A DNA stretch of 64,000 nt from an uncultured Gammaproteobacteria bacterium (GTDB taxonomy: Bacteria; Patescibacteriota; Microgenomatia; JAMCZE01). Positions within the stretch are counted from its first letter, which is position 1. Each line of letters begins with the position of its first letter. The stretch lies in the NCBI GenBank assembly GCA_964576435.1, contig CAZNUP010000001.1, forward strand, positions 535,551-599,550, in the 5' to 3' direction. The position numbers and the translations under genes are program-made. Below are positions 1 through 64,000 of this stretch, one piece after another. The notes beneath the pieces were generated by a model. That model was not told where the DNA came from. It did not search any database and saw only the letters and a list, made by a program, of their open reading frames with translations.

Positions 1-1
1 A

Positions 2-1528
2 AAGCCAGAATTAGAAAGAACTAATGAAGAAGTGAATTGGGTACCAGAACATTTTAAACATGGCAGATATTTAAATAGCTTAAAGTCAGCCCCCGATTGG
101 TGTATTTCAAGAAGTAGATATTGGGGATCCCCTGTTCCAGTTTGGGAATGCGAAAAGTGTGGCGATCGTTTTGTTCCAGAATCTATAAAAGAACTTGAAG
201 ATTGGTCAGGTCAAAAAGTGACTACTCTTCATAAACCGGAAATTGACGATGTGACAGGTCCATGTAAAAAATGTGGAGGAGTTTCAAAAAGAGTCCCTGA
301 AGTCTTAGACAGTTGGATTGAAGCCGGTTCCGCCTCTTTTGCAGAAAGACACTATCCATTTGAAGGTGATGTTAAATTAGATACTTTCTTCCCACCAGAT
401 TTTGTAACAGAGTACACAGGCCAAATAAGAGCATGGTTTTACGTTTTACATGTGATTGCTGTAGGTCTCTTTGATTCTAAGGCTTTCAAAAATGTCTTAG
501 TCTCTGGAGTAATTTTGGGAACAGACGGAAGGAAAATGAGCAAGAATTTTGGAAATTACCCAGATCCCAAAGAACTATTACAAAAATATGGTGGTGATGC
601 TTTAAGACTTTATCTCTTAGGAAGTCCGGTGATGAGGGGTGAAGATGTCAGAATTTCTGAAGAAGAATATAGGAATCAAATTAGAAGTTTCCTTTTGACA
701 CTTTGGAATGTTCACAGTTTCTTTGTAATGTATGCCAACCTAAACGATTGGACGCCAGAAGATAGTTCTAAATCAACCAATGTATTGGATCTTTGGATTA
801 CGTCAAAGTTAAATGGTCTTATAGGTTCCGAAACCAAATCCCTAGACGCATATGACACAGTTTCTTCTGTGGCCGATTTCAAAAAATTCGTCGAAGATTT
901 ATCAACGTGGTATATAAGAAGAAGTAGGGATAGACTTGATAAAGATTTCTTCACAACTACCCGCCATGTTTTGGTAACTCTATCCAAACTTTTAGCACCA
1001 GTGGCACCTTTCATCTCAGAGGAGATTTATAGGAATTTAACTGGCGGAGACAGCGTTCATTTGGTAGATTGGCCTGATGCTGGTGCTGTTGATGAAGGTC
1101 TTGAAGAAGAAATGCAAATAGCGAGAAATCTTGTTGAACTAGCTCATGCAGATAGAAAACAAAATCAACTTAAAGTTCGTCAACCTCTTTCTCTTCTTGA
1201 AACGACAAGCAAGATTGCCTTACGAAATGAAGTATTGGATTTAATAAAAGATGAAGTGAATGTCAAAAAAGTAACCAACAAAAAAGGTGAGAGTTTAGAA
1301 ATTAATCTTGTTAAAGAATTAACAGAAGAACTAAAAGCAGAAGGCGAAGCAAGAGAAATTGTGAGAAGTATTCAAGATGCTAGGAAAGAATTGAAGACAT
1401 CCATGGATGAGTTGGTTATTGTAACTCTGCCTTCCTGGCCAAAAGATTTTGAAGATTATATTAAAAAACAAACTTTGGCAAAGGAGTTAAAAGAAGGGCC
1501 GATTTTGGTTGTGGATAGGTTGTCTTAA
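2..1528 (+). CDS. ileS: isoleucyl-tRNA synthetase, C-terminal ~500 aa (5' end cut by window)
   Basis: Frame is open from nt 2. KMSKS-type motif KMSKNFGNYPDP is present. Two CxxC zinc-binding pairs (CEKCG...CKKCG) are present. Editing and anticodon-binding regions are typical of class I IleRS. Confidence 0.9.
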   Translation, partial: KPELERTNEEVNWVPEHFKHGRYLNSLKSAPDWCISRSRYWGSPVPVWECEKCGDRFVPESIKELEDWSGQKVTTLHKPEIDDVTGPCKKCGGVSKRVPEVLDSWIEAGSASFAERHYPFEGDVKLDTFFPPDFVTEYTGQIRAWFYVLHVIAVGLFDSKAFKNVLVSGVILGTDGRKMSKNFGNYPDPKELLQKYGGDALRLYLLGSPVMRGEDVRISEEEYRNQIRSFLLTLWNVHSFFVMYANLNDWTPEDSSKSTNVLDLWITSKLNGLIGSETKSLDAYDTVSSVADFKKFVEDLSTWYIRRSRDRLDKDFFTTTRHVLVTLSKLLAPVAPFISEEIYRNLTGGDSVHLVDWPDAGAVDEGLEEEMQIARNLVELAHADRKQNQLKVRQPLSLLETTSKIALRNEVLDLIKDEVNVKKVTNKKGESLEINLVKELTEELKAEGEAREIVRSIQDARKELKTSMDELVIVTLPSWPKDFEDYIKKQTLAKELKEGPILVVDRLS

Positions 1529-1641
1529 CTTAAAATAAATTATTCTTCTTAAAAATAATCCAAACTTATAAGACCACAAGAAGTTTCACTCAAATCCCCC
1601 AATTTGACATAGTCCTATAGTTATAGTAATGTTAATCGACT

Positions 1642-1974
1642 ATGTCGAAATCAGAGCTCCTACAGTCAGTTTATATCCCTGAGGGAAAGTCCAGGACAGA
1701 TAAATTCTACGGGGATTATTGGTTAATGTATGATGAAGGTGAACTCGTAGCGATAGGCCACATCCGCGCTCCAAAACGAGGTGACGAAATAATGCTTGTT
1801 TTATCTCAGACGTTGCAGTCATTATCAAATACATATAAAAGACCCATAAGACATGATTTTTTCGCCGGAAATAAAGGAGCAGATGCTTTAGCAAGAAGAA
1901 CTAAAGGATATGAATACTCTCACGACGATGAAAAGGGAAGACCTGTATATGTAAGAAAGTATCTACCCAAATAA
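1642..1974 (+). CDS. hypothetical protein (110 aa)
   Basis: Intact ORF in an intergenic position; no recognisable motif. Confidence 0.35.
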   Translation: MSKSELLQSVYIPEGKSRTDKFYGDYWLMYDEGELVAIGHIRAPKRGDEIMLVLSQTLQSLSNTYKRPIRHDFFAGNKGADALARRTKGYEYSHDDEKGRPVYVRKYLPK

Positions 1975-2013
1975 GATGGAATCTTGTTAGTAGTTAGAGG
2001 ACAATTATTTAAT

Positions 2014-2427
2014 TTAATTGTTTCCCAACTTGTTGTAGCCTAAATCAATTAATTTTTTAATCACTGTCATGGTAATAATTATTAAAACCAGTCCAACAAA
2101 TCCACTTATTTGAACTGCTTCTCCAAAAATATTCTCTAAAGAAAAAAGAAATACAAATTTTGAAAAAAACATTACAAGCCAAACACAAAACACTAAAAGA
2201 ATTTTATATTTTGACCCCTCCTTATTTTTAAAATGCTTAACAATTACGTCTTTTAGCCAAAACGTGGCGTAAGTAAGAATTTGCATCACAATTGCTGCAA
2301 AAAATGTTATTGAATACGACCAGGTACTAAGAATGTTTGTGTATTCTTCAAAAAATCCAAGCACAACAGCATAAACCAAAACACCTAAAACCATATCTGA
2401 AAATAATTGTTGTTTGTATGTTCTCAT
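2014..2427 (-). CDS. hypothetical integral membrane protein (about 4 TM helices)
   Basis: Hydrophobic segments throughout; no catalytic motif. Confidence 0.45.
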   Translation of the reverse strand: MRTYKQQLFSDMVLGVLVYAVVLGFFEEYTNILSTWSYSITFFAAIVMQILTYATFWLKDVIVKHFKNKEGSKYKILLVFCVWLVMFFSKFVFLFSLENIFGEAVQISGFVGLVLIIITMTVIKKLIDLGYNKLGNN

Positions 2428-2601
2428 CGTTCGGCGTTCTAAATTTTAGGTAGGCGCTAATTTAAGTCAAAGGTAGACGATTGATTCCGATATGGGTCCG
2501 TCTAACTCTTGATCTCGCTGTCAACGTTATAAAAAGTGCTTGCTTAATAGGCCTTCTCCGAAAGTCATGTTAATTATATCAATAGATTATTCAGCTATAA
2601 T

Positions 2602-3669
2602 GTGAGAGTGAAATTTCTTCAAGGTTTTGATTATAAAATTTTGATCCCAGCTCTTGTCCTTTGTGGTTTCGGTGCAGCTGAAATTGGCAGTGTTGCCCCA
2701 GAAGTTTTTCCTTCGCAGCTAATATTTTATGTCTTGGGATTAATTTTGTTTTTTATCTTTAGCCAAATTGACTACAAAATCTATAGACCACTAGGAATCA
2801 TAATCTATATTGTTTCAGTTATTCTCCTTGCAATAACTTTGATTGTAGGACTTGAAAGCAGAGGGTCCACAAGATGGCTAGAAATTGGTTCTTTTAGACT
2901 CCAATTCTCTGAGCTTCTAAAACCGTTCTTAATTATTTCTTTTGCAACAGTCCTAACAACGTTTGACGGTAGAAAGATTTCAAGAATTGCTTTACTCCTA
3001 GGTTTTTTTGCGCTGCCCCTTCTTTTAGTTTTTAAGCAACCAGATTTGGGAAGTACGATTGTCTATGTTGGTGCGATTACAGTTATGGTTTTTCTTTCTG
3101 GAATTTCTTTAATTAGGCTAGCTCTCTTAAGTTTAGCTGGGCTTTTAGTTTTACCAATTGGTTGGTTTTTCCTAGCAAACTATCAAAAGGATAGGATTTT
3201 GTCATTTATGTCCCCTCATTATGATCCTCAAGGCACAAGCTATAACGCCATTCAATCATTAATAACTGTTGGATCTGGAATGTTTCTTGGCAAAGGGTTG
3301 GGGCGGGGGACTCAGTCCCATCTGGAATTCCTTCCCGAACATCACACTGACTTTATTTTTGCCTCCGTCTCAGAAGAACTTGGCTTCCTAGGAGGTGCCG
3401 CCATTATTTCCCTCTATGCTTTCCTGGTTTGGCGGATTTTTTCAGTCGCAATTAAAGAGGAAGACCAGTTTGGCAGACTACTTTGCGCTGGAATTGGTGC
3501 CATGGTTTTAGTCCAAGCATTCATAAATATTGGAATGAATCTTTCAATTCTTCCAGTTACTGGCGTTACCCTCCCCCTTGTTTCCTATGGTGGAGCATCG
3601 ATCCTATCAACGTTTGTAGCCCTGGGGATTGCTGAAAACATCTCCAGAAGGTATAATAGAGGTCTATGA
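2602..3669 (+). CDS. FtsW/RodA/SpoVE (SEDS) family peptidoglycan polymerase
   Basis: Polytopic membrane protein with SEDS-typical segments (…SPHYDPQGTSYNAIQSLITVGSGMFLGKGLG…, …LPEHHTDFIFASVSEELGF…). Confidence 0.85.
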   Translation: MRVKFLQGFDYKILIPALVLCGFGAAEIGSVAPEVFPSQLIFYVLGLILFFIFSQIDYKIYRPLGIIIYIVSVILLAITLIVGLESRGSTRWLEIGSFRLQFSELLKPFLIISFATVLTTFDGRKISRIALLLGFFALPLLLVFKQPDLGSTIVYVGAITVMVFLSGISLIRLALLSLAGLLVLPIGWFFLANYQKDRILSFMSPHYDPQGTSYNAIQSLITVGSGMFLGKGLGRGTQSHLEFLPEHHTDFIFASVSEELGFLGGAAIISLYAFLVWRIFSVAIKEEDQFGRLLCAGIGAMVLVQAFINIGMNLSILPVTGVTLPLVSYGGASILSTFVALGIAENISRRYNRGL

Positions 3670-4031
3670 ACTTCGCAGTTGTCAAATACGGCGGAAAACA
3701 GCACCTTGTGACTGAGGGTCAAATCCTTGAAGTCGAGGGTCGTCTAGCTGATGCTCCAGGTGATTTAGAGCTCTCTGAAGTACTTCTCTTAAACGTGGAT
3801 GATAAAGCTACAATTGGCGCCCCACTTATTTCTGGAGCAAAGATCCCAGCTAAGGTTGTTGACATCAAAAAGGGCGAAAAAATCGACGTCTATAAATTCA
3901 AAGCTAAGTCTAGATATAGAAACCATACTGGATTTAGACCATTTGTCACAACCATTGAAATTGGAAACTTTGGAGGCTCCCAAAAAACTGCCACCCCAGC
4001 TAAAACAGCGAAACCAACAAAAACAAAGTGA
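3666..4031 (+). CDS. rplU: 50S ribosomal protein L21 with Lys/Thr-rich C-terminal tail
   Basis: N-terminus MNFAVVKYGGKQHLVTEGQILEVE is typical of bL21. Stop TGA overlaps the GTG start of the next gene. Confidence 0.9.
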   Translation: MNFAVVKYGGKQHLVTEGQILEVEGRLADAPGDLELSEVLLLNVDDKATIGAPLISGAKIPAKVVDIKKGEKIDVYKFKAKSRYRNHTGFRPFVTTIEIGNFGGSQKTATPAKTAKPTKTK

Positions 4032-5053
4032 ACTACCTCTTCACATTCGGAAACACCCCTGAGTTATCCAAACTCGAACTAGATTCAGTCTATTCTGGTG
4101 GCGACCCATTGCCTATTGCCTATAAACTGGGAGGAACAGTTAAAATAGCCGAAGAATTTGCTCAAGTTACCAAAGAATCAGATATCCCAGATAAACTAAT
4201 TTCCTATTTGGCATCCTTAAAACAACCAAAAGTCGATTTTGGGATAAGTGGTCCAGGTAATTACTCCAAAATAGTTAAAAGAGGACTCGAAGATCAAGGG
4301 ATAAAAGTCAGGTTCGTTCTTCCAAGAGAAGGTGACGAGCTTTCCTCAGTCGTTGTTGCTAAGCAAAAACTAATTGAACTAGTGGTTCGACTTGAGGGTG
4401 GCGTCTTTAAACTTGGACACACCATTTGGGTTCAAGATTTCGAAAGCTGGAATGCTAGAGACTACAATAGGCCAGCTGTTGATCCCCATGCAGGCATGCT
4501 TCCTCCTAAAATCGCAAGGATGATGGTCAATATTAGTAAGGGAAAAACTATCCTCGATCCCTTTTGTGGTGTCGGAACTGTTTTGGCTGAAGGACTTATG
4601 ACTGGAACCAGTGTCTATGGGTCAGATATTAGTTCACTTCAAGTAGATAGATCTAGGAAAAACCTTGAATGGTTAAATAAACATCCATATAAACTCTTCC
4701 AAAGTGATGCCAGAAATGTTGCCTTAAAACTCACTGAAAAAGTCGATGCAATAGTTACTGAGCCTGATCTTGGTCCAAACACTGGAAAATCTCACGATAT
4801 GAAAGAAAAGTTAGGCTTTCTCTACCTAAGTGCTTTGGATAATTGGAAAAATGTTTTAAAGCCTGGCGGTAGAGTTGTGATGGTCGTACCTTCATTCACT
4901 ATGTCAAAAGATAAAGAAGTAGATCTCGTGAAAATGGTGCTTGACAGGTCTAAAATTATGGGTTATATTGAGTTCAATAAACCTATTGAATACTACCGTC
5001 CACAGGCGGTTGTCAGGAGAAATATCATCTTTTTAACCTATGGCACATACTAA
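4028..5053 (+). CDS. putative SAM-dependent (RNA) methyltransferase, UPF0020/Trm11/RlmL-like
   Basis: Motif I DPFCGVGTVLAEG is present. The expected (D/N)PPY motif IV is replaced by TEPDLGP. GTG start. Sits between rplU and rpmA. Confidence 0.55.
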   Translation: MNYLFTFGNTPELSKLELDSVYSGGDPLPIAYKLGGTVKIAEEFAQVTKESDIPDKLISYLASLKQPKVDFGISGPGNYSKIVKRGLEDQGIKVRFVLPREGDELSSVVVAKQKLIELVVRLEGGVFKLGHTIWVQDFESWNARDYNRPAVDPHAGMLPPKIARMMVNISKGKTILDPFCGVGTVLAEGLMTGTSVYGSDISSLQVDRSRKNLEWLNKHPYKLFQSDARNVALKLTEKVDAIVTEPDLGPNTGKSHDMKEKLGFLYLSALDNWKNVLKPGGRVVMVVPSFTMSKDKEVDLVKMVLDRSKIMGYIEFNKPIEYYRPQAVVRRNIIFLTYGTY

Positions 5054-5300
5054 AGCATCAGGCGTCACAAAGGGAAACAGAGACTCAAAAGCAAAAATGC
5101 TCGGAGTCAAATTGTTTGCTGGAGAAAAAGCTAAATCAGGAAATATTTTAATTCGCCAAAGAGGGTCAAAATTTAATGCTGGTCTTGGAACTCAAAAAGG
5201 TTCGGACGACACCATCTTCGCTGTAACAGACGGCATTGTATTTTTCACGAAAAAACTTGGAAAGTCATATTTAGAAGTTCGTCCTGCCCCAAAAAATTAG
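5040..5300 (+). CDS. rpmA: 50S ribosomal protein L27
   Basis: MAHTKASGVTKGNRDSKAKMLGVK… matches the bL27 N-terminus; no Prp-type N-terminal extension. Confidence 0.9.
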   Translation: MAHTKASGVTKGNRDSKAKMLGVKLFAGEKAKSGNILIRQRGSKFNAGLGTQKGSDDTIFAVTDGIVFFTKKLGKSYLEVRPAPKN

Positions 5301-5303
5301 TCT

Positions 5304-6173
5304 ATGGCCGAACCAGCACAGATCACATACCTGGATATAAATCTCCTGCAGCCAAACCCATTGCAACCACGCGGTTTAATTACACCTGAGTCCCTAGCCG
5401 ATCTAGTCGAATCTATTAGAGAACACGGCATTTTAGAACCAATTGTTGTCGCTGAAACTCCAGCCGGATATCAGATCATTGCCGGAGAAAGAAGATGGAG
5501 AGCCTCAAAGGTAGTTGGACTTGAAAAAGTTCCCACCATTGTCAAAAGAACCTCTCATAGAGGAATGCTTGAAATGGCCATCGTTGAAAACGTTCAAAGA
5601 GTTGATCTTAATCCTCTTGAAAGAGCTCAAGGATTCAAAAGAATGATGGATGAATTTGGCCTAGGCACTGCAGAAATCTCTCAAAGAATTGGTAAATCCC
5701 AGTCTTATGTCTCAAATTCCTTAAGACTTTTGACTCTCCCAGACGCCTTAAAAGATGCGCTTTTAGCAGGGATTGTAACCGAAGGTCATATTAGAGCTCT
5801 TGCTGCAATTGAAGATCCAAATGAAATGGTTGAAGCTCTGAGACAAGTTCTAAGAGAAGAAGGATCCGTAAGAAGAGCTGAAGAACTAGCAAGAGAATAC
5901 AAAGCTAAAGCCGATGTTGCACCAAAGCATGTCGAAGAAAGAATCCACAGTGAAGAACTGGTTCAAATTGAAAGTGCATTAACAAATCATTTAGCAGCAA
6001 AAGTTAAAGTGACCCAATCAATGCGAGAAGCTCGTATGGTTATTGTCCTAAAAGGAAACATTGAAAAAACCGGTGGAGTCTTAAGAAAAATTAAAGAGGC
6101 ACTTCTCAAAGCGGAAGTTGAAGCTGAAGTTGCGGTTGAAGTTGAAGAAGTTAAAGCAACAATTGAGGAATAA
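5304..6173 (+). CDS. parB: ParB/Spo0J-like nuclease-HTH protein
   Basis: ParB N-terminal box (EPIVV…GYQIIAGERRWRASK) is present, followed by an HTH and an acidic EVEAEV C-terminal repeat. No parA is adjacent. Confidence 0.8.
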   Translation: MAEPAQITYLDINLLQPNPLQPRGLITPESLADLVESIREHGILEPIVVAETPAGYQIIAGERRWRASKVVGLEKVPTIVKRTSHRGMLEMAIVENVQRVDLNPLERAQGFKRMMDEFGLGTAEISQRIGKSQSYVSNSLRLLTLPDALKDALLAGIVTEGHIRALAAIEDPNEMVEALRQVLREEGSVRRAEELAREYKAKADVAPKHVEERIHSEELVQIESALTNHLAAKVKVTQSMREARMVIVLKGNIEKTGGVLRKIKEALLKAEVEAEVAVEVEEVKATIEE

Positions 6174-6179
6174 ATCTTC

Positions 6180-6569
6180 ATGGCGGTAGCATTAAATCTC
6201 CATCCCGGAATAGAATCTGGACCAACAGTTACCATCAAAGATGATGAGGTTGCACTCACTTATGCTACAAGATTGCGTTTTCGTGAGGGCTTGTCAGATG
6301 TAAATTTGTTGATGGAAATTGCAGGGCAAAAAAGAGAGGTTGCAGTCTACGGTAATGGGCACGGGAGAGTTGTTGTTACAGATCCTTTAGATGAAAAAAA
6401 GAATCTCAAGGAAAATATGGAACCAAAAATCCCTTTGGAAGCAAAACTACCTTACTATTCGGTGATAATAGTTCGAAGCACAGACGAACAAAGTACGACC
6501 AGACCAGTTCTTTACGAACCAAAATCTGGAGATAGAATAGTAACATTTAGTTCAATAGTTGAAGGCTAA
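6180..6569 (+). CDS. hypothetical protein (129 aa)
   Basis: ORF only. Confidence 0.35.
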   Translation: MAVALNLHPGIESGPTVTIKDDEVALTYATRLRFREGLSDVNLLMEIAGQKREVAVYGNGHGRVVVTDPLDEKKNLKENMEPKIPLEAKLPYYSVIIVRSTDEQSTTRPVLYEPKSGDRIVTFSSIVEG

Positions 6570-7129
6570 TATGTCGCGGAGTTTATCTTCCCAACCTCAG
6601 TAACCGGCCAATATCTGAAAAACACCTTCCCCACAAATTCCTCAGGTTTAACAGGTCCAAAATCTCTTGAATCACTTGAATGCTCTCTATTATCCCCCAT
6701 AACAAAATACATATGGTCCGGAACTCTTATTTCTTGCCCTTCAGTTAAATAGGATTCCGATCCGGTAAATACACTAGAATCCAAATATCCACTTTCATTA
6801 AGTGGTTGACCATTAACATAGACCTTTCCGTTAACTAGCTTAACTGTCTCTCCAGGGAGAGCAATTATTCTTTTAATGAAGTCTACGTCTTGGTTCTTTG
6901 GGGATCTAAAGACCACTACATCGCCTCTACCAGGTTGTCCAAAGCGGTATGAGACTTTATCAGTAAAAATAAACTGCCCATCCTTAAAGGTAGGGTACAT
7001 TGAACTACCTTTTACTTGGTTGGGTTGAAACAAAAAGAGGTAAACAACAACAAAGATAGCTAGCGCAAAGACAATAGCTTCAATAAAATCCCAAAATACC
7101 CCAAATAAATTCTTAACAGCGTCAAACAT
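6566..7129 (-). CDS. lepB: signal peptidase I
   Basis: S26 boxes GSSMYPTF, DFIKRIIALPGETV and VMGDNREHSSDSRDFGPV. Confidence 0.85.
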   Translation of the reverse strand: MFDAVKNLFGVFWDFIEAIVFALAIFVVVYLFLFQPNQVKGSSMYPTFKDGQFIFTDKVSYRFGQPGRGDVVVFRSPKNQDVDFIKRIIALPGETVKLVNGKVYVNGQPLNESGYLDSSVFTGSESYLTEGQEIRVPDHMYFVMGDNREHSSDSRDFGPVKPEEFVGKVFFRYWPVTEVGKINSATY

Positions 7130-7165
7130 AATTACAACCTATTTAGTCTACGGGATAACTGGGAT

Positions 7166-7711
7166 TTATTCAACACTTCCGAGGCGGTTAGTTGGCCAAA
7201 AGCGAAAAGCCACTTTTCCAACTATTTTTTCTTTGGAAACTGGTCCGAAATCTCTTGAATCACTAGAATGCTCCCTATTATCTCCCATGACAAAGTAATA
7301 CCCGTCTGGAATTAAAAGCTCTTGGTTTTCTGACAAGTAATTTTCAGGTCCAGTAAAAGTTCCCGAAGAAATGTATTTTTCTTCCAAAACTTGCCCATTT
7401 ATAAACACTTTCCCGTCTTGAATCATAATTCTTTCCCCTGGAAGTCCCACAATACGTTTAATAAAATCGACTTCTGGGTTCCTGGGGGATTCAAGTATTA
7501 CAAAATCACCGCGTTCAGGATTATGAAGGTGATAAGATACCTTTTCTGCAAATACTTTCTCTCCAGTCTTGATTGTTGGATATGATGAAGCACCAACCAC
7601 AGCTGCCGGTTGGACCAAGAAAAGGTAAGTGACGGCAAAAATCCCAAGAGCAAAAGCAGTTGATTCTACAAAGCTCCATGCTGCGTTCAAAACCGATTTA
7701 GAAACTTTCAT
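7166..7711 (-). CDS. lepB: signal peptidase I, second tandem paralog
   Basis: ASSYPTI, DFIKRIVGLPGERI and VMGDNREHSSDSRDFGPV are present. Likely start is MKVSKS at 7711, preceded by GGGAG; the ORF track extends it to 7789. Confidence 0.8.
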   Translation of the reverse strand: MKVSKSVLNAAWSFVESTAFALGIFAVTYLFLVQPAAVVGASSYPTIKTGEKVFAEKVSYHLHNPERGDFVILESPRNPEVDFIKRIVGLPGERIMIQDGKVFINGQVLEEKYISSGTFTGPENYLSENQELLIPDGYYFVMGDNREHSSDSRDFGPVSKEKIVGKVAFRFWPTNRLGSVE

Positions 7712-8039
7712 TTCTATCTCCCTTGTGTAATTCTCCCATTCCAGACTGAATAATTGCTGTATGTTTGTCTGCGCCCTCTTCATAAGCACGTTGTGCCTTT
7801 TTTCTATTTTTTTGGGCCAAATCGATCATGAACTGATTCTCCCAAGCTCCCTGTTCAGAGTCAAAAATCTTAATAGACACTAAGTATCTAATCCGGTCTT
7901 GAACCACATTAAGCTTTCCCTGGCCGTAATTAAACGACCTATTATCAATATTTTTAAGAGCTTCTAAGTGTCCGCTTGCTTTCAATTTATCGTACCAGCC
8001 TTTTATTTCAGGTGTCATAAGTGATTTATATGATATCAT
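7698..8039 (-). CDS. hypothetical protein (about 113 aa)
   Basis: ORF track runs to 8135, but the first internal Met (MISYKSL) at 8039 leaves the tRNA-like element intergenic. Confidence 0.35.
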   Translation of the reverse strand: MISYKSLMTPEIKGWYDKLKASGHLEALKNIDNRSFNYGQGKLNVVQDRIRYLVSIKIFDSEQGAWENQFMIDLAQKNRKKAQRAYEEGADKHTAIIQSGMGELHKGDRNESF

Positions 8040-8051
8040 AAAGCTAATCGA

Positions 8052-8126
8052 GGACTCGTAGTTCACCAGCAGAACGCTCGATTCACATTCGAGAGGTAGG
8101 AGGAGCGTCACCTCCCGGGTCCACCA
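8052..8126 (+). ncRNA. noncanonical tRNA-like element (anticodon CAC, discriminator A, encoded CCA)
   Basis: Perfect cloverleaf. Acceptor GGACTCG/CGGGTCC (one G-U). U8 A9. D stem GTTC/GAAC with loop ACCAGCA (no GG). Anticodon stem CTCGA/TCGAG with loop TTCACAT. T stem GGAGG/CCTCC with loop AGCGTCA (no TTC). Acceptor stem is identical to tRNA-Asp at 38926-38998. Confidence 0.4.
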
Positions 8127-8368
8127 TGGTACCATCAGAAATAGAAGGAAAATTATTAAACATGTTTCGCGATTACCAACTAGTCTTGGGTGGTGATTTC
8201 GAGATCAATAACCTTAATATGCGAACTCATTTAGAGGGAACTACGCTGAGAATGAAATATGAAGAAGTTGGCACTGAAATCTTACAGCAGTTGGGTGCTG
8301 TAAATTCGATTTTAAGCTTTTACGAGAAACATTCAAATGAAGACATTTCCCCAAAATATAGTATATGA
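8126..8368 (+). CDS. hypothetical protein (true start possibly at 8162)
   Basis: ORF; its first ATG overlaps the CCA end of the tRNA-like element. Confidence 0.3.
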   Translation: MVPSEIEGKLLNMFRDYQLVLGGDFEINNLNMRTHLEGTTLRMKYEEVGTEILQQLGAVNSILSFYEKHSNEDISPKYSI

Positions 8369-9119
8369 AGAATAAAAAAAAGGTTTTATTAATTGGAGCT
8401 TCAGGGGGAATTGGTCACGAAACTGCCAAAGTCCTTTTAGAAAGTGACTATAAAGTAATTGGCACTTATAACACTGATCAAAAAAAGTAATTGACCTTGA
8501 AAGAAACGAAAATTTTTCGGGAATGAAGTTAGATATTGGCAAAGTAGAGGAAATAAAGAAATTGCATTCTGGTCTAAAATCAGAGGACTTTTACGCGATT
8601 ATAAACTGCTCAGGTATGGTTGAATTCGAAGACAACAATATCGCAAATGATTTAGAAGTTTGGGACAACACCTTGGCAGTGAATCTTTCCAGCAACTTCT
8701 ATCTAGCTAAAATATTTTATCCAATTATTTCCAAAAACGGTCGGTTTATTATGATTAGTTCAACCGACGCTAATTACGGCGGAGCAATTACAGTGGCTTA
8801 CGCAGCAAGTAAAGCTGGTGTAAATTCTTTAACAAAATCTCTTTCTTTGTTGTTCAAAGACAAAATGATTAGGGTAAATTCCATTGCTCCAGGTTGGGTA
8901 AAAACTCCAATGATTGCTGACAATGGAGAAAAATTTATAAACGAAGTTGCAGGTATCAATCCTTTAAAAAGAAACGCAGATCCGATAGATATCTCAAGAG
9001 TTATTAAATTTCTATTGTCAGAACAATCAGATTATATTAATGGTCAGGTAATTACAGTCGATGGTGGCTATACAAATCAGGACCCAACACTTCTTCTAGA
9101 GGAACAAACAAAAGTTTAA
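8365..9119 (+). pseudogene. short-chain dehydrogenase/reductase, frameshifted in an A7 run
   Basis: N-terminal 41 codons (MKNKKKVLLIGASGGIGHETAK…TDQKK*) end at 8490. The catalytic part (…SSTDANYG…YAASKAG…NSIAPGWVKTPM) continues in the +1 frame from 8523. One extra A in aaaaaaa near 8478 would restore the reading frame. Confidence 0.7.
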
Positions 9120-9132
9120 TTTTTAATAATCT

Positions 9133-9684
9133 TTAATTCATCATTTTAAGAATCTTTTCAAGTAGTTGTGGAAGATCAAACCATCCTGCTGATCCATTTA
9201 AGTGTTGGCCATTTTCTATAACAACAAGCTTTCCATTTAATTCTCTTGCAGCCCGCTTAGCGTTTTCGATAGGCACATAAGGATCATTGTCGCCATGAAT
9301 AATGACAAATTCATTTGAGTTAGCTTTAATTTTCTTAAAATCAAAAGGTTTGCTAAAGAAATTAGCAATTTTCTTATTTTTATTTTCCTCAATTGGCCCC
9401 GAGACTAAAATTGCACCTGCAATTGGTTGCTTAGCCTCTTGAAGATATAAATAGATTGCAGATGCTCCAAGTGAATGTCCCACAAGATATATTTCATCAT
9501 TTTTATATCGATCGCAAAATCTCTTAATTTCCTTTACCCATTCCTCAGCTTTAGGTTCACTAGGTGTAGGCATTGACAATGAAAAGGCATAAGTTTTTCT
9601 TTTATCGAGTTCTACCATAAGCCAGGATTTCCAGCTACCATTTGGCTCACCCTCAAATCCATGAATAATAAAAACTTTTTTCAT
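9133..9684 (-). CDS. alpha/beta hydrolase, YdeN/RBBP9-like serine hydrolase
   Basis: Nucleophile elbow GHSLGA; size and order match the RBBP9/YdeN family. Confidence 0.65.
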   Translation of the reverse strand: MKKVFIIHGFEGEPNGSWKSWLMVELDKRKTYAFSLSMPTPSEPKAEEWVKEIKRFCDRYKNDEIYLVGHSLGASAIYLYLQEAKQPIAGAILVSGPIEENKNKKIANFFSKPFDFKKIKANSNEFVIIHGDNDPYVPIENAKRAARELNGKLVVIENGQHLNGSAGWFDLPQLLEKILKMMN

Positions 9685-9826
9685 AGCTTATTTTAACAAA
9701 TCTTATTCGTGGATATATCTAAAATGATAAATTCTTCAGCACGAAGACACAGATTATTTTAAAGTTCAAAAGTCGCGGTGTACTAATTAAAACAAAATGC
9801 AATTAGTTTTAGAAAAGACGACTTTG

Positions 9827-10462
9827 TTAAAGAAGTCTAAGCGGCCGATTTAGCATCTGTACTACATATTTAAATATACTTTGTGGTTGGAGGTTAACCT
9901 CTTCCATGGTCAACCTTAATTCTTTTAATTCTTTTTCTTGTTCTTTGGTTAATTTTTCGACAAGTATTGGATCTGTATCTCCTCTAAAATCATCACTTAG
10001 TCTATTAAAGTAATTAGCATAAGGGTATTTTTTATCACCAATAAGAAGTCCGAGCATAGCTAGTCCAATTCGTGATTTCTCAATAACTTCAATTCTCTTT
10101 TCTTTATTCCAGTCATATGGGGTGACAATACGTCCGTCTTTATCCATAAATGGTGTTACAATTGTAAATCCTTTTTGAGGTGCAAGGTCAAAGTGCATAA
10201 CAAATGGATCTGGCCCCTTTAGTCTGAATTCGCCTACATACGTAGCAGCTCTTATAATTGGAACTAGAGGTTCTGGGGTTGTTCGGTAGAGAGGGCTAAA
10301 AGTTACTTTTCTATCTCCTTCAGGATCGTCGTAAGATACTGTCACAAAACCCAAATCTTCCCTCATTGCTCGAATGTCCGGGTTATTACGTGCCAGTGCT
10401 TCAATATTGGTTTTCGTTAAACTCATTGTGTTTATTATATAGCCTATAGTATACGAAGTCAA
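9827..10462 (-). CDS. hypothetical protein (211 aa)
   Basis: ORF only. Confidence 0.4.
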   Translation of the reverse strand: MTSYTIGYIINTMSLTKTNIEALARNNPDIRAMREDLGFVTVSYDDPEGDRKVTFSPLYRTTPEPLVPIIRAATYVGEFRLKGPDPFVMHFDLAPQKGFTIVTPFMDKDGRIVTPYDWNKEKRIEVIEKSRIGLAMLGLLIGDKKYPYANYFNRLSDDFRGDTDPILVEKLTKEQEKELKELRLTMEEVNLQPQSIFKYVVQMLNRPLRLL

Positions 10463-10636
10463 ATAACTAGACTCATTTGAAAGGATTTACATGATCCAAA
10501 AAAAATCATAAAATTTTATATGATTAAGTAAAATGCAAAAAGAACTGTTTTTTAATATTTTAAAGTTAGCAACTGTAGCAAGTGTTGCATTTACAGTACA
10601 AGGATAAAATTTGGTGAACGTCACAAAGTTAAACAG

Positions 10637-10942
10637 ATGAGTATCCACGCAGGATCAGATAATGGCTCTTTAACTCTGTCCACAACAGAAGCAAATCAGG
10701 ATATAGTTACTATAGCAACAGGACAAGCCGGAACTATCCATATAATAGATTTGGAAACAAACGAAGAACATAAAATTGGGGTTTGGGATGACAGGCGAAA
10801 GTTTGGACGTATAGGCCGTGCTGCCATGCGTCTAAATAATGGTCCAGAACAATCTTTTGAAATGCCTTTTGTGAATAAATCACTAGAAGGTTTATCAAAA
10901 ACTTTTGTTCAATGGCAACCGAGAGTCACAGTCTCTGAGTAA
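10637..10942 (+). CDS. hypothetical protein (101 aa)
   Basis: ORF. An upstream inverted repeat AACTGTA-N13-TACAGT lies at about 10574-10600. Confidence 0.35.
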   Translation: MSIHAGSDNGSLTLSTTEANQDIVTIATGQAGTIHIIDLETNEEHKIGVWDDRRKFGRIGRAAMRLNNGPEQSFEMPFVNKSLEGLSKTFVQWQPRVTVSE

Positions 10943-10945
10943 TTA

Positions 10946-13240
10946 TCAAAATTGTGTGGTCAATTTCTTTAAAACTCCTTTTAGAAGTTTAGTTTTAACA
11001 GGCTTCAGATCTTTTGTGCCGGTTGCATCATAGTGCCAACCTTTAATCTCAAAATCTCCATCTTTCATTGATTTAACTAATAAATCCTTTTGTTTTGTTT
11101 TTCCACCTTTAACAAACAAAACATTTGGATCGGGATTAACTGTCTCCTCGCCAACTTCTTTATTTGTTTGAATCTCAACATTTGGATCAGTCGAATAATA
11201 TAAATTTACTGACGCCGGCTCAGCGAAAGCAATCGGACCAATGAGAGAAAGTCCCAAGAATTGTAAAATATCAGCAACTGGTTGTTTCGAATTTAAATAT
11301 TCGATATGTTCAAGTTTGTAATTCTTATTAATTGCACCAGAAACATTAGAACTACTTGCTAAAACAGTCCCATCACCCACATCTTTTTTAGAAACTTTTG
11401 GGTCACCATCTATCCAAATTCCATTCGCTAAATCTTTTGGTTTAGTAGGTTTAACTGTTAATTCAGAATCAGTCGCTTTCGGTTTATTTCCAGATAAAGC
11501 CAGTGTTCTAGAAGAAAAGTCTAGTGAAAGTGGAAGATTAAATAGCACCGGGTTTTTCCCCACACTGGACAAAGAAGAATATGGTTTACCAACTATATAA
11601 TCATGTATTGGCATAAAATCATGTGCTCCGGGCATTCCAAGTTGGATCGCTTGTGTTTTGTTTCCTCCGCCATTTAGTCCAAAATAAAGTTCCGCACCAA
11701 ACTTTCCTAGTGGGTCTAGTGAAGAAAGATCTCCGCCCTCCCAAAACGCATAATCAGCTACTGCACCTTTATGTGGTGTTCCCGCTGTCACTATTTTGTT
11801 TATCTTGTCCTTACAAGTCGGAACTTGTTCAAAACAATATCTAGCAACTAGTCCTCCCATAGAATGTCCAACAATATCGACCTTTTGGCCAGGATTCTTA
11901 GTTAATACTTCATTATCTAGATATTCATTAAGCCAAGCACCAGAAACACCAATTGTCTTAGTAAAATCATAAGCAAAGAAAAAGACTTTGTCGTTTCTCA
12001 AGTAATTTAGTTTACCAAGTGCATTAAGGAATGGATTATAAATTGATGGGGCCTGGAACGGCATCATCGTCCAGTCACGATAGCTTGTCGGCTGATGTAA
12101 AAGAAGTCCCTTGGTAGAAAAACTTCCTCCAAAACCGGGAATAACTACAATTGGGTGAGGTCCAGGCACGGGTGTTGGACTAGGAGTTGGAGTTGGTGTT
12201 TGAGTGGGTGTTGGAGTTGGACTTGGAGTTGCAGAATTTGAGGCCACAAAAATTCCCAAACCTTCAACGCCTGCTACTACAATCCCATTTTTAGCATCAA
12301 TTCCCCAGGTATTGCGGTCTCCCCATGAGGGGTCTTGTACATTTTCCCAAGTTTCTCCAACGTTAGTTCCCTTCCAGATTCCACCATTTGGATTGGAAAA
12401 AATAACACTGGCATATAGGGTGTCGTCCAAATCTTGAGAAAGTCTGTAAACTTTACCTTTGGGTCCTCCCAATAACCATGTCCACGAAACACCATTGTCT
12501 ATAGATTTATAGACCCCCTCATCAGAGTCGAAATGAGCGGTATAAATAATTGAGCTATTAGTATTGTCAATAATGATGCTGTCACCAAAAGCTTTGCTTA
12601 GTGGTAGTACAGTCCAATTAAGTCCAAAATCATCGCTTTTATAAAAAGCAGGGTCAGTACCTATAAACAACCTATTCGTGTTTGATCTATCAAATTCAAT
12701 TTGAGCCACATTTGTATTTCCTATCTCAGTTACCTGGCTCCAATTATTTCCACCGTCAGTTGTCCTAAATACTCCTTGACTCCCAAGCATTCCGATATAA
12801 ATTACATCTTGGTTTGAAGGGTTAATTTCAATTGTCTTTGGTGTACCCGTGTTGTAAATTTTTTTCCAAGTAATCCCTCCATCATCAGTTAGATAAAATC
12901 CAGACCCCCAAAGCCCAATCACTATTAGTTTGGAGTTATTTGAAATATCAGATATCCATGTTATATCACCTGTATTAGGCAAGTTTCCCTTAATACTTGT
13001 CCAAGTTTGACCATTATCAGAACTTTTTAATAAGTCATATAATCCATTTTGATCTGCTGCGGCATAAACTGTGGAGTTAATAGATGAAGAAAATTTTATA
13101 AAACCAATCCTGCTCGTTAATACATTGTAAGTATTGTACCAAGTTAAGGGAGAAGCATTTGCAAATTTTGGAAGTATACTAAAGGTTGCAAATATTAAGA
13201 GAAAAAATAAATATGAACTTATTATTTTCTTAATTAGCAT
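10946..13240 (-). CDS. secreted fusion protein: BNR/Asp-box beta-propeller, Pro/Thr linker, LCAT/PGAP1-like lipase domain, C-terminal domain
   Basis: Signal peptide present. At least five SxDxGxTW Asp-box repeats (SSDNGQTWTS, TDDGGITWKK, TTDGGNNWSQ, SDDFGLNWTV, SIDNGVSWTW). PT-rich linker. Lipase elbow VDIVGHSMGGLVARY. Confidence 0.7.
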   Translation of the reverse strand: MLIKKIISSYLFFLLIFATFSILPKFANASPLTWYNTYNVLTSRIGFIKFSSSINSTVYAAADQNGLYDLLKSSDNGQTWTSIKGNLPNTGDITWISDISNNSKLIVIGLWGSGFYLTDDGGITWKKIYNTGTPKTIEINPSNQDVIYIGMLGSQGVFRTTDGGNNWSQVTEIGNTNVAQIEFDRSNTNRLFIGTDPAFYKSDDFGLNWTVLPLSKAFGDSIIIDNTNSSIIYTAHFDSDEGVYKSIDNGVSWTWLLGGPKGKVYRLSQDLDDTLYASVIFSNPNGGIWKGTNVGETWENVQDPSWGDRNTWGIDAKNGIVVAGVEGLGIFVASNSATPSPTPTPTQTPTPTPSPTPVPGPHPIVVIPGFGGSFSTKGLLLHQPTSYRDWTMMPFQAPSIYNPFLNALGKLNYLRNDKVFFFAYDFTKTIGVSGAWLNEYLDNEVLTKNPGQKVDIVGHSMGGLVARYCFEQVPTCKDKINKIVTAGTPHKGAVADYAFWEGGDLSSLDPLGKFGAELYFGLNGGGNKTQAIQLGMPGAHDFMPIHDYIVGKPYSSLSSVGKNPVLFNLPLSLDFSSRTLALSGNKPKATDSELTVKPTKPKDLANGIWIDGDPKVSKKDVGDGTVLASSSNVSGAINKNYKLEHIEYLNSKQPVADILQFLGLSLIGPIAFAEPASVNLYYSTDPNVEIQTNKEVGEETVNPDPNVLFVKGGKTKQKDLLVKSMKDGDFEIKGWHYDATGTKDLKPVKTKLLKGVLKKLTTQF
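12120..12245. repeat. low-complexity GTTGGAGTTGG-type DNA repeats encoding the Pro/Thr linker
   Basis: Tandem near-repeats ggtgttggactaggagttggagttggtgtttgagtgggtgttggagttgg. Confidence 0.5.
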
Positions 13241-13268
13241 TAATTAATTTATTTAATAATTCACATAT

Positions 13269-14036
13269 ATGTCAATAGGGGGAAATTTAAGTGTAGTTAT
13301 TCCTACTTATAATTGCTCTAATCTATTAGATAGATGTCTCAAAAGTGTAAAGTGGGCAGATGAAATAATTGTGGTTGATATGGGTTCGACTGATAATACA
13401 TTAGCAATTGCAAAAAAATATAAATCAAAAATATTTATTAGATATCCAATAAACGGAAACTTTGACGAAAATAGGAAATATGGAATGCAAAAATGCTCGA
13501 GTCAGTGGATACTAAAAATTGACTCTGATGAGTATTTGACAAGTGAATTAAGTGAATCTATCCTCCAAGCCATTAAAAAAAATGAGTCCGACTACAATGG
13601 ATATTTGCTATTTAACAAAATAATTATGTTTGGAAAAGTAATCAGTACAGGTGTTATTAAAAACAAATCAAATGAATTGAGACTAGTTAAAAATGGTTTT
13701 TGGAAATATTTTCCCTATAAATATCATCAACAAATTTATGTTTCAGGAAAAGTTAAGTCTTTAAAAGGTTTTTATTATCACGAGAATTATAGAACTGTAA
13801 ATGAGTTCATACAAAAAACTAATAAGTACACAGAATTAGATTCTAAAATTAACGCAAATCAGAAAAAAGTAAATTTATTCAAAATTTTGGTAGCCCCGTA
13901 CTTGAAATTTTTTTCATATTTTATTTTGCAAGGTGGCTATAAACAAAATATAATCGGATTTGAAACGTGCTTTTTATTTAGCTTATATAATTTTATTGAC
14001 AAGATAAAAACTTTTGAAAAGCAGAGCAATTTATGA
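13269..14036 (+). CDS. glycosyltransferase family 2
   Basis: LSVVIPTYNCSNLLDRCL…EIIVVDMGSTDNT. Confidence 0.8.
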   Translation: MSIGGNLSVVIPTYNCSNLLDRCLKSVKWADEIIVVDMGSTDNTLAIAKKYKSKIFIRYPINGNFDENRKYGMQKCSSQWILKIDSDEYLTSELSESILQAIKKNESDYNGYLLFNKIIMFGKVISTGVIKNKSNELRLVKNGFWKYFPYKYHQQIYVSGKVKSLKGFYYHENYRTVNEFIQKTNKYTELDSKINANQKKVNLFKILVAPYLKFFSYFILQGGYKQNIIGFETCFLFSLYNFIDKIKTFEKQSNL

Positions 14037-15163
14037 AGATAGCTTTGATTCGCGGTGATTTTGCAAACCCTTGGGAACTCCAAAACTTTAGCTCAATTGG
14101 GCAAGACCAAAAGATGACTTTGTTCACGGGCAGGCTTCCAATATCTAAAGAACTTCCTAGTGAATTAGAAACGAAGTCGCTTTATAGTCCTATGGATTTA
14201 AACTTTGGTTCAATTTCAAGAATGAAAATGGCATTTCTTAACAGGGTATTTTCAAATCCACACATGCTTTTTGGATTGGAAAAAGAATTAAAAGGGTTTG
14301 ATATTGCACATTCAGCCGAAACATATTTTTACTTTACAAAACAATCAATAGCGGCAAAGAATGAAGGTAGTGTTAAATTTGTAGTTTCGACGGTTTGGGA
14401 AAACATTCCATTTAATAATGAGTCGTTATTAGGTTTTAAGAAAACAAAAGAATTTTGTAGAAAAAATATTGATCTTTTCTTACCTGTAACAATCGGAGCT
14501 AAAAAGGCTCTAATTGAGGAAGGAGTAAAAGAGGAAAAAATCAATGTATTAATGCCCGGTATAAATATAAATAAATTTATCCCTATTCAGAAATATAAAA
14601 ACGAAAAAAAATCAAAAAAGAACAAGTCGATTCTTTTTGTAGGTAGGTTAGAGGAAGACAAAGGAGCATATGATATGGTTAGTATATTAGGCCCGAAAAT
14701 ATTTAATACAAACATCAATTTGGTTATCATTGGGAAAGGATCATTGGAGCAAAAAATTGTAAATTATGTAAAAAAAACTAGAAACAAAAATATACAACTA
14801 ATCCGAGAGGTAAAATATGAAGATATGCCAGCAATGTATAACAAGGCTGACCTTATGATCCATCCCGCATTTGGCTCAAAAACTTGGCAGGAACAATACG
14901 GAATGGTCTTAATCGAGGCAATGGCTTGCGGCACGCCTATAATAGCTGCTAATTCTGGAGCAATTCCGGAAATATTAGGGAACGCTGGAATGGTAAAAGA
15001 TAAAAAAAGCATTTTTTTTGAAGCTTTAAATATGATTAATAATAAAAGCCTGTTAATTAATATGTCTTTGTTATCAAGAAAAAGAGCAAAGGCAGAATTC
15101 GACAAAGAATCGTTTTCTAAAAATTTGGCTGGCTATTATAATAATTTGATGCGAAGAGTCTAA
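14033..15163 (+). CDS. glycosyltransferase family 1 (GT4-like)
   Basis: C-terminal GT1 signature FVGRLEEDKG…EQYGMVLIEAMACGTPIIAANSGAIPEILG. Confidence 0.8.
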   Translation: MKIALIRGDFANPWELQNFSSIGQDQKMTLFTGRLPISKELPSELETKSLYSPMDLNFGSISRMKMAFLNRVFSNPHMLFGLEKELKGFDIAHSAETYFYFTKQSIAAKNEGSVKFVVSTVWENIPFNNESLLGFKKTKEFCRKNIDLFLPVTIGAKKALIEEGVKEEKINVLMPGININKFIPIQKYKNEKKSKKNKSILFVGRLEEDKGAYDMVSILGPKIFNTNINLVIIGKGSLEQKIVNYVKKTRNKNIQLIREVKYEDMPAMYNKADLMIHPAFGSKTWQEQYGMVLIEAMACGTPIIAANSGAIPEILGNAGMVKDKKSIFFEALNMINNKSLLINMSLLSRKRAKAEFDKESFSKNLAGYYNNLMRRV

Positions 15164-15170
15164 ATTATTT

Positions 15171-15974
15171 ATGAGTGAAGAGTTATTAAAATGTCCCAAC
15201 TGTCAAAAAAAAGATTGGTTTCTTTATTATTCACAAAAAGAGTTTGCGTTATTAAGGTCCCCCTGTGGGTTAATTAGAACCATTGTAAAAAGAAAAAACG
15301 ATTTTGTTAGCGGTAAAATATATGAATATAAAAGTGAGGCAAACAAGCATTACCGCCATCAAGCTAAAGAATTTACCCAATTTGCAAAATCTATAATAAG
15401 ATTTCTTGATAAAAAAGGTGGAACCCTCCTTGATATTGGATGCGGATTCGGATGGGTTGTTAAAGAAGCCAAAGATCAAGGATTCAACTCTACTGGTATA
15501 GACTCTTCTCATCCATACACTGAATTTGGTAAAAAGAAGCTAAATGTTGATCTTAAAAATGTTTCTCTAAAAGAATTTAATACTAAAAAAAAGTACGACA
15601 CAATAATATTGAATCATGTCTTGGAACATATAGTCGATTTAAATAAATCTCTTTTTAAAATTCATTCGCTATTAGTTAATAAAAATGCAGAATTCTTTAT
15701 TGCATCTCCAAACATCAATTCCTTAATGTTTAAAATTTTCAAAAATAAGTGGTATGGATTGCAGCCTAATCAACATGTCTGGCAATTTAGTCCAGAGTCA
15801 CTTGGTGAAATTTTACGTGTAAACAATTTTAAAATTAAAAAAATAAAAACATGTAATTTAAATTATGAAGTTAAAGGGTTAAAAGGAATTATATTTTCAA
15901 TGCTTTTATTTATCGCTCCAAAAATTGGACAAGGAGATCAGATATTTTTGATTGCAACAAAAAATGAAAAATGA
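15171..15974 (+). CDS. class I SAM-dependent methyltransferase
   Basis: Motif I LLDIGCGFGWV; N-terminal CxxC. Confidence 0.7.
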   Translation: MSEELLKCPNCQKKDWFLYYSQKEFALLRSPCGLIRTIVKRKNDFVSGKIYEYKSEANKHYRHQAKEFTQFAKSIIRFLDKKGGTLLDIGCGFGWVVKEAKDQGFNSTGIDSSHPYTEFGKKKLNVDLKNVSLKEFNTKKKYDTIILNHVLEHIVDLNKSLFKIHSLLVNKNAEFFIASPNINSLMFKIFKNKWYGLQPNQHVWQFSPESLGEILRVNNFKIKKIKTCNLNYEVKGLKGIIFSMLLFIAPKIGQGDQIFLIATKNEK

Positions 15975-16653
15975 AACTTATGCAATTATTATTGATTTTC
16001 ATTCGAAGAGAGAAGTTTCAAGTCTTTCAAAGAATATTTCTCCTTTGGTCTCCAGGATAATAATTATTGATAACTCTGAAACAAACAGGGGATTCTCTAA
16101 AGCAGTTAATTTGGGAGTTAAACAAGCTATTGAAGAGGGTGCAACGCAAGTATTGTTAATTAATCCAGATATAAATATTTCCAGACTTAATCTCGAGGTT
16201 CTTCTTAATTCGAATTTTGATATTGCAGCTCCTGTTTTAACTTTCAAAAGAAACAAAGACACTATTTATGATTACGGTGGTAAAGTAAATTTTTTTCTTG
16301 GACGTCCTACTCATCTGGAAAATAGAAAATCAGAAAATATTGATTTTGTATCTGGAGCCTGTATGTTAATTAAAACCGATGTGTTTAAAAAAATAGGGTA
16401 TTTCGATGAAAGATTCTTTATGTATTTCGAAGATGTAGACTTTTGTTTACGTGCCAAACGTGATCATTTAACTGTTGGAGTAGTTGAAGATTCAATAGTG
16501 GGCCATTCTATTTCAGAGCACAAAGTAGTAAAAAATTCCGACAAAGAAAAATATATTCTGACAAGTAATTATGAGTTTATTAAAAAATGGGTTCCTTGGT
16601 ACTTTTCTCCTTTTGCCTTTTTATATTTAAGCCTTCTCAAATTAAAAACTTAA
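15952..16653 (+). CDS. glycosyltransferase family 2
   Basis: IIIDNSETN…FMYFEDVDFCLRA matches the GT2 DxD/ED region. Confidence 0.7.
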   Translation: MQQKMKNETYAIIIDFHSKREVSSLSKNISPLVSRIIIIDNSETNRGFSKAVNLGVKQAIEEGATQVLLINPDINISRLNLEVLLNSNFDIAAPVLTFKRNKDTIYDYGGKVNFFLGRPTHLENRKSENIDFVSGACMLIKTDVFKKIGYFDERFFMYFEDVDFCLRAKRDHLTVGVVEDSIVGHSISEHKVVKNSDKEKYILTSNYEFIKKWVPWYFSPFAFLYLSLLKLKT

Positions 16654-18153
16654 ATAAACATTATCTTTTCCAGCAGGCTTTATCCCAACAATAATTGGTT
16701 TAAGATTATATTTCTGAGTCACATTGTTTTGATTAACCTTATAATTGTTTCTGACCACGAAATAAGTTTTGTCAAATCTTATTGGTTTTGTTTTGTTTGT
16801 TGGAATAAATTCTTGAGATGCAATTTTCTCCAGTGGCCATCTTTCTTCTATCCAAACATTAGGATTATCCCAAAACTCCAGAAAAAACGCATTCGGATAA
16901 TGGCTAAAGCTCCCTTGAACAATTAAATGAATTTTTTTAGTTTCACTCTCTTCGTGTAATTTTTCAAAAATTGGTTTAAATCCATATCCTGATGGGAACC
17001 CTTCAACATATTGCCATTTATCAATTGCGGGGAAGTTTGCCAATTCCGGTTTTGTAATTAAAAAATAATCGAACTTAATTGCTAGAAATAATAAAAATGG
17101 TACAACGCACAAAAAGACTAATTTGTTCTTATTGCCTAATTTTTCCAATAAAAAAGATAGTGGTAATAAGAAAAATGGTAGGGTAAATAAGATATATCTT
17201 GGAAAGTAAATTCGAGCTACAAAAGAAAACCCAATCAAAGGAACAATACTTAAGATCACAAAAACTGCACCTAGCCTAGGTCTCTTAATAGTTAAATAAA
17301 TTAATGAGACAAAAAAAGCAAGCAAAATTGGTCCAGTAATGTAGTGATTTAGCCAGTCATAAGTTAAAGATAAGTTAGTGGCAAAATATATTCCACTAGA
17401 AGTGTAGTCAGTGGCTTTAGTTAAATAGTCCAAGTACCCGTGAGAAACTATTTGTAAGTTAACAATAATTTGACTAATTAAAACAGCAATTAAAATTAAC
17501 CAAATTTTTTTAAATCCACCAATAATTAGAAAACAAATTGGAGTTAAAACCTCAAACGAAACCGCAGACGCCTTAGTAAGAAGTGCTAGTCCCAAAAAAA
17601 TACCCCATAAAGCTGCATGTTTTATTTTATGAGTGTAGCCAGATTTAATTACAAAATATATTGTCCATACAAGAAAGGCACAAAGCATGGAGTCATATAA
17701 AGTCATCCGGTCGTGAAATAGCGCAAATGGGGAAATTACATATAAAAATGAAGCTCCAAGTCCAACCTTTTTACCAAAACAAATTGCACCCAACTTATAT
17801 GTCCCCAAAAGCGTTACTAGCCCAAAAAAAACTGAGGGCAACCTACCCGCAAGTAGATAGTGCTCAGGTGGTAAAACTTTTAACCAAAAGGCTATAGTCC
17901 AGATATAAGGCGCTGGTTTTCCATAAGCTAGTGGCAGGAACCATCCCGCACTCCCCGTTAGCATTCTCTTTGCCCAAAAAATATAGTTTGCTTCGTCAAA
18001 AAAAATTGGTAACAAAGTCAGGTTGTATAATCGGGTGAACAAGTAGAGGCCGATAATTATGAACCAAAACACCAAAATAAATATCTTAGTTTTATTTTTC
18101 TTTTCACTCATCACGCTCATTATAACTTGGCCTCTTATTTTGAATCTAGGCAA
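16642..18153 (-). CDS. GT-C fold membrane glycosyltransferase (family 39 / ArnT / PMT-like)
   Basis: About 12 TM helices. N-terminal loop and the FDEANY region resemble ArnT/PMT_2. Confidence 0.6.
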   Translation of the reverse strand: MPRFKIRGQVIMSVMSEKKNKTKIFILVFWFIIIGLYLFTRLYNLTLLPIFFDEANYIFWAKRMLTGSAGWFLPLAYGKPAPYIWTIAFWLKVLPPEHYLLAGRLPSVFFGLVTLLGTYKLGAICFGKKVGLGASFLYVISPFALFHDRMTLYDSMLCAFLVWTIYFVIKSGYTHKIKHAALWGIFLGLALLTKASAVSFEVLTPICFLIIGGFKKIWLILIAVLISQIIVNLQIVSHGYLDYLTKATDYTSSGIYFATNLSLTYDWLNHYITGPILLAFFVSLIYLTIKRPRLGAVFVILSIVPLIGFSFVARIYFPRYILFTLPFFLLPLSFLLEKLGNKNKLVFLCVVPFLLFLAIKFDYFLITKPELANFPAIDKWQYVEGFPSGYGFKPIFEKLHEESETKKIHLIVQGSFSHYPNAFFLEFWDNPNVWIEERWPLEKIASQEFIPTNKTKPIRFDKTYFVVRNNYKVNQNNVTQKYNLKPIIVGIKPAGKDNVYLSF

Positions 18154-19537
18154 CTTTATTTTAGATCCCTACGATGCAGTCTTAATTAATTGGATTATCA
18201 ATTGGAATATTTTCCATCCATTATCTTTAAATACAAACATCTTTTTCCCTTATACAAAAACCCTAGCCTATTCGGATCCCCATTTAGTTTCATCGCTAGT
18301 TGCAGCACCATTCGTGCTATTTTTTAAACAGCCCCTTTTAGGAGCAAATATTAATTTGTTGCTAGGGTTTGTTTTGACTGCCTTTTCAACTTATCTTTTA
18401 ACAAAAAACCTAACAAAAGACTATAAAATTTCACTTCTTGCAGGTACTTTGTTTGCTTTTGGTTCAATTCACATGGGCTACTTGCACCACCTTCAGCTTT
18501 TTGGATTCTGGCCTTTTATTTTTGCGCTTTATTTTTTCTATAAGGAAAAATTGACACTATTTGTAATCTTTTTTGTTTTGTCAGTTGCCACCATGCCCCT
18601 ATTTTTCTTTTTCTTCATGGCATTCTTCATTTTTGCTCCGAAAAAACATATTAAATATGTATTTTTATCTTTTGGTTTATCTCTCTTAATCTTTGTTCCA
18701 TACTATTTAGTCTCGAAAGAGTTTGGTTATGTTCGTCCATTAACTGACACAATCCATTTCTCATTAAAGATTCATGATTTTTTTAAACCGAACGAAGCAT
18801 CTCGGTTAGGAATTTTTGCAGGAATTGGCACCTTAATACTATTAATAGGGTATCTGTTCCAAAAAAATAAGTTAAATCGTTACTTTTTACTAAGCATTTG
18901 TTGTTTTATTTTAGCTTTTGGTCCCGCCTTCCATGTCTTTGAAAATACAGTGCATGTTGGTCCATTGCCAGCAATCCCAATGCCATATTTAATTCCTTAT
19001 TATCTTTTACCAGGGTTTTCCGGATTTAGGACTCCTTCCAGATGGATTTTATTAGCTTTTTTTGCTTTCGTTATAGCTTTAAGTATTGTCTTAAAAAATA
19101 AGCTTGCTAAAAAGATAACAGCGCTATTAGTAATAATAATTATTTTAGAAGTTAATTTTCCATTTACCTATATAAATATGCCCAGTCATTCGGAATTTCC
19201 ACCAGAACAAATTTGGCTAGAACAAAATTACCAAGGTGCGCCAATTGTCCAATTTCCAATTTATGGATGGTTTGACAACGAAAATGTTGCCGTAGAAACT
19301 AGGAGAATGCATTACGGAATAACTCAAAACCATCCAATGTTTAATGGCTATTCAGGTTTTTCCCCAAAAAGTTGGGAACGGCGAGTTCAATGGCTACAAA
19401 AAGAATTTCCAAATGAAAATTCAATCAATTATCTAAAAAGTTTAGGGATTAAACTAATTGTCACTCCTAAAGTGTTAAAATCAAATCAGGTTAAATTAAT
19501 AGAATCTTTCCCAAATAATAATATCTATGCTCTCTAA
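18059..19537 (+). CDS. polytopic membrane protein, probable GT-C-like glycosyltransferase
   Basis: Many TM helices in the N-terminal 400 aa plus a soluble C-terminal domain. Start is probably internal, because the ORF overlaps the divergent gene. Confidence 0.4.
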   Translation: MNQNTKINILVLFFFSLITLIITWPLILNLGNFILDPYDAVLINWIINWNIFHPLSLNTNIFFPYTKTLAYSDPHLVSSLVAAPFVLFFKQPLLGANINLLLGFVLTAFSTYLLTKNLTKDYKISLLAGTLFAFGSIHMGYLHHLQLFGFWPFIFALYFFYKEKLTLFVIFFVLSVATMPLFFFFFMAFFIFAPKKHIKYVFLSFGLSLLIFVPYYLVSKEFGYVRPLTDTIHFSLKIHDFFKPNEASRLGIFAGIGTLILLIGYLFQKNKLNRYFLLSICCFILAFGPAFHVFENTVHVGPLPAIPMPYLIPYYLLPGFSGFRTPSRWILLAFFAFVIALSIVLKNKLAKKITALLVIIIILEVNFPFTYINMPSHSEFPPEQIWLEQNYQGAPIVQFPIYGWFDNENVAVETRRMHYGITQNHPMFNGYSGFSPKSWERRVQWLQKEFPNENSINYLKSLGIKLIVTPKVLKSNQVKLIESFPNNNIYAL

Positions 19538-20162
19538 AATAACAATTACAAATAAAAATGGATTTGATGAGATTCACATTACAGAAAACGGAAAAACTTC
19601 TAATTTAAAACGAGATTTAAATGGCGATTACGCTGCGCAAAGAAATTACGCATTAGAAAAAGCAAAAGGTGACTGGGTATTTTTTATTGATACCGATGAA
19701 AGTATAGAGGATGATTTTGACCATATTCCAAGTGGTTATGAAGCGTTTAAGTTTAAAAGATTGGATAACTTTTTTGGGAAAACTCTTCATCATGGGGAAG
19801 CTGGAAACATAAAATTAGTAAGACTTGCTAAAAAAGATTTTGGCAAATGGATTGGTAAAGTTCATGAAGTGTGGGTCGGTAATGGAAAAGTAGGAACTTG
19901 GCCCAAACCAATAATTCACACCCCACACCCAACCATTAGTGAATTTATTAAAGAGATTAATGCTTACACGACAATTTATGCAAAAGATAATAAAAATTTT
20001 TCCTATTTTGATCTTGTAAAACCACAAGGAAAGTTTATCTACAATTATTTTTTTAAACTTGGTTTCCTTGATGGATTAGCCGGATTTGTCATGGCCTATA
20101 TGATGTCACTTCATTCATTAATTGCAAGAGTTAAACAATATGAACAGATCCGCACTCATTAA
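19527..20162 (+). CDS. divergent GT2-like glycosyltransferase
   Basis: EIHITENGKTSN (compare EIIVVDDGSTD), AAQRNYALEKAKGDWVFFIDTDE (compare the GT2 xDD motif). Confidence 0.5.
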   Translation: MLSKITITNKNGFDEIHITENGKTSNLKRDLNGDYAAQRNYALEKAKGDWVFFIDTDESIEDDFDHIPSGYEAFKFKRLDNFFGKTLHHGEAGNIKLVRLAKKDFGKWIGKVHEVWVGNGKVGTWPKPIIHTPHPTISEFIKEINAYTTIYAKDNKNFSYFDLVKPQGKFIYNYFFKLGFLDGLAGFVMAYMMSLHSLIARVKQYEQIRTH

Positions 20163-21498
20163 ATTTCTCCTCTTAGTAGCTCTAGGCACATCTTTTTTTA
20201 TAAATTTTCTAGGAGCGCTATCTCCAGAATTAGGTTTTGATGCGCTGTGGTATCACTTAACTCTTCCAAAACTCTATTTAGAAGCAGGTAAAATTTACCA
20301 CGTTCCAGGAGGCCTTCTTTACTATTCCGAAATGCCCAGGCTAGCTGAGTTTGTTTATATTCCATTAATCAAACTATTAAGTGATACGGGTCCTCACCTT
20401 TTAAATTGGCTAGCGGGAATTGGAACAATTGTCGTTCTCTATAAAGTTTCAAGAAGGTTCTTAGGTCCGCTTCCAAGCCTATTAGCAACAACACTTTTTT
20501 ATACAACTCCATTAGTTGGGTGGCAGTCGGGAAGCGCGTATATAGATTTAATTAGGACATTTTTTGAAGTTTTAGCTTTCTACCTCGTTATCGAAAGAAA
20601 ATATGTTTGGGCAGGGGTTGTATTAGGTTTAGCAATCTCCACAAAAACTTTAGCTTTAGGATCAATTCCAATCCTGGCTATTATTTCATTTCTCAAGGAA
20701 AGGAAAATTATTACACCGTTAATAATAATTGTTATTCCACTTGTTGTGGCATTCCCTTGGTTCTTAAGTGCTTACAATAATACTGGATTTCCGTTTTATC
20801 CAATTGGAGCTGGAACTCTTGATTCAACTCACAGCACAAATATTGATTTTTGGAATATACCCAGGATCATTCATGATTATGTCGGTCTCTTTTTGTTTCC
20901 AACTGATTTGATATCTCCAATTTACCTTTTATTTATTCCCTTTATTTTCTTTCTATCCAAAAAGGTTCCAAGAAAATCTTTAAATCTATTATTAACCTAT
21001 TTTATTTTGGCATTTTTAATGTGGTACTTTATTCCAAGAACTGGTGGAGGTAGATTTATTCTGCCATATCTTCCAGTTATTTCTGTTCTTGTTGCCTTTG
21101 TTTATGCTTGGCAAAGAAACAAAATTTTAAAATTGGTTTTAATTTCTTTAATAATTGGTTCGATTGGTGTAAATGTTTTGTATAGAGGTTTGGCAGTTTC
21201 AAGAAATATTCCATATTTAATTGGCAAACAAACAAAAGAACAATTTTTGTGTGAAAGATTAGACTTCACAACTAGCGTATTTGTTGATTGTGACGGCTTC
21301 TTTAAAAACAATATTAAAAAAACTGATTTAGTTTTAGTAAAAGGTGTTCACAATCTTTTTTATATTAATTTTCCTTTTGTGCACGAAACCTGGTACAAGG
21401 GGGAAAAGTATAATTACGTAATGACTCAAAAGCCAATTAAAGGCAAAGTTCCGGTTTACAAAAACACAAAAACCAATATCTATCTCTATAAATCATGA
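20122..21498 (+). CDS. polytopic membrane protein, GT-C/PMT_2-like
   Basis: About 11 TM helices; same architecture class as 16642-18153. Confidence 0.45.
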   Translation: MQELNNMNRSALIKFLLLVALGTSFFINFLGALSPELGFDALWYHLTLPKLYLEAGKIYHVPGGLLYYSEMPRLAEFVYIPLIKLLSDTGPHLLNWLAGIGTIVVLYKVSRRFLGPLPSLLATTLFYTTPLVGWQSGSAYIDLIRTFFEVLAFYLVIERKYVWAGVVLGLAISTKTLALGSIPILAIISFLKERKIITPLIIIVIPLVVAFPWFLSAYNNTGFPFYPIGAGTLDSTHSTNIDFWNIPRIIHDYVGLFLFPTDLISPIYLLFIPFIFFLSKKVPRKSLNLLLTYFILAFLMWYFIPRTGGGRFILPYLPVISVLVAFVYAWQRNKILKLVLISLIIGSIGVNVLYRGLAVSRNIPYLIGKQTKEQFLCERLDFTTSVFVDCDGFFKNNIKKTDLVLVKGVHNLFYINFPFVHETWYKGEKYNYVMTQKPIKGKVPVYKNTKTNIYLYKS

Positions 21499-22577
21499 AG
21501 TATCTTTTATTTGCACTAATTCTTTTTTTGGCATTCGGGCAGCTAGGTCGGTTTGAATTTCAAAGTATTGTAGTTCATTTAAACGATCTTTTTGTTTTCG
21601 GCTTACTTTTAATTTGGCTTGTAAAAACAAAAGGTAAATCCATTAAAAATGACCCGTTAACAAAACCATTAGCTCTTTTTGTAGGAGCCATGTTCCTTTC
21701 AACTATATTTAATCCATTTAAATTTCCTGCATTTCTTTATTTAGTTCGCTTTGTAGCTTATGCCGGCTTATATTTTGTTGCCAAAGATCAAATAGGGGAC
21801 AGAAAAATAATTTTAAAACTAATGGAGATTGCCATTCTGGGAGTAGCGGTAGTTGGAATTTTACAATTTGTATTTGTTCCGGACGTTAGTTCACTAAAGG
21901 CTCTTGATTGGGATGACCATTATTATCGCCTTATAAGTACATTTCTAGATCCAGGCTTTACTGGAGCCATGCTAGTTTTGGGTCTAATATTGGCGGTTCT
22001 TGAAAGATCTCGCATCCAGGCAGTTATCCTCTATGTTGCTATGGCTTTAACTTATTCTAGGGCAAGTTATTTAATGTACCTATTTTCTTTTGCAACAATC
22101 TCATTTTTTAAAAACTCCGTAAAAATATTTTTGATAGCACTCATCATCTTAGTTATCACAATTCCACTGCTTCCAAAATCAACTGGTGAAGGCACAAAGC
22201 TAAATAGGGAAAATAGTGTCACAGCGAGACTAAATAATTGGAATAAATCTATTGAAGTTTGGGAAACAAAGCCAGTCTTTGGAATTGGATTCAATTCTTA
22301 TAGATATGCGGTAAATGTTTCTCCACAAAGCCATTCAGGGGGTGCAGACAATTCTCTGCTTCTAGTATTAGCAACTACGGGAGTTGTTGGCTTTGCTGCC
22401 TATATTTTTCTTCTAAAAAAGACTTGGGATATGGGGGATTTGCTTTTTAGAGCAAGTCTCGTAGGAATAATTGTTCATAGTATGTTTAATAACACACTCT
22501 TTTATCCCTGGGTAATGGAGTGGCTGTGGATATTATTAGCTTTATCAGCTACAAAAAATTATAATAAAAAGAAATGA
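21495..22577 (+). CDS. O-antigen ligase/polymerase (Wzy_C) family membrane protein
   Basis: Polytopic protein with periplasmic loop GFNSYRY…HSGGADNSLLLVLATTG. Confidence 0.6.
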   Translation: MKYLLFALILFLAFGQLGRFEFQSIVVHLNDLFVFGLLLIWLVKTKGKSIKNDPLTKPLALFVGAMFLSTIFNPFKFPAFLYLVRFVAYAGLYFVAKDQIGDRKIILKLMEIAILGVAVVGILQFVFVPDVSSLKALDWDDHYYRLISTFLDPGFTGAMLVLGLILAVLERSRIQAVILYVAMALTYSRASYLMYLFSFATISFFKNSVKIFLIALIILVITIPLLPKSTGEGTKLNRENSVTARLNNWNKSIEVWETKPVFGIGFNSYRYAVNVSPQSHSGGADNSLLLVLATTGVVGFAAYIFLLKKTWDMGDLLFRASLVGIIVHSMFNNTLFYPWVMEWLWILLALSATKNYNKKK

Positions 22578-22957
22578 AAACAATCCTCGTCGACGCCATA
22601 GGCACATTCTCTGATACAAACGGCGAGATATTTGCTGATCTTCATAAGCTTTTAGAATCTTATCCAAACAAAAAGATCTTAGTCACTGGTGCAAACGATG
22701 AACAGTTTAAGTTATGGAAACTAGAGACAGTGCCTTATGAGGTTTTTACATTAAAGCACAATCCAGAAAAAACTAGCCCAGAATATTTTCAAAAGTTATT
22801 AAATCAATTTAGATTAACAAAAGACGACCTTGTCTATTTTGAGCACAATCCAGAAGCAGTTAAAAGTGCGCAGTTGGTAGGAATTGAATCGTATTACTTT
22901 GACGAAAAGAAAAAAGATCTAGAAGCCCTAAAAGATTTTCTTAGTGCTCATATTTAA
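22574..22957 (+). CDS. hypothetical HAD-like small protein
   Basis: ILVDAIGTF resembles a degenerate HAD motif I. Confidence 0.35.
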   Translation: MKTILVDAIGTFSDTNGEIFADLHKLLESYPNKKILVTGANDEQFKLWKLETVPYEVFTLKHNPEKTSPEYFQKLLNQFRLTKDDLVYFEHNPEAVKSAQLVGIESYYFDEKKKDLEALKDFLSAHI

Positions 22958-23645
22958 GATTCATCTCCTGCTTGGTTTCGTTTCCGGCCTCATCAGATCC
23001 AATAATTGTGATTTTATTGTCTCCACTATTTAGGTTCATATAATAGGAGAAGTTTCCTTGACTATCAACAATTGCCATATTACCGTTGACAGTAACTGTA
23101 GCGGTAATTGGGTCAACTTTACCAGTGAATGTATAAGGATTATCCCTGACTGTGTCTCCGTCTTTGTTTGTTGTCTCAAGTTTTGGTCCACTTGTTGAGA
23201 AAAAGACTATATAGCTGTCTGATGGTTCGCTTTTCTTACCCGAATTGGTAATTGTCCTGGCAACTAAGTCATTTTTGCCCTTTACAAGGGTAACATCGTC
23301 AAAAGTAAATTTTCCTGACTTATCCGCAGTAGCAAGTCCCACTGAAACCGTATTTCTTTCAAGCTCTACTTTGGAATTTGGATCAGCAATACCTGTTACT
23401 TTTATTTCAGCTGACTTTGTCGCCTCGAAGTCTCGGTTTAAAGTGGGGGAGTTTAAAACCACTTCTTCTGGACCTTCAACGGTCTCAGTTTCTTTGCCCA
23501 TCCCACTAATTGTGTTAGCAAGGCCAAAAAGAGCAGGTACTCCAAAATAAATGAAGATGCCCAATAAAAGTATTGACCCAGCAAGGAAAAACATGATTGT
23601 CATCTTGCTATTTCTGTCACCCTTTCGCTCAAGACGTGTTTGCAT
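22941..23645 (-). CDS. membrane-anchored extracellular protein with Ig-like beta domains
   Basis: N-terminal TM helix followed by Thr/Ser-rich beta-strand repeats. Confidence 0.4.
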   Translation of the reverse strand: MQTRLERKGDRNSKMTIMFFLAGSILLLGIFIYFGVPALFGLANTISGMGKETETVEGPEEVVLNSPTLNRDFEATKSAEIKVTGIADPNSKVELERNTVSVGLATADKSGKFTFDDVTLVKGKNDLVARTITNSGKKSEPSDSYIVFFSTSGPKLETTNKDGDTVRDNPYTFTGKVDPITATVTVNGNMAIVDSQGNFSYYMNLNSGDNKITIIGSDEAGNETKQEMNLKYEH

Positions 23646-24860
23646 AATTTTCTAAGTCCAAGCTATAATACTACTTCTGTGTTAAAAAACAAAAATTTAC
23701 TCATCGTCGGCCTCATTGCAATAGTTGATGCCCTAGGTTATGGCATCATCATTCCAATTTTGTATTCTTACAGTCAAAAATTTGGGCTAACTGACTTTCA
23801 AAATGGTCTCCTTTTTGCTCTTTTCTCACTTTGCACATTCCTAGCAACTCCAATAATTGGGAGAATGTCTGATAAATATGGAAGAAAACCACTTTTAGTT
23901 TTTTCCTTAATTGGCACAGCAGCCTCATTCTTAATGATGGCTTTCGCCCCAAGTGCAATTTTCCTATTTTTAGCAAGAGCTCTTGATGGTGTGACAGCCG
24001 GAAATATTCCAGTTGTCTCTGCAGTTATTTCAGATAGTACAGAAGGCAAAGATAGAGCCAGAGGATTTGGCATAATTGGAGCTGCTTTTGGCTTTGGTTT
24101 CGTTTTTGGCCCAGGAATTTCTGCTTTTACAGTGGGAATTAATCCTATGTTCCCATTCTTAATTGCAGCCGTTATGACAACAATAGCCATAATTTTGACA
24201 GCAGTGCTTCTTCCAGAAACAAATAAACATATTGGACAAGTCGAAGATAAAAAGCTTTTTGATTTCAAAAAACTAGCGGCATCGCTTTTTGACCCAAATA
24301 TTGGAAGAACATTATTAGTTACCCTTCTTGTTGCTTTTGCATTTGGAATGTTCATTTATGCTTATCAACCTTTCTCAGTTAAGGTTCTTAATTTGAATCC
24401 AACTCAAATTTCAACCAATTTTGTTATCTTTGGTATTGTTGGATTGATTTCTCAGCTTGTTTTAATTCCAAGAATCACAAAGAAGTTTGGAGACCTAAAA
24501 TCTTTTGTTTCAGCGATTTTTCTCTTAGCAATATCAATGACCTTAATCTATTTCACCCCAGGATTAATTTACTTCATGGTTGTTTCAGTGGCACTATCTC
24601 TAGGAAACTCATTTATTATGCCTCTTGTGCAAACCTTGCTTTCAAAAGAAGTGGATGCCAAATCGCAAGGAACAATCATGGGTGTCAATGCTTCCTATAA
24701 CAGTTTAGGATTCATATTTGGTCCAATCGCCGGTGGATTAATCGCCACCTACTCACTTGAGGCTCCTTTTCTGGCTGGAGGAATTGTAAGTTTTGCTGCT
24801 CTTGCAGTTGCTACCCATATCTTCTTAACCAGTAGAACCAAGAAAGTGAGTGAGTTTTAA
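23640..24860 (+). CDS. MFS transporter
   Basis: 12 TM helices; GRMSDKYGRKPLL MFS loop motif. Confidence 0.8.
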   Translation: MHNFLSPSYNTTSVLKNKNLLIVGLIAIVDALGYGIIIPILYSYSQKFGLTDFQNGLLFALFSLCTFLATPIIGRMSDKYGRKPLLVFSLIGTAASFLMMAFAPSAIFLFLARALDGVTAGNIPVVSAVISDSTEGKDRARGFGIIGAAFGFGFVFGPGISAFTVGINPMFPFLIAAVMTTIAIILTAVLLPETNKHIGQVEDKKLFDFKKLAASLFDPNIGRTLLVTLLVAFAFGMFIYAYQPFSVKVLNLNPTQISTNFVIFGIVGLISQLVLIPRITKKFGDLKSFVSAIFLLAISMTLIYFTPGLIYFMVVSVALSLGNSFIMPLVQTLLSKEVDAKSQGTIMGVNASYNSLGFIFGPIAGGLIATYSLEAPFLAGGIVSFAALAVATHIFLTSRTKKVSEF

Positions 24861-24895
24861 TTGCAAGAAATATAACTACAGGATATAATCTCCTT

Positions 24896-25606
24896 ATGGA
24901 AATTTATCTCGCTACTTCAGTTTTCGAGTCTAAAGGATACGATAGCTTACTAACAATTAACGAAGCTGCCACCAATAAATATCAAGGTGTTCAGTTATAC
25001 ATAAACGAAAGTTTCCAAGACGTGTCTTACTTGCAAGAAGTAATTGGACTTTTATTACAACAGAGACAACTTGGTATTCTAATTCATCTTCCAAATGAGC
25101 CAAAAGATGAAGATTTAACAGTAACAACAGAAATCTATGAAGCTCTCCCCCGTACACGTGCGTTGATCCATTTTGATCCAGCCGACCGCTTACCTAAAAT
25201 CCCAGTCAAAATAGGTTGGGAAAATTCTGACTCCTCCCGACATAATCCTCAACATATAGACGATGTGCAAAAAATGGCAGTAATTGATAGAACTTTCTTT
25301 GTTTATGATTATGGGCGGTCTTATAAAGCGGAAGACAATGACTATAACGAACAGTCTAGAATAGTTCGCTTTATTTCTCAAAGGATAAGAAGTATGGATC
25401 CTAACAAAGATGTCCTCCATGCTGCTGAAAAAACACGTTGGAATGTAAGTTTTAGGGAAAATCAGTGTCCTATTGGTGAGGGTGTGGGAAAGTCCCTTTT
25501 ACATGAACTCAAGGAATTTGCGGGCCCCATCGTACTCGAATATGAAGATTTGGCAATTGCGCATAAATCACGTGATATATTAAGTTCTGGATTTAAGGCT
25601 AAGTAA
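24896..25606 (+). CDS. hypothetical protein (236 aa)
   Basis: ORF only. Confidence 0.4.
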   Translation: MEIYLATSVFESKGYDSLLTINEAATNKYQGVQLYINESFQDVSYLQEVIGLLLQQRQLGILIHLPNEPKDEDLTVTTEIYEALPRTRALIHFDPADRLPKIPVKIGWENSDSSRHNPQHIDDVQKMAVIDRTFFVYDYGRSYKAEDNDYNEQSRIVRFISQRIRSMDPNKDVLHAAEKTRWNVSFRENQCPIGEGVGKSLLHELKEFAGPIVLEYEDLAIAHKSRDILSSGFKAK

Positions 25607-25614
25607 AATTATTA

Positions 25615-25920
25615 ATGGACAATTCAACCCCATTCCCTTTAAAAGAAGCTATCTCTCTTGGTGAGTATGATCCTCAAGTTCTTGGGAAATACCCCGAGTG
25701 GCAAAACCTTTCTAATCACGCAAGATTTCAGTTAATTAGCCAAGGACTGGAAATTAGGAGAAAGCAACTATTCACAAAGTGGTCAGAAATTGTGAATTTT
25801 ATTGATGATTCTGATAACCCAAGTCTTCAAGACGAAGCAAAAACAAACATTGAGAGACAAATTAAAAAACTTCGCGAAGAAAAAGAGCGGCTTTATTTGG
25901 AATACTCAAAGCTAACTTAA
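25615..25920 (+). CDS. hypothetical protein (101 aa)
   Basis: ORF only. Confidence 0.35.
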   Translation: MDNSTPFPLKEAISLGEYDPQVLGKYPEWQNLSNHARFQLISQGLEIRRKQLFTKWSEIVNFIDDSDNPSLQDEAKTNIERQIKKLREEKERLYLEYSKLT

Positions 25921-26220
25921 TTTTTTTAACTCTCTGCCCCTCTTTGTTATTGCTCCAATTTGTAGCCTGTAAGCCGCTCTATTTTCTTTCTCATAAACCA
26001 TCTCAGTTCCTATTATTTGGGCACAATTAAGGCAGGTAAGATTTTTCTCAAATTTAGTTATTCCTATAATTCTGTCTAAATACATCCTCTTTAGCATTCC
26101 AGGGCCATCTTTTTGGTAAAAGCAAACATGTGCCCCACACTTCGAACAAGAAATATCTAGAAGTTTAGAAGTCCCACCGCGACTTCTTCTGAATTGGTCC
26201 CTTTTAAATTTCGCTCTCAT
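25912..26220 (-). CDS. hypothetical zinc-ribbon protein
   Basis: CSKCG…CLNC four-Cys arrangement. Confidence 0.4.
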   Translation of the reverse strand: MRAKFKRDQFRRSRGGTSKLLDISCSKCGAHVCFYQKDGPGMLKRMYLDRIIGITKFEKNLTCLNCAQIIGTEMVYEKENRAAYRLQIGAITKRGRELKKLS

Positions 26221-26238
26221 TTGAGGATTTTTATTAAT

Positions 26239-26847
26239 TTACAAAACATCAACACCGTTTGATCTCAAATCCTCCATAAATTTATCGAAGTTTTCGTAAA
26301 ATAGAGCTGTAATTCCAACATTTTTCGCAGCTTCAACAGCTGGAACAAAGTCATCAGCATAAACTATTTCTGATGCTTCAACTCCGGATCGCTTTATTAA
26401 TTCTTTATAAAGCTCTTCGGATGGTTTATTAACTCCAACCTCATAAGAAAATACAGCAACATCGAAATTGTCTAAAAACTTAAACCGTTTTTGAAGTCAA
26501 TTTACTCTTCCAGGAAAATTACTTGAACAAATCAATGTTTTATATCCTTTACTTCTGACATCCTTCACTATCTGTACGACTTTGTCGTCAATGTCATAAG
26601 AATTCGAAAGAAGGTCAATAAACTCTTGTGGCGTCTTATTTACTTTCCATTCCTTAGCCGCCCAAGTCCAAAACTCTTCGTCAGTCATTTTGCCAACCTT
26701 ATAAAGTTTGTTCATCTCATCACTTTTCAAAAAAACACGTTTCACTTCATTCTCGGATATCCCAAGTTCTGTAAGTGCTTTAATAAAGTTAGCTTTTCCA
26801 TTAGGAAAGTAAACTCCATCAAGATCGAATGTTATTGCTTTGACCAT
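26239..26847 (-). pseudogene. HAD-IA hydrolase interrupted by an in-frame TGA
   Basis: Motif I FDLDGV is present. An in-frame TGA lies at 26497-26499 (minus-strand codon). The same frame then continues …FDVAVFSYEVGVNKP…VYADD…. No frameshift is involved. Confidence 0.6.
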
Positions 26848-26849
26848 AT

Positions 26850-27491
26850 TTATCCTATTATATCTAAAATACCGTCGAACTTGCGTACAATAAAACTAGG
26901 GTTGAAAGATTTTAGAAACTCAAAGTCATAAAATGTCTCATTTTCCTCTGGGTAAAAAAGTATTGAACTGATTCCAGCATTTGTTGCAGCTCCTAGGTCA
27001 CTTTTAGAGTCCCCCATAATGATTACCTCATCCTTACCGCAATTGAATGTGGTTAGGGCTTTATTAATTATTTCAGGGTCTGGCTTATGTTTTTTGACAT
27101 CACCAGCCGTTAGCAGGAGGTCAAAATATGTACTGATATTATTATTTTTTAATGCAGGAAATACTAAATCCCTTCTAGAGCTAGTTAATAAAGCTAATTT
27201 TTTGCCGTCCTTTTTAAGTTTAGCAATGGTTTTAAATGCCCCATCATATAATTTGACCATCGGGTATGTCTCGTCAACTTTTTCAACCACCTTTTTATTA
27301 AAAAGATCATTTTCTTTAATTCCAAATTTCAAAGCTCCATTCCAATCGCCAAAAACCTCCTGAGCAATAGTTTTTTCTGGTAGATCGACACCAAATTCTT
27401 GAAAAGTTTGCCTATATGCTTCCATCCACAAGTCAAGTGTTTTAGCAACGCACCCATCCCAATCCAGAAAAATATATTTGTAGGTTTTCAT
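26850..27491 (-). CDS. HAD-IA hydrolase (beta-phosphoglucomutase/phosphatase-like)
   Basis: FLDWDGCVAKT motif I and GDSKSDLGAATNAG motif IV. Confidence 0.75.
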   Translation of the reverse strand: MKTYKYIFLDWDGCVAKTLDLWMEAYRQTFQEFGVDLPEKTIAQEVFGDWNGALKFGIKENDLFNKKVVEKVDETYPMVKLYDGAFKTIAKLKKDGKKLALLTSSRRDLVFPALKNNNISTYFDLLLTAGDVKKHKPDPEIINKALTTFNCGKDEVIIMGDSKSDLGAATNAGISSILFYPEENETFYDFEFLKSFNPSFIVRKFDGILDIIG

Positions 27492-28157
27492 TTAATTAAT
27501 TTTTTTCCAATCACCCTCAGACACAACTGTCACCTTATTACCATTAACAACCACAGCAGAATTGTCATCTAAAGCATAAACTGGATCTTTAACTTTTTTT
27601 GCAGTCTCTTCCACTTGAGCAAATGTGCGATCAGGAAAATGCTTTGAATTAATATGTGATTTGACGTAGAAGTTCACAAGCCCAAGGCCTTTTCCGGAAA
27701 TTTCCCCACCCATTTTTATAAATGCTTCCTGTTTCTTGAAGCTTGTGAGGGCCAGGTCCTTGGAGACAATCAAGCTTCCTGCACTTACCCCTATATAAAT
27801 TTTATGTTTAAGAAGTTTTGGAAATAGCTTGTCTAGCCCGACTTTCTCTATCCAATACATTAAATAGTAGCTGTTACCACCCTCAACGAAAATGATATCA
27901 GCAGAGTTAAGTCTCTCTAACCAGATTTTTTTAGGCAAAGCTGAGAAATCTACAATATCAACCTCTTTAAACCCAAGCCTAACAAGTGTTTCTAAGTCTT
28001 TTATAACAAATTTCTTATCCCCCATTTCAATATTTGAAGCAGTGGGTACAAATGCAACATTCAGCTCTTCAAATTTTTTACCAACTAACCCTTGGAGAGC
28101 TCCTATAATTTTTTCGTTTCTAAGACCACCTGATGTAAGAAGTAGTTTCATGGCCAC
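27492..28157 (-). CDS. peptidase S51 (dipeptidase E / cyanophycinase-like)
   Basis: IIFVEGGNSYYL…YIGVSAGSLIVSKD around the S51 catalytic Ser. Confidence 0.65.
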   Translation of the reverse strand: MAMKLLLTSGGLRNEKIIGALQGLVGKKFEELNVAFVPTASNIEMGDKKFVIKDLETLVRLGFKEVDIVDFSALPKKIWLERLNSADIIFVEGGNSYYLMYWIEKVGLDKLFPKLLKHKIYIGVSAGSLIVSKDLALTSFKKQEAFIKMGGEISGKGLGLVNFYVKSHINSKHFPDRTFAQVEETAKKVKDPVYALDDNSAVVVNGNKVTVVSEGDWKKIN

Positions 28158-28173
28158 ATTTTAACATTGTTAT

Positions 28174-29061
28174 CTATTTTGATATAAGCAATTTAGTCCA
28201 ATTACGAGCTTCATGGGCAACTTTATTTTCATCACCACTAAAACTATGTAAAGCATCTTTAATAGTCACTGATTTGTAGTCTGCACTTTTATTATTTTTC
28301 TTAAACCACTCTTCAATCTCTTCAATTGGCCGATCTTGATATTCATCCTTTTGGGCAAAAATGGTTAGCATTGGAATTGTTACTTTCTGAAAATATCGTG
28401 TCTTAGAATTTATTTCAAAATATGGAAATATTTGATTCTCAACACTTCCGGGTGTATTCAAACTAATAAATCTTTGAGCATCAAGAAGTTCAGGTGAGAT
28501 TGTATCTGGAAGTAACTCATGACTCTTACCCTCTTTTATGAATTTTCTTGCTAACACTTCTGCTTTCTTAAGTTTTTGTGGATCATCAAACTTTTTAGCG
28601 TAAGCATAGTCACTCATTGGGCACATAAGAATTACACCCCTAATATGTTTCTGCCTATTTTCATGGCTTAAATAATAAATAGATTTCTGGCATCCCGTTG
28701 AATGTCCAACTAGGACAATTTCTTCAACACCGCGACCTTTCAAAAAATTTACTACTCCATCAATATCATCAATGCATTCTTCAAATACCTCGTGAGCCTG
28801 ACCAATAAATTCAGATTTGTATCCTTTACGGGTGTTTTCCAACCTATGAAATTTCGCAATTGATTCAGAGCCACGATTACTAAAGTAAATTACGGCCAAG
28901 CCTTCATTAGCCAGTGGAACAGTTAACTCGTGTTGAGAAAATGCAGATGAAGTTAATCCGTGAACAAAAACCAATGCCCTCTTGGCATTTTTTCCACCAA
29001 ACCACAATCCTTTAAGGATAAGTCTGGTTGGCGTTTCAAATTCTATACTTTCTGTGTTCAT
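28174..29061 (-). CDS. alpha/beta hydrolase
   Basis: GHSTGCQ nucleophile elbow. Confidence 0.65.
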   Translation of the reverse strand: MNTESIEFETPTRLILKGLWFGGKNAKRALVFVHGLTSSAFSQHELTVPLANEGLAVIYFSNRGSESIAKFHRLENTRKGYKSEFIGQAHEVFEECIDDIDGVVNFLKGRGVEEIVLVGHSTGCQKSIYYLSHENRQKHIRGVILMCPMSDYAYAKKFDDPQKLKKAEVLARKFIKEGKSHELLPDTISPELLDAQRFISLNTPGSVENQIFPYFEINSKTRYFQKVTIPMLTIFAQKDEYQDRPIEEIEEWFKKNNKSADYKSVTIKDALHSFSGDENKVAHEARNWTKLLISK

Positions 29062-29064
29062 AGG

Positions 29065-29136
29065 AGCCGAAGGTGAGAATCGAACTCACGACCCAGTCTT
29101 TACGAAAGACTTGCTCTACCACTGAGCCACTTCGGC
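29065..29136 (-). tRNA. tRNA-Thr (anticodon CGT)
   Basis: Reverse complement is GCCGAAGTGGCTCAGTGGTAGAGCAAGTCTTTCGTAAAGACTGGGTCGTGAGTTCGATTCTCACCTTCGGCT. Canonical cloverleaf with anticodon loop TTCGTAA. Confidence 0.9.
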
Positions 29137-29175
29137 AATTATTACCTAATTTTAACAAATATAGGTTAAACTAGA

Positions 29176-29859
29176 GTGATGCAAAAGAAATACACTTTAT
29201 TGCTTTTGGGTACCGGTTTAATTATTGCTATATTTCTGTTAAAAAAAACTTCAACTCCAGAAGTGGTAAAACAAGTTTCTAATATAACTGCAACACCAAC
29301 TGAATTTGTTTCACAAGAGAAGTCTTCTGATTATTTTTACCCTCTAACCAATTATTCCTCACGCATAAATGTTCGCAAGTTTGGCCAATATTTTGGTCCC
29401 AATGACCCGAAACCAAATATGGTTTGTGGACGTGTTTTTGTAGGGTTTCATGATGGCGACGATCTGGAAGTAACCGATGCCGAACAAAATTCAGATGTTC
29501 CAGTATACGCAGTAGCTACAGGAAAAATCCTCCAAGTGGGAAATGTCGACGGTTATGGCGGACTCCTAGTTCAGCAAGCAGAAATTAATGGGGAACCGGT
29601 CACTATTTATTATGGTCACATTGGCCTTGATTCCGTCTCTAAAAAAGCAGGGGATGAACTTGAAGCAGGTGAAATAATTGGAAACTTGGGTAAAGGTTGT
29701 TCCGAAGAGACTGACAACGAAAGAAAGCATCTTCACTTTGCTGTTAAGAAAGGAACTGGGGTGGATGTTCGTGGTTATGTACCATCCGCCGATATTTTGT
29801 CGTCCTGGAAAAACCCAAGTAACCTACTTGTAGAAATTAAAGCCTCAAATTTGAAATAG
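29176..29859 (+). CDS. M23 family metallopeptidase (LytM-like)
   Basis: TM anchor; HIGLD…HLHFAV metal-binding motifs. Confidence 0.65.
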   Translation: MMQKKYTLLLLGTGLIIAIFLLKKTSTPEVVKQVSNITATPTEFVSQEKSSDYFYPLTNYSSRINVRKFGQYFGPNDPKPNMVCGRVFVGFHDGDDLEVTDAEQNSDVPVYAVATGKILQVGNVDGYGGLLVQQAEINGEPVTIYYGHIGLDSVSKKAGDELEAGEIIGNLGKGCSEETDNERKHLHFAVKKGTGVDVRGYVPSADILSSWKNPSNLLVEIKASNLK

Positions 29860-29896
29860 AGCTTGACAGCGATAATCTCGCAAATATAATTATAGG

Positions 29897-30292
29897 ATGT
29901 TATCGCGATCAAGTAACAAACCTGATTATTCCGATCGTCCATTTGTACCTAATGACATGGCTATTAACATGGCCGAAGGCAAGCTTCTAGAAAACAATTT
30001 GGTAAAACTTTCTATAGAACGAATTAAAGGGAGCCGGTTAAAATTTGTTCACTATGGTCTTTATGTAGACAGTGGGTTTCTCAGTTCGTTTGTATTTCAT
30101 GCCCTGCCCGCAACCTTAGCTGGAGCAAATATTGCCGAAATGTTAAAGCTGCATACTCGATCAGAAAATATAGTATTCGACTGGGGCATTTTGGTTGATG
30201 ACTCTCCCAAAAGCCAAAGGATTGAAATTTTACCGGGTGATATATTTGTCGATTTATTACAAAATTCTGTTGACTTGAAGAAAATAAGATAG
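29897..30292 (+). CDS. hypothetical protein (131 aa)
   Basis: ORF only. Confidence 0.35.
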   Translation: MLSRSSNKPDYSDRPFVPNDMAINMAEGKLLENNLVKLSIERIKGSRLKFVHYGLYVDSGFLSSFVFHALPATLAGANIAEMLKLHTRSENIVFDWGILVDDSPKSQRIEILPGDIFVDLLQNSVDLKKIR

Positions 30293-30293
30293 T

Positions 30294-31463
30294 CTAGCGG
30301 TCTTCAAAAAATTTCCTTCCTTTGAGTTTTTCTGGCAAAAAACCTTTGCCTTCTAAAGGTCCCACATGTTTCTCACTCCATTCATAATTTTTTGCATAAC
30401 CTAAATTTTTCATTAATTTTGTTGGTGCATTTCTAAGGTGTAGTGGGATTAGTTCATTTGGAAATTCATAAACTGCCTCTTTTGCCCTACTTAATGCATT
30501 AGCTACCGCTCTCGACTTCTTAGCAAGAGCTAGATAAAGTGTTCCGTGAGCAAGTGTTAGTTGTGCTTCAGGCATTCCAATTTTTGAAACGGCTTCAAAA
30601 CATTCATTGGCTTGTATAAGTGCCCCGCGATCAGCAAGTCCAATATCTTCAGAAGCTAAAATAATCATCCGTCTAGCTATAAACTTAGGATCTTCGCCAT
30701 TTTCCAGCATCCTTGCTAAGTAATACAAAGCTGCATCAGGATCAGATCCACGAACACTTTTAATGTATGCGCTAATTATGTTGTAATGCTCATCAGCCTT
30801 TTTGTCATAAAGCCCGGCTGATCTTGTCTGAAAAACCTCTTTAATCGTTTCAACAGAAATTTCCTCCTCTTTAAAAGTCGATGCCGAAAGTTCCATGGCA
30901 TTTAAAATAATTCTTGCATCTCCTCCAGAAAGTCTAATTAAGAGTTCTTTAGCTTCAGGTACTATTTTCTTTTTAAGCTCTTTAGATCCTCGGTCAATTA
31001 TCTTAGAAAGGTCTTCTTCCTCAAGTCCTTGGAGAACAAATACTCTAGATCTAGAGAGTAGTGGGCTAATTACTTCAAAAGACGGATTTTCTGTAGTTGC
31101 ACCAATAAGAGTAATTAGTCCACTTTCAACATGGGGAAGAAGTACATCTTGCTGAGCTTTATTCCATCTATGAATTTCATCAATAAAAAGAATAGTCCTC
31201 CCTGGTTTTGCTTTTTTAACGATTGTCAAAAGATCGTCTTTTCCTGAAGTTACTCCAGATAGTTCATAGAAATCAGAGTCGGTTTCTGATGCAATTATTC
31301 GGGCCAGTGTGGTTTTCCCAGATCCAGGAGGTCCCCAAAAGATCATGGAGAAGGGTTTTCCTGATTCAATAATGCGGTCAATAATTTTACCCTGACCAAC
31401 TAAGTGTGTTTGTCCAAAGAACTCCGACAAATTCTTAGGCCGAAGTGACGAAGCCAAATTCAT
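30294..31463 (-). CDS. rarA: replication-associated recombination protein A (AAA+ ATPase)
   Basis: Walker A GPPGSGKTTLARIIA, Walker B ILFIDEIHRWNK and MgsA C-terminal helices. Confidence 0.85.
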   Translation of the reverse strand: MNLASSLRPKNLSEFFGQTHLVGQGKIIDRIIESGKPFSMIFWGPPGSGKTTLARIIASETDSDFYELSGVTSGKDDLLTIVKKAKPGRTILFIDEIHRWNKAQQDVLLPHVESGLITLIGATTENPSFEVISPLLSRSRVFVLQGLEEEDLSKIIDRGSKELKKKIVPEAKELLIRLSGGDARIILNAMELSASTFKEEEISVETIKEVFQTRSAGLYDKKADEHYNIISAYIKSVRGSDPDAALYYLARMLENGEDPKFIARRMIILASEDIGLADRGALIQANECFEAVSKIGMPEAQLTLAHGTLYLALAKKSRAVANALSRAKEAVYEFPNELIPLHLRNAPTKLMKNLGYAKNYEWSEKHVGPLEGKGFLPEKLKGRKFFEDR

Positions 31464-31521
31464 GAGGGGATTGTAACACAGACAAAAAATGTAATCATAA
31501 TATCACTGCTATAATTTATTT

Positions 31522-33768
31522 ATGTCGAATCTACAAGGCGAACCTAAGTTAGAAAATTCGCAATCAGAAGCAAACTCCTTGCAAAAGGCTCTTGTAAAAG
31601 CCAGATGGGCAGTAGCGGTTGCATTTGTTCTTGTCCCGCCGGCAGCCGGTTTAGTTGCTGCTGAAATGAGATATGGCCCCAAAGATTTAGCTCCTCATAA
31701 TTTTATAGCCAGGTTATTAGATGGTGAAAGTCCAAGAAATGCCGTAGTTAACACTATTTTAGACTCTAACATTCAACCTGAAGCTCAAACAGCCGCTGCA
31801 TCTTGGTTTAGAAGTGTTAAAGATCTAAACACCTCCTCAGTTAGTGCGCTGTTTTCTGGGGTTTTAGCATCACCCATAGAACTAGATAAGGTAGTTATGG
31901 AAGAAGACCCTAAAGCACAAAAAAATATCGCCACAGAATTTCTTATGAACCAAACGCGTTCACTACGTTTCTATCAACTCACCGAGAGTTCAAGTTTTCA
32001 GGAACAATTTACGCACGTCAAAGATCACCAGAAAACACCATTAGACAAGCTTCACGATTCTCAAACGCCAGAATATTACAATGAATATATAGCGCTCTTA
32101 AAATCTAAAAATCAATCCGGCAAAGCTGAAAGTCTCAGGCAAGCGATAGAACAATTTCCACCTAATGAGAAAGAATATCTCCGCCGTATTTCTGGTTACT
32201 TATATCTAAATGAGCAAGCTAATTTGCCGACAAATGTAGACCCGCTTATAGAAATCATAAATAAAATTAGTACGTATTCTCAAGCTGAAAGACGGCTTTT
32301 AGAAACAACTCTTTTGGAAGATGGATTTTATTTTTCTTTTGGATATGACCCGAGTTTAGTCATTAATTATGCAGATTGGTTGTCAAATCACAAAGTTTAC
32401 GGCTCATATTTAGATGTGAATGGTGAGGTTTCATATTTCAAACCATTACAAAATATGTTCTCCGATATCGCATTCAGTGTGTCGGGCTCCCCAGAGCCCA
32501 TCGATCTATTATTAAATAACCCTCAAAATTACACTCCAGCCATTGAGTATTTCCGAGGCAAAATGCACGAAGATGAGCTAACAGCACTTTTGGCCTCTGC
32601 TAAGATTCTCGATATTATTTATTACCAAGAGCCTGAATCTATTAAGACTATGCCATCTGACGACACCCAATTTGAGTCCTGGCTTAAATCCAGACGGATA
32701 TATTCGTCCCTAGAAGGTATGAGCCCTGAAGTTCTCGTTACTTTTGCTCGTTCCAAAGGAATTCCATCACTTGATCGGCCTGAAACACAAAATCTTCTTG
32801 TAGAAGCTACTAAACTTGGAAAAGATTATCCCTGGATAAACTCTCAAAATATTTATGAGCTGTTTCTAACTTTCGACCCAAAGCAAGTTGAGCTACTTAT
32901 TAAAGTTGTTAACAACTACATATCATCTGAAGATATTTTAAACCTGACCCCCACAAAAAAAGATCAAATTGCAGACATATTGGTTGAAACTCTAGAGCGG
33001 GTCACGGCAGATATAATAACTGCTTCAGACTATGAAGCATACAATATTCATCCGAGTCCTGATTTTCTAAAAGAGGGAATTTTCGCTTTTAAAATAGATG
33101 ACTTGAGAGTTGTAAATAATCCGCCTCAAGCGCCTATAGAAGGAAAGGAGAAAAGTGACAAGCTTCGCTTCCAAGGTTCGTTTATCATGGAAGATCCAGA
33201 TAATGGATTTTTTGGGTTTGATACAAATGGCGAGCGTTATGGGGCTGAAGACTTTCATTTGTTTAAAAGCCACGAAACAAACACAATACCGGAAAAGTTA
33301 GATAGTCTTCATTTTTTGCTTATTAATTCCAAAGGTGAAAAGTTTGTGCGGCAGTTAACTTCTGAGGAAAAGAGTTTTTCGTCTGCAGATGAGGTTATGA
33401 CCAATCTTCAACAAGAAGGCTATGTTTATATGCAGCGTATCATCCCAGCTCTTACTCCCGAGGGTACGCTTAACAGTGATCGTTACGTTAAATATGTAAA
33501 TAGTTACGATTCACCCGCTATTTTATATATTTATGACAAAGGGTCATCCCGTATAAAAACTATGTATCTTTTTGTACTAGTTCAAGATGAAGTGTCAAAT
33601 GACCTAGAGAAGATAACCAAGATTTTAGGTCCTGATGAAGCTTTTAACTTTGCACTTTCTGATTATGGGCGAGGTAGTGGTTTTATTTTACCTGGCGATA
33701 AAAAGTTTTTGACGACAACACCTGATGCAACTAATTTAAGGGCTATCGAATTTGATCTGGATCAATAG
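31522..33768 (+). CDS. large hypothetical protein (748 aa) with N-terminal hydrophobic segment
   Basis: Long intact ORF; no recognisable catalytic motif. Confidence 0.5.
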   Translation: MSNLQGEPKLENSQSEANSLQKALVKARWAVAVAFVLVPPAAGLVAAEMRYGPKDLAPHNFIARLLDGESPRNAVVNTILDSNIQPEAQTAAASWFRSVKDLNTSSVSALFSGVLASPIELDKVVMEEDPKAQKNIATEFLMNQTRSLRFYQLTESSSFQEQFTHVKDHQKTPLDKLHDSQTPEYYNEYIALLKSKNQSGKAESLRQAIEQFPPNEKEYLRRISGYLYLNEQANLPTNVDPLIEIINKISTYSQAERRLLETTLLEDGFYFSFGYDPSLVINYADWLSNHKVYGSYLDVNGEVSYFKPLQNMFSDIAFSVSGSPEPIDLLLNNPQNYTPAIEYFRGKMHEDELTALLASAKILDIIYYQEPESIKTMPSDDTQFESWLKSRRIYSSLEGMSPEVLVTFARSKGIPSLDRPETQNLLVEATKLGKDYPWINSQNIYELFLTFDPKQVELLIKVVNNYISSEDILNLTPTKKDQIADILVETLERVTADIITASDYEAYNIHPSPDFLKEGIFAFKIDDLRVVNNPPQAPIEGKEKSDKLRFQGSFIMEDPDNGFFGFDTNGERYGAEDFHLFKSHETNTIPEKLDSLHFLLINSKGEKFVRQLTSEEKSFSSADEVMTNLQQEGYVYMQRIIPALTPEGTLNSDRYVKYVNSYDSPAILYIYDKGSSRIKTMYLFVLVQDEVSNDLEKITKILGPDEAFNFALSDYGRGSGFILPGDKKFLTTTPDATNLRAIEFDLDQ

Positions 33769-34228
33769 AATGTTAAGTGTGACTAAAAAATCTGCCGGCG
33801 TTTTACTTTATCGATTTAATGGGGGTGAAATAGAATTTTTTCTTGTCCACCCAGGTGGCCCACTTTTTTTCAATAAAGACGACGGGGTGTGGTCCATTCC
33901 TAAAGGCGAGTTTGAAGACGAAACACCAATAGAGGCGGCAAAAAGAGAGTTTTTTGAAGAAACTGGAGTTAAAATAGAAGGTAATCTTATTGAACTTAAA
34001 CCCGGAAAACAAAAAAATGGCAAACTGGTTTATGCGTTTGCAAAAGAGCAAAATTTCGATACAACTAAGCTTAAAAGTAATACATTTAAAATATTCGGTA
34101 AAGAATTTCCCGAAGTTGATAGGGCAGAGTGGTTTAAAAAAGATATTGCAGTTAAAAAAATTGTTCCTGGGCAAGATGCAATTATTCTAGAGCTAGTAGA
34201 AATGATAAAATCTGAAAAGAATAGATGA
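33752..34228 (+). CDS. NUDIX hydrolase
   Basis: Nudix box GEFEDETPIEAAKREFFEETGV. Confidence 0.8.
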   Translation: MIWINRMLSVTKKSAGVLLYRFNGGEIEFFLVHPGGPLFFNKDDGVWSIPKGEFEDETPIEAAKREFFEETGVKIEGNLIELKPGKQKNGKLVYAFAKEQNFDTTKLKSNTFKIFGKEFPEVDRAEWFKKDIAVKKIVPGQDAIILELVEMIKSEKNR

Positions 34229-34653
34229 ATATCTTGATGTTCTTGACGAGCAGGGAGTAAAAACCGGACTAAAGAAACTCCAAAAACAGATTCACAAAGA
34301 TGGGGACTGGCACGCCTGCATTCACATTTGGATTAAAAACTCCAAAAACCAAGTTCTTCTTCAAAAACGATCCTCTAATGTTTTAACTTATCTTGGGCTT
34401 TGGGCTATTCAGCTGGTGGCATGTAGCACCTGGAGAAACTAACGAGGAGGCTATTATTAGAGAAGTTTTTGAAACGAGCGTATCTTTCAAAGAAAATGAA
34501 ATTAAATTGATTTTTAAAGATATAAATCAAGCAATCAAAGACAACAATCAAATTGATTATGTGTATATCGTAAATAAGGATTTAGACCTAAACGCAATAA
34601 AAATTGATCCAGAAGTTGAAGAATTTATTTGGATTGATATAGGGAGCTTTTAA
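34225..34653 (+). pseudogene. IDI-like NUDIX hydrolase broken by single-nucleotide frameshifts
   Basis: Frame A reads EYLDVLDEQG…HKDGDWHACIHIWIKNSKNQVLLQKRS…GLW. Then YSAGG is in a second frame. Then HVAPGETNEEAIIREVFE…EEFIWI is in a third frame. Single missing G/C bases at about 34227, 34407 and 34423 would restore one ORF. Confidence 0.55.
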
Positions 34654-34694
34654 GATGAAAAACTCGGCCTAAATCTCCATTGTAGCGTGGAATC

Positions 34695-35699
34695 TTACTT
34701 TCCTACTCCAGCCAGGTAAAACTCTTTAGTCGTGTCCTCAATCTTTTTTGTAATTTTGGGGAAAGGATAATATACAACAAACACGGCAATAACGATGCCA
34801 ACCAAATTATATGCCACTCTTTGTATGGCAATGAGTGGCCCTTGGCTCATATCATTTAACGAATACAAAACAATAATCGTGGCCGTGTAAAAAAATACGG
34901 TTTTTCCAATCGTCGTTTTGGAAAAAAGCGCTTGCATAACCCCGTAAAGGTATCCCAGCAAAATTAAGACTCCTGCGCTGGAGATGAAAAAGAACGTAAC
35001 AATTGCCAAAAATGATCCTCCAATTGTCCCGACGATTCTGCTTTTTGCGCGTTTCTTACTCTCCTCCTCATTAAATCTCACAATGCTGCCAACTGCTGAC
35101 ACAGGCCACCCATATTTAACAAAGCCAAACAAGTTTGCGACAGTGAGTGCGATTGTTGTGCCGATGCCAAGTCTGACTCCGGTGATGAAGTTTTGCTCTG
35201 GCTCCAAAACTTTCATATTCGATAAGTTCACGCCTTTCCAAATTGCAGGCAGCGAAATAATTCCGCACCACAGGAAAATTAGAATAAATGCCAGAGAATT
35301 TGATTGTGCTTTTTCTGGCGTGCTGGCGTTCAAACCCGCACTATAAAGTGTGATGAAAGTAAACGCCAGTGGAGTCATCATTTTATAACCGCTGATGAGG
35401 CCGACCGAAACAGAAACCATGAATGTCACAAAAAGTGACAACCATGGGTTGGGTGCAATCGTTCCACCCAAAAGATAAAACCCCATGCCGACCCCGAGAA
35501 GCACAAAAAGATTCAAAATTCTGCCAATCCCTCTTTCCGGAAGCGGCATCATGCTATAAAAAAAACCACCCTGTCCAAACGGCACAACCAGTGAGCTATA
35601 GCCGGCAAAATAAGCAATTGCCATTGGTAGCATGCAAATGGTCGCGCGTGTAGCCCCGTTCCATTCAAAATCAATTTGCGACAGTTTGGAAAACATCAC
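34695..35699 (-). CDS. integral membrane protein (FUSC/aromatic-acid-exporter-like)
   Basis: About 9 TM helices. Confidence 0.45.
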   Translation of the reverse strand: MMFSKLSQIDFEWNGATRATICMLPMAIAYFAGYSSLVVPFGQGGFFYSMMPLPERGIGRILNLFVLLGVGMGFYLLGGTIAPNPWLSLFVTFMVSVSVGLISGYKMMTPLAFTFITLYSAGLNASTPEKAQSNSLAFILIFLWCGIISLPAIWKGVNLSNMKVLEPEQNFITGVRLGIGTTIALTVANLFGFVKYGWPVSAVGSIVRFNEEESKKRAKSRIVGTIGGSFLAIVTFFFISSAGVLILLGYLYGVMQALFSKTTIGKTVFFYTATIIVLYSLNDMSQGPLIAIQRVAYNLVGIVIAVFVVYYPFPKITKKIEDTTKEFYLAGVGK

Positions 35700-35726
35700 C
35701 GGAAGTATAGCACCAGCACTAAAGAT

Positions 35727-37256
35727 TTAATACGCAAAACTTTTGTTAACCGAATTTCCGTTTTTTGGGGTCACGCCTTTGAGAGAATTGCTCCAGTTCC
35801 CGGGCATGCACCCATTCTGACCCCGGATGGCATAATAATATGTCGTATTTGGCTGCAAGTCATTAACCGTGAAACTTAGCACGCCAGTGGTGGAATTATA
35901 GTTCACCTGTGTGCCAAACCTGTTATCACCAGGTGTCAATCCAAATGTCAGAAAATAGCTTGTCACATTGGCAATGGGGGCAAAATAGATGGTTGCTTTT
36001 GTCGAACTGGAATTGACTTGAAACAGATCAGGTGCCCCAACAGGAACTGACGAAGTGCAAGTTGGTGCGGACGGTGACCCTCCGCCTGACGAAGGTGCAG
36101 GCGTCGGAGTTGGTGTCGGCGTCGGTTCCGCCACCTCATAGGCAAATTTAAGATAGTTGTTCGTTGAATCCCAATAGCCAATTCTGCCAAGTTCAGATGA
36201 GTTCAGTGCCAAGGAGGAGTGTTGCCCGACATTTCCACTGGAATCGACTGTTGTAATCGTGGCTGTGCTGCAAGCCTCATCTGTGCACTGAGCAAATTTT
36301 AAATCGCCATTTGTAATATCGTAATAGCTGATTCGGCCAAATCCATCGCTGCCCAGGGCAAGAGATGTATACGTGCCAACATCTCCCGTCGAGTCGACTG
36401 TGTTAATCACACTTGTCGAACATGCAGCATCTGTGCACTGGACAAACTTCAAATCGCCATTTGTTATGTCATAATAGCTAATTCTTCCAAAACCATCACT
36501 TCCAAGTGCTAAGGAAGTGTATTGCCCAGTGTTGTCTGCAGATTCAACAGTCGTCAAAACGTTTGTTGAACATGCATCATTTGTGCATTGGGCAAATTTT
36601 AAATTCGCGAAATCATCGTAATAACTAATTCTTGCAAACCCATCGCTTGCCATCTCAATTGAACTGTAATAGCCGACTTGAGCAGAGTCAACAATAGTTT
36701 TAACATTTGTCGAGCAAGCAGCGTTTGTGCACTGCACAAACTTGAGGTCAAACCCAGTGAACGCGCTATAACTAATTCTCGCAAACCCGTCGCTGCCAAT
36801 AGCAATAGACGTAAATGTGCCAACGCTTCCTGTGGAATCAACTGTTGTCAAAACATTAGTTGAACACGAAGCGTTAGTGCACTGTGCAAATTTTAAGTCG
36901 GCATTATCATTGTCATAGTAGGAAATTCGTGCAAACCCGTCATTCCCCATAGTGATTGATGTATACGCTCCAACATTTCCAGATGTGTCAACTGAAGTGA
37001 TGACTTTAGTTGAACAATCGTTGTTCGTGCACTGCACAAACATTAAATCTCCATTGTCGCTATCTTTATAGGAAAGTCTTCCGAATCCATCGCTCCCAAG
37101 AGTAAGTGCCGAATATGCTCCAAACCCCGAGCCAACTGAAGTAATAGTGGTGTTTGACCACGTGGAAGCTGCAACTGCTTGCTGTGCGGACGCCAACAAA
37201 GAAATGCTAATACAAACAACAACCAAAAGCGCAATAATTTTTTTCATACAACACAT
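35727..37256 (-). CDS. secreted tandem-repeat protein: 8 x ~44-aa Cys-pair repeats, PT linker, C-terminal FN3-like domain
   Basis: Signal peptide. Repeat unit is [DN]LKF[AV]QCT[ND]xxCST.V.TTVDS.G.VG.YTS.A.GSDGF.RISYYD. Then EPTPTPTPTPAP, then a beta-sandwich-like tail. Confidence 0.6.
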   Translation of the reverse strand: MCCMKKIIALLVVVCISISLLASAQQAVAASTWSNTTITSVGSGFGAYSALTLGSDGFGRLSYKDSDNGDLMFVQCTNNDCSTKVITSVDTSGNVGAYTSITMGNDGFARISYYDNDNADLKFAQCTNASCSTNVLTTVDSTGSVGTFTSIAIGSDGFARISYSAFTGFDLKFVQCTNAACSTNVKTIVDSAQVGYYSSIEMASDGFARISYYDDFANLKFAQCTNDACSTNVLTTVESADNTGQYTSLALGSDGFGRISYYDITNGDLKFVQCTDAACSTSVINTVDSTGDVGTYTSLALGSDGFGRISYYDITNGDLKFAQCTDEACSTATITTVDSSGNVGQHSSLALNSSELGRIGYWDSTNNYLKFAYEVAEPTPTPTPTPAPSSGGGSPSAPTCTSSVPVGAPDLFQVNSSSTKATIYFAPIANVTSYFLTFGLTPGDNRFGTQVNYNSTTGVLSFTVNDLQPNTTYYYAIRGQNGCMPGNWSNSLKGVTPKNGNSVNKSFAY

Positions 37257-37278
37257 TCAGTGTAGCATATTAAGAGAG

Positions 37279-37349
37279 GGAGCGGGATAAGGGAATTGAA
37301 CCCTCTTCTCGTCCTTGGGAAGGACGCATACTACCGGTGTACTAATCCC
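37279..37349 (-). tRNA. tRNA-Gly (anticodon CCC)
   Basis: Reverse complement is GCGGGATTAGTACACCGGTAGTATGCGTCCTTCCCAAGGACGAGAAGAGGGTTCAATTCCCTTATCCCGCT. Cloverleaf with anticodon loop TTCCCAA. Confidence 0.9.
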
Positions 37350-37450
37350 GCTTAAGAGTAATTTGTCGCGTAGTGTATTATACAAAATAATTTCAGCTTT
37401 GCCTTCGCACGCCCTTCGAAGTATCATCTCCTCGGTCACACAGACTAAGC

Positions 37451-37834
37451 ATGGAAAAAATCCTTCACCATCACGCTCGACTTTTCGACGAATTCGCAAA
37501 CCAGGCGGCAATGAAACCTGATCTCAAAGAAGTCACTGCGTTAGTGCGGCGCCACATTATACCCAGAATGGAACAGGCACTTATGCCAGATGGAAGTGAA
37601 AAAAAATATCCATTTCTATCAGACGCATCAGAGAAAAATAGATTTATTGCAGGCATAACGCGTGCAGCATTTAGTTATTACCGTGGAGAAAGCGAAATTA
37701 TTCCTGACTGGTCAGGTGTCGTCCCAAATCTGGATACAATTTGCCAAAGTTGTGGCAACTTACAAGGGTCAAAGTGTGAACTAGTGGAAAAATTGCGAGC
37801 TCTTGCAGTTGGATTTGACACAGGGGAAGATTAA
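37451..37834 (+). CDS. hypothetical protein (127 aa)
   Basis: ORF only. Confidence 0.35.
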   Translation: MEKILHHHARLFDEFANQAAMKPDLKEVTALVRRHIIPRMEQALMPDGSEKKYPFLSDASEKNRFIAGITRAAFSYYRGESEIIPDWSGVVPNLDTICQSCGNLQGSKCELVEKLRALAVGFDTGED

Positions 37835-37839
37835 GCACA

Positions 37840-38808
37840 TCACTTTCTAGGAATAATGAGCACATTTCCAACATTGATTATATTTGGGTCGCTAATCTTA
37901 TTTCTTTCGACAATTTCCACATATCTATATCCATCTCCATATGCTCGAACTGAAATGCTCCAAAGATCGTCGCCAGACACAATTGTGTACTTGTCAGCTG
38001 TGATCTTATTTTCTACAACAACTGGTTGTTCAATGGTGTTTGAAGCAATTGTCTTTTGTCTGGCTTCAACTTTAGGAATGATTATCTTTTGTCCGACATT
38101 TATGTGGGATGGATCAGCAATCTTATTTGCTTGAATTAAGTCCCAATCGTTATATCCACTACCATAATATTTTTCAGCAATTGACCAAAGTGTGTCGCCA
38201 CTGACAACTGTATGGGTTGTTGGAAGTGCTACAGCAATCCTTCCTTGCCCCACAACTTGTCCTTGTGGTTGTTTAGTTGGTTGTGCTGTTGGTGCTTTTG
38301 TCGGTGTTGCTATAACTGTTGGTTTTGCTGACACAATAACACTTGGTGTTTTGGTTGGTGTGGCTGTCACAGTTGGCTTAGGTGATGCTACGACTGTAGG
38401 TTTTTTAGTTGGTGTAGGAGTAACTGTGGGTTTGGGTGTGACTGTCGGTTTAGGTGATGCGACAATAGTTGGAGCCTTCGTTGGGGCTGGACTTGGAGCT
38501 TTGGTTGGTGTTGCTGTAACTGTTGGTGTAGGAGCAGTTGTTGTCCTTCCAGCAATTGTTCCAATTTGAATTTGTTCGTTGAGTTGGATTCTTTGATTGT
38601 CTTTTGGATTTCGCACAATAACTACGTTTGTTTTTGAAACTTCAGTTACTGGTTTTGGACTAGTGGGCTGTTGATTTCTAAAATAATTGAAACTTATTAG
38701 AGCAATTAAAACCACAACAAGACCTCCTAAAATCATCGACAAACTAGATTCAGTAAGTCCGAATGGAAGATTATATTCTTTTGTTAATGCCTTTTTAATT
38801 TTTGCCAT
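37840..38808 (-). CDS. membrane-anchored LysM-domain protein with long Pro/Thr/Lys linker
   Basis: N-terminal TM helix. PT-rich linker. Two C-terminal LysM domains (…VSGDTLWSIAEKYYG…, …VSGDDLWSISVRAYG…). Confidence 0.75.
   Translation of the reverse strand: MAKIKKALTKEYNLPFGLTESSLSMILGGLVVVLIALISFNYFRNQQPTSPKPVTEVSKTNVVIVRNPKDNQRIQLNEQIQIGTIAGRTTTAPTPTVTATPTKAPSPAPTKAPTIVASPKPTVTPKPTVTPTPTKKPTVVASPKPTVTATPTKTPSVIVSAKPTVIATPTKAPTAQPTKQPQGQVVGQGRIAVALPTTHTVVSGDTLWSIAEKYYGSGYNDWDLIQANKIADPSHINVGQKIIIPKVEARQKTIASNTIEQPVVVENKITADKYTIVSGDDLWSISVRAYGDGYRYVEIVERNKISDPNIINVGNVLIIPRK
38230..38560. repeat. low-complexity tandem DNA repeats (GTTGGTG/ACTGTTGG units) encoding the PT linker of the LysM protein
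   Basis: About 11 imperfect 24-30-nt repeats are visible. They are coding low complexity, not a CRISPR array. Confidence 0.5.
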
Positions 38809-38925
38809 TGTTTTAAGTTTTGGCAGATCAAAACGGGCAAGTGTTGGACAGAAGATCTACAAGCGCTTTTTACAAGATTTCTTACTTAGAGTCAACAACC
38901 AAATGGGTTTAATTTTTTATTTTTG

Positions 38926-38998
38926 CGGACCCGACCGGATTCGAACCGGCGATCTTCTCCGTGACAGGGAGACGTGATAACCACTACACTACGAGTCC
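38926..38998 (-). tRNA. tRNA-Asp (anticodon GTC)
   Basis: Reverse complement is GGACTCGTAGTGTAGTGGTTATCACGTCTCCCTGTCACGGAGAAGATCGCCGGTTCGAATCCGGTCGGGTCCG. Discriminator G73. Confidence 0.9.
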
Positions 38999-39023
38999 TG
39001 ACGTGCTAGAATGATATCACAGC

Positions 39024-40790
39024 ATGACTAATTTGGAAATTGCTAAGCTTCTAAGGAAAATTGCCGCCGCCTACACAATTCTTGGTGAAAACCGCTTCAA
39101 AGTGATTGCATATGATAATGCGGCAACAGCCGTCGAGCACTCAACAAGTGAAGTTAAAGATCTTTGGGATGACGGCAAACTAGATACTGTCCCAGGTCTA
39201 GGTACTTCAATTCAATCGCATTTGGATGAGCTGTTTAAAAACGGTAAATCTAAGCATTTTGATGAGGTCGTAAAAAAAGTTAACCCCGCTGTTTTTCCAC
39301 TTCTTGAAGTTCCAGGTATTGGTCCCAAAAAAGCCCAAAAGCTCGTGGAAAATCTGAACATTAAAAGTGATCAAACAGTATTTGATGATCTGGAGAAAGC
39401 AGCCAAAGAACACAAAATATCCTCAATAGAAGATTTTGGTGAAAAAAGTGAACAGGATATTTTGGCTGGTATAGAAAGATACAAAAAAGGCTCCATAAAA
39501 GAGAAGCGCATGGTCCTGCCACTCGCTGACGAATTGGCTGAAGATTTAATTGATTACTTAAAAGACAAGCTTGGCTCAAAAGCTAAAAGAATTGATAAAC
39601 TTGGAAGCCTAAGACGCCAAGTGGCAACAATTGGCGATATTGATTTAGCTGTAGCTACCAATCACCCTGAAGAAGTTTTAGATGTGTTTATAGCTTATCC
39701 CAAAAAAGTTGACCTTATCGAGCGTGGCCCAACAGGAGCTTCTCTTCTTTTGGCATCAGGAAGGCAATGTGATTTACGGGTAGGTAAGCCAGAAACTTAT
39801 GGGGCCATGCTTCAATACTTTACAGGGTCCAAATATCACAACATTAGACTTCGCGATTTTGGGCTCAAAAAAGGAGAATCACTCAACGAGTATGGCATTA
39901 AGAATCTAAAGACTGGGAAAGTTAAAGAATATTCAACAGAAGAAGCATTTTATGGTTCTTTGGGTTTAGAATATATTCCCCCGGAGCTTCGTGAAGACCA
40001 GGGAGAAGTCCAGGCAGCTTTAAATCATACCTTGCCTAAGTTAGTAGAGTTAAAGAACATAAAAGGGGATCTTCAAATGCATTCCAATTTTGATTTAGAA
40101 ACTAGCCATGATGCTGGCCAAGATTCCATTGAAGAAATGCGTAAGGCAGGAGAAAAGCTTGGTTACGACTTTATAGCAATAACAAACCACAATCCCTCAT
40201 CAAAACATACCTCAAGTGAAATGGTTGTGAAAATGGAAAAGCAAAAAAAGAAAATTGATTCACTTAACGAGTCAACAAAAGGTATTCGAATACTTTCTAT
40301 GCTCGAAATTGATATTTCTCCAGATGGTTCTCTACCTGTTCCACAAAAAGGGCTCGACCTATTAGATGGGTGCTTAGTTTCAATCCATTCCAACTTTCAG
40401 CTTGATAAAAAGAAAATGACCGAGCGGGTTATAAAAGGCCTTAGTAATCCAGTTGCTAGAATCTTTGCCCACCCAACAGGTAGACTTTTGGGCGAACGAG
40501 AAGGTTATGAATTGGATTGGGAAAAAATCTTTGCTTTTTGTCTAGAGAATGATAAGGCTTTAGAAATTAATTCCTACCCAAATAGACTTGACCTACCAGA
40601 TATTTTAGTTCACGAAGCCGTTAAAAGAGGTATTAAACTCTCTTTAGGAACCGACTCCCATGATAAAAACAGTCTAGTTAACATGCGTTATGGAGTATCA
40701 GTTGCCAGGAGGGGTTGGGCACAAAAGCAGGATATTATCAATTGTTGGGATTATGAAACTCTGTTAAAATGGCTACATAAGAGGGGGTGA
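39024..40790 (+). CDS. polX: DNA polymerase X family protein with C-terminal PHP domain
   Basis: Pol beta-like HhH and nucleotidyltransferase region [12 protein letters not shown] motifs [13 protein letters not shown] and AITNHN. Confidence 0.85.
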
Positions 40791-40794
40791 GTTT

Positions 40795-41352
40795 ATGTTA
40801 ACACTCATTATTATCGTCGCACTCATTGTTCTACTCGTTGTTTTCCTTTGGGGACTTTATAACGGTTTGGTGGTTAAAAAACTCCGCGTCGATGAGGCTT
40901 GGGCTCAAATTGATGTCCAACTAAGAAGGAGAGCAGATTTAATTCCAAATCTCGTTGAAGCAGTTAAGGGCTATGCAAAGCACGAAAAGACCGTCTTCGA
41001 AGAAGTCACTAAAGCAAGAACAGCTTTGATGGATGCTAAAAGCCCACAAGGTAAAGCTGAAGCGAATAACATGCTAGCAGGCGCTTTGAAATCTCTTTTT
41101 GCTGTTGCCGAAGCTTATCCAAAGCTTGAAGCCTCACAAAATTTCAAAGAATTGCAAGAGGAAATCAGTGATACAGAAGACAAGGTTGCTTATTCAAGGC
41201 AGTTCTATAACAACACAGTTATGGACTTTAATACGGCGCTACAAGTATTTCCAAATGTTATAATAGCCCCAGCTTTGGGCTTTAAACAAAGGGAATTTTT
41301 TGGTGACGTTTCTGAAGAAGATCGCAAAGCACCCAAGGTCAAATTTGAGTAA
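40795..41352 (+). CDS. lemA: LemA family protein
   Basis: N-terminal TM helix plus LemA core (…[20 protein letters not shown]…). Confidence 0.8.
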
Positions 41353-42239
41353 TGTCTATCTACTCTCAAATCGATTCCAACAAGAGAAAGACATGGTTAA
41401 TCATGTTTCTTTTTGTCGTGTTTATAACCACCTTAGGTTATGTTTTTGGTAAGGCACTTGGAACAGGACCAGGTTTAATGGGAATTTTCTTTATAGTGGC
41501 AGGTATTTCATCACTTTTTTCATATTACTTCTCAGATTCGATAGTAGTTTCTCTTTCAGGGGCTAAGCCTGTTTCCAAAGATCAGGACCCAGAACTTTAT
41601 AATGTGGTTGAAAATCTAGCCATCGCCTCAGGAATCCCCATGCCCAAAGTCTATCTAATACAAGACAGTGCTTTAAATGCTTTTGCAACGGGAAGAGATC
41701 CAAAGCATGGAGTGGTCGCGATAACTTCAGGTTTAAGACACAAGCTCTCAAAGACAGAACTTGAAGGTGTAATAGCTCATGAACTTTCCCATATTGGCAA
41801 TTTTGACACCCGGCTTTTGGCAATTGTTTCAATTTTAGTTGGCTTCGTTGCTCTTCTAGCGGATTGGTTTATGAGAAGTCTTTGGTTTGGAGATAGAGAC
41901 CACGATAGTAAATCGGAAACGATCTTTTTAGTAATTGGAATAGTTTTAGCTGCACTATCTCCAATTATTGCAACATTAATTCAGCTCTCAATTTCAAGAA
42001 AACGCGAATACTTAGCTGATGCAAATGGCGCTTACATTACAAGATATCCAGAGGGTTTAGCAAAAGCTCTAGAAGTCATAAGAGATGATAGGCAAACTGG
42101 CAAGTTTGCTAATAATGCAACCGCTTCAGTATTTTTTGTTAATCCGTTCAAAGGGAAAGATATTGGCTCAAAATTTTCAAACCTTTTTAACACCCACCCA
42201 CCAATTGAAGAAAGAATTAAACTATTAAGGGAGATGTAA
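41352..42239 (+). CDS. htpX: M48 zinc metalloprotease HtpX
   Basis: HEXXH as HELSHIGNFD, four TM helices, HtpX order. Confidence 0.85.
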   Translation: MSIYSQIDSNKRKTWLIMFLFVVFITTLGYVFGKALGTGPGLMGIFFIVAGISSLFSYYFSDSIVVSLSGAKPVSKDQDPELYNVVENLAIASGIPMPKVYLIQDSALNAFATGRDPKHGVVAITSGLRHKLSKTELEGVIAHELSHIGNFDTRLLAIVSILVGFVALLADWFMRSLWFGDRDHDSKSETIFLVIGIVLAALSPIIATLIQLSISRKREYLADANGAYITRYPEGLAKALEVIRDDRQTGKFANNATASVFFVNPFKGKDIGSKFSNLFNTHPPIEERIKLLREM

Positions 42240-42241
42240 TT

Positions 42242-44068
42242 ATGTGCGGAGTATATGGAATTATTGGCTATAAAAATGACAAGCTTCTAAAGGAGATGGG
42301 GAAAACTATTGCCCATAGAGGTCCCGATGACCAAGAAGAGTTTATCAAAGGAAATGTTGGCTTAGGCTATAGAAGATTAGCAATTATTGATACCGCTGGC
42401 AGTTTTCAACCTCTTTTTAACGAAGACAAGTCAATTGTTTTGTTCTTTAACGGCGAAATCTATAACTATCAAGAGCTAAGAAAACAACTTAAGGGGCACA
42501 AATTTAAAACAAATGGTGATGGAGAAACAATAATTCATTGGTACGAAGAGCATGGAATTAATGGTCTCAAAGATTTAAACGGAATGTTTGGACTAGCTCT
42601 CTATGACATAAAAGCTAAAAAAATCTATCTTGCTCGCGACAGGTTTGGAGTAAAACCGCTTTACTACTCCACTTTAAATAATCATTTCTCTTATTCGTCA
42701 GAAATTAAAGCAATCTTAGCTGATAAAGACATCCCAAGAAAACCGAATGACAAAGTTATATATCAATATCTAGTTCACAGGATTCACGACAATACTGAGG
42801 ATACTTTCTTTGATGGAATTAAAAGGCTTGAGTCAGGGCACTATATGGTTGTAAATGAAAATGGAAAGATTGAAAAAAATGCCCCATATTGGACTCCCTC
42901 TTTAGAAAAGAAGTCCAAGGCGTCAGTTGATGAAAATGTTAAAAAATTTGATGAACTTTTTGAGCAAACGGTTAAGCGCCAGCTAATTGCAGATGTTCCC
43001 GTTGGTTCCTGCCTAAGTGGAGGATTAGATTCTTCAGCCATTGTTTGCCAGATAAATAAAATAGGTGATACAAAATATCAAAATACCTTCTCGGCAGTTT
43101 TCCCAGGTGAAGTAAACAATGAAGAAAAATATATTGACGAGGTCATTAAAACGACGGGTGTCAAAGACTATAAAGCTAGTCCAACTTCAAAAGATTTATG
43201 GAATGATTTAAACGATCTTATTTATCATCAAGATGAACCATTTGTCTCTTCAGGTCCCTACGCCCAATGGGCGGTAGATAAATTAGCGGCTAAAAAAGTT
43301 AAAGTAGTCCTTGATGGACAGGGAGCTGACGAACTTTTAGCAGGTTACATTCCTTATTTTGGAATGTACTTTAAAGAGCTTTTAAAATCAAAAAAATACA
43401 AACAGCTTCTTACTGAAATGTTTTATGCAAGAGATGTTTTAATTCCCTTTGGAAAAGAAAAAATTAAATCCAGACTCGGTCTCTATAAGCCAGTTTCTCC
43501 ATATCCAATGCTTAAAAAAGATTTTTTGGCTGCAAATAGAGCCCCTTCATCTGTAAGACCGGCTAAAAATCTTGAAGAAAGACTTTTTAACGACCTATTC
43601 TTTGACAGTATTCCAGCTCTCCTTCGCTACGAGGATAGAAATAGTATGGCTCATTCCCTTGAAAGTAGGGTTCCATTTCTTGATAACGATCTTGTTGATT
43701 TCATGATGACACTTGATGGTAGTTACAGAATAAGAAAGGGATGGAACAAATGGATTATGCGTGAGGCCTTAAAAGATTTGCTTCCAGAGATGATAAAAAC
43801 CAGAAGGTGGAAAGTAGGATTCACTACTCCAGAAATTGCTTGGATGAGAGCTCTTGGCAAAGAAATAATGAGTGTTTTTGAAAGTGACAGCTTTAAAAAT
43901 AGGGGATACTTTAACTATAAAGATGTAGTTATGAATTTCCATGACTATTTAGATGGAGCCACTGATGATTCCTTGCCATTTTGGCGACTACTAAATCTAG
44001 AAATCTGGTTTAGAATATTTTTTGATGATCATGCCAAAACCCAATCCCAAAAAGAAACTAGAAATTAA
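42242..44068 (+). CDS. asnB: asparagine synthase (glutamine-hydrolysing)
   Basis: MCGVYGI Ntn-Cys start; SGGLDSS PP-loop. Confidence 0.85.
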   Translation: MCGVYGIIGYKNDKLLKEMGKTIAHRGPDDQEEFIKGNVGLGYRRLAIIDTAGSFQPLFNEDKSIVLFFNGEIYNYQELRKQLKGHKFKTNGDGETIIHWYEEHGINGLKDLNGMFGLALYDIKAKKIYLARDRFGVKPLYYSTLNNHFSYSSEIKAILADKDIPRKPNDKVIYQYLVHRIHDNTEDTFFDGIKRLESGHYMVVNENGKIEKNAPYWTPSLEKKSKASVDENVKKFDELFEQTVKRQLIADVPVGSCLSGGLDSSAIVCQINKIGDTKYQNTFSAVFPGEVNNEEKYIDEVIKTTGVKDYKASPTSKDLWNDLNDLIYHQDEPFVSSGPYAQWAVDKLAAKKVKVVLDGQGADELLAGYIPYFGMYFKELLKSKKYKQLLTEMFYARDVLIPFGKEKIKSRLGLYKPVSPYPMLKKDFLAANRAPSSVRPAKNLEERLFNDLFFDSIPALLRYEDRNSMAHSLESRVPFLDNDLVDFMMTLDGSYRIRKGWNKWIMREALKDLLPEMIKTRRWKVGFTTPEIAWMRALGKEIMSVFESDSFKNRGYFNYKDVVMNFHDYLDGATDDSLPFWRLLNLEIWFRIFFDDHAKTQSQKETRN

Positions 44069-44717
44069 AGTTGATGGTGTAACCTACGCTAGGTACCCAA
44101 TAAAGACAAAAGTCGTAGCTGACGGCGACGACATCGTGAAAGTGATTAAAGATTCAGCGGGAAAGTTTTTAAAGGAAGGTGACTTCATTATTATTTCTGA
44201 AAGGGTAGTAGCAACCGCTCAAGGAAGGTCAATTCCAATTAAAGATATAAAGCCTTCCTTTTGGGCAAAGTTTCTAGTTAAGCATGTCTATAAAAATCCT
44301 TACGGGATCGGTCTATCTTCACCATGGACCATGGAGTTAGCTATAAGAGAAGCTGGTCTTTTTTGGATTCTTCTTGGCAGTGCCGCAGCAGTAGTCACAA
44401 AGCCATTTGGAATAAAAGGAGTTTTCTATAAAGTTGCTGGCCACAATATTAACGCAATTGATGGTCCAGCTGATTATGTCCTGCCTCCAGGAAATACGCA
44501 TGCAAAATTGGGTCCAAAAGACCCGATGGGCACAGCTCAAATGATGGCAGATAAATTAGGCCACGAGGTCTGCATTATTGATGCCAATGACCTTGGTAGA
44601 AGATTTATGGGAGTCTCAAAGAATTTAGATGGTAAAACTTGTGAACTAATCTTTGCTGATAATCCTCTGGGTCAATCCAGGGAGCAAACCCCATTTGCAC
44701 TTGTTAGACTAATATAA
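44022..44717 (+). CDS. CofE-like (F420-0:gamma-glutamyl ligase family) protein
   Basis: …VVADGDDIVKVI…GHNINAIDGP…CIIDANDLGRRFMG parallels the CofE GDD / NAGID / IITDTNGR segments. 5' end overlaps asnB by 47 nt, so the start may be at 44031. Confidence 0.5.
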   Translation: MMIMPKPNPKKKLEIKVDGVTYARYPIKTKVVADGDDIVKVIKDSAGKFLKEGDFIIISERVVATAQGRSIPIKDIKPSFWAKFLVKHVYKNPYGIGLSSPWTMELAIREAGLFWILLGSAAAVVTKPFGIKGVFYKVAGHNINAIDGPADYVLPPGNTHAKLGPKDPMGTAQMMADKLGHEVCIIDANDLGRRFMGVSKNLDGKTCELIFADNPLGQSREQTPFALVRLI

Positions 44718-44720
44718 TTT

Positions 44721-44969
44721 ATGGCTGAAAAACTACTTTTACCAGTTAATCCAATTTCCCCAGATGAGATAGGTCATGATCTCACGGAAAAGTACCCTGA
44801 TCATACTTTTTGGGTTATCCACCAACTCCCAAGCGGCGGTACTTATTTTACAAGGACCGTTGACCCTGAAATACAGGCTCTAATGCCTAATATCAGCCAT
44901 AGAAGAAGACTCGGCGCTCCTTTATCTGTTAGAATTCGTGCTTTTATTGACGGAATTATTAATAACTAG
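44721..44969 (+). CDS. hypothetical protein (82 aa)
   Basis: ORF only. Confidence 0.35.
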   Translation: MAEKLLLPVNPISPDEIGHDLTEKYPDHTFWVIHQLPSGGTYFTRTVDPEIQALMPNISHRRRLGAPLSVRIRAFIDGIINN

Positions 44970-45004
44970 TTGTTGGGGTGGTCAAAAAAAGCTAAAATCA
45001 CCTC

Positions 45005-45301
45005 GTGGCTAAAAAACAAACTCTTTCAGAAGACGAAATTAAACATGTTGCTAAATTGGCAGAGCTCCCCTTGACTGAAAAAGAGATTGAAAATTTTGAC
45101 AAACAACTTTCAGAAACCCTCAATTACGTTGAGGACCTAAATGAACTAAAAACTGACGACATTAAAGCCACGCCCCAAGTAACTAACAATGAGAATGTAT
45201 TTAGAGAAGACGAAATAACCCCGGGATTAACTCAAGAACAAGCTCTTCAAAATGCAAAATCTAAAAATGGTTTTTTTATAGCTAAAGTTTCATGGACTTA
45301 A
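45005..45301 (+). CDS. gatC: Asp/Glu-tRNA amidotransferase subunit C
   Basis: GTG start; LSEDEIKHVAKLAELPLTEKEIENF…LNYVEDL is typical of GatC. Confidence 0.8.
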   Translation: MAKKQTLSEDEIKHVAKLAELPLTEKEIENFDKQLSETLNYVEDLNELKTDDIKATPQVTNNENVFREDEITPGLTQEQALQNAKSKNGFFIAKVSWT

Positions 45302-46698
45302 ATACACTCACTATTTCTGAAGTTACGACGGGTCTCAAAGAGAAAAAGTTTAGTGCTTTTGATCTTATCTCAGCATGCTTTAAAAGAATTCATGAGGTTG
45401 ACCCCAAAATCCATGCCTTTCTGGCTCTAGATAAAGAAAATGCTTTAAAAACTGCCAGGGAAGCAGATCAAGTAATAAATCCCGCTGCTTTTAGCTCCAA
45501 ACCTTTACTTGGAGTTCCAATTGCAGTTAAAGATAATTTCAATACTATTGGCATAGAAACAACAGCTTCCTCAAAAATATTAAAAGGCTATATCCCTCCA
45601 TACGACGCAACAGTAGTTAGAAAGCTTAAAGATGCTGGAGCCATAATCATTGGGAAAACAAATATGGATGCTTTCGCTCATGGTTCTTCAACAGAGACTT
45701 CGGACTTTGGCCCAACTCTAAATCCTTGGAATACAGACCATTTACCAGGCGGTTCCTCAGGTGGGTCTGCTGCTGCAATTGCCTCTGACGAAGTAACCAC
45801 ATCAATTGGAAGTGAAACAGCTGGTTCAATTCGTGGCCCCGCTGCCTGGTGTGGGATTGTTGGTTTAAAACCCACCTATGGCAGAGTTAGTAGATATGGT
45901 CTTATGGCTATGGCATCGTCAACCGATTCCCCGGGCCCAATAACAAAATCAGTAGAGGACGCAGAAACTCTTTATCACATTCTTGCAGGATTTGATCCAC
46001 TTGACGCAACAACTGGAAAAGAAAAGCCAAAAAGAGCAGTTAAAGATCTTGACCTGAAAAATATAAAGATTGGATTACCAAAAGAATATTTCCGTCCCGA
46101 AGCGCAAAGTGGAGTCAATGAAAAAGTTTTAGAAGGTGCCAAACTTTTGGAAGAGAGGGGTGCCAAACTTATTGAAGTTTCCACTTTTGATCCAAAGTAT
46201 GCCGTATCTGTCTACACAATTTTGCAAAGGTCAGAAGTGTCCTCAAATCTCGCCAGGTTTGATGGAATAAGATTCGGCGGTCCAAGAAGTGAATTTAATG
46301 ACGAAAACAAACGCCGCATTATGCTTGGCACTTATACATTGTCCGCAGGCTACTATGACGCCTATTATAAAAAAGCTCAAAAAGTTAGAACCTTAATTGT
46401 TAACGATTTTAATAAGATTTTTGAAGGTGTTGATATTCTTTTAGCTCCCACCCTTCCCTCAGTTGCTCCTAAAAAAGGTGTTACTGATGGAGAATCGATG
46501 TTTGGAGAACTAGCAGACATTCTTACAGAGCCAAGTAGTATAGCGGGGCTTCCAGGGATAAGTTTGCCCTCAGGTTTGGTTGATGGGTTGCCTGTTGGTC
46601 TCCAGTTAATAGGACCTCAGTGGAGTGAGGATTTAATTTTGGCAGTTGCTTATCAATACGAAAAATCTTACGGCCCATTCGAAAAACCAAAACTATGA
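45292..46698 (+). CDS. gatA: Asp/Glu-tRNA amidotransferase subunit A (amidase)
   Basis: Amidase signature GGSSGGSAAAIAS; catalytic Ser-cisSer-Lys context. Confidence 0.9.
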   Translation: MDLNTLTISEVTTGLKEKKFSAFDLISACFKRIHEVDPKIHAFLALDKENALKTAREADQVINPAAFSSKPLLGVPIAVKDNFNTIGIETTASSKILKGYIPPYDATVVRKLKDAGAIIIGKTNMDAFAHGSSTETSDFGPTLNPWNTDHLPGGSSGGSAAAIASDEVTTSIGSETAGSIRGPAAWCGIVGLKPTYGRVSRYGLMAMASSTDSPGPITKSVEDAETLYHILAGFDPLDATTGKEKPKRAVKDLDLKNIKIGLPKEYFRPEAQSGVNEKVLEGAKLLEERGAKLIEVSTFDPKYAVSVYTILQRSEVSSNLARFDGIRFGGPRSEFNDENKRRIMLGTYTLSAGYYDAYYKKAQKVRTLIVNDFNKIFEGVDILLAPTLPSVAPKKGVTDGESMFGELADILTEPSSIAGLPGISLPSGLVDGLPVGLQLIGPQWSEDLILAVAYQYEKSYGPFEKPKL

Positions 46699-47957
46699 AA
46701 AATTTACAACCAATAATTGGTCTTGAGGTTCATGTTGAACTAGCTACAAAATCTAAAATGTTTTGTGGTTGTCCCGCTGAACACTTTGGTGTCGAACCAA
46801 ATACTCACACCTGTCCCGTTTGTCTTGGACTCCCTGGAGCCTTACCAGTTCCCAATAAAAAAGCTGTAGAGTGGACTATTCTTTTGGGTTTAGCACTAGG
46901 TTGCAAAATTAATGAGCACTCAAAGTTCGATCGCAAAAACTATTTTTATCCAGATTTAGCTAAAGGCTATCAAATCTCTCAATATGATGAACCAATTGCT
47001 GAAGGCGGGGAGTTAAATGGGATAAGAATTAGAAGAGTTCACCTAGAAGAAGACACTGGCAAACTTCAACACGAGGGCGATATAACGTTGGTTGATTTCA
47101 ATAGATCAAGTGTTCCACTGGTAGAAATTGTTACCGAACCTGATTTTAGAACAATTGAACAGGTCGATGATTATCTTAAAAAACTTCAAAAGATAATCCG
47201 CTATCTTGGTATTTCAGGAGCTGATATGGAAAAGGGTTCCATGCGCCTTGAACCATCGATTTCGCTTTCTGAAGATGGCTCGCTTCCAAACTACAGAGTA
47301 GAACTAAAAAACATTAATTCCTTTAGGTTTGCAAGAAAAGCTTTAGAGTTTGAAATTGAAAGACAACAAGTGGAACCCCATAAACAACAAACTAGAGGCT
47401 GGAACGAAGCTAAAAATGAAACAGTTTTGCAAAGAGAAAAAGAAGGCGAAAGTGACTATAGATATTTCCCAGAACCAGATATTCCACCAATGCATTTTTC
47501 AAATGAATTTATAGCAGAAATTAAAAAGCAGGTTCCAGAATTGCCTGACCAAAAATCACAAAGATTTCAAAAAGAATTCGGCTTAACTGAACAAACAGCA
47601 AGTCAATTGTCAGATGATTTAGAAGTTGCTAACTATTTTGATGAAACCGTAAAAGTAGACAAAGATGTTGCTAAAGATGCAGCCAACTGGATAGTCAACA
47701 AAAAGGTTGATATAAATAATACGGTCCCAGGGGAACTAGTGTCAAAAATAAAACAATCTAAACAAGTTGCTCAAATTGATGAAAGTGAATTGGAAAAAAT
47801 AGTTGATCAGGTATTACAAGAAAATCAAAAAGCAGTGGATGATTATAAAGGCGGCAAAACAAATGTCATTGGTTTTTTAATCGGAATGGTTTCAAAAAAA
47901 ATCAAAGCTAATCCCGGCATAATATCTAAAATGTTACAGGAAAAAATTAATGACTGA
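46695..47957 (+). CDS. gatB: Asp/Glu-tRNA amidotransferase subunit B (short form, 420 aa)
   Basis: N-terminus PIIGLEVHVEL…CGCP…CPVCLGLPG is typical of GatB. Confidence 0.9.
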   Translation: MKNLQPIIGLEVHVELATKSKMFCGCPAEHFGVEPNTHTCPVCLGLPGALPVPNKKAVEWTILLGLALGCKINEHSKFDRKNYFYPDLAKGYQISQYDEPIAEGGELNGIRIRRVHLEEDTGKLQHEGDITLVDFNRSSVPLVEIVTEPDFRTIEQVDDYLKKLQKIIRYLGISGADMEKGSMRLEPSISLSEDGSLPNYRVELKNINSFRFARKALEFEIERQQVEPHKQQTRGWNEAKNETVLQREKEGESDYRYFPEPDIPPMHFSNEFIAEIKKQVPELPDQKSQRFQKEFGLTEQTASQLSDDLEVANYFDETVKVDKDVAKDAANWIVNKKVDINNTVPGELVSKIKQSKQVAQIDESELEKIVDQVLQENQKAVDDYKGGKTNVIGFLIGMVSKKIKANPGIISKMLQEKIND

Positions 47958-48588
47958 CGGAACAACACAAGAGAGACGATCTGCTATTGACACTCTGAGA
48001 ATATCTGCCTTGGAAGGTAGGTTGGAAAAGACTCCCGAAGAATGGAAGCAGCTTGCTTTAACAGATTCTAAAACGGGTCTTAAAAGTGATCTTTGGTTCA
48101 AGCTATGCGCAGCAGAGCTTTATGACGAAGTGGTTACAAAGGGAAAAGGGGAAATGGGTGCAATTGCTTTAGACATAGATTATTTCCAAATTTGGAACAC
48201 ACAAACAGGGCATCCCTATGCGGATGAAGTTTTGAAAAAAGTTGGCGATCTTATAAATAATGAGCATGAAGGAATTAGAAAAGACTCTGATGTTGCCATT
48301 AAAATGGGCGGGGAAGAAATACTCATTCTTTTACCCTATTCGGACCTGGAGGGAACAATGGCGGCGGCAAATAGATTAAGATCAGAAATTCAATCATTAG
48401 GTAATAAACTAGTTATGACGCCCACTTTGAGCGCGGGTGTTTCTCATTCAACATTGTTGGAGACTTCCAATGTGCAAGAGCTTTATAAAACCGCAGATAT
48501 AGCACAGTCACATGCAAAAAGAGATGGTAGAAATAAAGTAGTCCCTTATGTCCCAAAGATGGAACAAGTCCCGTACAAGAAATTTTAG
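47950..48588 (+). CDS. GGDEF-domain protein with GGEEI active-site variant
   Basis: LTDSKTGL, DIDYFQIWNTQTGHPYADEVLKKV and RKDSDVAIKMGGEEILILLP. No sensor domain. Start overlaps the gatB stop. Confidence 0.7.
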   Translation: MTDGTTQERRSAIDTLRISALEGRLEKTPEEWKQLALTDSKTGLKSDLWFKLCAAELYDEVVTKGKGEMGAIALDIDYFQIWNTQTGHPYADEVLKKVGDLINNEHEGIRKDSDVAIKMGGEEILILLPYSDLEGTMAAANRLRSEIQSLGNKLVMTPTLSAGVSHSTLLETSNVQELYKTADIAQSHAKRDGRNKVVPYVPKMEQVPYKKF

Positions 48589-48638
48589 AAAGACTGACCC
48601 CTTCTTTCTAGTCTCCAAACTTAGTATAAAATAGTCGC

Positions 48639-51600
48639 ATGGCAAATTTTACCCATCTCCATGTCCACTCAGAGTACTCCTTACTTGATGGCTTATCTAA
48701 GATAAATAAGCTAGTAAACCGTGTCAAAGAACTAGAAATGTCTTCTGTTGCACTAACTGATCACGGTGTAATGTATGGTGCTGTTGAATTTTATAAAGCA
48801 GCTAAAAAAGCAGAAATAAAACCCATTATTGGAATGGAAGGATACGTAACTCCTGGCGATCATTTAAAAAAAGAAGGTAAAGAAGACAAAGTTAATAACC
48901 ATCTTGTTCTCCTCGCTAAAAACTACACTGGCTACAAAAATCTAATGAAACTAACTTCAATTGGGCACCTTGAAGGTTTCTACTATCGCCCAAGAGTTAG
49001 TAAAGAAATTTTGCGTCAGTATTCAGAAGGTTTAATTTGTTTATCAGCATGTCCCAAGGGTGAAATTGGGCAGCTTTTAATAGAGGGAGATTATGAAGAG
49101 GCTAAAAAACAAGCTACTTGGTATGCAGAGGTTTTTGGTGAAGGTAACTACTATTTAGAAATTCAACGCCACCAATATAAAGACTATTGGGATAAAGTAA
49201 CTGACCAAAAGTTAAAAGAAAAGCTCCAAACCATCCAAGTGTCAGAAGATAAATGGGTAGAAGGCACAGTTAAATTAAGTAGAGATCTAGGTTTACCTCT
49301 TGTTGCAACTAATGATTCCCACTATTTAAAACAAACCGATGCGATAGCCCAAGATGCTCTTGTGTGTATCTCAACCGGCAAAAATGTTTCTGATATTGAA
49401 AGGCTTCGCTATGTCGACACCCCCACCTTTCACCTAAGAAGCGAACAAGAAATGCAGGCTATTTTCCCAGAGTACCCAGAAGCGTTAGAAAATACAAAGA
49501 AAATTTCCGACATGACAGATGTTCAAATAGAACTTGGTAAATGGTATTTTCCAAAGTTTGAAATTCCAGACGGTAGTGATGCTGCAGATTTCCTAAGAAA
49601 AAAAGCCAATGAAAAAATTAAAGATCGCTACGACACAATAACCGAAGAACTTAAAAAGCGTCTGGATTTTGAATTAGATGTCATTATTCAAAAAGGATAC
49701 GCCCCATACTTTTTAATGATGGGGGATATGATTGCCTTTTGTGAAGAGCACGGCATTATTACAAACACAAGAGGCTCAGCAGCCGGTTCCTTGGTTTCCT
49801 ATTCACTAGGTATTACAACCGTTGATCCCATCAAATACTACCTGCCTTTTGAAAGGTTCCTAAACCCATTAAGACCTAAACCGCCGGATATTGATTTAGA
49901 TATTGCAGACGACAAAAGAGAAGAGCTTCTAAACTATATTAGAGAAAAGTATGGACAAGATAAAGTTGCTCAAATCTGTACTTTTGGAAGAATGTTAGCA
50001 AGGGGTGGGGTTCGTGATGTTGCAAGAGTTTTAGGTTATCCGTATGCAGTTGGGGACAAAATTTCCAAAATGATTCCCATGGGATCTCAGGGTTTTCCAA
50101 TGACCATCGAGAAGGCATTAGAGATAACACCTGAGCTTAAAGCTCAGTATGATTCTGATCCAGATACTAAAAAAATAATTGACCTAGCTAAAGAGATTGA
50201 AGGAAACGCCAGACACTCCTCAGTCCATGCCGCAGGAGTTGTGGTTTCACCAAATGTCATGACCGATTTCTCACCTCTGCAATTTGATCCAGATGGGGAA
50301 AAAATTATTACCCAATACGAAATGCACGCCTGTGAGGATGTTGGTCTAGTAAAATTCGACATACTTGGAATTAGAAACCTTTCTATTTTAGGAGCAGCTG
50401 TAGAAATTATTAAACAAACTCGTGGTGAAGACATTGATTTAAGAAAAATTCCTCAAGACGACGAAAAAACCTTCAAGATGCTAGCAGCCGGCGGAACCAT
50501 GGGCACTTTTCAACTTGGGGGAAGTGGCATGACCAAATGGCTTATGGAACTAAAGCCCACCCGAATTGAAGACATCATGGTTATGATTGCACTTTTTAGA
50601 CCAGGCCCCATGAATAATATCCAAGAGTTTATTGCAAGAAAACACGGCAAAGTTCCAGTCAAATATCTCCATCCAAAAATGGCAGACTTCTTAGATAAGT
50701 CATATGGAATTCTTGTTTATCAGGACGACATTCTTTTTATGGCACTTCAAATTGCAGGTTACGACTGGTCAACTGTTGATGCTCTAAGGCAAGCAATTGG
50801 TAAGAAAAAACCCAAAGAAATGGCCGAACAGCATGAGATTTTTGTTGAAGGTTGCATTAAGACTTCAGGCCTCACTAAAGAAGAAGCAGAAAAACTTTGG
50901 GACTTAACTGTTCCTTTCCAAGGTTACGGGTTTAATAAAGCTCACGCCGCTTCCTACGGAATAATTTCCTATCAAACTTCTTATATTAAAGCTCATTACC
51001 CGGTTGAATACATGTGTGCACTCTTGACGGCAGAGTCAGGTGACACCGATAAGATTGCTGAAGCAGTTGAGGAGTGTAAAAGAATGAAGATAAAAGTGTT
51101 AGCTCCCGACATAAACAAGTCTCATGTAGGTTTCACAATTGAAAATGATGAAAAGTCTCTGGATGGTAAAGCAATTAGATTTGGGTTATCAGCTATTAAA
51201 AATGTTGGCGAAGCAGCTATTAAAGCAATTCTTACTGTTAGAGATGTTGACGGACCATTTACCTCTTTAAGTAATTTCACTTCCCGGGTTGAGCTTCAAA
51301 AAGTAAACAAGAAAGTTTTGGAAAGTCTGATTAAAGCAGGTGCCTTAGATGCTTTTGGAAAGAAATCCTCAATGCTTCTGGGGATTGAAAAAATTATTTC
51401 CGATTCCCACAAAAAATCAAAGTCCGTAACAACTGGTCAAAATGGACTTTTTGATGGTGAAGATATGATGGAACCAGAGGCTCAAAGTTTTGATCTTTCA
51501 GATCTAGATGAATTACCAAAAGAACAGTTATTGGCATATGAATATGAACTACTAGGTTTCTATTTAACAGAGCACCCGGCAGCAAAGTTCTTGGAAGAAG

Positions 51601-51914
51601 TGAACGAAATGTCTACACACAACATCAGCGTACTTCTAGAAGATATCAGTAGTTATAACGGAAAAAATGTTACGGTGGGTGGACTAATTACAGGTATGCG
51701 TAAGATTTTTACTAAGAAAAATAACGATGAAATGGCTTTTGTTACAATTGAAAATAGCACAGGCACAAAGATGGAATGTGTCGTTTTTCCAAGAACCTTC
51801 ACCGACTACAAAGACTATTGGCAAACAAATAATGTAGTCTTAATTACCGGAAAAGTTGATACTAGGGAAGATAGAACTTCATTAATTGTCGAAAAGGCGA
51901 GAAAGATAAATTAG
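48639..51914 (+). CDS. dnaE: DNA polymerase III alpha subunit
   Basis: PHP start FTHLHVHSEYSLLDG, polymerase core, OB fold near the C-terminus; 1091 aa. Confidence 0.95.
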   Translation: MANFTHLHVHSEYSLLDGLSKINKLVNRVKELEMSSVALTDHGVMYGAVEFYKAAKKAEIKPIIGMEGYVTPGDHLKKEGKEDKVNNHLVLLAKNYTGYKNLMKLTSIGHLEGFYYRPRVSKEILRQYSEGLICLSACPKGEIGQLLIEGDYEEAKKQATWYAEVFGEGNYYLEIQRHQYKDYWDKVTDQKLKEKLQTIQVSEDKWVEGTVKLSRDLGLPLVATNDSHYLKQTDAIAQDALVCISTGKNVSDIERLRYVDTPTFHLRSEQEMQAIFPEYPEALENTKKISDMTDVQIELGKWYFPKFEIPDGSDAADFLRKKANEKIKDRYDTITEELKKRLDFELDVIIQKGYAPYFLMMGDMIAFCEEHGIITNTRGSAAGSLVSYSLGITTVDPIKYYLPFERFLNPLRPKPPDIDLDIADDKREELLNYIREKYGQDKVAQICTFGRMLARGGVRDVARVLGYPYAVGDKISKMIPMGSQGFPMTIEKALEITPELKAQYDSDPDTKKIIDLAKEIEGNARHSSVHAAGVVVSPNVMTDFSPLQFDPDGEKIITQYEMHACEDVGLVKFDILGIRNLSILGAAVEIIKQTRGEDIDLRKIPQDDEKTFKMLAAGGTMGTFQLGGSGMTKWLMELKPTRIEDIMVMIALFRPGPMNNIQEFIARKHGKVPVKYLHPKMADFLDKSYGILVYQDDILFMALQIAGYDWSTVDALRQAIGKKKPKEMAEQHEIFVEGCIKTSGLTKEEAEKLWDLTVPFQGYGFNKAHAASYGIISYQTSYIKAHYPVEYMCALLTAESGDTDKIAEAVEECKRMKIKVLAPDINKSHVGFTIENDEKSLDGKAIRFGLSAIKNVGEAAIKAILTVRDVDGPFTSLSNFTSRVELQKVNKKVLESLIKAGALDAFGKKSSMLLGIEKIISDSHKKSKSVTTGQNGLFDGEDMMEPEAQSFDLSDLDELPKEQLLAYEYELLGFYLTEHPAAKFLEEVNEMSTHNISVLLEDISSYNGKNVTVGGLITGMRKIFTKKNNDEMAFVTIENSTGTKMECVVFPRTFTDYKDYWQTNNVVLITGKVDTREDRTSLIVEKARKIN

Positions 51915-51961
51915 GATTCGATGCTTGAAAATCAGTCTCAAAAGACCTATAATATTAGAAT

Positions 51962-52258
51962 ATGGAAGTAGAAATTGAATGTCTTGATGGTGTAAAAGCC
52001 ACGGCAATTGTTACTGGGTTAGATTTCAATAAGCTAGAAGAGCAAAAGTTGAAACCTAATTCAACTTTACGGCTAAAATTTAATATAAAATTAGAAGTGC
52101 CTGTCGATTTTAAAGATACCCGTCAAGTTGAAATAAAATCTCAGACTGACGTGCCAGGAATGATTATCAAGGAAGCTCAGTCAGTACAAACTGACCATTG
52201 TACGCGAATATGCGGAGTTAACGGTGTTTGCCCACGCAACGGGAATAGAATCTACTAG
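51962..52258 (+). CDS. hypothetical protein (98 aa)
   Basis: ORF only. Confidence 0.3.
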   Translation: MEVEIECLDGVKATAIVTGLDFNKLEEQKLKPNSTLRLKFNIKLEVPVDFKDTRQVEIKSQTDVPGMIIKEAQSVQTDHCTRICGVNGVCPRNGNRIY

Positions 52259-52280
52259 TCTTATGTGCTAAAATACCCTT

Positions 52281-52574
52281 ATGACAATAGATTTTAACGT
52301 TGGAGATACAGTCCGAGTTCACCAAAAGATCCAAGAGGGTGATAAAACCCGTGTCCAGATCTTTGAAGGTGTTGTCTTAAAAATTGACAGAAATGCCAAA
52401 TCTTATACAGTAAGAAAGGTTTCTGATGGTATTGGTGTTGAAAGAATCTGGAATTTTGAAACACCATGGGTAGAAAAGGTTGAAGTCAAAAAACAAGCCA
52501 AGAAAATTAGAAGGGCCAAACTCTATTATCTCCGTGGCCTAACCCAAAAAGAAACCGCCCGGGTTGTTGCTTAA
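52281..52574 (+). CDS. rplS: 50S ribosomal protein L19
   Basis: [25 protein letters not shown]…[14 protein letters not shown] matches bL19. Confidence 0.85.
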
Positions 52575-52739
52575 TCATAAAGGTTCTCCATAACTATTCT
52601 GAATGGCAAACTAATCTCAAGTGATCTAATTCTTATCTCCATTTCTGCTGCGAGGTGTTTGTGTTTATTCTTATTGAAATATTAATGATTCCACCACAAG
52701 GGTTAATAGGCACATATTTAAGCTGAACAAAAGCCACTC

Positions 52740-52766
52740 ACTACTCTACTTAATGAGTAGTCTTTT
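52740..52766 (+). terminator. candidate intrinsic terminator after rplS
   Basis: ACTACTC-tacttaat-GAGTAGT hairpin followed by CTTTTGTGT. The stem is AT-rich. Confidence 0.25.
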
Positions 52767-52832
52767 GTGTAAAAAGAAGTGTAAAGAAAGTTTGGGAAAT
52801 TAAGTAACTTCCACTGATTATTCACATTCATG

Positions 52833-52905
52833 TGGGTCGACAGGGATTCGAACCCTGGACCAATTCCTTAAAAGGGAACTGCTCTACCAGCTGAGCTATC
52901 GACCC
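52833..52905 (-). tRNA. tRNA-Lys (anticodon TTT)
   Basis: Reverse complement is GGGTCGATAGCTCAGCTGGTAGAGCAGTTCCCTTTTAAGGAATTGGTCCAGGGTTCGAATCCCTGTCGACCCA. Confidence 0.9.
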
Positions 52906-52957
52906 CGAATAGCCTTATTTTATCTTTTTTGTTAAAATTGAGCAAGCTTGCTAATCA

Positions 52958-53029
52958 GGCGCCATCGTCTATCGGCTAGGACGGCAGATTTTCACTCTGC
53001 CAAGCGGGGTTCGACTCCCCGTGGCGTCA
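52958..53029 (+). tRNA. tRNA-Glu (anticodon TTC)
   Basis: GGCGCCATCGTCTATCGGCTAGGACGGCAGATTTTCACTCTGCCAAGCGGGGTTCGACTCCCCGTGGCGTCA. The D-arm resembles E. coli tRNA-Glu. Confidence 0.9.
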
Positions 53030-53034
53030 CACTT

Positions 53035-53107
53035 ATCTGGTGAAAAATCTAATAAATAAATCTTCACGAAATTCTCAGTTCAATAGTGTTTCACTATCAA
53101 CCGACAT
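53035..53107 (+). repeat. U-repeat copy A1 (~70-nt tRNA-Glu-3'-half-like direct repeat)
   Basis: ATCTGGTGAAAAATCTAATAAATAAATCTTCACGAAATTCTCAGTTCAATAGTGTTTCACTATCAACC; starts 5 nt after tRNA-Glu. Confidence 0.6.
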
Positions 53108-53178
53108 TTCAATGAGGTGAAAAAATAAACAACTAATACTTCACAAAATCTTCAGATTAAAGTGTTCGACTACCAATC
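53108..53178 (+). repeat. U-repeat copy A2
   Basis: …GAGGTGAAAAAATAAACAACTAATACTTCACAAAATCTTCAGATTAAAGTGTTCGACTACCAATC. Confidence 0.6.
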
Positions 53179-53204
53179 AAGGCAGATATGCTATTCTAAA
53201 TTAA

Positions 53205-53881
53205 TGTCCCAAAAAGGAAACATAATTGTGCCCATTTTAGTAATTGCACTTTTAATCTCATTAGGGTTAGCTGGTTATCTATTTTGGCAAAATCAACAAC
53301 TTCAAAATCAGACAACAAATATTGTTGACTCTCCAACAGTGACTCCTCAAACCAATATAAGTCCAATACCATCTATTTCAAATGAAACAGATAAGTGGGA
53401 CATACTTACAGGTACGGATTTAAAGATTTCGTTTAAGTATCCGAGCAACTGGTACACATTTCCAGGAGGAGATGTCAATCTGCCTCAGATCTTTGTACAA
53501 AATGTACCTCAATCCAATATAGGAACTGATGCACTACAAGAAGGGCAATTTAGCATGATTTTTTCAGATATTCCAAGTTATAAATTTAAAACAGTCGAAG
53601 AACTTGAGACTGAATTAGACAAAAAAGAAGGAACCGACGGATTTTACATTGGTGATTATGTAGGAAAAGTGAAAATAGAAAATAAACAGAAATTAAATAT
53701 AAACAACAATCCCGTCTTTGTCCAAACAATTACATATACTGAAAGACCCGACCTACATATAACAACCTACTACATTTTGGATGGAAATGGGAAAGTTACA
53801 AAATTGGAGACTATTGGTCAAAAGGCTGCTAACATAAATACTTTTAACAAAATTCTTCAATCCTTTAATTTTGAAAACTAG
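53205..53881 (+). CDS. hypothetical membrane-anchored extracellular protein (cassette gene 1)
   Basis: Probable start MSQKGN…; TM anchor with the GYLFWQNQQLQNQ motif shared with 60578-61297. The ORF track starts at 53162 inside the repeat. Confidence 0.45.
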
Positions 53882-53905
53882 CGTAGCTATATTGGTCTAT
53901 CCGAT

Positions 53906-53951
53906 AAATGTGCTCAAATATGTGTTCCATCTTTTGCCCAACCACCTCACC
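53906..53951 (+). repeat. D-element copy 1 (GTGTTC-core repeat)
   Basis: AAATGTGCTCAAATATGTGTTCCATCTTTTGCCCAACCACCTCACC directly abuts U-repeat B. Confidence 0.45.
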
Positions 53952-53954
53952 TTA

Positions 53955-54027
53955 ATCTGGTGAAAATAAATCACTAAATCTTCACGAAGCTCTTCAGATT
54001 GTAAGTGTTCGACTCCATTTCGTTCAC
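53955..54027 (+). repeat. U-repeat copy B (73 nt)
   Basis: ATCTGGTGAAAATAAATCACTAAATCTTCACGAAGCTCTTCAGATTGTAAGTGTTCGACTCCATTTCGTTCAC contains the exact 10-mer GTTCGACTCC of the tRNA-Glu T-arm. Confidence 0.6.
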
Positions 54028-54068
54028 AATATTTTGACAAACGTCTGTTCTTCTGTAAGAATTAACAT

Positions 54069-54551
54069 ATGGCATCAAAAAAGGGATCAAGTGGAACTTC
54101 CGAGGACACAAAGACAATTGTCACAGTTTTGCTTTTACTATTCGTTTTTCCATTAGGTTTAGTCTTAATGTGGTTTTGGACGAAATGGCCAAGCTGGATA
54201 AAACTTTTAATCTCTGTCCCTATCATCATTCTTGGATTTTTGTTTATTGTAGGGGTCTTCACCGTAGCGAATCAGCGCAGCTTGGATCAAAGCAGAATGG
54301 CAGACGTTCGGAAAATATCAGATGAGGCTGGGCATTATTGCTTTGAACACAACACATGCTTTCAGGGAAAATACGACAGTATGATGGAATTTATTAATCT
54401 GACCAATCTAGAATTAAATATTCCTTTATTGGATAAAGATTCTAACTATACATACGAATTAACTGACGGTGGAAAAAATTGCGTAATAAAATCCAAATTG
54501 TCCTCTGGGGAAGTATACTCAATAAATTGTATGAGATTTGCGCTTGACTAA
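54069..54551 (+). CDS. hypothetical small membrane protein with Cys-containing extracellular domain (cassette gene 2)
   Basis: Two TM helices. A TTGACA-N16-TAAGAAT promoter-like pair lies about 35 nt upstream. Confidence 0.45.
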   Translation: MASKKGSSGTSEDTKTIVTVLLLLFVFPLGLVLMWFWTKWPSWIKLLISVPIIILGFLFIVGVFTVANQRSLDQSRMADVRKISDEAGHYCFEHNTCFQGKYDSMMEFINLTNLELNIPLLDKDSNYTYELTDGGKNCVIKSKLSSGEVYSINCMRFALD

Positions 54552-54600
54552 AAAGAGCTCACTAGTGTTCTTGCTCATGAGGTGGCTGACACAAGAAGAT

Positions 54601-54657
54601 AAACGTGCTTCATATTCAAAGCTAGGTGTTCCGTCTTTTGCCCAACCACATCACAAA
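54601..54657 (+). repeat. D-element copy 2
   Basis: AAACGTGCTTCATATTCAAAGCTAGGTGTTCCGTCTTTTGCCCAACCACATCACAAA. Confidence 0.45.
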
Positions 54658-54791
54658 TTTCGTAAGGTTCACCGCAACCCCTTGGGGTGCGCTGAAAAGC
54701 CTGATAACACCTGCTAATTTATCTTTGATTTGTTCGATCGGGCTTTAGATCCTGTAATAGAGTGTTTTATCCTTAGAAGGAAAAAAATTTC

Positions 54792-55241
54792 CTAGTTTTT
54801 CTCAAGAAGTTTTTTAAGCTGATCAATAACTGCTTTCTCCCAATGTTTCATTGAATACCAACGTAGCAGTGGCACAGCAACTATTCGTAACCACTTTTTA
54901 TGAATAGTGACTTGATAGGTATAGTCAATTAATGTTCCCTCTGTACACTCAGAAAGTAATAGCTCCTCATGACCAGAAGTTCCAAACTGATAGCTGTCAT
55001 TGTCCGAGATAAAACCTTTTCCAGGTAGAATTTGTGTCTTCATTTTGACTTTAAATCTTCTACCGAAAGATCTTAAAGTAGCTTCCATTTCCAGATTGTT
55101 GCCCTCATGTTTTATTATCTGAACAGATTCGGCGACCATTGGAAAATTTTGGGGAAACTTTTCAAAATCGGTTATTATTTTGAATACCTCATCTATAGAA
55201 GCTTTAACAATCCATTGGCCGTGTAGTGCTATTTCATTCAT
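54792..55241 (-). CDS. SRPBCC (START/Bet v1/polyketide-cyclase-like) family protein
   Basis: About 150 aa; start MNEIALHGQWIVKASIDEVFKIITDFEKFPQNFP is typical of the SRPBCC N-terminal helix. Confidence 0.55.
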   Translation of the reverse strand: MNEIALHGQWIVKASIDEVFKIITDFEKFPQNFPMVAESVQIIKHEGNNLEMEATLRSFGRRFKVKMKTQILPGKGFISDNDSYQFGTSGHEELLLSECTEGTLIDYTYQVTIHKKWLRIVAVPLLRWYSMKHWEKAVIDQLKKLLEKN

Positions 55242-55422
55242 AAAATTTAATTGTTCTTAATGTTTATTTTCCATTTATATCGTAACATTATTGCTCACTC
55301 CGGAGTAGGTAACACGTTTGTTTTCCTAGTTGATTGGGTGGGTATGTAAGCTAAAATGGCTTTAGACCTATAACTACCTGAGGTAATACTCTCGTGGTGA
55401 GAATCCCATTGCCCTCACCCCT

Positions 55423-55490
55423 ATCTGGTGAAAATTTCACCAACAAATCTTCACAAAAATTTAAGCTCAAAAGTGTTCTTCTACCAAGCA
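55423..55490 (+). repeat. U-repeat copy C
   Basis: ATCTGGTGAAAATTTCACCAACAAATCTTCACAAAAATTTAAGCTCAAAAGTGTTCTTCTACCAAGC includes the 7-1-7 palindrome GGTGAAA-A-TTTCACC. Confidence 0.55.
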
Positions 55491-55665
55491 GAATAATTCC
55501 AGTGATATAATTTTATTATGGAAGCTAAACGGGGTACGATTTTTTTACCCTGGTGGCCTCTAAAGTTATAACTGGTGAGGATGAAACAATCCTGTTAGCT
55601 TAAGAAAGTTACAATCGAATAAGGATCTAAAAATTAAAAATTAGATAACTTGAAAGAGAATCAAA

Positions 55666-56376
55666 ATGAAAACAGCACTTATAACTGGAGCTAATAGGGG
55701 ATTAGGGCGAGGGTTTGTAGAATATTTTCTAAGTCAAGGTTTTATGGTTTTTGCCGGTGTTCGGGATAAAACAAAATTGCCTGAGGACTTTCCTAAAGAT
55801 GAAAGTTTAACAATTGTTCAACTGGATGTTTCAAGTGATCATTCAATTGAATCAGCATACCATGATGTGTCTTCTAAAGTTGACCATTTAGATTTTCTTG
55901 TTAATAATGCTGGACTAAATAAAGACTCAGCAACAAATGGCCATAATGAGCTGGTTAGTAATTTATCAGATCTAAAGAGACAAGAATTATTAGAAATGTT
56001 TAATGTTAATACTATTTCCCCTATTTTAATCGTAAAAAGATTCCTGCCATTACTTAGATTAAATCCTAGCTTTGTTATAAATATTTCTAGTTGCAGGTCT
56101 TCTACAAAAGACGAATTTCCTATCACTTCAGCAAATTATGGTTACAAAGCTAGTAAAGCAGCATTAAATATGATGACTTTGTGCAGTGTTTTGGATTTAC
56201 CCTCAAATATAAAAACATTTGCTGTTCACCCGGGAAGCGTCAAAACACATATGAATCCAAAAGGAGTTCAAACTCCGCGAGAACAAGTAGAAAAAATCAT
56301 AAAAATAGCAAATAATTGGGACGACAGTCTCAATGGTCACTTTCTTCGTTATGATGGGTCTCTTTACCCACTGTAA
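55666..56376 (+). CDS. short-chain dehydrogenase/reductase (cassette gene 4)
   Basis: TGANRGLGRG Rossmann motif, NNAG, YKASKAA active-site YxxxK. Confidence 0.8.
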   Translation: MKTALITGANRGLGRGFVEYFLSQGFMVFAGVRDKTKLPEDFPKDESLTIVQLDVSSDHSIESAYHDVSSKVDHLDFLVNNAGLNKDSATNGHNELVSNLSDLKRQELLEMFNVNTISPILIVKRFLPLLRLNPSFVINISSCRSSTKDEFPITSANYGYKASKAALNMMTLCSVLDLPSNIKTFAVHPGSVKTHMNPKGVQTPREQVEKIIKIANNWDDSLNGHFLRYDGSLYPL

Positions 56377-56380
56377 ACTT

Positions 56381-56437
56381 GAAATGTGTTCTTCATATTC
56401 TTGTATATGACTCCATTTTTACCTAACCATTTGCATT
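56381..56437 (+). repeat. D-element copy 3
   Basis: AAATGTGTTCTTCATATTCTTGTATATGACTCCATTTTTACCTAACCATTTGCATTT. Confidence 0.4.
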
Positions 56438-56605
56438 TAAAAAACGTAAGTTAATAGTTTAGAACTTTTAAAACAACAAGGCTTCAACTTAATTGGAATA
56501 CAATGAAACCCTAAATTATGTTGTTAGTCAAAAATTAGGACAAAAAATTCTCATAATCTTTAATTATCTCTATTAATTCTGGTTTTTATAGTGTATAGTA
56601 ATGAC

Positions 56606-56734
56606 ATGGCAAAAAGACCGACAAGAATTGGCAAAAGAGGCAAATCAAGATCTCATAAAACTAAAAAGAGATTGGAAATTAAACGCCTTATGCTTATCGA
56701 TAAAGCTTCAAGACGCCACAAGACAAAAAAATAA
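56606..56734 (+). CDS. possible small highly basic protein (42 aa)
   Basis: MAKRPTRIGKRGKSRSHKTKKRLEIKRLMLIDKASRRHKTKK. Below the ORF-track size cut-off; an overlapping 58-aa frame also exists. Confidence 0.2.
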   Translation: MAKRPTRIGKRGKSRSHKTKKRLEIKRLMLIDKASRRHKTKK

Positions 56735-56770
56735 AGTGCAAACTTCTATTCTTGTGTGAAGATTACTGTC

Positions 56771-57013
56771 CTAAACAAATTCTCTAAAGAGTTTGGGAAC
56801 TAGGTACTTTACTCCAATAAAGACAATTGGCATTACCCAAAGAATATATAGTTTTGGCCAAGGCATAACTAGAAATATTAGAACAAGGACCCAAAAAGAC
56901 GAACACTCCACAAGAAGTGTAGTGGGCAATGGCCTTCTAGTTAAGCACCCATAGGTAAGAAGTAAAGAACAAGTAAAAACTATTCCCCAAGAAATCCATC
57001 CTAAAATATCCAT
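56771..57013 (-). CDS. small membrane protein (80 aa, 2 TM helices)
   Basis: Hydrophobic ORF co-oriented with 57045-58088. Confidence 0.35.
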   Translation of the reverse strand: MDILGWISWGIVFTCSLLLTYGCLTRRPLPTTLLVECSSFWVLVLIFLVMPWPKLYILWVMPIVFIGVKYLVPKLFREFV

Positions 57014-57044
57014 ACTCTATTATCCCACGTTTAACAAACTAGAG

Positions 57045-58088
57045 TTAAACATCGTTGTATTGGCTAAGTATCACGTTTACTGCCTGAAGGGCAAGAACAT
57101 CGAAAACCAGTCCCACTAAAGCTCCAAATTGGTTAATCCAAAAAATAAAGAACTGCACAATGAAAATTGAAATGAAAAGGGAATACTTGACGTAAGTAAA
57201 GGCTTTCTTCCTCGACCTGTGGAATTCTAAGGCTCCTCCAATTGCCAGAATCCCTGCTAAAAATGAACTGATAATAACTGCACTGGTTGCAAAGTCTAAT
57301 TCTAAAATTATTCCGTGCTCAATAATTCTCGATAAAATCCCTGAATAGTACAAAATTACAAATAGTAAAAGAAAGAAACTAAAAATTGCTTGAATTTCTA
57401 TAAGTACAATCACCAAGATCTGGAATGGTCGTCTACAAACTAAATTATTAACAAAGTTGGTAACTGTGTTTCGAAGTTTAGTCATAATGGCAAAGGCCTC
57501 GTGCCTGTCGGTTTCTTTCTCTTTTGTAAATGCGTACAGACTAGAAAATTCAAAAGGATTTCCAGCTTTACTTAAATATTGAAGAGCTAATACTTTTTCA
57601 ATGTCACTTATTCCATGAACTAGTGAATTTCTAAAAATATCTAAAGCGTTCGATATGTATTCCTCTTTAGATATTTGCATGTGGTTTTTTAAAATGTGCA
57701 TAAGAAGGAATAGAAGAACAAAGAAAATATAAATTAACGCAACTGTGGGCCTAAAAAAATAATTATTGTCAGAAGTTATAAATTTTCCAAGTTCATCAAT
57801 AAATAGTCCAAATCCAACACCTCCAAGAACGGCACAAAACGCTTTAATCCTTCTGTCCATAAAAAGGAAAGTAAGAAGTAGACAAATTAAAAGAAATAAT
57901 CCACCCCAAAGCATGTGAGCAATATGAAGTCCTGATCCACCAATTTGTGGATAGCCACTAATTTTTAAAAAAAACCGGACCCCCAGGATTGTAACCACTG
58001 TGGCAATAAGAAAATTCTCAAAATAGTCAAATCCTGCCAGATCTTGAGTAAGTTTTATTTTTCGAAAAAATTCCTTAATCCCTTTCAT
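57045..58088 (-). CDS. polytopic membrane protein, function unknown
   Basis: At least 8 TM helices with a central soluble loop. Confidence 0.45.
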   Translation of the reverse strand: MKGIKEFFRKIKLTQDLAGFDYFENFLIATVVTILGVRFFLKISGYPQIGGSGLHIAHMLWGGLFLLICLLLTFLFMDRRIKAFCAVLGGVGFGLFIDELGKFITSDNNYFFRPTVALIYIFFVLLFLLMHILKNHMQISKEEYISNALDIFRNSLVHGISDIEKVLALQYLSKAGNPFEFSSLYAFTKEKETDRHEAFAIMTKLRNTVTNFVNNLVCRRPFQILVIVLIEIQAIFSFFLLLFVILYYSGILSRIIEHGIILELDFATSAVIISSFLAGILAIGGALEFHRSRKKAFTYVKYSLFISIFIVQFFIFWINQFGALVGLVFDVLALQAVNVILSQYNDV

Positions 58089-58106
58089 TCTGTTATATTA
58101 CACCAA

Positions 58107-58970
58107 ATGCCAAAAGATAAATTTAGTGCCACCTGGGTGTCCCATTCTTCAATAGCAGATTTTTTAGCTTGCCCCAGAGCTTACTATTTGAAAAATGTCT
58201 GGAAAAGGCCAGAGACAAAGCACAAAGTTCAAATTGTGACACCATCTCTTTCTTTGGGGTCAGCGGTTCACGAGGTAGTAGAGGCCTTGTCGGTTATCCC
58301 GACCGACAAAAGGTTTGTAGAACCCCTCCTTCCCAAGTTTGAAGCTGTCTGGAAAAGATATCAAGGCAGAGCTGGCGGTTTTTTTGATCCAGAAACCGAA
58401 GCTAAATACAAAACCAGAGGAATCAATATGATTAATAGGATAACAACACACCCCGGCCCTTTAAAAAACCTTGCAGTCAAAATCAACATGGACCTCCCGT
58501 CTTTCTGGCTATCGGAAGAGGAGAATATTATTCTTTGTGGGAAAGTGGATTGGCTTGAATACGATCAGGCAACCGATTCAGTGAGAATTATTGACTTCAA
58601 AACCAGTAAATCCGAGGAAAAAGATGATTCACTCCAGCTTCCTATCTATGTCCTGCTCGCCACAAATTGCCAAAACAAAAAAGTATCCGGTGCTGCCTAT
58701 TGGTATTTGGATTCTAATGAGGAAATTACTCCCAAAGAGTTACCAAACATAGAGGAAACCTTAGAAACGGTTAGAAGACATGCAAGAAGCATTAAAGTGG
58801 CAAGGGCACTAGATAAATTGACTTGTAAATCGAATGGCTGCAGAGCATGTACGCCGTTAGAGAAGATTTTCAAAAACGAAGCAGAATTCGTGGGTGTTAA
58901 TTCTTTTGGTCAAGACTGTTTTGTTGTTCAGGAAAATTCACTAAAAGAGGGCAGTGGAATAATTCTTTAA
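58107..58970 (+). CDS. PD-(D/E)XK nuclease, Cas4/RecB-like with four-Cys cluster
   Basis: N-terminal Cys in LACPRAYYLK. Motif II GKVDWLEYD. Motif III IIDFKTSK. QLPIYVLL. C-terminal CKSNGCRAC. Likely start is MPKDKF, not the 58044 ORF start that overlaps the divergent gene. Confidence 0.6.
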   Translation: MPKDKFSATWVSHSSIADFLACPRAYYLKNVWKRPETKHKVQIVTPSLSLGSAVHEVVEALSVIPTDKRFVEPLLPKFEAVWKRYQGRAGGFFDPETEAKYKTRGINMINRITTHPGPLKNLAVKINMDLPSFWLSEEENIILCGKVDWLEYDQATDSVRIIDFKTSKSEEKDDSLQLPIYVLLATNCQNKKVSGAAYWYLDSNEEITPKELPNIEETLETVRRHARSIKVARALDKLTCKSNGCRACTPLEKIFKNEAEFVGVNSFGQDCFVVQENSLKEGSGIIL

Positions 58971-59191
58971 CTATATTTAACATCTGATGGGTCAGCCATC
59001 AAAGCAAAAACTGCTTTATTTACATTTGTCCTAAGCCAAGTATGTAGATAATTTTCTGGATCATACCAAGCGGGTAAAATTTCTTCCCCGCCGTCTCTAA
59101 TTCCTGCTATCTGCGTTATAGTTTTTCTTTCGCCTCTACTCTCCAAAGAAGCGACATCCTGCGTATTAACTTCAACAAATTCTATCATCAA
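58967..59191 (-). CDS. hypothetical protein (74 aa)
   Basis: ORF only. Confidence 0.3.
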   Translation of the reverse strand: MMIEFVEVNTQDVASLESRGERKTITQIAGIRDGGEEILPAWYDPENYLHTWLRTNVNKAVFALMADPSDVKYS

Positions 59192-59246
59192 TTAAGGATT
59201 ATACCGATACAACAATCAAAAAACAATATTTGATATAGTTAATATA

Positions 59247-60581
59247 ATGAAATCAATTAAATTTTTAGGTGCCGCAGGAATGGTTACGGGTTCTTGCTAT
59301 AAACTCACAAGTGACAATGGGACCGAGCTATTAATTGACCAAGGTATGTTCCAAGGGCTTCAAAAAGAAGTAGCTTGGAATTATGAACCGCTCCAATATA
59401 ATCCTGCAAATCTTTCCGCCGTTCTCTTAACACACGCCCATCTTGATCATTGTGGAAGACTTCCCCTACTACCAAAACACGGTTTCCGAGGTCAACTTTA
59501 TATGACCAAGCCTACTTTAGATTTGATTGACTTAAGTTTGCACGACGCCGCTAAAATTGCTTCTGAAAACCCAAGAGGGGCACTTTATAGTGATTCTGAT
59601 GTTAACCAAACACTGGCTCAAAGTGAGACCATTGGCTACCACCAAACTTTTAAAGTTGGAGACTGCACAATTAGATATGTTGATGCTGGCCACCTTCTAG
59701 GTTCTGCCTCAATTGAAATAACAGATAGTCAAAAAATCGTTTTTAGTGGCGATCTAGGAAACACTCCACAACTTATTATTGAGCCAACTGAATTTATACA
59801 AAGTTCTGATTTTGTAGTTATGGAATCAACGTATGGTGACAAAAACCATCCTGATGAAAGTCCAATTGAAATCATAATGAAAGAAATAAATATAGTAGAA
59901 CAAACTGGAGGAACTCTTTTAATTCCTGCCTTCGCCTTAGAAAGAACGCAAGATATTTTGCTTTTAATTGGTGAACTGAAGCGGCTGGGCAAAATTAAAG
60001 CAGAAACCCCAATCTTCTTAGATTCCCCAATGGCAATTAAAGCAACAGAAATTTATTTTGACTATTCTGACTTTTTTAATCCCGAAACTAGGGAGCAATT
60101 TAGACATGAAAACCCTTTTAACTTTGACGGTTTAGAGGTTGTTGAACAGTTCAAATTTAGTCAAAAGATTAAAAAGATAAAGGGTCCCAAGGTTATTATT
60201 GCAGGTTCTGGCATGATGACAGGCGGAAGAATCTTAAATCAAGCAAAAGAATTTCTCCCAAAAAAAAATACCCGATTATTATTTGTTGGTTACCAAGGGG
60301 AAGAAACCATGGGGAGAGATATATTAGAAGGTGCTGAAAGTGTTCAAATTGATAAAAAATATGTTCCAATTCATGCCTCAATAAGTGAAACTCATTCTTT
60401 AAGTTCCCATGCAGATCAACAAAGACTTTTAAATTGGTTAGGAAAGATAAACGGCGTTAAAAAACTATTTTTAACCCATGGTGATGAAGAGCCAAGGAGG
60501 GTTCTTTCTGAAAAGATAAAAGCAGATTCAATTATTGCTCAAGTGTTCTTACCAGCCATGAATGAAGAAATTAATTTTTAA
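59247..60581 (+). CDS. MBL-fold beta-CASP family hydrolase (RNA-metabolising nuclease type)
   Basis: HAHLDHCG motif 2, downstream D and H motifs, 444 aa beta-CASP layout. Confidence 0.7.
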   Translation: MKSIKFLGAAGMVTGSCYKLTSDNGTELLIDQGMFQGLQKEVAWNYEPLQYNPANLSAVLLTHAHLDHCGRLPLLPKHGFRGQLYMTKPTLDLIDLSLHDAAKIASENPRGALYSDSDVNQTLAQSETIGYHQTFKVGDCTIRYVDAGHLLGSASIEITDSQKIVFSGDLGNTPQLIIEPTEFIQSSDFVVMESTYGDKNHPDESPIEIIMKEINIVEQTGGTLLIPAFALERTQDILLLIGELKRLGKIKAETPIFLDSPMAIKATEIYFDYSDFFNPETREQFRHENPFNFDGLEVVEQFKFSQKIKKIKGPKVIIAGSGMMTGGRILNQAKEFLPKKNTRLLFVGYQGEETMGRDILEGAESVQIDKKYVPIHASISETHSLSSHADQQRLLNWLGKINGVKKLFLTHGDEEPRRVLSEKIKADSIIAQVFLPAMNEEINF

Positions 60582-61297
60582 TAGATGGACATGGTCTCAA
60601 TGGTTCTCTCCACATCAGACAAGTCACCTAAACAATTCCCAGAAAAGACATAGTTATTTTTCTTTCCTATAACTTCGGCCTGAGCATTATTACAAAGACC
60701 TGTCGCTTCCCATTCAACAACTGATTTTCCACCAATTTCTTTAGTAGTCGGTCCAGAAACCCACAAACTGCCATCGCCCTTTTCTTTATTCAGTTCACTA
60801 ACAGTTAATACTTGGCTTCTTTGGGGTACAATACTTAACCTATTTGTTCTGCCCATACCACATCCCTCCACAACAGTTAGTCCTCCATAAGAGATACCAC
60901 CATCGAAAGTGTCATAAGGATTAAGTTTATAAATATCACTCAACCACTTTTTATTGTTTGGAAGACTGACTGAAAAATCAGAATTTTTATAAACAAATGT
61001 TTCGTCAGCTGAATCAGTGTTAATTTTACCTGCCGCACTTCCATTACAACCTTGCCCATACTTTTCAAAAGAAAAATAAACGCCGTTTTCGTTTGGTAAA
61101 AGTAATTGGCGGTTATCATTTGGGGTTGGACTGGGAAAAACCGATGTTTGTGAAGTGGTGTTTTGGTTAATCTGTTGTGGTTTAAACTGTTCTATTTGCT
61201 GACTAAGTTTCTGATTTTGCATCCACAAATATCCAAAACCTCCAAATAAAATCAAAACCAATATTAAAAGCAAAACAAGGATAATTGAGCGAATCAC
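60578..61297 (-). CDS. hypothetical membrane-anchored extracellular protein, paralogous anchor to 53205-53881
   Basis: TM helix followed by GYLWMQNQKLSQQ. Confidence 0.45.
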   Translation of the reverse strand: MIRSIILVLLLILVLILFGGFGYLWMQNQKLSQQIEQFKPQQINQNTTSQTSVFPSPTPNDNRQLLLPNENGVYFSFEKYGQGCNGSAAGKINTDSADETFVYKNSDFSVSLPNNKKWLSDIYKLNPYDTFDGGISYGGLTVVEGCGMGRTNRLSIVPQRSQVLTVSELNKEKGDGSLWVSGPTTKEIGGKSVVEWEATGLCNNAQAEVIGKKNNYVFSGNCLGDLSDVERTIETMSIY

Positions 61298-61312
61298 CTA
61301 ACTAGAGTATCA

Positions 61313-61819
61313 CTAATTTTTTGTAAACACCATGGTTCCCGAGTCATAAGGAAGCATAAACCAAAGTTCATTTCCGGAAACTTTATATGAGTTTACTTGT
61401 TGAAGCTGTGCTGAATATGTAGCTTCCTGTGATCCTTCGCAGTACATCATTGTAGAAGCCAGTGGTGAAACCACCATTCCATTATCTTGGCCGGTTAGAC
61501 TGATGCTCCCATGTAGTGAATTACAATCTGTGGTGGAAGAAAGATTTCCTTCTGGTGAAAGAGTCATAACAAAAGACTCTTCCTTAATTGGTGTTGTGAC
61601 TGCTCCGTCGGACATGGTAGTTTTTGTCCAAGTCCATTCTCCAACCATCGTTTGATCGAATGGCGCTGAACTAACTGTTGGCGTTGGTGTGGTTGTGGTA
61701 ATTCCAGAATCTGGATTTGTTGGTTGAGAATCAGCTGGTCTCATTTTTACAAAAACAAAAAGACCCAAGATGAAAACCGCAATTATACCGATCACCAAAT
61801 ATGTGTTCTTCTTTTCCAT
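61313..61819 (-). CDS. META/HslJ-like (DUF306) secreted protein
   Basis: TM/signal anchor, PT linker, W…T…LxG…YxGxxxxL…M pattern of META domains. Confidence 0.5.
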   Translation of the reverse strand: MEKKNTYLVIGIIAVFILGLFVFVKMRPADSQPTNPDSGITTTTPTPTVSSAPFDQTMVGEWTWTKTTMSDGAVTTPIKEESFVMTLSPEGNLSSTTDCNSLHGSISLTGQDNGMVVSPLASTMMYCEGSQEATYSAQLQQVNSYKVSGNELWFMLPYDSGTMVFTKN

Positions 61820-61842
61820 AGTTTGGATGATATCATATTTAT

Positions 61843-62445
61843 ATGAAACTGTCTTTCCCCGGAATTGTTACCGCGGAAATTGTGGAAGCTCGTTTTGCCT
61901 TTTCTGGAAAAATTTCTAGTGTCACTAAAAACACAGGAGATAAAATAAAACAATGGGAATGGATTGCTTCGCTTGATAAAAAACAACTTCAAACTGAACT
62001 GGATAAAGAACTTTTAGATTACGAAAGAGTTAGGGCGGCCTTTGACAAGGATCACAGTCTTCAAAATTCTTTAGACATTTCTATAAAAAATGTTGAACTA
62101 GCAAAATCTAAACTAGATCAAGTCAATTTAATTTCCCCAGTCGAAGGAATTATCATTGATAATAATCTCCGCATTGGCTTAAATGCTACCCCTGCAGGAA
62201 ATTCAGTAAAAATTTTAGATACTAATTCTTATAAATTTGAATTCGCAATAACTCAAAATGATTTAGAAAATTTTAAGGGACCAAGAAAAATCTTAATTAC
62301 TTTCTTTAAAGGATCTAAAGATGATGTAGAAGCAGAGACTTTAGTGCCATTTATGGGCGATAAAGGGAAATTCAAGATTACTGCTAAACTTTCCAAGTCT
62401 GATTTTATTCTTCCAGGTTTAGAAGGTGAAGCCGGGTTTATATAA
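61843..62445 (+). CDS. hypothetical protein (200 aa)
   Basis: ORF only. Confidence 0.35.
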   Translation: MKLSFPGIVTAEIVEARFAFSGKISSVTKNTGDKIKQWEWIASLDKKQLQTELDKELLDYERVRAAFDKDHSLQNSLDISIKNVELAKSKLDQVNLISPVEGIIIDNNLRIGLNATPAGNSVKILDTNSYKFEFAITQNDLENFKGPRKILITFFKGSKDDVEAETLVPFMGDKGKFKITAKLSKSDFILPGLEGEAGFI

Positions 62446-62453
62446 ATGGTTAG

Positions 62454-62870
62454 CTATAAAATTTTAAGGTCACAGGTGTATCCAACGGTATAAAGCATTT
62501 TCCCCTCACGATTTAAATGCTTCGAAATAGTCATACCTGCTTCCGGAAACTCAAATAATGACGCTGGGCCAAACTCATTTTTGAAGTCCTTACGCTCTAC
62601 TTTATCTGGACCGTTAATGCTAATAATTTCAGCATTGATATCTGTCTTAACTTGGTTGTTGCCAATTAGTAACGTGGCATCCTCAGGTGGAAGCATCTCC
62701 GCTTGATTTTCTTCAGAATTTAAGCACAAATAGGCTACTATTTGATTTAAATTAACAACGCGATTATCCCTTCGTGTAAATCTGGCACAACTACTAATTG
62801 CTAATATTGTAATTAGTAAGCTGGACGCAATGTAAGAAAATCTGCCAAGTTCTGATGATTTCATTGTCAT
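62454..62870 (-). CDS. hypothetical secreted protein (138 aa)
   Basis: Signal-peptide-like N-terminus. Confidence 0.35.
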   Translation of the reverse strand: MTMKSSELGRFSYIASSLLITILAISSCARFTRRDNRVVNLNQIVAYLCLNSEENQAEMLPPEDATLLIGNNQVKTDINAEIISINGPDKVERKDFKNEFGPASLFEFPEAGMTISKHLNREGKMLYTVGYTCDLKIL

Positions 62871-62948
62871 ATTATATACTATAAGATATTATTATGCCAA
62901 TTTGATATAATATAGACATAAGCCGCGAGGGCGGTTTTTTAATTGCCT

Positions 62949-64000
62949 ATGAACATTAGAAATGTCGCGATCATCGCTCACGTTGACCACGGTAAAACAA
63001 CCTTGGTTGATGCTCTTTTGCGTCAAACCCAAACAGTCATGACAAAAGACCAAGAAGCCTCTGGTGATTTGATCATGGATTCAAATGAACTGGAAAAGGA
63101 AAGGGGTATCACCATTTTTTCAAAAAATGCCTCAGTCATCTATAAAGACACCAAAATTAATATCATAGATACTCCAGGTCACGCCGATTTTGGTGGGGAA
63201 GTGGAGCGAGTTTTGAAAATGGCTGACGGAGCACTTCTTTTAGTTGATGCCAAAGAAGGGCCTATGCCTCAAACCAGATTTGTTTTGAAAAAAGCCTTAG
63301 CTCTTGGGTTAAAGATTATTGTTGTCATTAATAAGATTGACAAGCCAGATGCTAGACCAGAATGGGTCGTTGGAAAAACCTTTGATCTTTTCGTGGAGCT
63401 TGGTGCCGCTGAAGAACATGCCTTTTTCCCAACAATATATGCCGTTGGAAGAGATGGCAAAGCAGGAATGGAACCAGATATTTCTAAGATGGAAAATATA
63501 ACAACTATTTTTGACACTATTATTAAAGAAATCCCAGCCCCTTCAGGAGACCCAGAAAAGCCACTTCAGGTTTTAGTCACAACTATTAAAGGCGACACGC
63601 ACAAGGGGAGAATCGCTACTGGAAAAATTGCTAATGGGAAAATTAAGAATCGCCAAGAAATTGTTCATATAAATAGAGAGGGGGAACAAAAGAAGTTCCA
63701 AGTCACATCCCTCATTACCTATAGTGGCCTTCAAGCGGTTGAAATTCAAGAAGCTGAAGCCGGTGACATTGTAGGTATTGCTGGAATTCCAGATGTCAAC
63801 ATTGGTGAAACTATAGCAGACCCAATAACGCCAATTGCTTTACCTCTCATTGAGGTGGAACAGCCAACCGTCAAAATGACATTTATGGTAAATTCTAGCC
63901 CCTTTGCAGGAAAAGAAGGAAAGTTCACAACCTCAAGACAAATTAGAGAGCGCTTAATGAAAGAGTTGGAAACAGACATGGCATTAAGAGTTGCTGATAA
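62949..64000 (+). CDS. typA: translational GTPase TypA/BipA (3' end cut by window)
   Basis: IRNVAIIAHVDHGKTTLVD, DTPGHADFGGEVER and NKIDK G-motifs. Not in the ORF track because it has no stop within the window. Confidence 0.85.
   Translation, partial: MNIRNVAIIAHVDHGKTTLVDALLRQTQTVMTKDQEASGDLIMDSNELEKERGITIFSKNASVIYKDTKINIIDTPGHADFGGEVERVLKMADGALLLVDAKEGPMPQTRFVLKKALALGLKIIVVINKIDKPDARPEWVVGKTFDLFVELGAAEEHAFFPTIYAVGRDGKAGMEPDISKMENITTIFDTIIKEIPAPSGDPEKPLQVLVTTIKGDTHKGRIATGKIANGKIKNRQEIVHINREGEQKKFQVTSLITYSGLQAVEIQEAEAGDIVGIAGIPDVNIGETIADPITPIALPLIEVEQPTVKMTFMVNSSPFAGKEGKFTTSRQIRERLMKELETDMALRVAD

Follow-up and report, generated by a model that had tools for sequence, protein, structure and literature searches.

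How far can the elbow of a working tRNA depart from the common plan? Cytoplasmic tRNAs are taken to have G18, T54 and Psi55 almost without exception, and the outer G19-C56 pair stacks against the ribosome, RNase P and T-boxes. The listed exceptions to the T-loop/D-loop signature are the eukaryotic initiator tRNA (A54), tRNA-Pyl and mitochondrial tRNAs (PMC7912444, PMC7609411); the eukaryotic initiator tRNA carries A54/A58 (PMC7912444). In eukaryotic tRNA-Ala(AGC), R15/A48 is always coupled to A54/A58 and to a purine at position 60; the authors state that such pairs are not seen in bacteria or archaea (Westhof et al. 2020, PMC7566577). A further group of tRNAs that will concern us is encoded in long arrays (PMC8421152; Tran et al. 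2016, PMC4758250): L-array tRNAs have been linked to translational-stress survival, a role as sponges for toxin RNases has been considered for them (PMC8421152), and tRNA arrays have been termed putative anti-defence systems (PMC12803027).

Here we analyse a tRNA-Val(CAC) gene at positions 8052–8126 on the plus strand of a 64-kb stretch of DNA, hereafter the window. The closest published analogue is eukaryotic tRNA-Ala(AGC), with which the window gene shares a coupled change to X/A48 and to A54 and the presence of A at position 60; the relatives L098 and L101 share A54/A58 with both tRNA-Ala(AGC) and the eukaryotic initiator tRNA. The window gene differs from tRNA-Ala(AGC) in that C15 is not a purine, in U58 (G, with G54, in relatives), in specifying valine, and in the additional A18/G55. 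tRNA-Pyl, type II mitochondrial tRNAs and staphylococcal tRNA-Gly (PMC7609411) likewise depart from the universal D-/T-loop signature. However, those tRNAs lose G19-C56 or alter arm lengths, whereas the window tRNA has standard arms, keeps G19-C56, and has the other contacts changed as matched pairs. The literature that we searched holds no description of bacterial elongator tRNAs with A18/G55 or A54/U58, although most subscription journals lay outside the search and an earlier description is possible.

Compared with canonical tRNA-Val (RF00005; the ParB-linked gene of Microgenomates), the window gene occupies the same genomic slot and has the same cloverleaf dimensions, anticodon loop (TTCACAT) and discriminator (A73), and its acceptor and T-stem sequences recur in canonical orthologs such as L052. 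The differences are C15/A48, A18, and A54 G55 ... U58 C59 A60. We propose that the window element is likely to be the organism's own working elongator tRNA-Val(CAC) with a remodelled elbow, an ortholog of the ParB-linked tRNA-Val. It would thus be a known kind of gene rather than a new RNA class, and its relevance is to tRNA structural biology and annotation: a housekeeping bacterial tRNA-Val appears to have replaced near-universal contacts pairwise.

Sequence and Detection of the tRNA Gene

The 75-nt gene consists of 72 nt, the discriminator A73 (8123) and an encoded CCA (8124–8126), and its assignment draws on ARAGORN, Rfam, the minimum-free-energy fold and synteny. The 5' strand of the acceptor stem, GGACTCG (8052–8058), pairs with CGGGTCC (8116–8122) and is followed by TA. 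The D-arm (8061–8075) has the stem GTTC/GAAC and the 7-nt loop ACCAGCA, and a single G separates it from the anticodon arm (8077–8093), in which the stem CTCGA/TCGAG closes the loop TTCACAT with the anticodon CAC at 8084–8086. The variable loop AGGTA (8094–8098) ends in A48 (8098), which replaces the usual C48, and the T-arm (8099–8115) has the stem GGAGG/CCTCC and the T-loop AGCGTCA. All arm lengths are standard, with stems of 7, 4, 5 and 5 pairs, a 7-nt D-loop and a 5-nt variable loop. A preliminary description of this DNA had called all four stems perfectly paired; all four are paired, and the 5-68 pair (T8056/G8118) is a U-G wobble, so "perfect" holds only if G-U pairs are counted. The anticodon CAC, the discriminator A73 and the genome-encoded CCA can be read directly in the sequence, as that description had done, and U8, A14 and U33 are present, as are G19, A21 and C56. 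A35, C36 and A73 are the established ValRS identity bases. Of the possibilities offered earlier, a functional non-standard tRNA with these valine identity features is the best reading, and a tRNA mimic is not borne out.

ARAGORN reports a tRNA-Val(cac) at exactly 8052–8126. Under permissive filters, the tRNA covariance model RF00005 scores the element above threshold, at 45.8 bits against a gathering score of 29, with E = 8.8e-9 when the region is scanned and 1.4e-6 when the whole window is scanned; the default-filter gathering scan, which uses the Rfam fast filters, does not report 8052–8126. The minimum-free-energy fold is the cloverleaf (−26.3 kcal/mol), which accounts for 70% of the ensemble and has z = −2.4 relative to shuffles. 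Its Rfam score is the lowest among the six tRNAs of the window (45.8 versus 52–74 bits); the remaining five have canonical GG and TTCRA loops, and none of them encodes CCA. No second, canonical tRNA-Val(CAC) occurs within the 64-kb window, and the nearest other tRNA lies 21 kb away, so the gene is solitary.

Genomic Context and Orthology

The genes on the 5' side of the tRNA encode L21, a methyltransferase, L27, ParB, a 129-aa protein and two LepB signal peptidases; on the 3' side lie a split short-chain dehydrogenase (SDR) pseudogene, a serine hydrolase and hypothetical genes. The relatives of the ParB protein all belong to Microgenomates or to Patescibacteria MAGs labelled Gottesman-, Woese- or Daviesbacteria. 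Of 80 GTDB loci (Microgenomates, CPR) retrieved through ParB, 66 contain a tRNA-Val (cac, gac or tac) that ARAGORN recognises, mostly 0.6–5 kb downstream of ParB and on the same strand, and one further tRNA-Val, in L006, is found with Rfam only, which brings the total to 67 of 80. The gene order L21-methyltransferase-L27-ParB-LepB(−)-tRNA-Val(+)-764-aa protein(−) is common, wholly or in part, to L004, L005, L006, L090, L095, L098 and L101, the whole order being present in L004–L006 and portions of it on the short contigs. Because a tRNA-Val slot downstream of ParB and the gene order around it are common to these relatives, the window element is the positional ortholog of their housekeeping tRNA-Val, that is, the syntenic ortholog of a ParB-linked tRNA-Val(CAC/GAC) that is usually canonical in relatives. 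The canonical form in most orthologs reads AGCTCAGYGGTAGAGC ... GGTTCRA, and in one canonical ortholog, L052, the T-stem is GGAGG/CCTCC, identical to that of the window.

This orthology bears on the origin of the acceptor stem. The preliminary description had observed that the acceptor stem and the following TA are identical to those of a tRNA-Asp at 38926–38998, which is correct and extends to TAG, and had concluded that the element probably derives from that tRNA. We reject the derivation: the element is the positional ortholog of tRNA-Val, and the acceptor GGACTCG/CG[G/A]GTCC also occurs in four canonical tRNA-Val orthologs (L038, L043, L046 and L052) and in the non-canonical copies L090, L095 and L143 from the metagenome scan described below, whereas the tRNA-Asp acceptors of relatives are similar yet different (GGACCCG, GGGCTCG). 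The Asp/Val identity is best explained, on comparison of these stems, as a coincidence of two lineages with similar acceptors. An origin as a chimeric tRNA left by an integrating element was also considered and discarded, since the 3' 28 nt have no second copy in the window at up to three mismatches; no relevant direct repeat is found in 7900–11300. A lineage-specific segment of 2.8 kb, which includes the dead SDR gene, lies 3' of the window tRNA.

The tRNA sits, as first described, beside a minus-strand ORF starting at 8039 (113 aa, 7698–8039) and a plus-strand ORF of 80 codons (8126–8368), the ATG of which (8126–8128) overlaps the last A of the CCA. One might therefore imagine that the cloverleaf serves the 80-codon ORF as a tRNA-like leader or as a processing signal, with cleavage by RNase P or RNase Z producing a leaderless mRNA, and the overlap of the ATG with the last CCA base, together with the fact that this is the only tRNA of the window with an encoded CCA, would fit such a role. 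The ORF itself, however, speaks against it. Both flanking ORFs match only themselves among 5.8 billion proteins, and the 80-aa ORF matches no PHROG and no Pfam family above threshold, is left uncalled in one out of three assemblies of this organism, contains a terminator-like hairpin (8282–8303), and is not found downstream of the conserved tRNA in relatives. Moreover, an encoded CCA is present in about 1 in 10 canonical orthologs and absent from the other non-canonical Microgenomates copies. We therefore regard a leader function as exceedingly improbable; the ORF probably lies outside the element, and the ATG/CCA overlap is probably incidental and belongs to an ORFan frame. For the same reason a link of the overlapping ORF to a regulatory RNA or mimic finds no support: both flanking ORFs are ORFans, and the tRNA is conserved without them. 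Three Logan contigs (L001–L003) that carry the flanking ORFs are 100% identical to the window and thus come from the same organism, so they offer no variation with which to assess flanking-ORF synteny. The organism is present in the sequencing runs SRR14271335 and SRR14271336.

Selection on the Fold

The earlier argument that the fold is under selection is upheld by compensatory changes in all four stems among relatives. In alignment A3 (45 Val tRNAs, 72 gapless columns) 96.8% of cells are paired, versus 72% in shuffles, and controls in which the register was slid fall to 35–50%. The acceptor, D and anticodon stems of A3 are 100% paired and the T stem 99.6%. Both sides have changed in 17 of the 21 stem pairs among these homologous loci, counted over sequences that are not phylogenetically independent; the changed pairs include six of seven in the acceptor stem and five of five in the anticodon stem. 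Similarly, the six non-canonical Microgenomates copies (those of the window, L004, L098, L006, L090 and L095) have 126 of 126 cells paired, and all eight of their variable pairs are compensatory.

These observations weigh directly on the possibility of a tRNA pseudogene in decay, with loops that have drifted because GUG is covered by another tRNA-Val (UAC or a second CAC). Neutral simulation breaks 6–8 pairs; when 11 random substitutions were placed in the stems, which is the distance between the window copy and L004, 7.6 pairs were broken on average and zero were broken in 0 of 5000 simulations (P < 2e-4), as against zero broken pairs in six diverged copies. A pseudogene would accord with the lowest Rfam score in the window, with T-loops that differ among close relatives, with a codon that is the rarest for valine, and with the split SDR pseudogene and ORFans that adjoin the tRNA. 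Nevertheless, U8, A14, G19, A21, U33, C56, G53-C61 and the anticodon loop TTCACAT are all kept, the loop changes are matched changes of partners rather than scattered ones, and a promoter-like box is retained. Intact, compensated stems taken together with the neutral simulation rule out a decaying pseudogene for practical purposes, and we consider that reading very improbable.

Tertiary Contacts of the Elbow

The residues that distinguish the window tRNA lie in the D-loop (A14 at 8065, C15 at 8066, C16 at 8067, A18 at 8068, G19 at 8069, C20 at 8070 and A21 at 8071) and in the T-loop (A54 at 8104, G55 at 8105, C56 at 8106, G57 at 8107, U58 at 8108, C59 at 8109 and A60 at 8110). It had been stated that the D-loop lacks G18G19; G18 is indeed absent, being replaced by A18, and G19 is present. 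The T-loop AGCGTCA does lack T54-Psi55, with A in place of U54 and G in place of U55, and without U54 and U55 the m5U54 and Psi55 modifications are impossible. The universal tertiary set is thus broken at four positions (G18 to A, U54 to A, U55 to G and A58 to U). The deviant bases co-vary with their partners, however, so membership in the broad tRNA family is kept although the canonical signature fails.

What replaces the usual contacts? Position pair 18/55 is A/G in 13 sequences of A3, G/U in 28 and G/C in 4, with zero mixed combinations. Likewise, 15/48 is C/A in 20, G-C in 24 and G-U in 1, C15 having been imposed by the search pattern and A48 having been free to vary. The 54/58 pair is U-A in 29, G/G in 10, A/U in 4, A/A in 1 and C/A in 1, and C59 A60 accompanies non-U54 in 15 of 15. 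With regard to the outermost pair of the elbow, G19-C56 is invariant in 45 of 45, and the presence of G19 (8069) and C56 (8106) in the window gene means that this pair is not lost. The claim that the canonical elbow contacts are missing therefore needs revision: G19-C56 persists, and co-varying partners take the place of the other contacts. Both partners have been swapped in three tertiary pairs, G15-C48 to C15/A48, T54-A58 to A54/U58 and G18-Psi55 to A18/G55. No test applied here shows the putative new contacts A18/G55, A54/U58 and C15/A48 to be isosteric with the pairs that they replace. An additional Watson-Crick pair, C20-G55, which would extend G19-C56, was entertained and set aside as a weak possibility: C20 or U20 is present in 13 of 13 G55 Val tRNAs, and 13 G55 tRNAs of other isotypes have A20.

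Relatives and tRNA Arrays

The unusual tRNA-Val is conserved among the members of a small Microgenomates clade and has its counterpart in tRNA arrays. The copy in L004, whose ParB is 85–89% identical to that of the window, has D-loop ACCGGTA, variable loop AGGTA and T-loop ATCATCA, and the copy in L006 has D-loop ACCAGCA, variable loop AAGCA and T-loop GGCAGCA. We scanned metagenomes with the pattern TAGNTCACCNGNAGANCGNNNNNTTNACAT, in which the D-arm and anticodon loop are fixed and nothing else; the scan yielded 72 loci with 47 distinct sequences, a family biased in its sampling because C15, C16, G19 and a large part of the D-arm were set by the pattern. The T-loops sort into distinct groups. 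The window's AGCGTCA is shared with L112, L127 and L129, which are Val-GAC tRNAs with stems entirely unlike those of the window and with CCA encoded, and of which L112 and L127 each lie within a tRNA array. GGCAGCA or GGCGGCA occurs in L006, L090 and L095 and in a large GC-rich group from soil and peat, ATCATCA or ATCAACA occurs in L004, L098 and L101, and the canonical type in the scan is TTCRAxx or TCCGAxx. Close relatives thus vary among AGCGTCA, ATCATCA, ATCAACA, GGCAGCA and GGCGGCA, a variety that could also reflect relaxed constraint on a tRNA for the rarest valine codon.

The copies can be arranged by grade. Beyond the canonical form, L143, L142, L099 and L118 have C15/A48 with a canonical T-loop; L004 and L098 have, in addition, A54/U58 or A54/A58 with C59 A60; and the window adds A18/G55; L006, L090 and L095 have G54/G58. 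For example, L004 is intermediate in that it has C15/A48 and A54/U58 yet retains G18/U55. Such intermediates in sister genomes provide a natural series from which to learn which elbow contacts are needed by translation, RNase P, the CCA-adding enzyme, TruB/TrmA and ValRS. A four-protein neighbour-joining tree, weakly resolved and with disagreement among its markers, groups the window with L004, L005, L006 and L095; ParB and LepB favour L004/L005, and L27 and the tRNA itself favour L006/L095. L098 preserves a 22-nt relic of a canonical tRNA-Val, 17 nt upstream of its non-canonical counterpart, a hint that the variant can replace the resident gene.

The GC-rich matches of the scan sit in arrays of 10–29 tRNA genes from soil metagenomes, and RtcB and HNH genes adjoin both of the arrays that we examined (L144 and L119). 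These are the L-arrays of PMC8421152. A cloverleaf scan of all fetched loci returned 433 distinct cloverleaves. Among the non-Val tRNAs, mostly from array contigs, a D-loop with AG and without GG is combined with G55 in 109 and with U55 in 0, and of the tRNAs with a GG D-loop, 129 have U55 and 11 have G55. The AG/G55 combination extends over 27 anticodons, Val tRNAs included, in counts drawn from sequences that are not phylogenetically independent. This recurrence across array tRNAs shows that A18/G55 is a recurrent, viable alternative contact and no accident of the window gene. CCA is encoded in 180 of 196 G55 tRNAs. The window gene shares with L-array tRNAs both the A18/G55 elbow and the encoded CCA, a joint signature that is an observation of the present analysis and has no published definition. 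Array copies of tRNA-Val(GAC) match the window gene exactly or nearly so in the D-, variable and T-loops (D-loop ACCAGCA or ACCAGTA, T-loop AGCGTCA or GGCAGCA), although their stems are unrelated. In contrast to L-array tRNAs, whose genes are packed densely on one strand and typically sit on mobile DNA, the window gene is solitary, chromosomal and an ortholog of a housekeeping tRNA-Val, and it has no array, RtcB or HNH neighbours, being flanked instead by L21, L27, ParB and LepB. The array papers that we searched do not mention the elbow feature, and its presence in more than 100 array tRNAs may be a clue to the purpose of long tRNA arrays. A PLSDB search for the taxonomy of the soil arrays gave generic tRNA matches only. 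In viral contigs, Val tRNAs with C15C16/A48 were found, all of them with the canonical elbow.

Proposed Function

We propose the following course for the window tRNA as a working elongator. Transcription would start from its own promoter-like site a few bases upstream (8012–8039, plus strand), where a consensus scan finds GTGTCA, 16 nt and TATCAT, with TG ahead of the second hexamer; the site ends 12 nt 5' of the tRNA and, as a pattern match, is no proof of a promoter. TATAAT-like boxes occur 11–25 nt 5' of the orthologous tRNA in L004, L005, L006, L090/L095, L101 and L143. RNase P and 3' trimming would then yield a 75-nt tRNA with CCA already encoded, ValRS would charge it through A35, C36 and A73, and it would decode GUG, the rarest valine codon here (13.3% of the valine codons of the window ORFs). 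Elsewhere in the genome there may be a second tRNA-Val(CAC) of canonical form, or a tRNA-Val(UAC) able to read GUG as well, and either could make this copy dispensable.

Is the encoded CCA needed? Probably it is not essential. The other tRNAs of the window lack it, so the organism must add CCA; the non-canonical copies in L004, L006, L090, L095, L098 and L101 are without it; and about one in ten of the canonical orthologs has it. We likewise considered whether the encoded CCA compensates for poor recognition of the unusual elbow by the CCA-adding enzyme, and the non-canonical Microgenomates copies without CCA indicate that it is not required for this.

A different view of the same molecule is that it is a real, folded and probably charged tRNA that has been specialised away from routine decoding, either as a valine donor in some non-ribosomal reaction or as a decoy or back-up that evades enzymes or toxins reading T54-Psi55/G18, an idea put forward in a general way for long-array tRNAs. 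The staphylococcal non-proteinogenic tRNA-Gly likewise lacks a canonical T-loop, and a non-proteinogenic cell-wall tRNA is an extra isoacceptor with T-stem pairs that weaken EF-Tu binding and is used by Fem-type transferases. The window gene fills the single conserved tRNA-Val slot of the locus rather than being an extra copy there, its T-stem is the same as that of the canonical ortholog L052, so that nothing points to weakened EF-Tu binding, and no Fem-type transferase, toxin or RtcB gene adjoins it. A small CPR genome also argues against spare tRNAs. In favour of specialisation, the A18/G55 elbow is typical of long-array tRNAs that lie beside RtcB RNA ligase and HNH genes, for which the proposals quoted above of stress survival and a toxin-RNase sponge (PMC8421152) and of putative anti-defence systems (PMC12803027) have been made. 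The L098 relic, too, could be read as replacement of a resident gene. Taken together, we judge specialisation distinctly unlikely and retain the working elongator tRNA-Val(CAC) as the preferred reading.

A broader and more speculative proposal concerns the elbow itself. The rewired form (A18/G55 + C15/A48 + A54/U58 or G54/G58) might be a distinct, selectively favoured architecture, as opposed to drift that is tolerated, one that spreads horizontally between arrays and CPR chromosomes and can displace the resident tRNA-Val, as the L098 relic would hint, its benefit being invisibility to factors that read T54-Psi55/G18 while function on the ribosome is preserved through the G19-C56 face. We find this rather doubtful at present. 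If it were true, the factors evaded might include T-loop-cleaving toxins, modification-dependent quality control, or phage- or host-encoded tRNA-targeting enzymes.

Finally, we note a consequence for annotation. ARAGORN overlooked three of the orthologs (L006, L090 and L095), and the window copy escapes Rfam under its default filters, so that genomes may be wrongly scored as lacking tRNA-Val(CAC).

Distribution and detection of non-canonical tRNA elbows

Is the unusual elbow confined to the solitary tRNA-Val(CAC)? Soil and peat metagenome contigs (L084-L155) carry arrays of 10-29 tRNA genes, for example at L144:7000-12800, L103:250-5870, and L119:1-10770. Most of the tRNAs in these arrays have A18/G55 in place of G18/U55, with T-loops of the forms TGCRAxx, AGCGAAG, and GGCAGCA; the signature spans 27 anticodons, including those of Val tRNAs, and nearly all of the array tRNAs encode CCA. 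RtcB and HNH genes adjoin both of the arrays inspected (L144 and L119). We found no mention of the A18/G55 elbow in the searchable tRNA-array literature.

Such tRNAs are easily overlooked. ARAGORN passed over many of the array tRNAs, and it called no tRNA in three Microgenomates loci that each contain an ortholog of the window tRNA-Val (L006:11385-11456, L090:343-414, and L095, about 690-760 on the minus strand). The window tRNA itself (8052-8123) scores 45.8 bits in Rfam, yet it is missed under the Rfam default filters. Genomes with tRNAs of this kind could be annotated as having no tRNA-Val(CAC).

Partial departures from the canonical elbow were also seen. C55 replaces U55, with G18G19 retained, in several Microgenomates tRNAs (Val, Gly, Phe, and Thr) at L061:11506-11582 and 20243-20318 as well as in L054, L070, L075, L011, L142, and L143; the T-loops are TCCGAxx and TCCAATC. 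C55 is a second, milder deviation from the universal T-Psi-C in Microgenomates. On four IMG/VR contigs (L156-L159), phage arrays comprise 13-25 tRNAs each, and their tRNA-Val combines C15 C16 and A48 with canonical G18G19 and TTC. Thus, the C15/A48 pair is a widespread tRNA-Val variant that is independent of the T-loop change.

Genomic surroundings of the tRNA-Val gene

In the Microgenomates locus L098, the stretch 1355-1395 contains a 22-nt relic, GACCGCTTAGCTCAGTGGTAGA, at a distance of 17 nt upstream of the non-canonical tRNA-Val; it corresponds to the 5' portion of a canonical tRNA-Val of the L057/L075 type. This relic suggests that L098 once had a canonical tRNA-Val here, which the non-canonical gene displaced. 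A non-canonical tRNA-Val identical to that of L098 occurs without the relic in L101, a locus that a rough tree places apart from the window's clade.

The segment of about 2.8 kb between the window tRNA and the conserved 764-aa gene (8127-10945) contains an ORFan 80-aa ORF, a split short-chain dehydrogenase (SDR) gene, and genes for a serine hydrolase and two hypothetical proteins. The corresponding gap in relatives is merely about 0.4-1 kb, and tblastn of the segment's ORFs against the relatives' loci returned no match. The segment at 8127-10945 is lineage-specific DNA adjoining the tRNA; no att-like repeat was found for it. The SDR gene (8365-9119, plus strand) consists of a 41-codon N-terminal part, which contains the Rossmann motif GASGGIG and ends at a stop at 8488-8490, and a 198-codon remainder that starts at 8523 in a different frame. 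Since the split is identical across three assemblies of the window organism, it is probably a real pseudogene.

Upstream, the second LepB gene at its longest (7166-7789, minus strand, GTG start at 7789) shares about 90 nt with an ORFan 113-aa ORF (7698-8039, minus strand). In other assemblies, the called lengths are 174 aa for LepB and 106 aa for the ORFan. The 113-aa ORFan could be nothing more than spacer and promoter sequence for the window tRNA. The locus of the closest relative contains a weak match to a T-box leader (L004:3862-3998), which scores 43 bits, below the gathering score of 93.

Follow-up and report, generated by a model that had tools for sequence, protein, structure and literature searches.

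Single-gene modules stacked behind a tRNA-Glu gene of a Microgenomates (CPR) bacterium probably form a small genomic island

Repeats of tRNA ends are usually the work of tyrosine integrases. The SCC composite islands of staphylococci stand at the 3' end of rlmH (orfX) and are driven by large serine recombinases, and the pdif modules of Acinetobacter plasmids are gene modules bounded by XerC/D sites. It is well established that integrated elements, some of them without an integrase, accumulate in tandem at tRNA 3' ends (PMC5704250). The locus described here lies in a stretch of 64,000 nucleotides, which we call the window; the same strain has four public contigs, and all match it at 100% identity. 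The host is a Microgenomates/CPR bacterium with a small genome of 709 kb. Between tRNA-Glu(UUC) (52958–53030, + strand; ARAGORN; Rfam, 52.5 bits) and a conserved 347-aa membrane-protein gene (57045–58088, − strand; orthologues in the relatives L022 and L026), which forms the right border of a variable slot, four unrelated single genes stand in a row over ~4 kb with short repeats between them. Starting directly at the tRNA end, the order is U copy A1, U copy A2, gene1, D1 adjoining U copy B, gene2, D2 adjoining a spacer X, gene3 on the − strand, a decayed tRNA 3'-end copy (ψ3') adjoining U copy C, gene4, and D3. U is a ~75-nt repeat with four copies in the window, and D is a ~57-nt repeat with two clear copies, 3' of gene1 and gene2. 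The modules measure 0.8–1.6 kb with one gene each, and the base composition of the array region is not atypical. We consider this ~4 kb slot to be probably a small genomic island in which modules were inserted at the tRNA-Glu 3' end on several separate occasions. Genomic islands are known to form in this way, and the present one would be unusual in being so small and integrase-less.

The tRNA-Glu gene is 99–100% identical in the relatives L006, L021, L022, and L026, with a different sequence in each right after …GTCAC, and the slot from tRNA-Glu to the 347-aa gene holds different genes in every relative compared. Variability of the block next to tRNA-Glu, which a preliminary description of this DNA had proposed to look for, is therefore borne out. 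U also follows tRNA-Glu in two relatives, L021 and L026 (DnaE 85–87% identical), and it starts 4–5 nt past the tRNA end there as in the window. The single U of L021 is like A1 at its 5' end and like A2 at its 3' end, and an orthologue of gene1 (~66%, tblastx) comes after it. Since L021 has U and gene1 in the same position as the window does, that module at least has been vertically inherited for some time. On both sides of the slot, L026 and the window are colinear; 5.6 kb there stands in place of 4.0 kb here, and colinearity picks up again at window position 57013. The tRNA of L026 directly adjoins a U whose closest window copy is C (78%), followed by a 56-aa ORF on the opposite strand and a D that adjoins a terminator, and a second D-like element lies directly after def. 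U and D thus enclose other cargo in a second species, and the orientation of the cargo can differ. In L006 and L022 the tRNA is the same, and U and D are absent.

A distant genome, L028, carries a counterpart of the gene3 module. Within gene3 (54792–55241, − strand), which encodes an SRPBCC protein, the two genomes are 89% identical in nucleotides and 91% in amino acids, and the module as a whole is 86% identical over 621 nt. By contrast, their tRNA-Glu genes are only 72% identical, which is the level of relatives whose DnaE is 76–79% identical to the window's. Measured against this tRNA divergence, the similarity of gene3 points to lateral transfer of its module between distant genomes. In L028, tRNA-Glu is directly followed by X, a short patch, a DUF1697 gene, gene3, and ψ3', and the gene3 module thus lies between tRNA-Glu and a direct repeat of the tRNA's 3' end. 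The ψ3' of L028 (GATGGTTCGATTCCCGCTGCCCTCAC) matches the 3' end of its own tRNA-Glu (z 6.8, p<1/3000), sharing 14/14 of GGTTCGATTCCCGC plus TCAC. In the window, ψ3' (55393–55418, + strand; CGTGGTGAGAATCCCATTGCCCTCAC) forms the right end of the gene3 module directly upstream of U copy C and is 76% identical to the tRNA-Glu 3' end plus the start of U; compared alone with the tRNA 3' end it is not significant, and it is tRNA-like only through its L028 orthologue. The preliminary description had missed this element, the sole repeat traceable to a tRNA 3' end. Homology between the window and L028 ends exactly after its TCAC, at 55418. At the other side of the module, X (54655–54791, + strand) is homologous to the spacer right behind the L028 tRNA-Glu (global alignment z 4.5, p<1/5000) and is unrelated to U. 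It contains a GC-rich hairpin (54674–54690) and a 19-nt patch, TTTAGATCCTGTAATAGAG (54744–54762), and positions 54655–54762 correspond to X and the patch of L028. The block from U to D2 (53031–54654) stands in the window between the tRNA end and X, whereas L028 has the tRNA joined directly to X without it, so that the two genomes present a filled and an empty state of the same site.

The four U copies, all on the + strand, are A1 (53031–53107; nhmmer E 1.3e-17 and alignments), A2 (53108–53184; E 1e-15), B (53951–54027; E 6.9e-17), and C (55419–55492; E 1.4e-18). The four direct ~70-nt copies first reported behind tRNA-Glu do form one profile. Their mean column identity in the alignment is 75%, and the motif GGTGAAAA-N8-20-CTTCAC occurs four times in the window, always in the array, vs. 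0.01 expected. A profile built from the four window copies and two orthologous copies from relatives gives E values of 1e-15 to 1e-18 on its own six members, by construction. It found no further copies in ~150 kb that included the 64-kb window (next match E 0.48), and searches of GTDB species genomes and viral contigs gave no U. The six copies are roughly equidistant from one another (67–78%), and their invariant positions are grouped in three boxes, ATCTGGTGAAAA, CTTCAC.AA, and AAGTGTT, which suggests that the sequence is under constraint rather than in plain decay. A1 has no cargo gene, and its 3' end (…CCGACAT) stands where …GTCAC would be, ahead of A2. An exact 10-mer, GTTCGACTCC, is present in copy B as initially noted, but the accompanying claim that the 3' half of U tracks the 3' segment of tRNA-Glu was not confirmed. 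The likeness consists only of a T-loop-like 10–11-mer with shuffle p values of 0.006–0.2 per copy, it is absent from the L021 orthologue (p 0.18), and tRNA-Lys is a better match to copy B than tRNA-Glu is. The data do not demonstrate that U derives from a tRNA 3' end by decay; U is a conserved element in its own right and lies on the right-hand side of each junction.

D1 (53894–53950, + strand; nhmmer E 8.8e-14), ending …CCACCTCAC, and D2 (54598–54654, + strand; E 5.9e-14), ending …CCACATCAC, form the right ends of modules 1 and 2. They are 91% identical over 32 nt (pairwise z 17), and over 26 nt D1 shares 92% identity with the L026 D. Three shorter related elements had been described, and the relationship stands for D1 and D2, whereas D3 (56381–56437, + strand), a probable decayed D at the right end of module 4, is marginal: its pairwise tests against D1, D2, and the L026 D gave p values of 0.006–0.04, and the D profile search did not pick it up. 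D1–D3 show no similarity to tRNA-Glu (p 0.5–0.9). In the alignment with L028, D2 takes the position of the tRNA-Glu 3' end, and it adjoins X, not U. As far as these comparisons go, D is in the tRNA-end position but not demonstrably tRNA-derived.

At every boundary, a left half ending in TCAC, which is the tRNA end, D1, D2, or the decayed copy at 55393–55418, is directly followed by a right half, which is either U (3–4 nt, then ATCTGGTGAAAA…) or X. The first left half is the tRNA-Glu 3' end itself (…GGCGTCAC), on the attB/attL side. Judged by sequence, the tRNA-end position is otherwise occupied by D1, D2, and 55393–55418, among which only 55393–55418 is traceable to a tRNA. The pattern C.TCAC-N4-ATCTGGTGAAAA is common to copies B and C and to A1 behind the tRNA, and a TCAC(C)-N7-GGTGA inverted repeat spans each junction. 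The homology of D1 and D2 runs as far as TCAC, beyond which D1 leads into U and D2 into X. Where D1 meets copy B, the D–U junction is intact and matches the joint expected of a circularized module. The sequence common across junctions is short, comprising TCAC plus an ATCT-like stretch (roughly 10/14 nt).

The genes of the array are as they had been described. gene1 (53204–53881, + strand) encodes a membrane-anchored secreted protein and is an orphan, with no Pfam or PHROG match and only itself matched among 5.8 billion proteins; gene2 (54069–54551, + strand) encodes a 2-TM protein without a Pfam family; gene3 matches Polyketide_cyc/SRPBCC in Pfam; and gene4 (55666–56376, + strand) encodes a short-chain dehydrogenase (adh_short E 1.4e-29). 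Promoter-like sites are predicted ahead of gene1, gene2, and gene4: an extended −10-like TGnTATTCT (53189–53197) after U copy A2, TTGACA-17-AAGAAT (54034–54062) ahead of gene2, and TGATATAAT (55503–55511) after U copy C.

No recombinase was found in a Pfam scan of 56 window ORFs, which was not exhaustive, and no Phage_integrase or IntI was matched among them, in agreement with the earlier statement that the window has no integrase. Among the tested ORFs of L026 and L006–L027, the only recombinase was in L006, where a 562-aa integrase (PHROG 95 E 1.8e-20; Pfam Resolvase E 7.9e-5) abuts and overlaps tRNA-Glu. It is a large serine integrase at the same tRNA-Glu, in a genome without U or D. A serine recombinase gene beside the attachment junction was therefore seen only in L006 and not among the scanned window ORFs.

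The insertion reading is supported by the variable slot, the empty and filled states in L028 and the window, the tRNA-end repeat of L028, and the L006 integrase at the same tRNA, together with the confinement of the repeats to this locus, the regular make-up of the junctions, and a gene3 module shared between distant genomes. Under this model, modules in circular form, bearing an attP-like joint of the D–U type, would recombine with a site in which the tRNA end is followed by X or U, so that newcomers would enter beside the tRNA and older modules would be pushed outward. The joints would be made by a site-specific recombinase acting in trans, for which U and D may be binding or arm regions, and today the modules probably either persist as immobile remnants or are mobilized only in trans. 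Serial insertion with older junction copies displaced downstream had been proposed from the start; this core idea is supported by the relatives, but U as a decayed tRNA end is not. Several observations count against the insertion reading: the lack of a recombinase in the scanned ORFs, a D not traceable to the tRNA, the short shared junction sequence, modules far smaller than usual integrative elements, a composition that is not atypical, and the vertical retention of U and gene1 in L021.

Because the modules carry single unrelated genes of 0.8–1.6 kb, two of them orphans, with D–U composites between genes, integron-like cassette capture has to be weighed. The tRNA-Glu end would be the recipient, U/D (a D+U composite of ~130 nt) would be the cassette sites, and one recombinase encoded elsewhere would shuffle single genes. 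The different cargo between U and D in L026 and the second D-like element after def would also fit. However, the D+U composites form no attC-like hairpin (DNA fold z −0.6 to −1.7), the candidate cores read from the sequence (GTTCGAC, GTTCCAT, GTTCTTC) are not GTTRRRY/RYYYAAC, the modules have their own promoter-like sites, gene3 is inverted with other ends (X and ψ3'), the scanned window ORFs yielded no IntI-like gene, and the arrays are short, with four modules here and one or two in L026. We therefore regard cassette capture as distinctly unlikely, and the integron-like alternative of the preliminary description fails on the missing attC-like hairpin and GTTRRRY core and on the promoter-like site of each cassette. 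A broader version, in which this Microgenomates (CPR) clade has its own gene-cassette system with single genes, U on the left and D on the right, stacked at the tRNA-Glu 3' end, is unlikely too, though not to the same degree. If true, it would be a functional analogue of the integron, with the recombinase encoded elsewhere, the tRNA end taking the role of attI, non-hairpin sites of conserved sequence that of attC, and cassettes exchanged between lineages.

U and D could instead be cis-regulatory signals, with U as an upstream operator or activator and D as a 3' stability or termination element, spread by local copying alongside ordinary gene gain and loss. In the window, a promoter-like extended −10 does follow each U at a distance of 30–55 nt, U and its gene point in the same direction, the three boxes of U have GTGA/TCAC half-sites at roughly one-turn spacing, and D follows the stop codons of the + strand genes gene1 and gene2 and of def in L026. 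Yet the next feature after the U of L026 is the 3' end of an oppositely oriented ORF, so that this U drives no adjacent gene, A1 has no gene, D lacks a conserved hairpin or T-run, and all four sites are confined to 2.4 kb of 64 kb. This explanation also does not account for the divergence of D1 and D2 exactly after TCAC, the end of L028 homology at the same point, or the U-to-D2 block between the tRNA end and X, and we rate it as improbable as cassette capture. The constant position of TCAC, at the end of every D and 3–4 nt ahead of every U, recalls transposase-less derivatives of a single-strand transposon of the IS200/IS605 type. Such elements insert 3' of a fixed tetranucleotide, which here would be TCAC, and have it at their own end as well, and can therefore stack. 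Three of the six U copies (C and those of L026 and L021) have a near-terminal palindrome, GGTGAAA-N-TTTCACC, but A1, A2, and B do not keep it, D has no convincing hairpin, no TnpA/TnpB was seen among the ORFs scanned, the copies occupy one locus in 64 kb, and the L028 tRNA-end direct repeat is left unexplained, making such an origin very improbable. Least credible of all is that the U copies are transcribed together with tRNA-Glu as small RNA genes or tRNA pseudogenes, although U begins 4–5 nt after the tRNA and a T-loop-like GTTCGACT(C/A)CC is present in A2 and B. An Rfam scan including the tRNA model gave only two true tRNAs at E≤10 and no U match, nine of ten strand-specific RNA folds of U had z scores of −1.3 to +1.1 (the exception being the A1 minus strand, z −3.2) with no fold common to the copies, and the tRNA likeness is marginal and absent from the L021 orthologue. 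U as a tRNA pseudogene or known structured RNA was rejected on this covariance-model and folding evidence.

Returning to the insertion reading, the array can be set beside the systems it most resembles. Like an integron (IntI, attI, attC), it stacks unrelated single-gene units, often orphans, at one fixed site, with conserved non-coding elements between units and the newest presumably closest to the site. By contrast, no IntI was found here, U and D are sequence-conserved rather than hairpin-forming and lack a GTTRRRY core, and whereas integron cassettes are mostly promoterless and co-oriented, these units have their own promoter-like sites and one is inverted with different ends. The pdif modules are similarly small, lack their own recombinase, and are bounded by short sites of conserved sequence whose core is an inverted repeat (here TCACC-N7-GGTGA), with a host recombinase as the presumed mover; here, however, no dif-like 11-6-11 site was recognized, the array is chromosomal and tRNA-linked, and the sites are direct rather than alternating. 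SCC islands share the stacking at a conserved gene's 3' end, the short direct repeats between units, and recombinase-less units (pseudo-SCC) in the array, and L006 has a large serine integrase at the same tRNA-Glu. They differ in that the target here is a tRNA, the scanned window ORFs include no recombinase, and L006 has no U or D. Accretion at tRNA ends as described for ICEs, IMEs, and CIMEs (PMC5704250) involves elements of several to tens of kb with mobilization genes, unlike the 0.8–1.6 kb, one-gene modules here. The host here is a Microgenomates/CPR bacterium, no integrase was identified among the 56 window ORFs scanned, and the repeated junction is mostly element-side (U and D), with ~4–10 nt visibly common with the tRNA. 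Still, as in CIMEs, no element has an integrase of its own, so that any movement would have to occur in trans, and the array stands at a tRNA 3' end, includes a module with a distal direct repeat of the tRNA end (the gene3 module, clear in L028), varies among relatives with an empty site, and places its elements head to tail with internal att-like junctions.

The region 3' of tRNA-Glu (52958-53030, plus strand) is built around a ~75-nt repeat, U, present as copies A1 (53031-53107), A2 (53108-53184), B (53951-54027) and C (55419-55492). Four matches to GGTGAAAA-N8-20-CTTCAC lie in the 64 kb (53039, 53116, 53959 and 55427) against a chance expectation of 0.01, and the aligned copies have a mean column identity of 75%, bearing out the preliminary description of four direct copies of a ~70-nt element. 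A profile built from these copies and two orthologous ones from relatives necessarily recovered those six (E 1e-15 to 1e-18) and found no further copy in ~150 kb of the window and related loci (next match E 0.48). Three shorter elements had also been proposed. D1 (53894-53950, after gene1, an anchored secreted protein) and D2 (54598-54654, after gene2, a 2-TM protein) are as solid as U, with 91% identity over 32 nt (pairwise z 17; profile E ~1e-13), but D3 (56381-56437, after gene4, an SDR) is marginal, with pairwise p of 0.006-0.04 and no match to the D profile. Within and between genomes, U copies are about equally distant (67-78%) and their invariant positions fall into three boxes, a pattern that would fit binding sites under constraint. 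No foreign base composition was detected in the region.

Copies A1, B and C are each directly preceded by C.TCAC plus 4 nt, reading GGCGTCAC-ACTT-ATCTGG at the tRNA end, CACCTCAC-CTTA-ATCTGG at the end of D1 and GCCCTCAC-CCCT-ATCTGG at 55411-55428; A2 has a decayed version, CCGACAT-TTCA-ATGAGG. Homology between D1 and D2 likewise runs to TCAC and then gives way, D1 continuing into U(B) and D2 into a spacer, X (54655-54791). The region therefore consists of TCAC-ending left halves (the tRNA end, D and 55393-55418, here ψ3'), each continuing into a right half that is either U or X. With slashes for junctions, the array reads tRNA/A1·A2-gene1-D1/B-gene2-D2/X-gene3(-)-ψ3'/C-gene4-D3/…, gene3 being an SRPBCC gene on the minus strand. 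A short inverted repeat, TCAC(C)-N7-GGTGA, spans every junction with U on its right, and the junction core was not found at the right border of the variable slot.

The main comparison was with another contig, L028, which carries a relative of gene3 at least 90% identical. In blastn, L028 9824-10442 aligned to window 55418-54800 at 86% identity and stopped exactly at the TCAC before U(C). The minus strand of L028 reads tRNA-Glu, then a spacer of 91 nt and a patch of 19 nt, a DUF1697 gene, gene3 and GATGGTTCGATTCCCGCTGCCCTCAC, the last being a direct repeat of its own tRNA-Glu 3' end (GGTTCGATTCCCGC, 14/14, plus TCAC; z 6.8, p<1/3000). Window 55393-55418 is the decayed orthologue of this repeat, and the window copy alone is not significantly tRNA-like. 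The spacer and patch of L028 show homology to X over 54655-54762 (z 4.5, p<1/5000) and are unrelated to U, and in the alignment of the two loci D2 takes the place of the tRNA end. Because L028 reads tRNA/X where the window reads tRNA/U…D2/X, a 1.6-kb block (53031-54654) fills exactly the interval from the tRNA end to X. The two tRNA-Glu genes are only 72% identical, the distance also seen for L007 and L025, relatives with DnaE identities of 76-79% to the window. Yet the gene3 products are 91% identical (89% in nucleotides), which suggests that the gene3 module was laterally transferred.

We also compared the locus with contigs whose DnaE is 75-87% identical to that of the window. The window host belongs to the Microgenomates (CPR), and the named, more distant matches to its DnaE (48639-51914) were Gottesmanbacteria, Microgenomates and other Patescibacteria; same-strain contigs were identical to the window. 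Synteny is kept through dnaE and rplS and resumes at a 347-aa membrane-protein gene (57045-58088) in L022 and L026. The genes between the rplS/tRNA side and this gene differ in every genome compared, answering in the affirmative whether the DNA next to tRNA-Glu is variable. In L006, L021, L022 and L026 the tRNA-Glu genes are 99-100% identical, and the downstream DNA is different from the first base beyond …GTCAC onward. L021 has a single U after the tRNA, followed by an orthologue of gene1; a homologue search with gene1 returned only gene1 itself. In L026, which forms one assembly (GCA_034680565.1) with L005, tRNA and U are followed by a 56-aa ORF in opposite orientation, a D that matches D1 at 92% over 26 nt, a hairpin terminator, def and a second D-like element (E 0.007; minus strand ~12379-12427, reverse-strand 1151-1199). 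This second element immediately follows the stop codon of the peptide deformylase gene (def), inside the slot.

Both U and D are missing from L006 and L022. In L006, a 562-aa ORF (7921-9609, minus strand) adjoins and overlaps the 3' end of tRNA-Glu, its frame running 39 nt into the tRNA gene, and encodes a large serine-type integrase (PHROG 95, E 1.8e-20; Pfam Resolvase, E 7.9e-5). In this clade, therefore, one or more integrating elements use tRNA-Glu as an attachment site. The integrase has a relative of at least 90% identity, P0247, on a 21-kb contig; similarity of the integrase region to D was at chance level. No recombinase was found among the 56 window ORFs scanned, consistent with the earlier statement that the window holds no integrase, and viral contigs scanned for U, D, the tRNA-Glu 3' end and the L006 integrase yielded nothing.

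The local gene order in the window is dnaE, a 98-aa ORF (51962-52258), rplS (L19), tRNA-Lys (52832-52905, minus strand), tRNA-Glu and the repeat region. The 98-aa ORF had no Pfam or PHROG match and is missing at that position in L005, L006 and L022. In six relatives (L005, L006, L021, L022, L007 and L025) tRNA-Lys lies on the tRNA-Glu strand, just upstream of tRNA-Glu; thus, a ~110-nt segment with tRNA-Lys and its -10-like box appears to have been inverted in the window lineage. A perfect 12-nt palindrome, AGCAAGCTTGCT (52941-52952), lies between the two tRNAs. The SDR gene has a ~154-nt leader (55503-55665) from a perfect extended -10 (TGATATAAT) to the start codon, with no Rfam family match. 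Between D3 and the 347-aa gene are a very basic 47-aa ORF (56591-56734, plus strand) and an 80-aa membrane-like ORF (56771-57013, minus strand), neither with a family match. A PD-(D/E)XK (Cas4-like) nuclease gene (58044-58970) is divergent from the 347-aa gene, overlapping it by 45 nt at their starts; L026 has a counterpart (75% by tblastx), which is missing at that position in L022. The gene descriptions offered earlier were accurate.

The simplest account of the array would be that very small modules without an integrase were inserted one after another at the 3' end of tRNA-Glu. A plausible order of arrivals would begin with tRNA/U(C)-gene4-D3, an arrangement like that of L026, where the U next to the tRNA is most similar to copy C (78%); X-gene3-ψ3' would then have arrived, followed by the U-gene1-D and U-gene2-D modules. 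In the preliminary description, the repeat resembled a decayed tRNA-Glu 3' end, a likeness that we could not support beyond a T-loop-like 10-mer: in A2 and B the best local alignment covered only GTTCGACT(C/A)CC, the shuffle test gave p of 0.006-0.2 per copy (0.18 for the L021 orthologue), and copy B scored higher against tRNA-Lys than against tRNA-Glu. D copies showed no similarity to tRNA-Glu, the U profile matched neither tRNA nor D, and at E<=10 the Rfam tRNA model matched nothing beyond the two genuine tRNAs. Nine of 10 strand-specific folds of U had z of -1.3 to +1.1 (the exception, the A1 minus strand, had -3.2), and the copies share no common fold. On these Rfam and folding results we discarded both a structured RNA and a tRNA pseudogene as explanations of U. 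A small-RNA or tRNA-pseudogene origin is a minor possibility, as is an IS200/IS605-like one. A derivation of D from the 3' half of U was dropped since only one pair was suggestive (B vs. D3, p 0.0025) and the profile search gave nothing. Cognate direct repeats around each gene (U box 3 vs. D start) appeared only for C/D3 and B/D3 (p ~0.002 among 12 comparisons) and were not relied on.

A dedicated integron-like cassette system is possible, but membership tests did not place the locus among integrons; an attC-like hairpin formed by D and U together was rejected on folding (z -0.6 to -1.7). U and D could instead be regulatory, as promoter-like sites lie 30-55 nt downstream of U in the window. 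However, in L026, another species, U and D bracket other cargo in either orientation, which speaks against U and D being no more than promoter or terminator elements, and regulation would leave the exact breakpoints after TCAC unexplained. The preliminary observation thus largely holds, apart from the likeness of U to tRNA-Glu and the marginal D3. Its interpretation as serial insertion at tRNA-Glu stands in outline but not in every detail, U being no tRNA-like piece and the array no integron.

A GTDB species-genome scan with the U pattern gave four matches in unrelated phyla, judged random (the source genome lies outside that set). A ~180-nt repeat in metagenome Ga0197142 (L013 6504-6683; L014 120-284 and 1665-1821; L015 7297-7468; L017 985-1156; L019 1656-1787) has copies 91-97% alike, which end in inverted repeats of 18 nt and form a strong hairpin (z -3.1 to -3.7). 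Within the repeat, GGGGTTCAATACCCC matches the T arm of the tRNA-Glu of the same organism at 13/15 positions and is followed by ATCTGGTGAAAAA…CTTCAC…AGTGTTTTTCTATC, an element order colinear with the 3' end of the window tRNA-Glu and the U behind it. In L014, the two copies flank a two-gene module; others lie 44 nt after a tRNA-Leu and 620 nt after tRNA-Glu, and the host does not look CPR-like. This repeat is possibly related to U, but the homology is uncertain and was not used as evidence because the pattern that found it also gave the four random matches.

Genomes of CPR/Patescibacteria are very small, and to our knowledge little is known of how they gain accessory genes. This locus is a tRNA-linked hot spot where genes come singly, each with conserved ends, and the gene3 module is common to lineages with markedly diverged tRNA-Glu genes. 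If a trans-acting recombinase were tied to the U/D ends, the locus would define a minimal cassette-type route of gene acquisition in CPR and provide sequence profiles for spotting such cassettes in metagenomes; if none were, it would be a clear but ordinary case of an island growing by accretion beside a tRNA gene. Integrated elements are known to accrete at tRNA genes (PMC5704250), and this locus represents a new variant of that process, in miniature, in bacteria where such processes are poorly documented.
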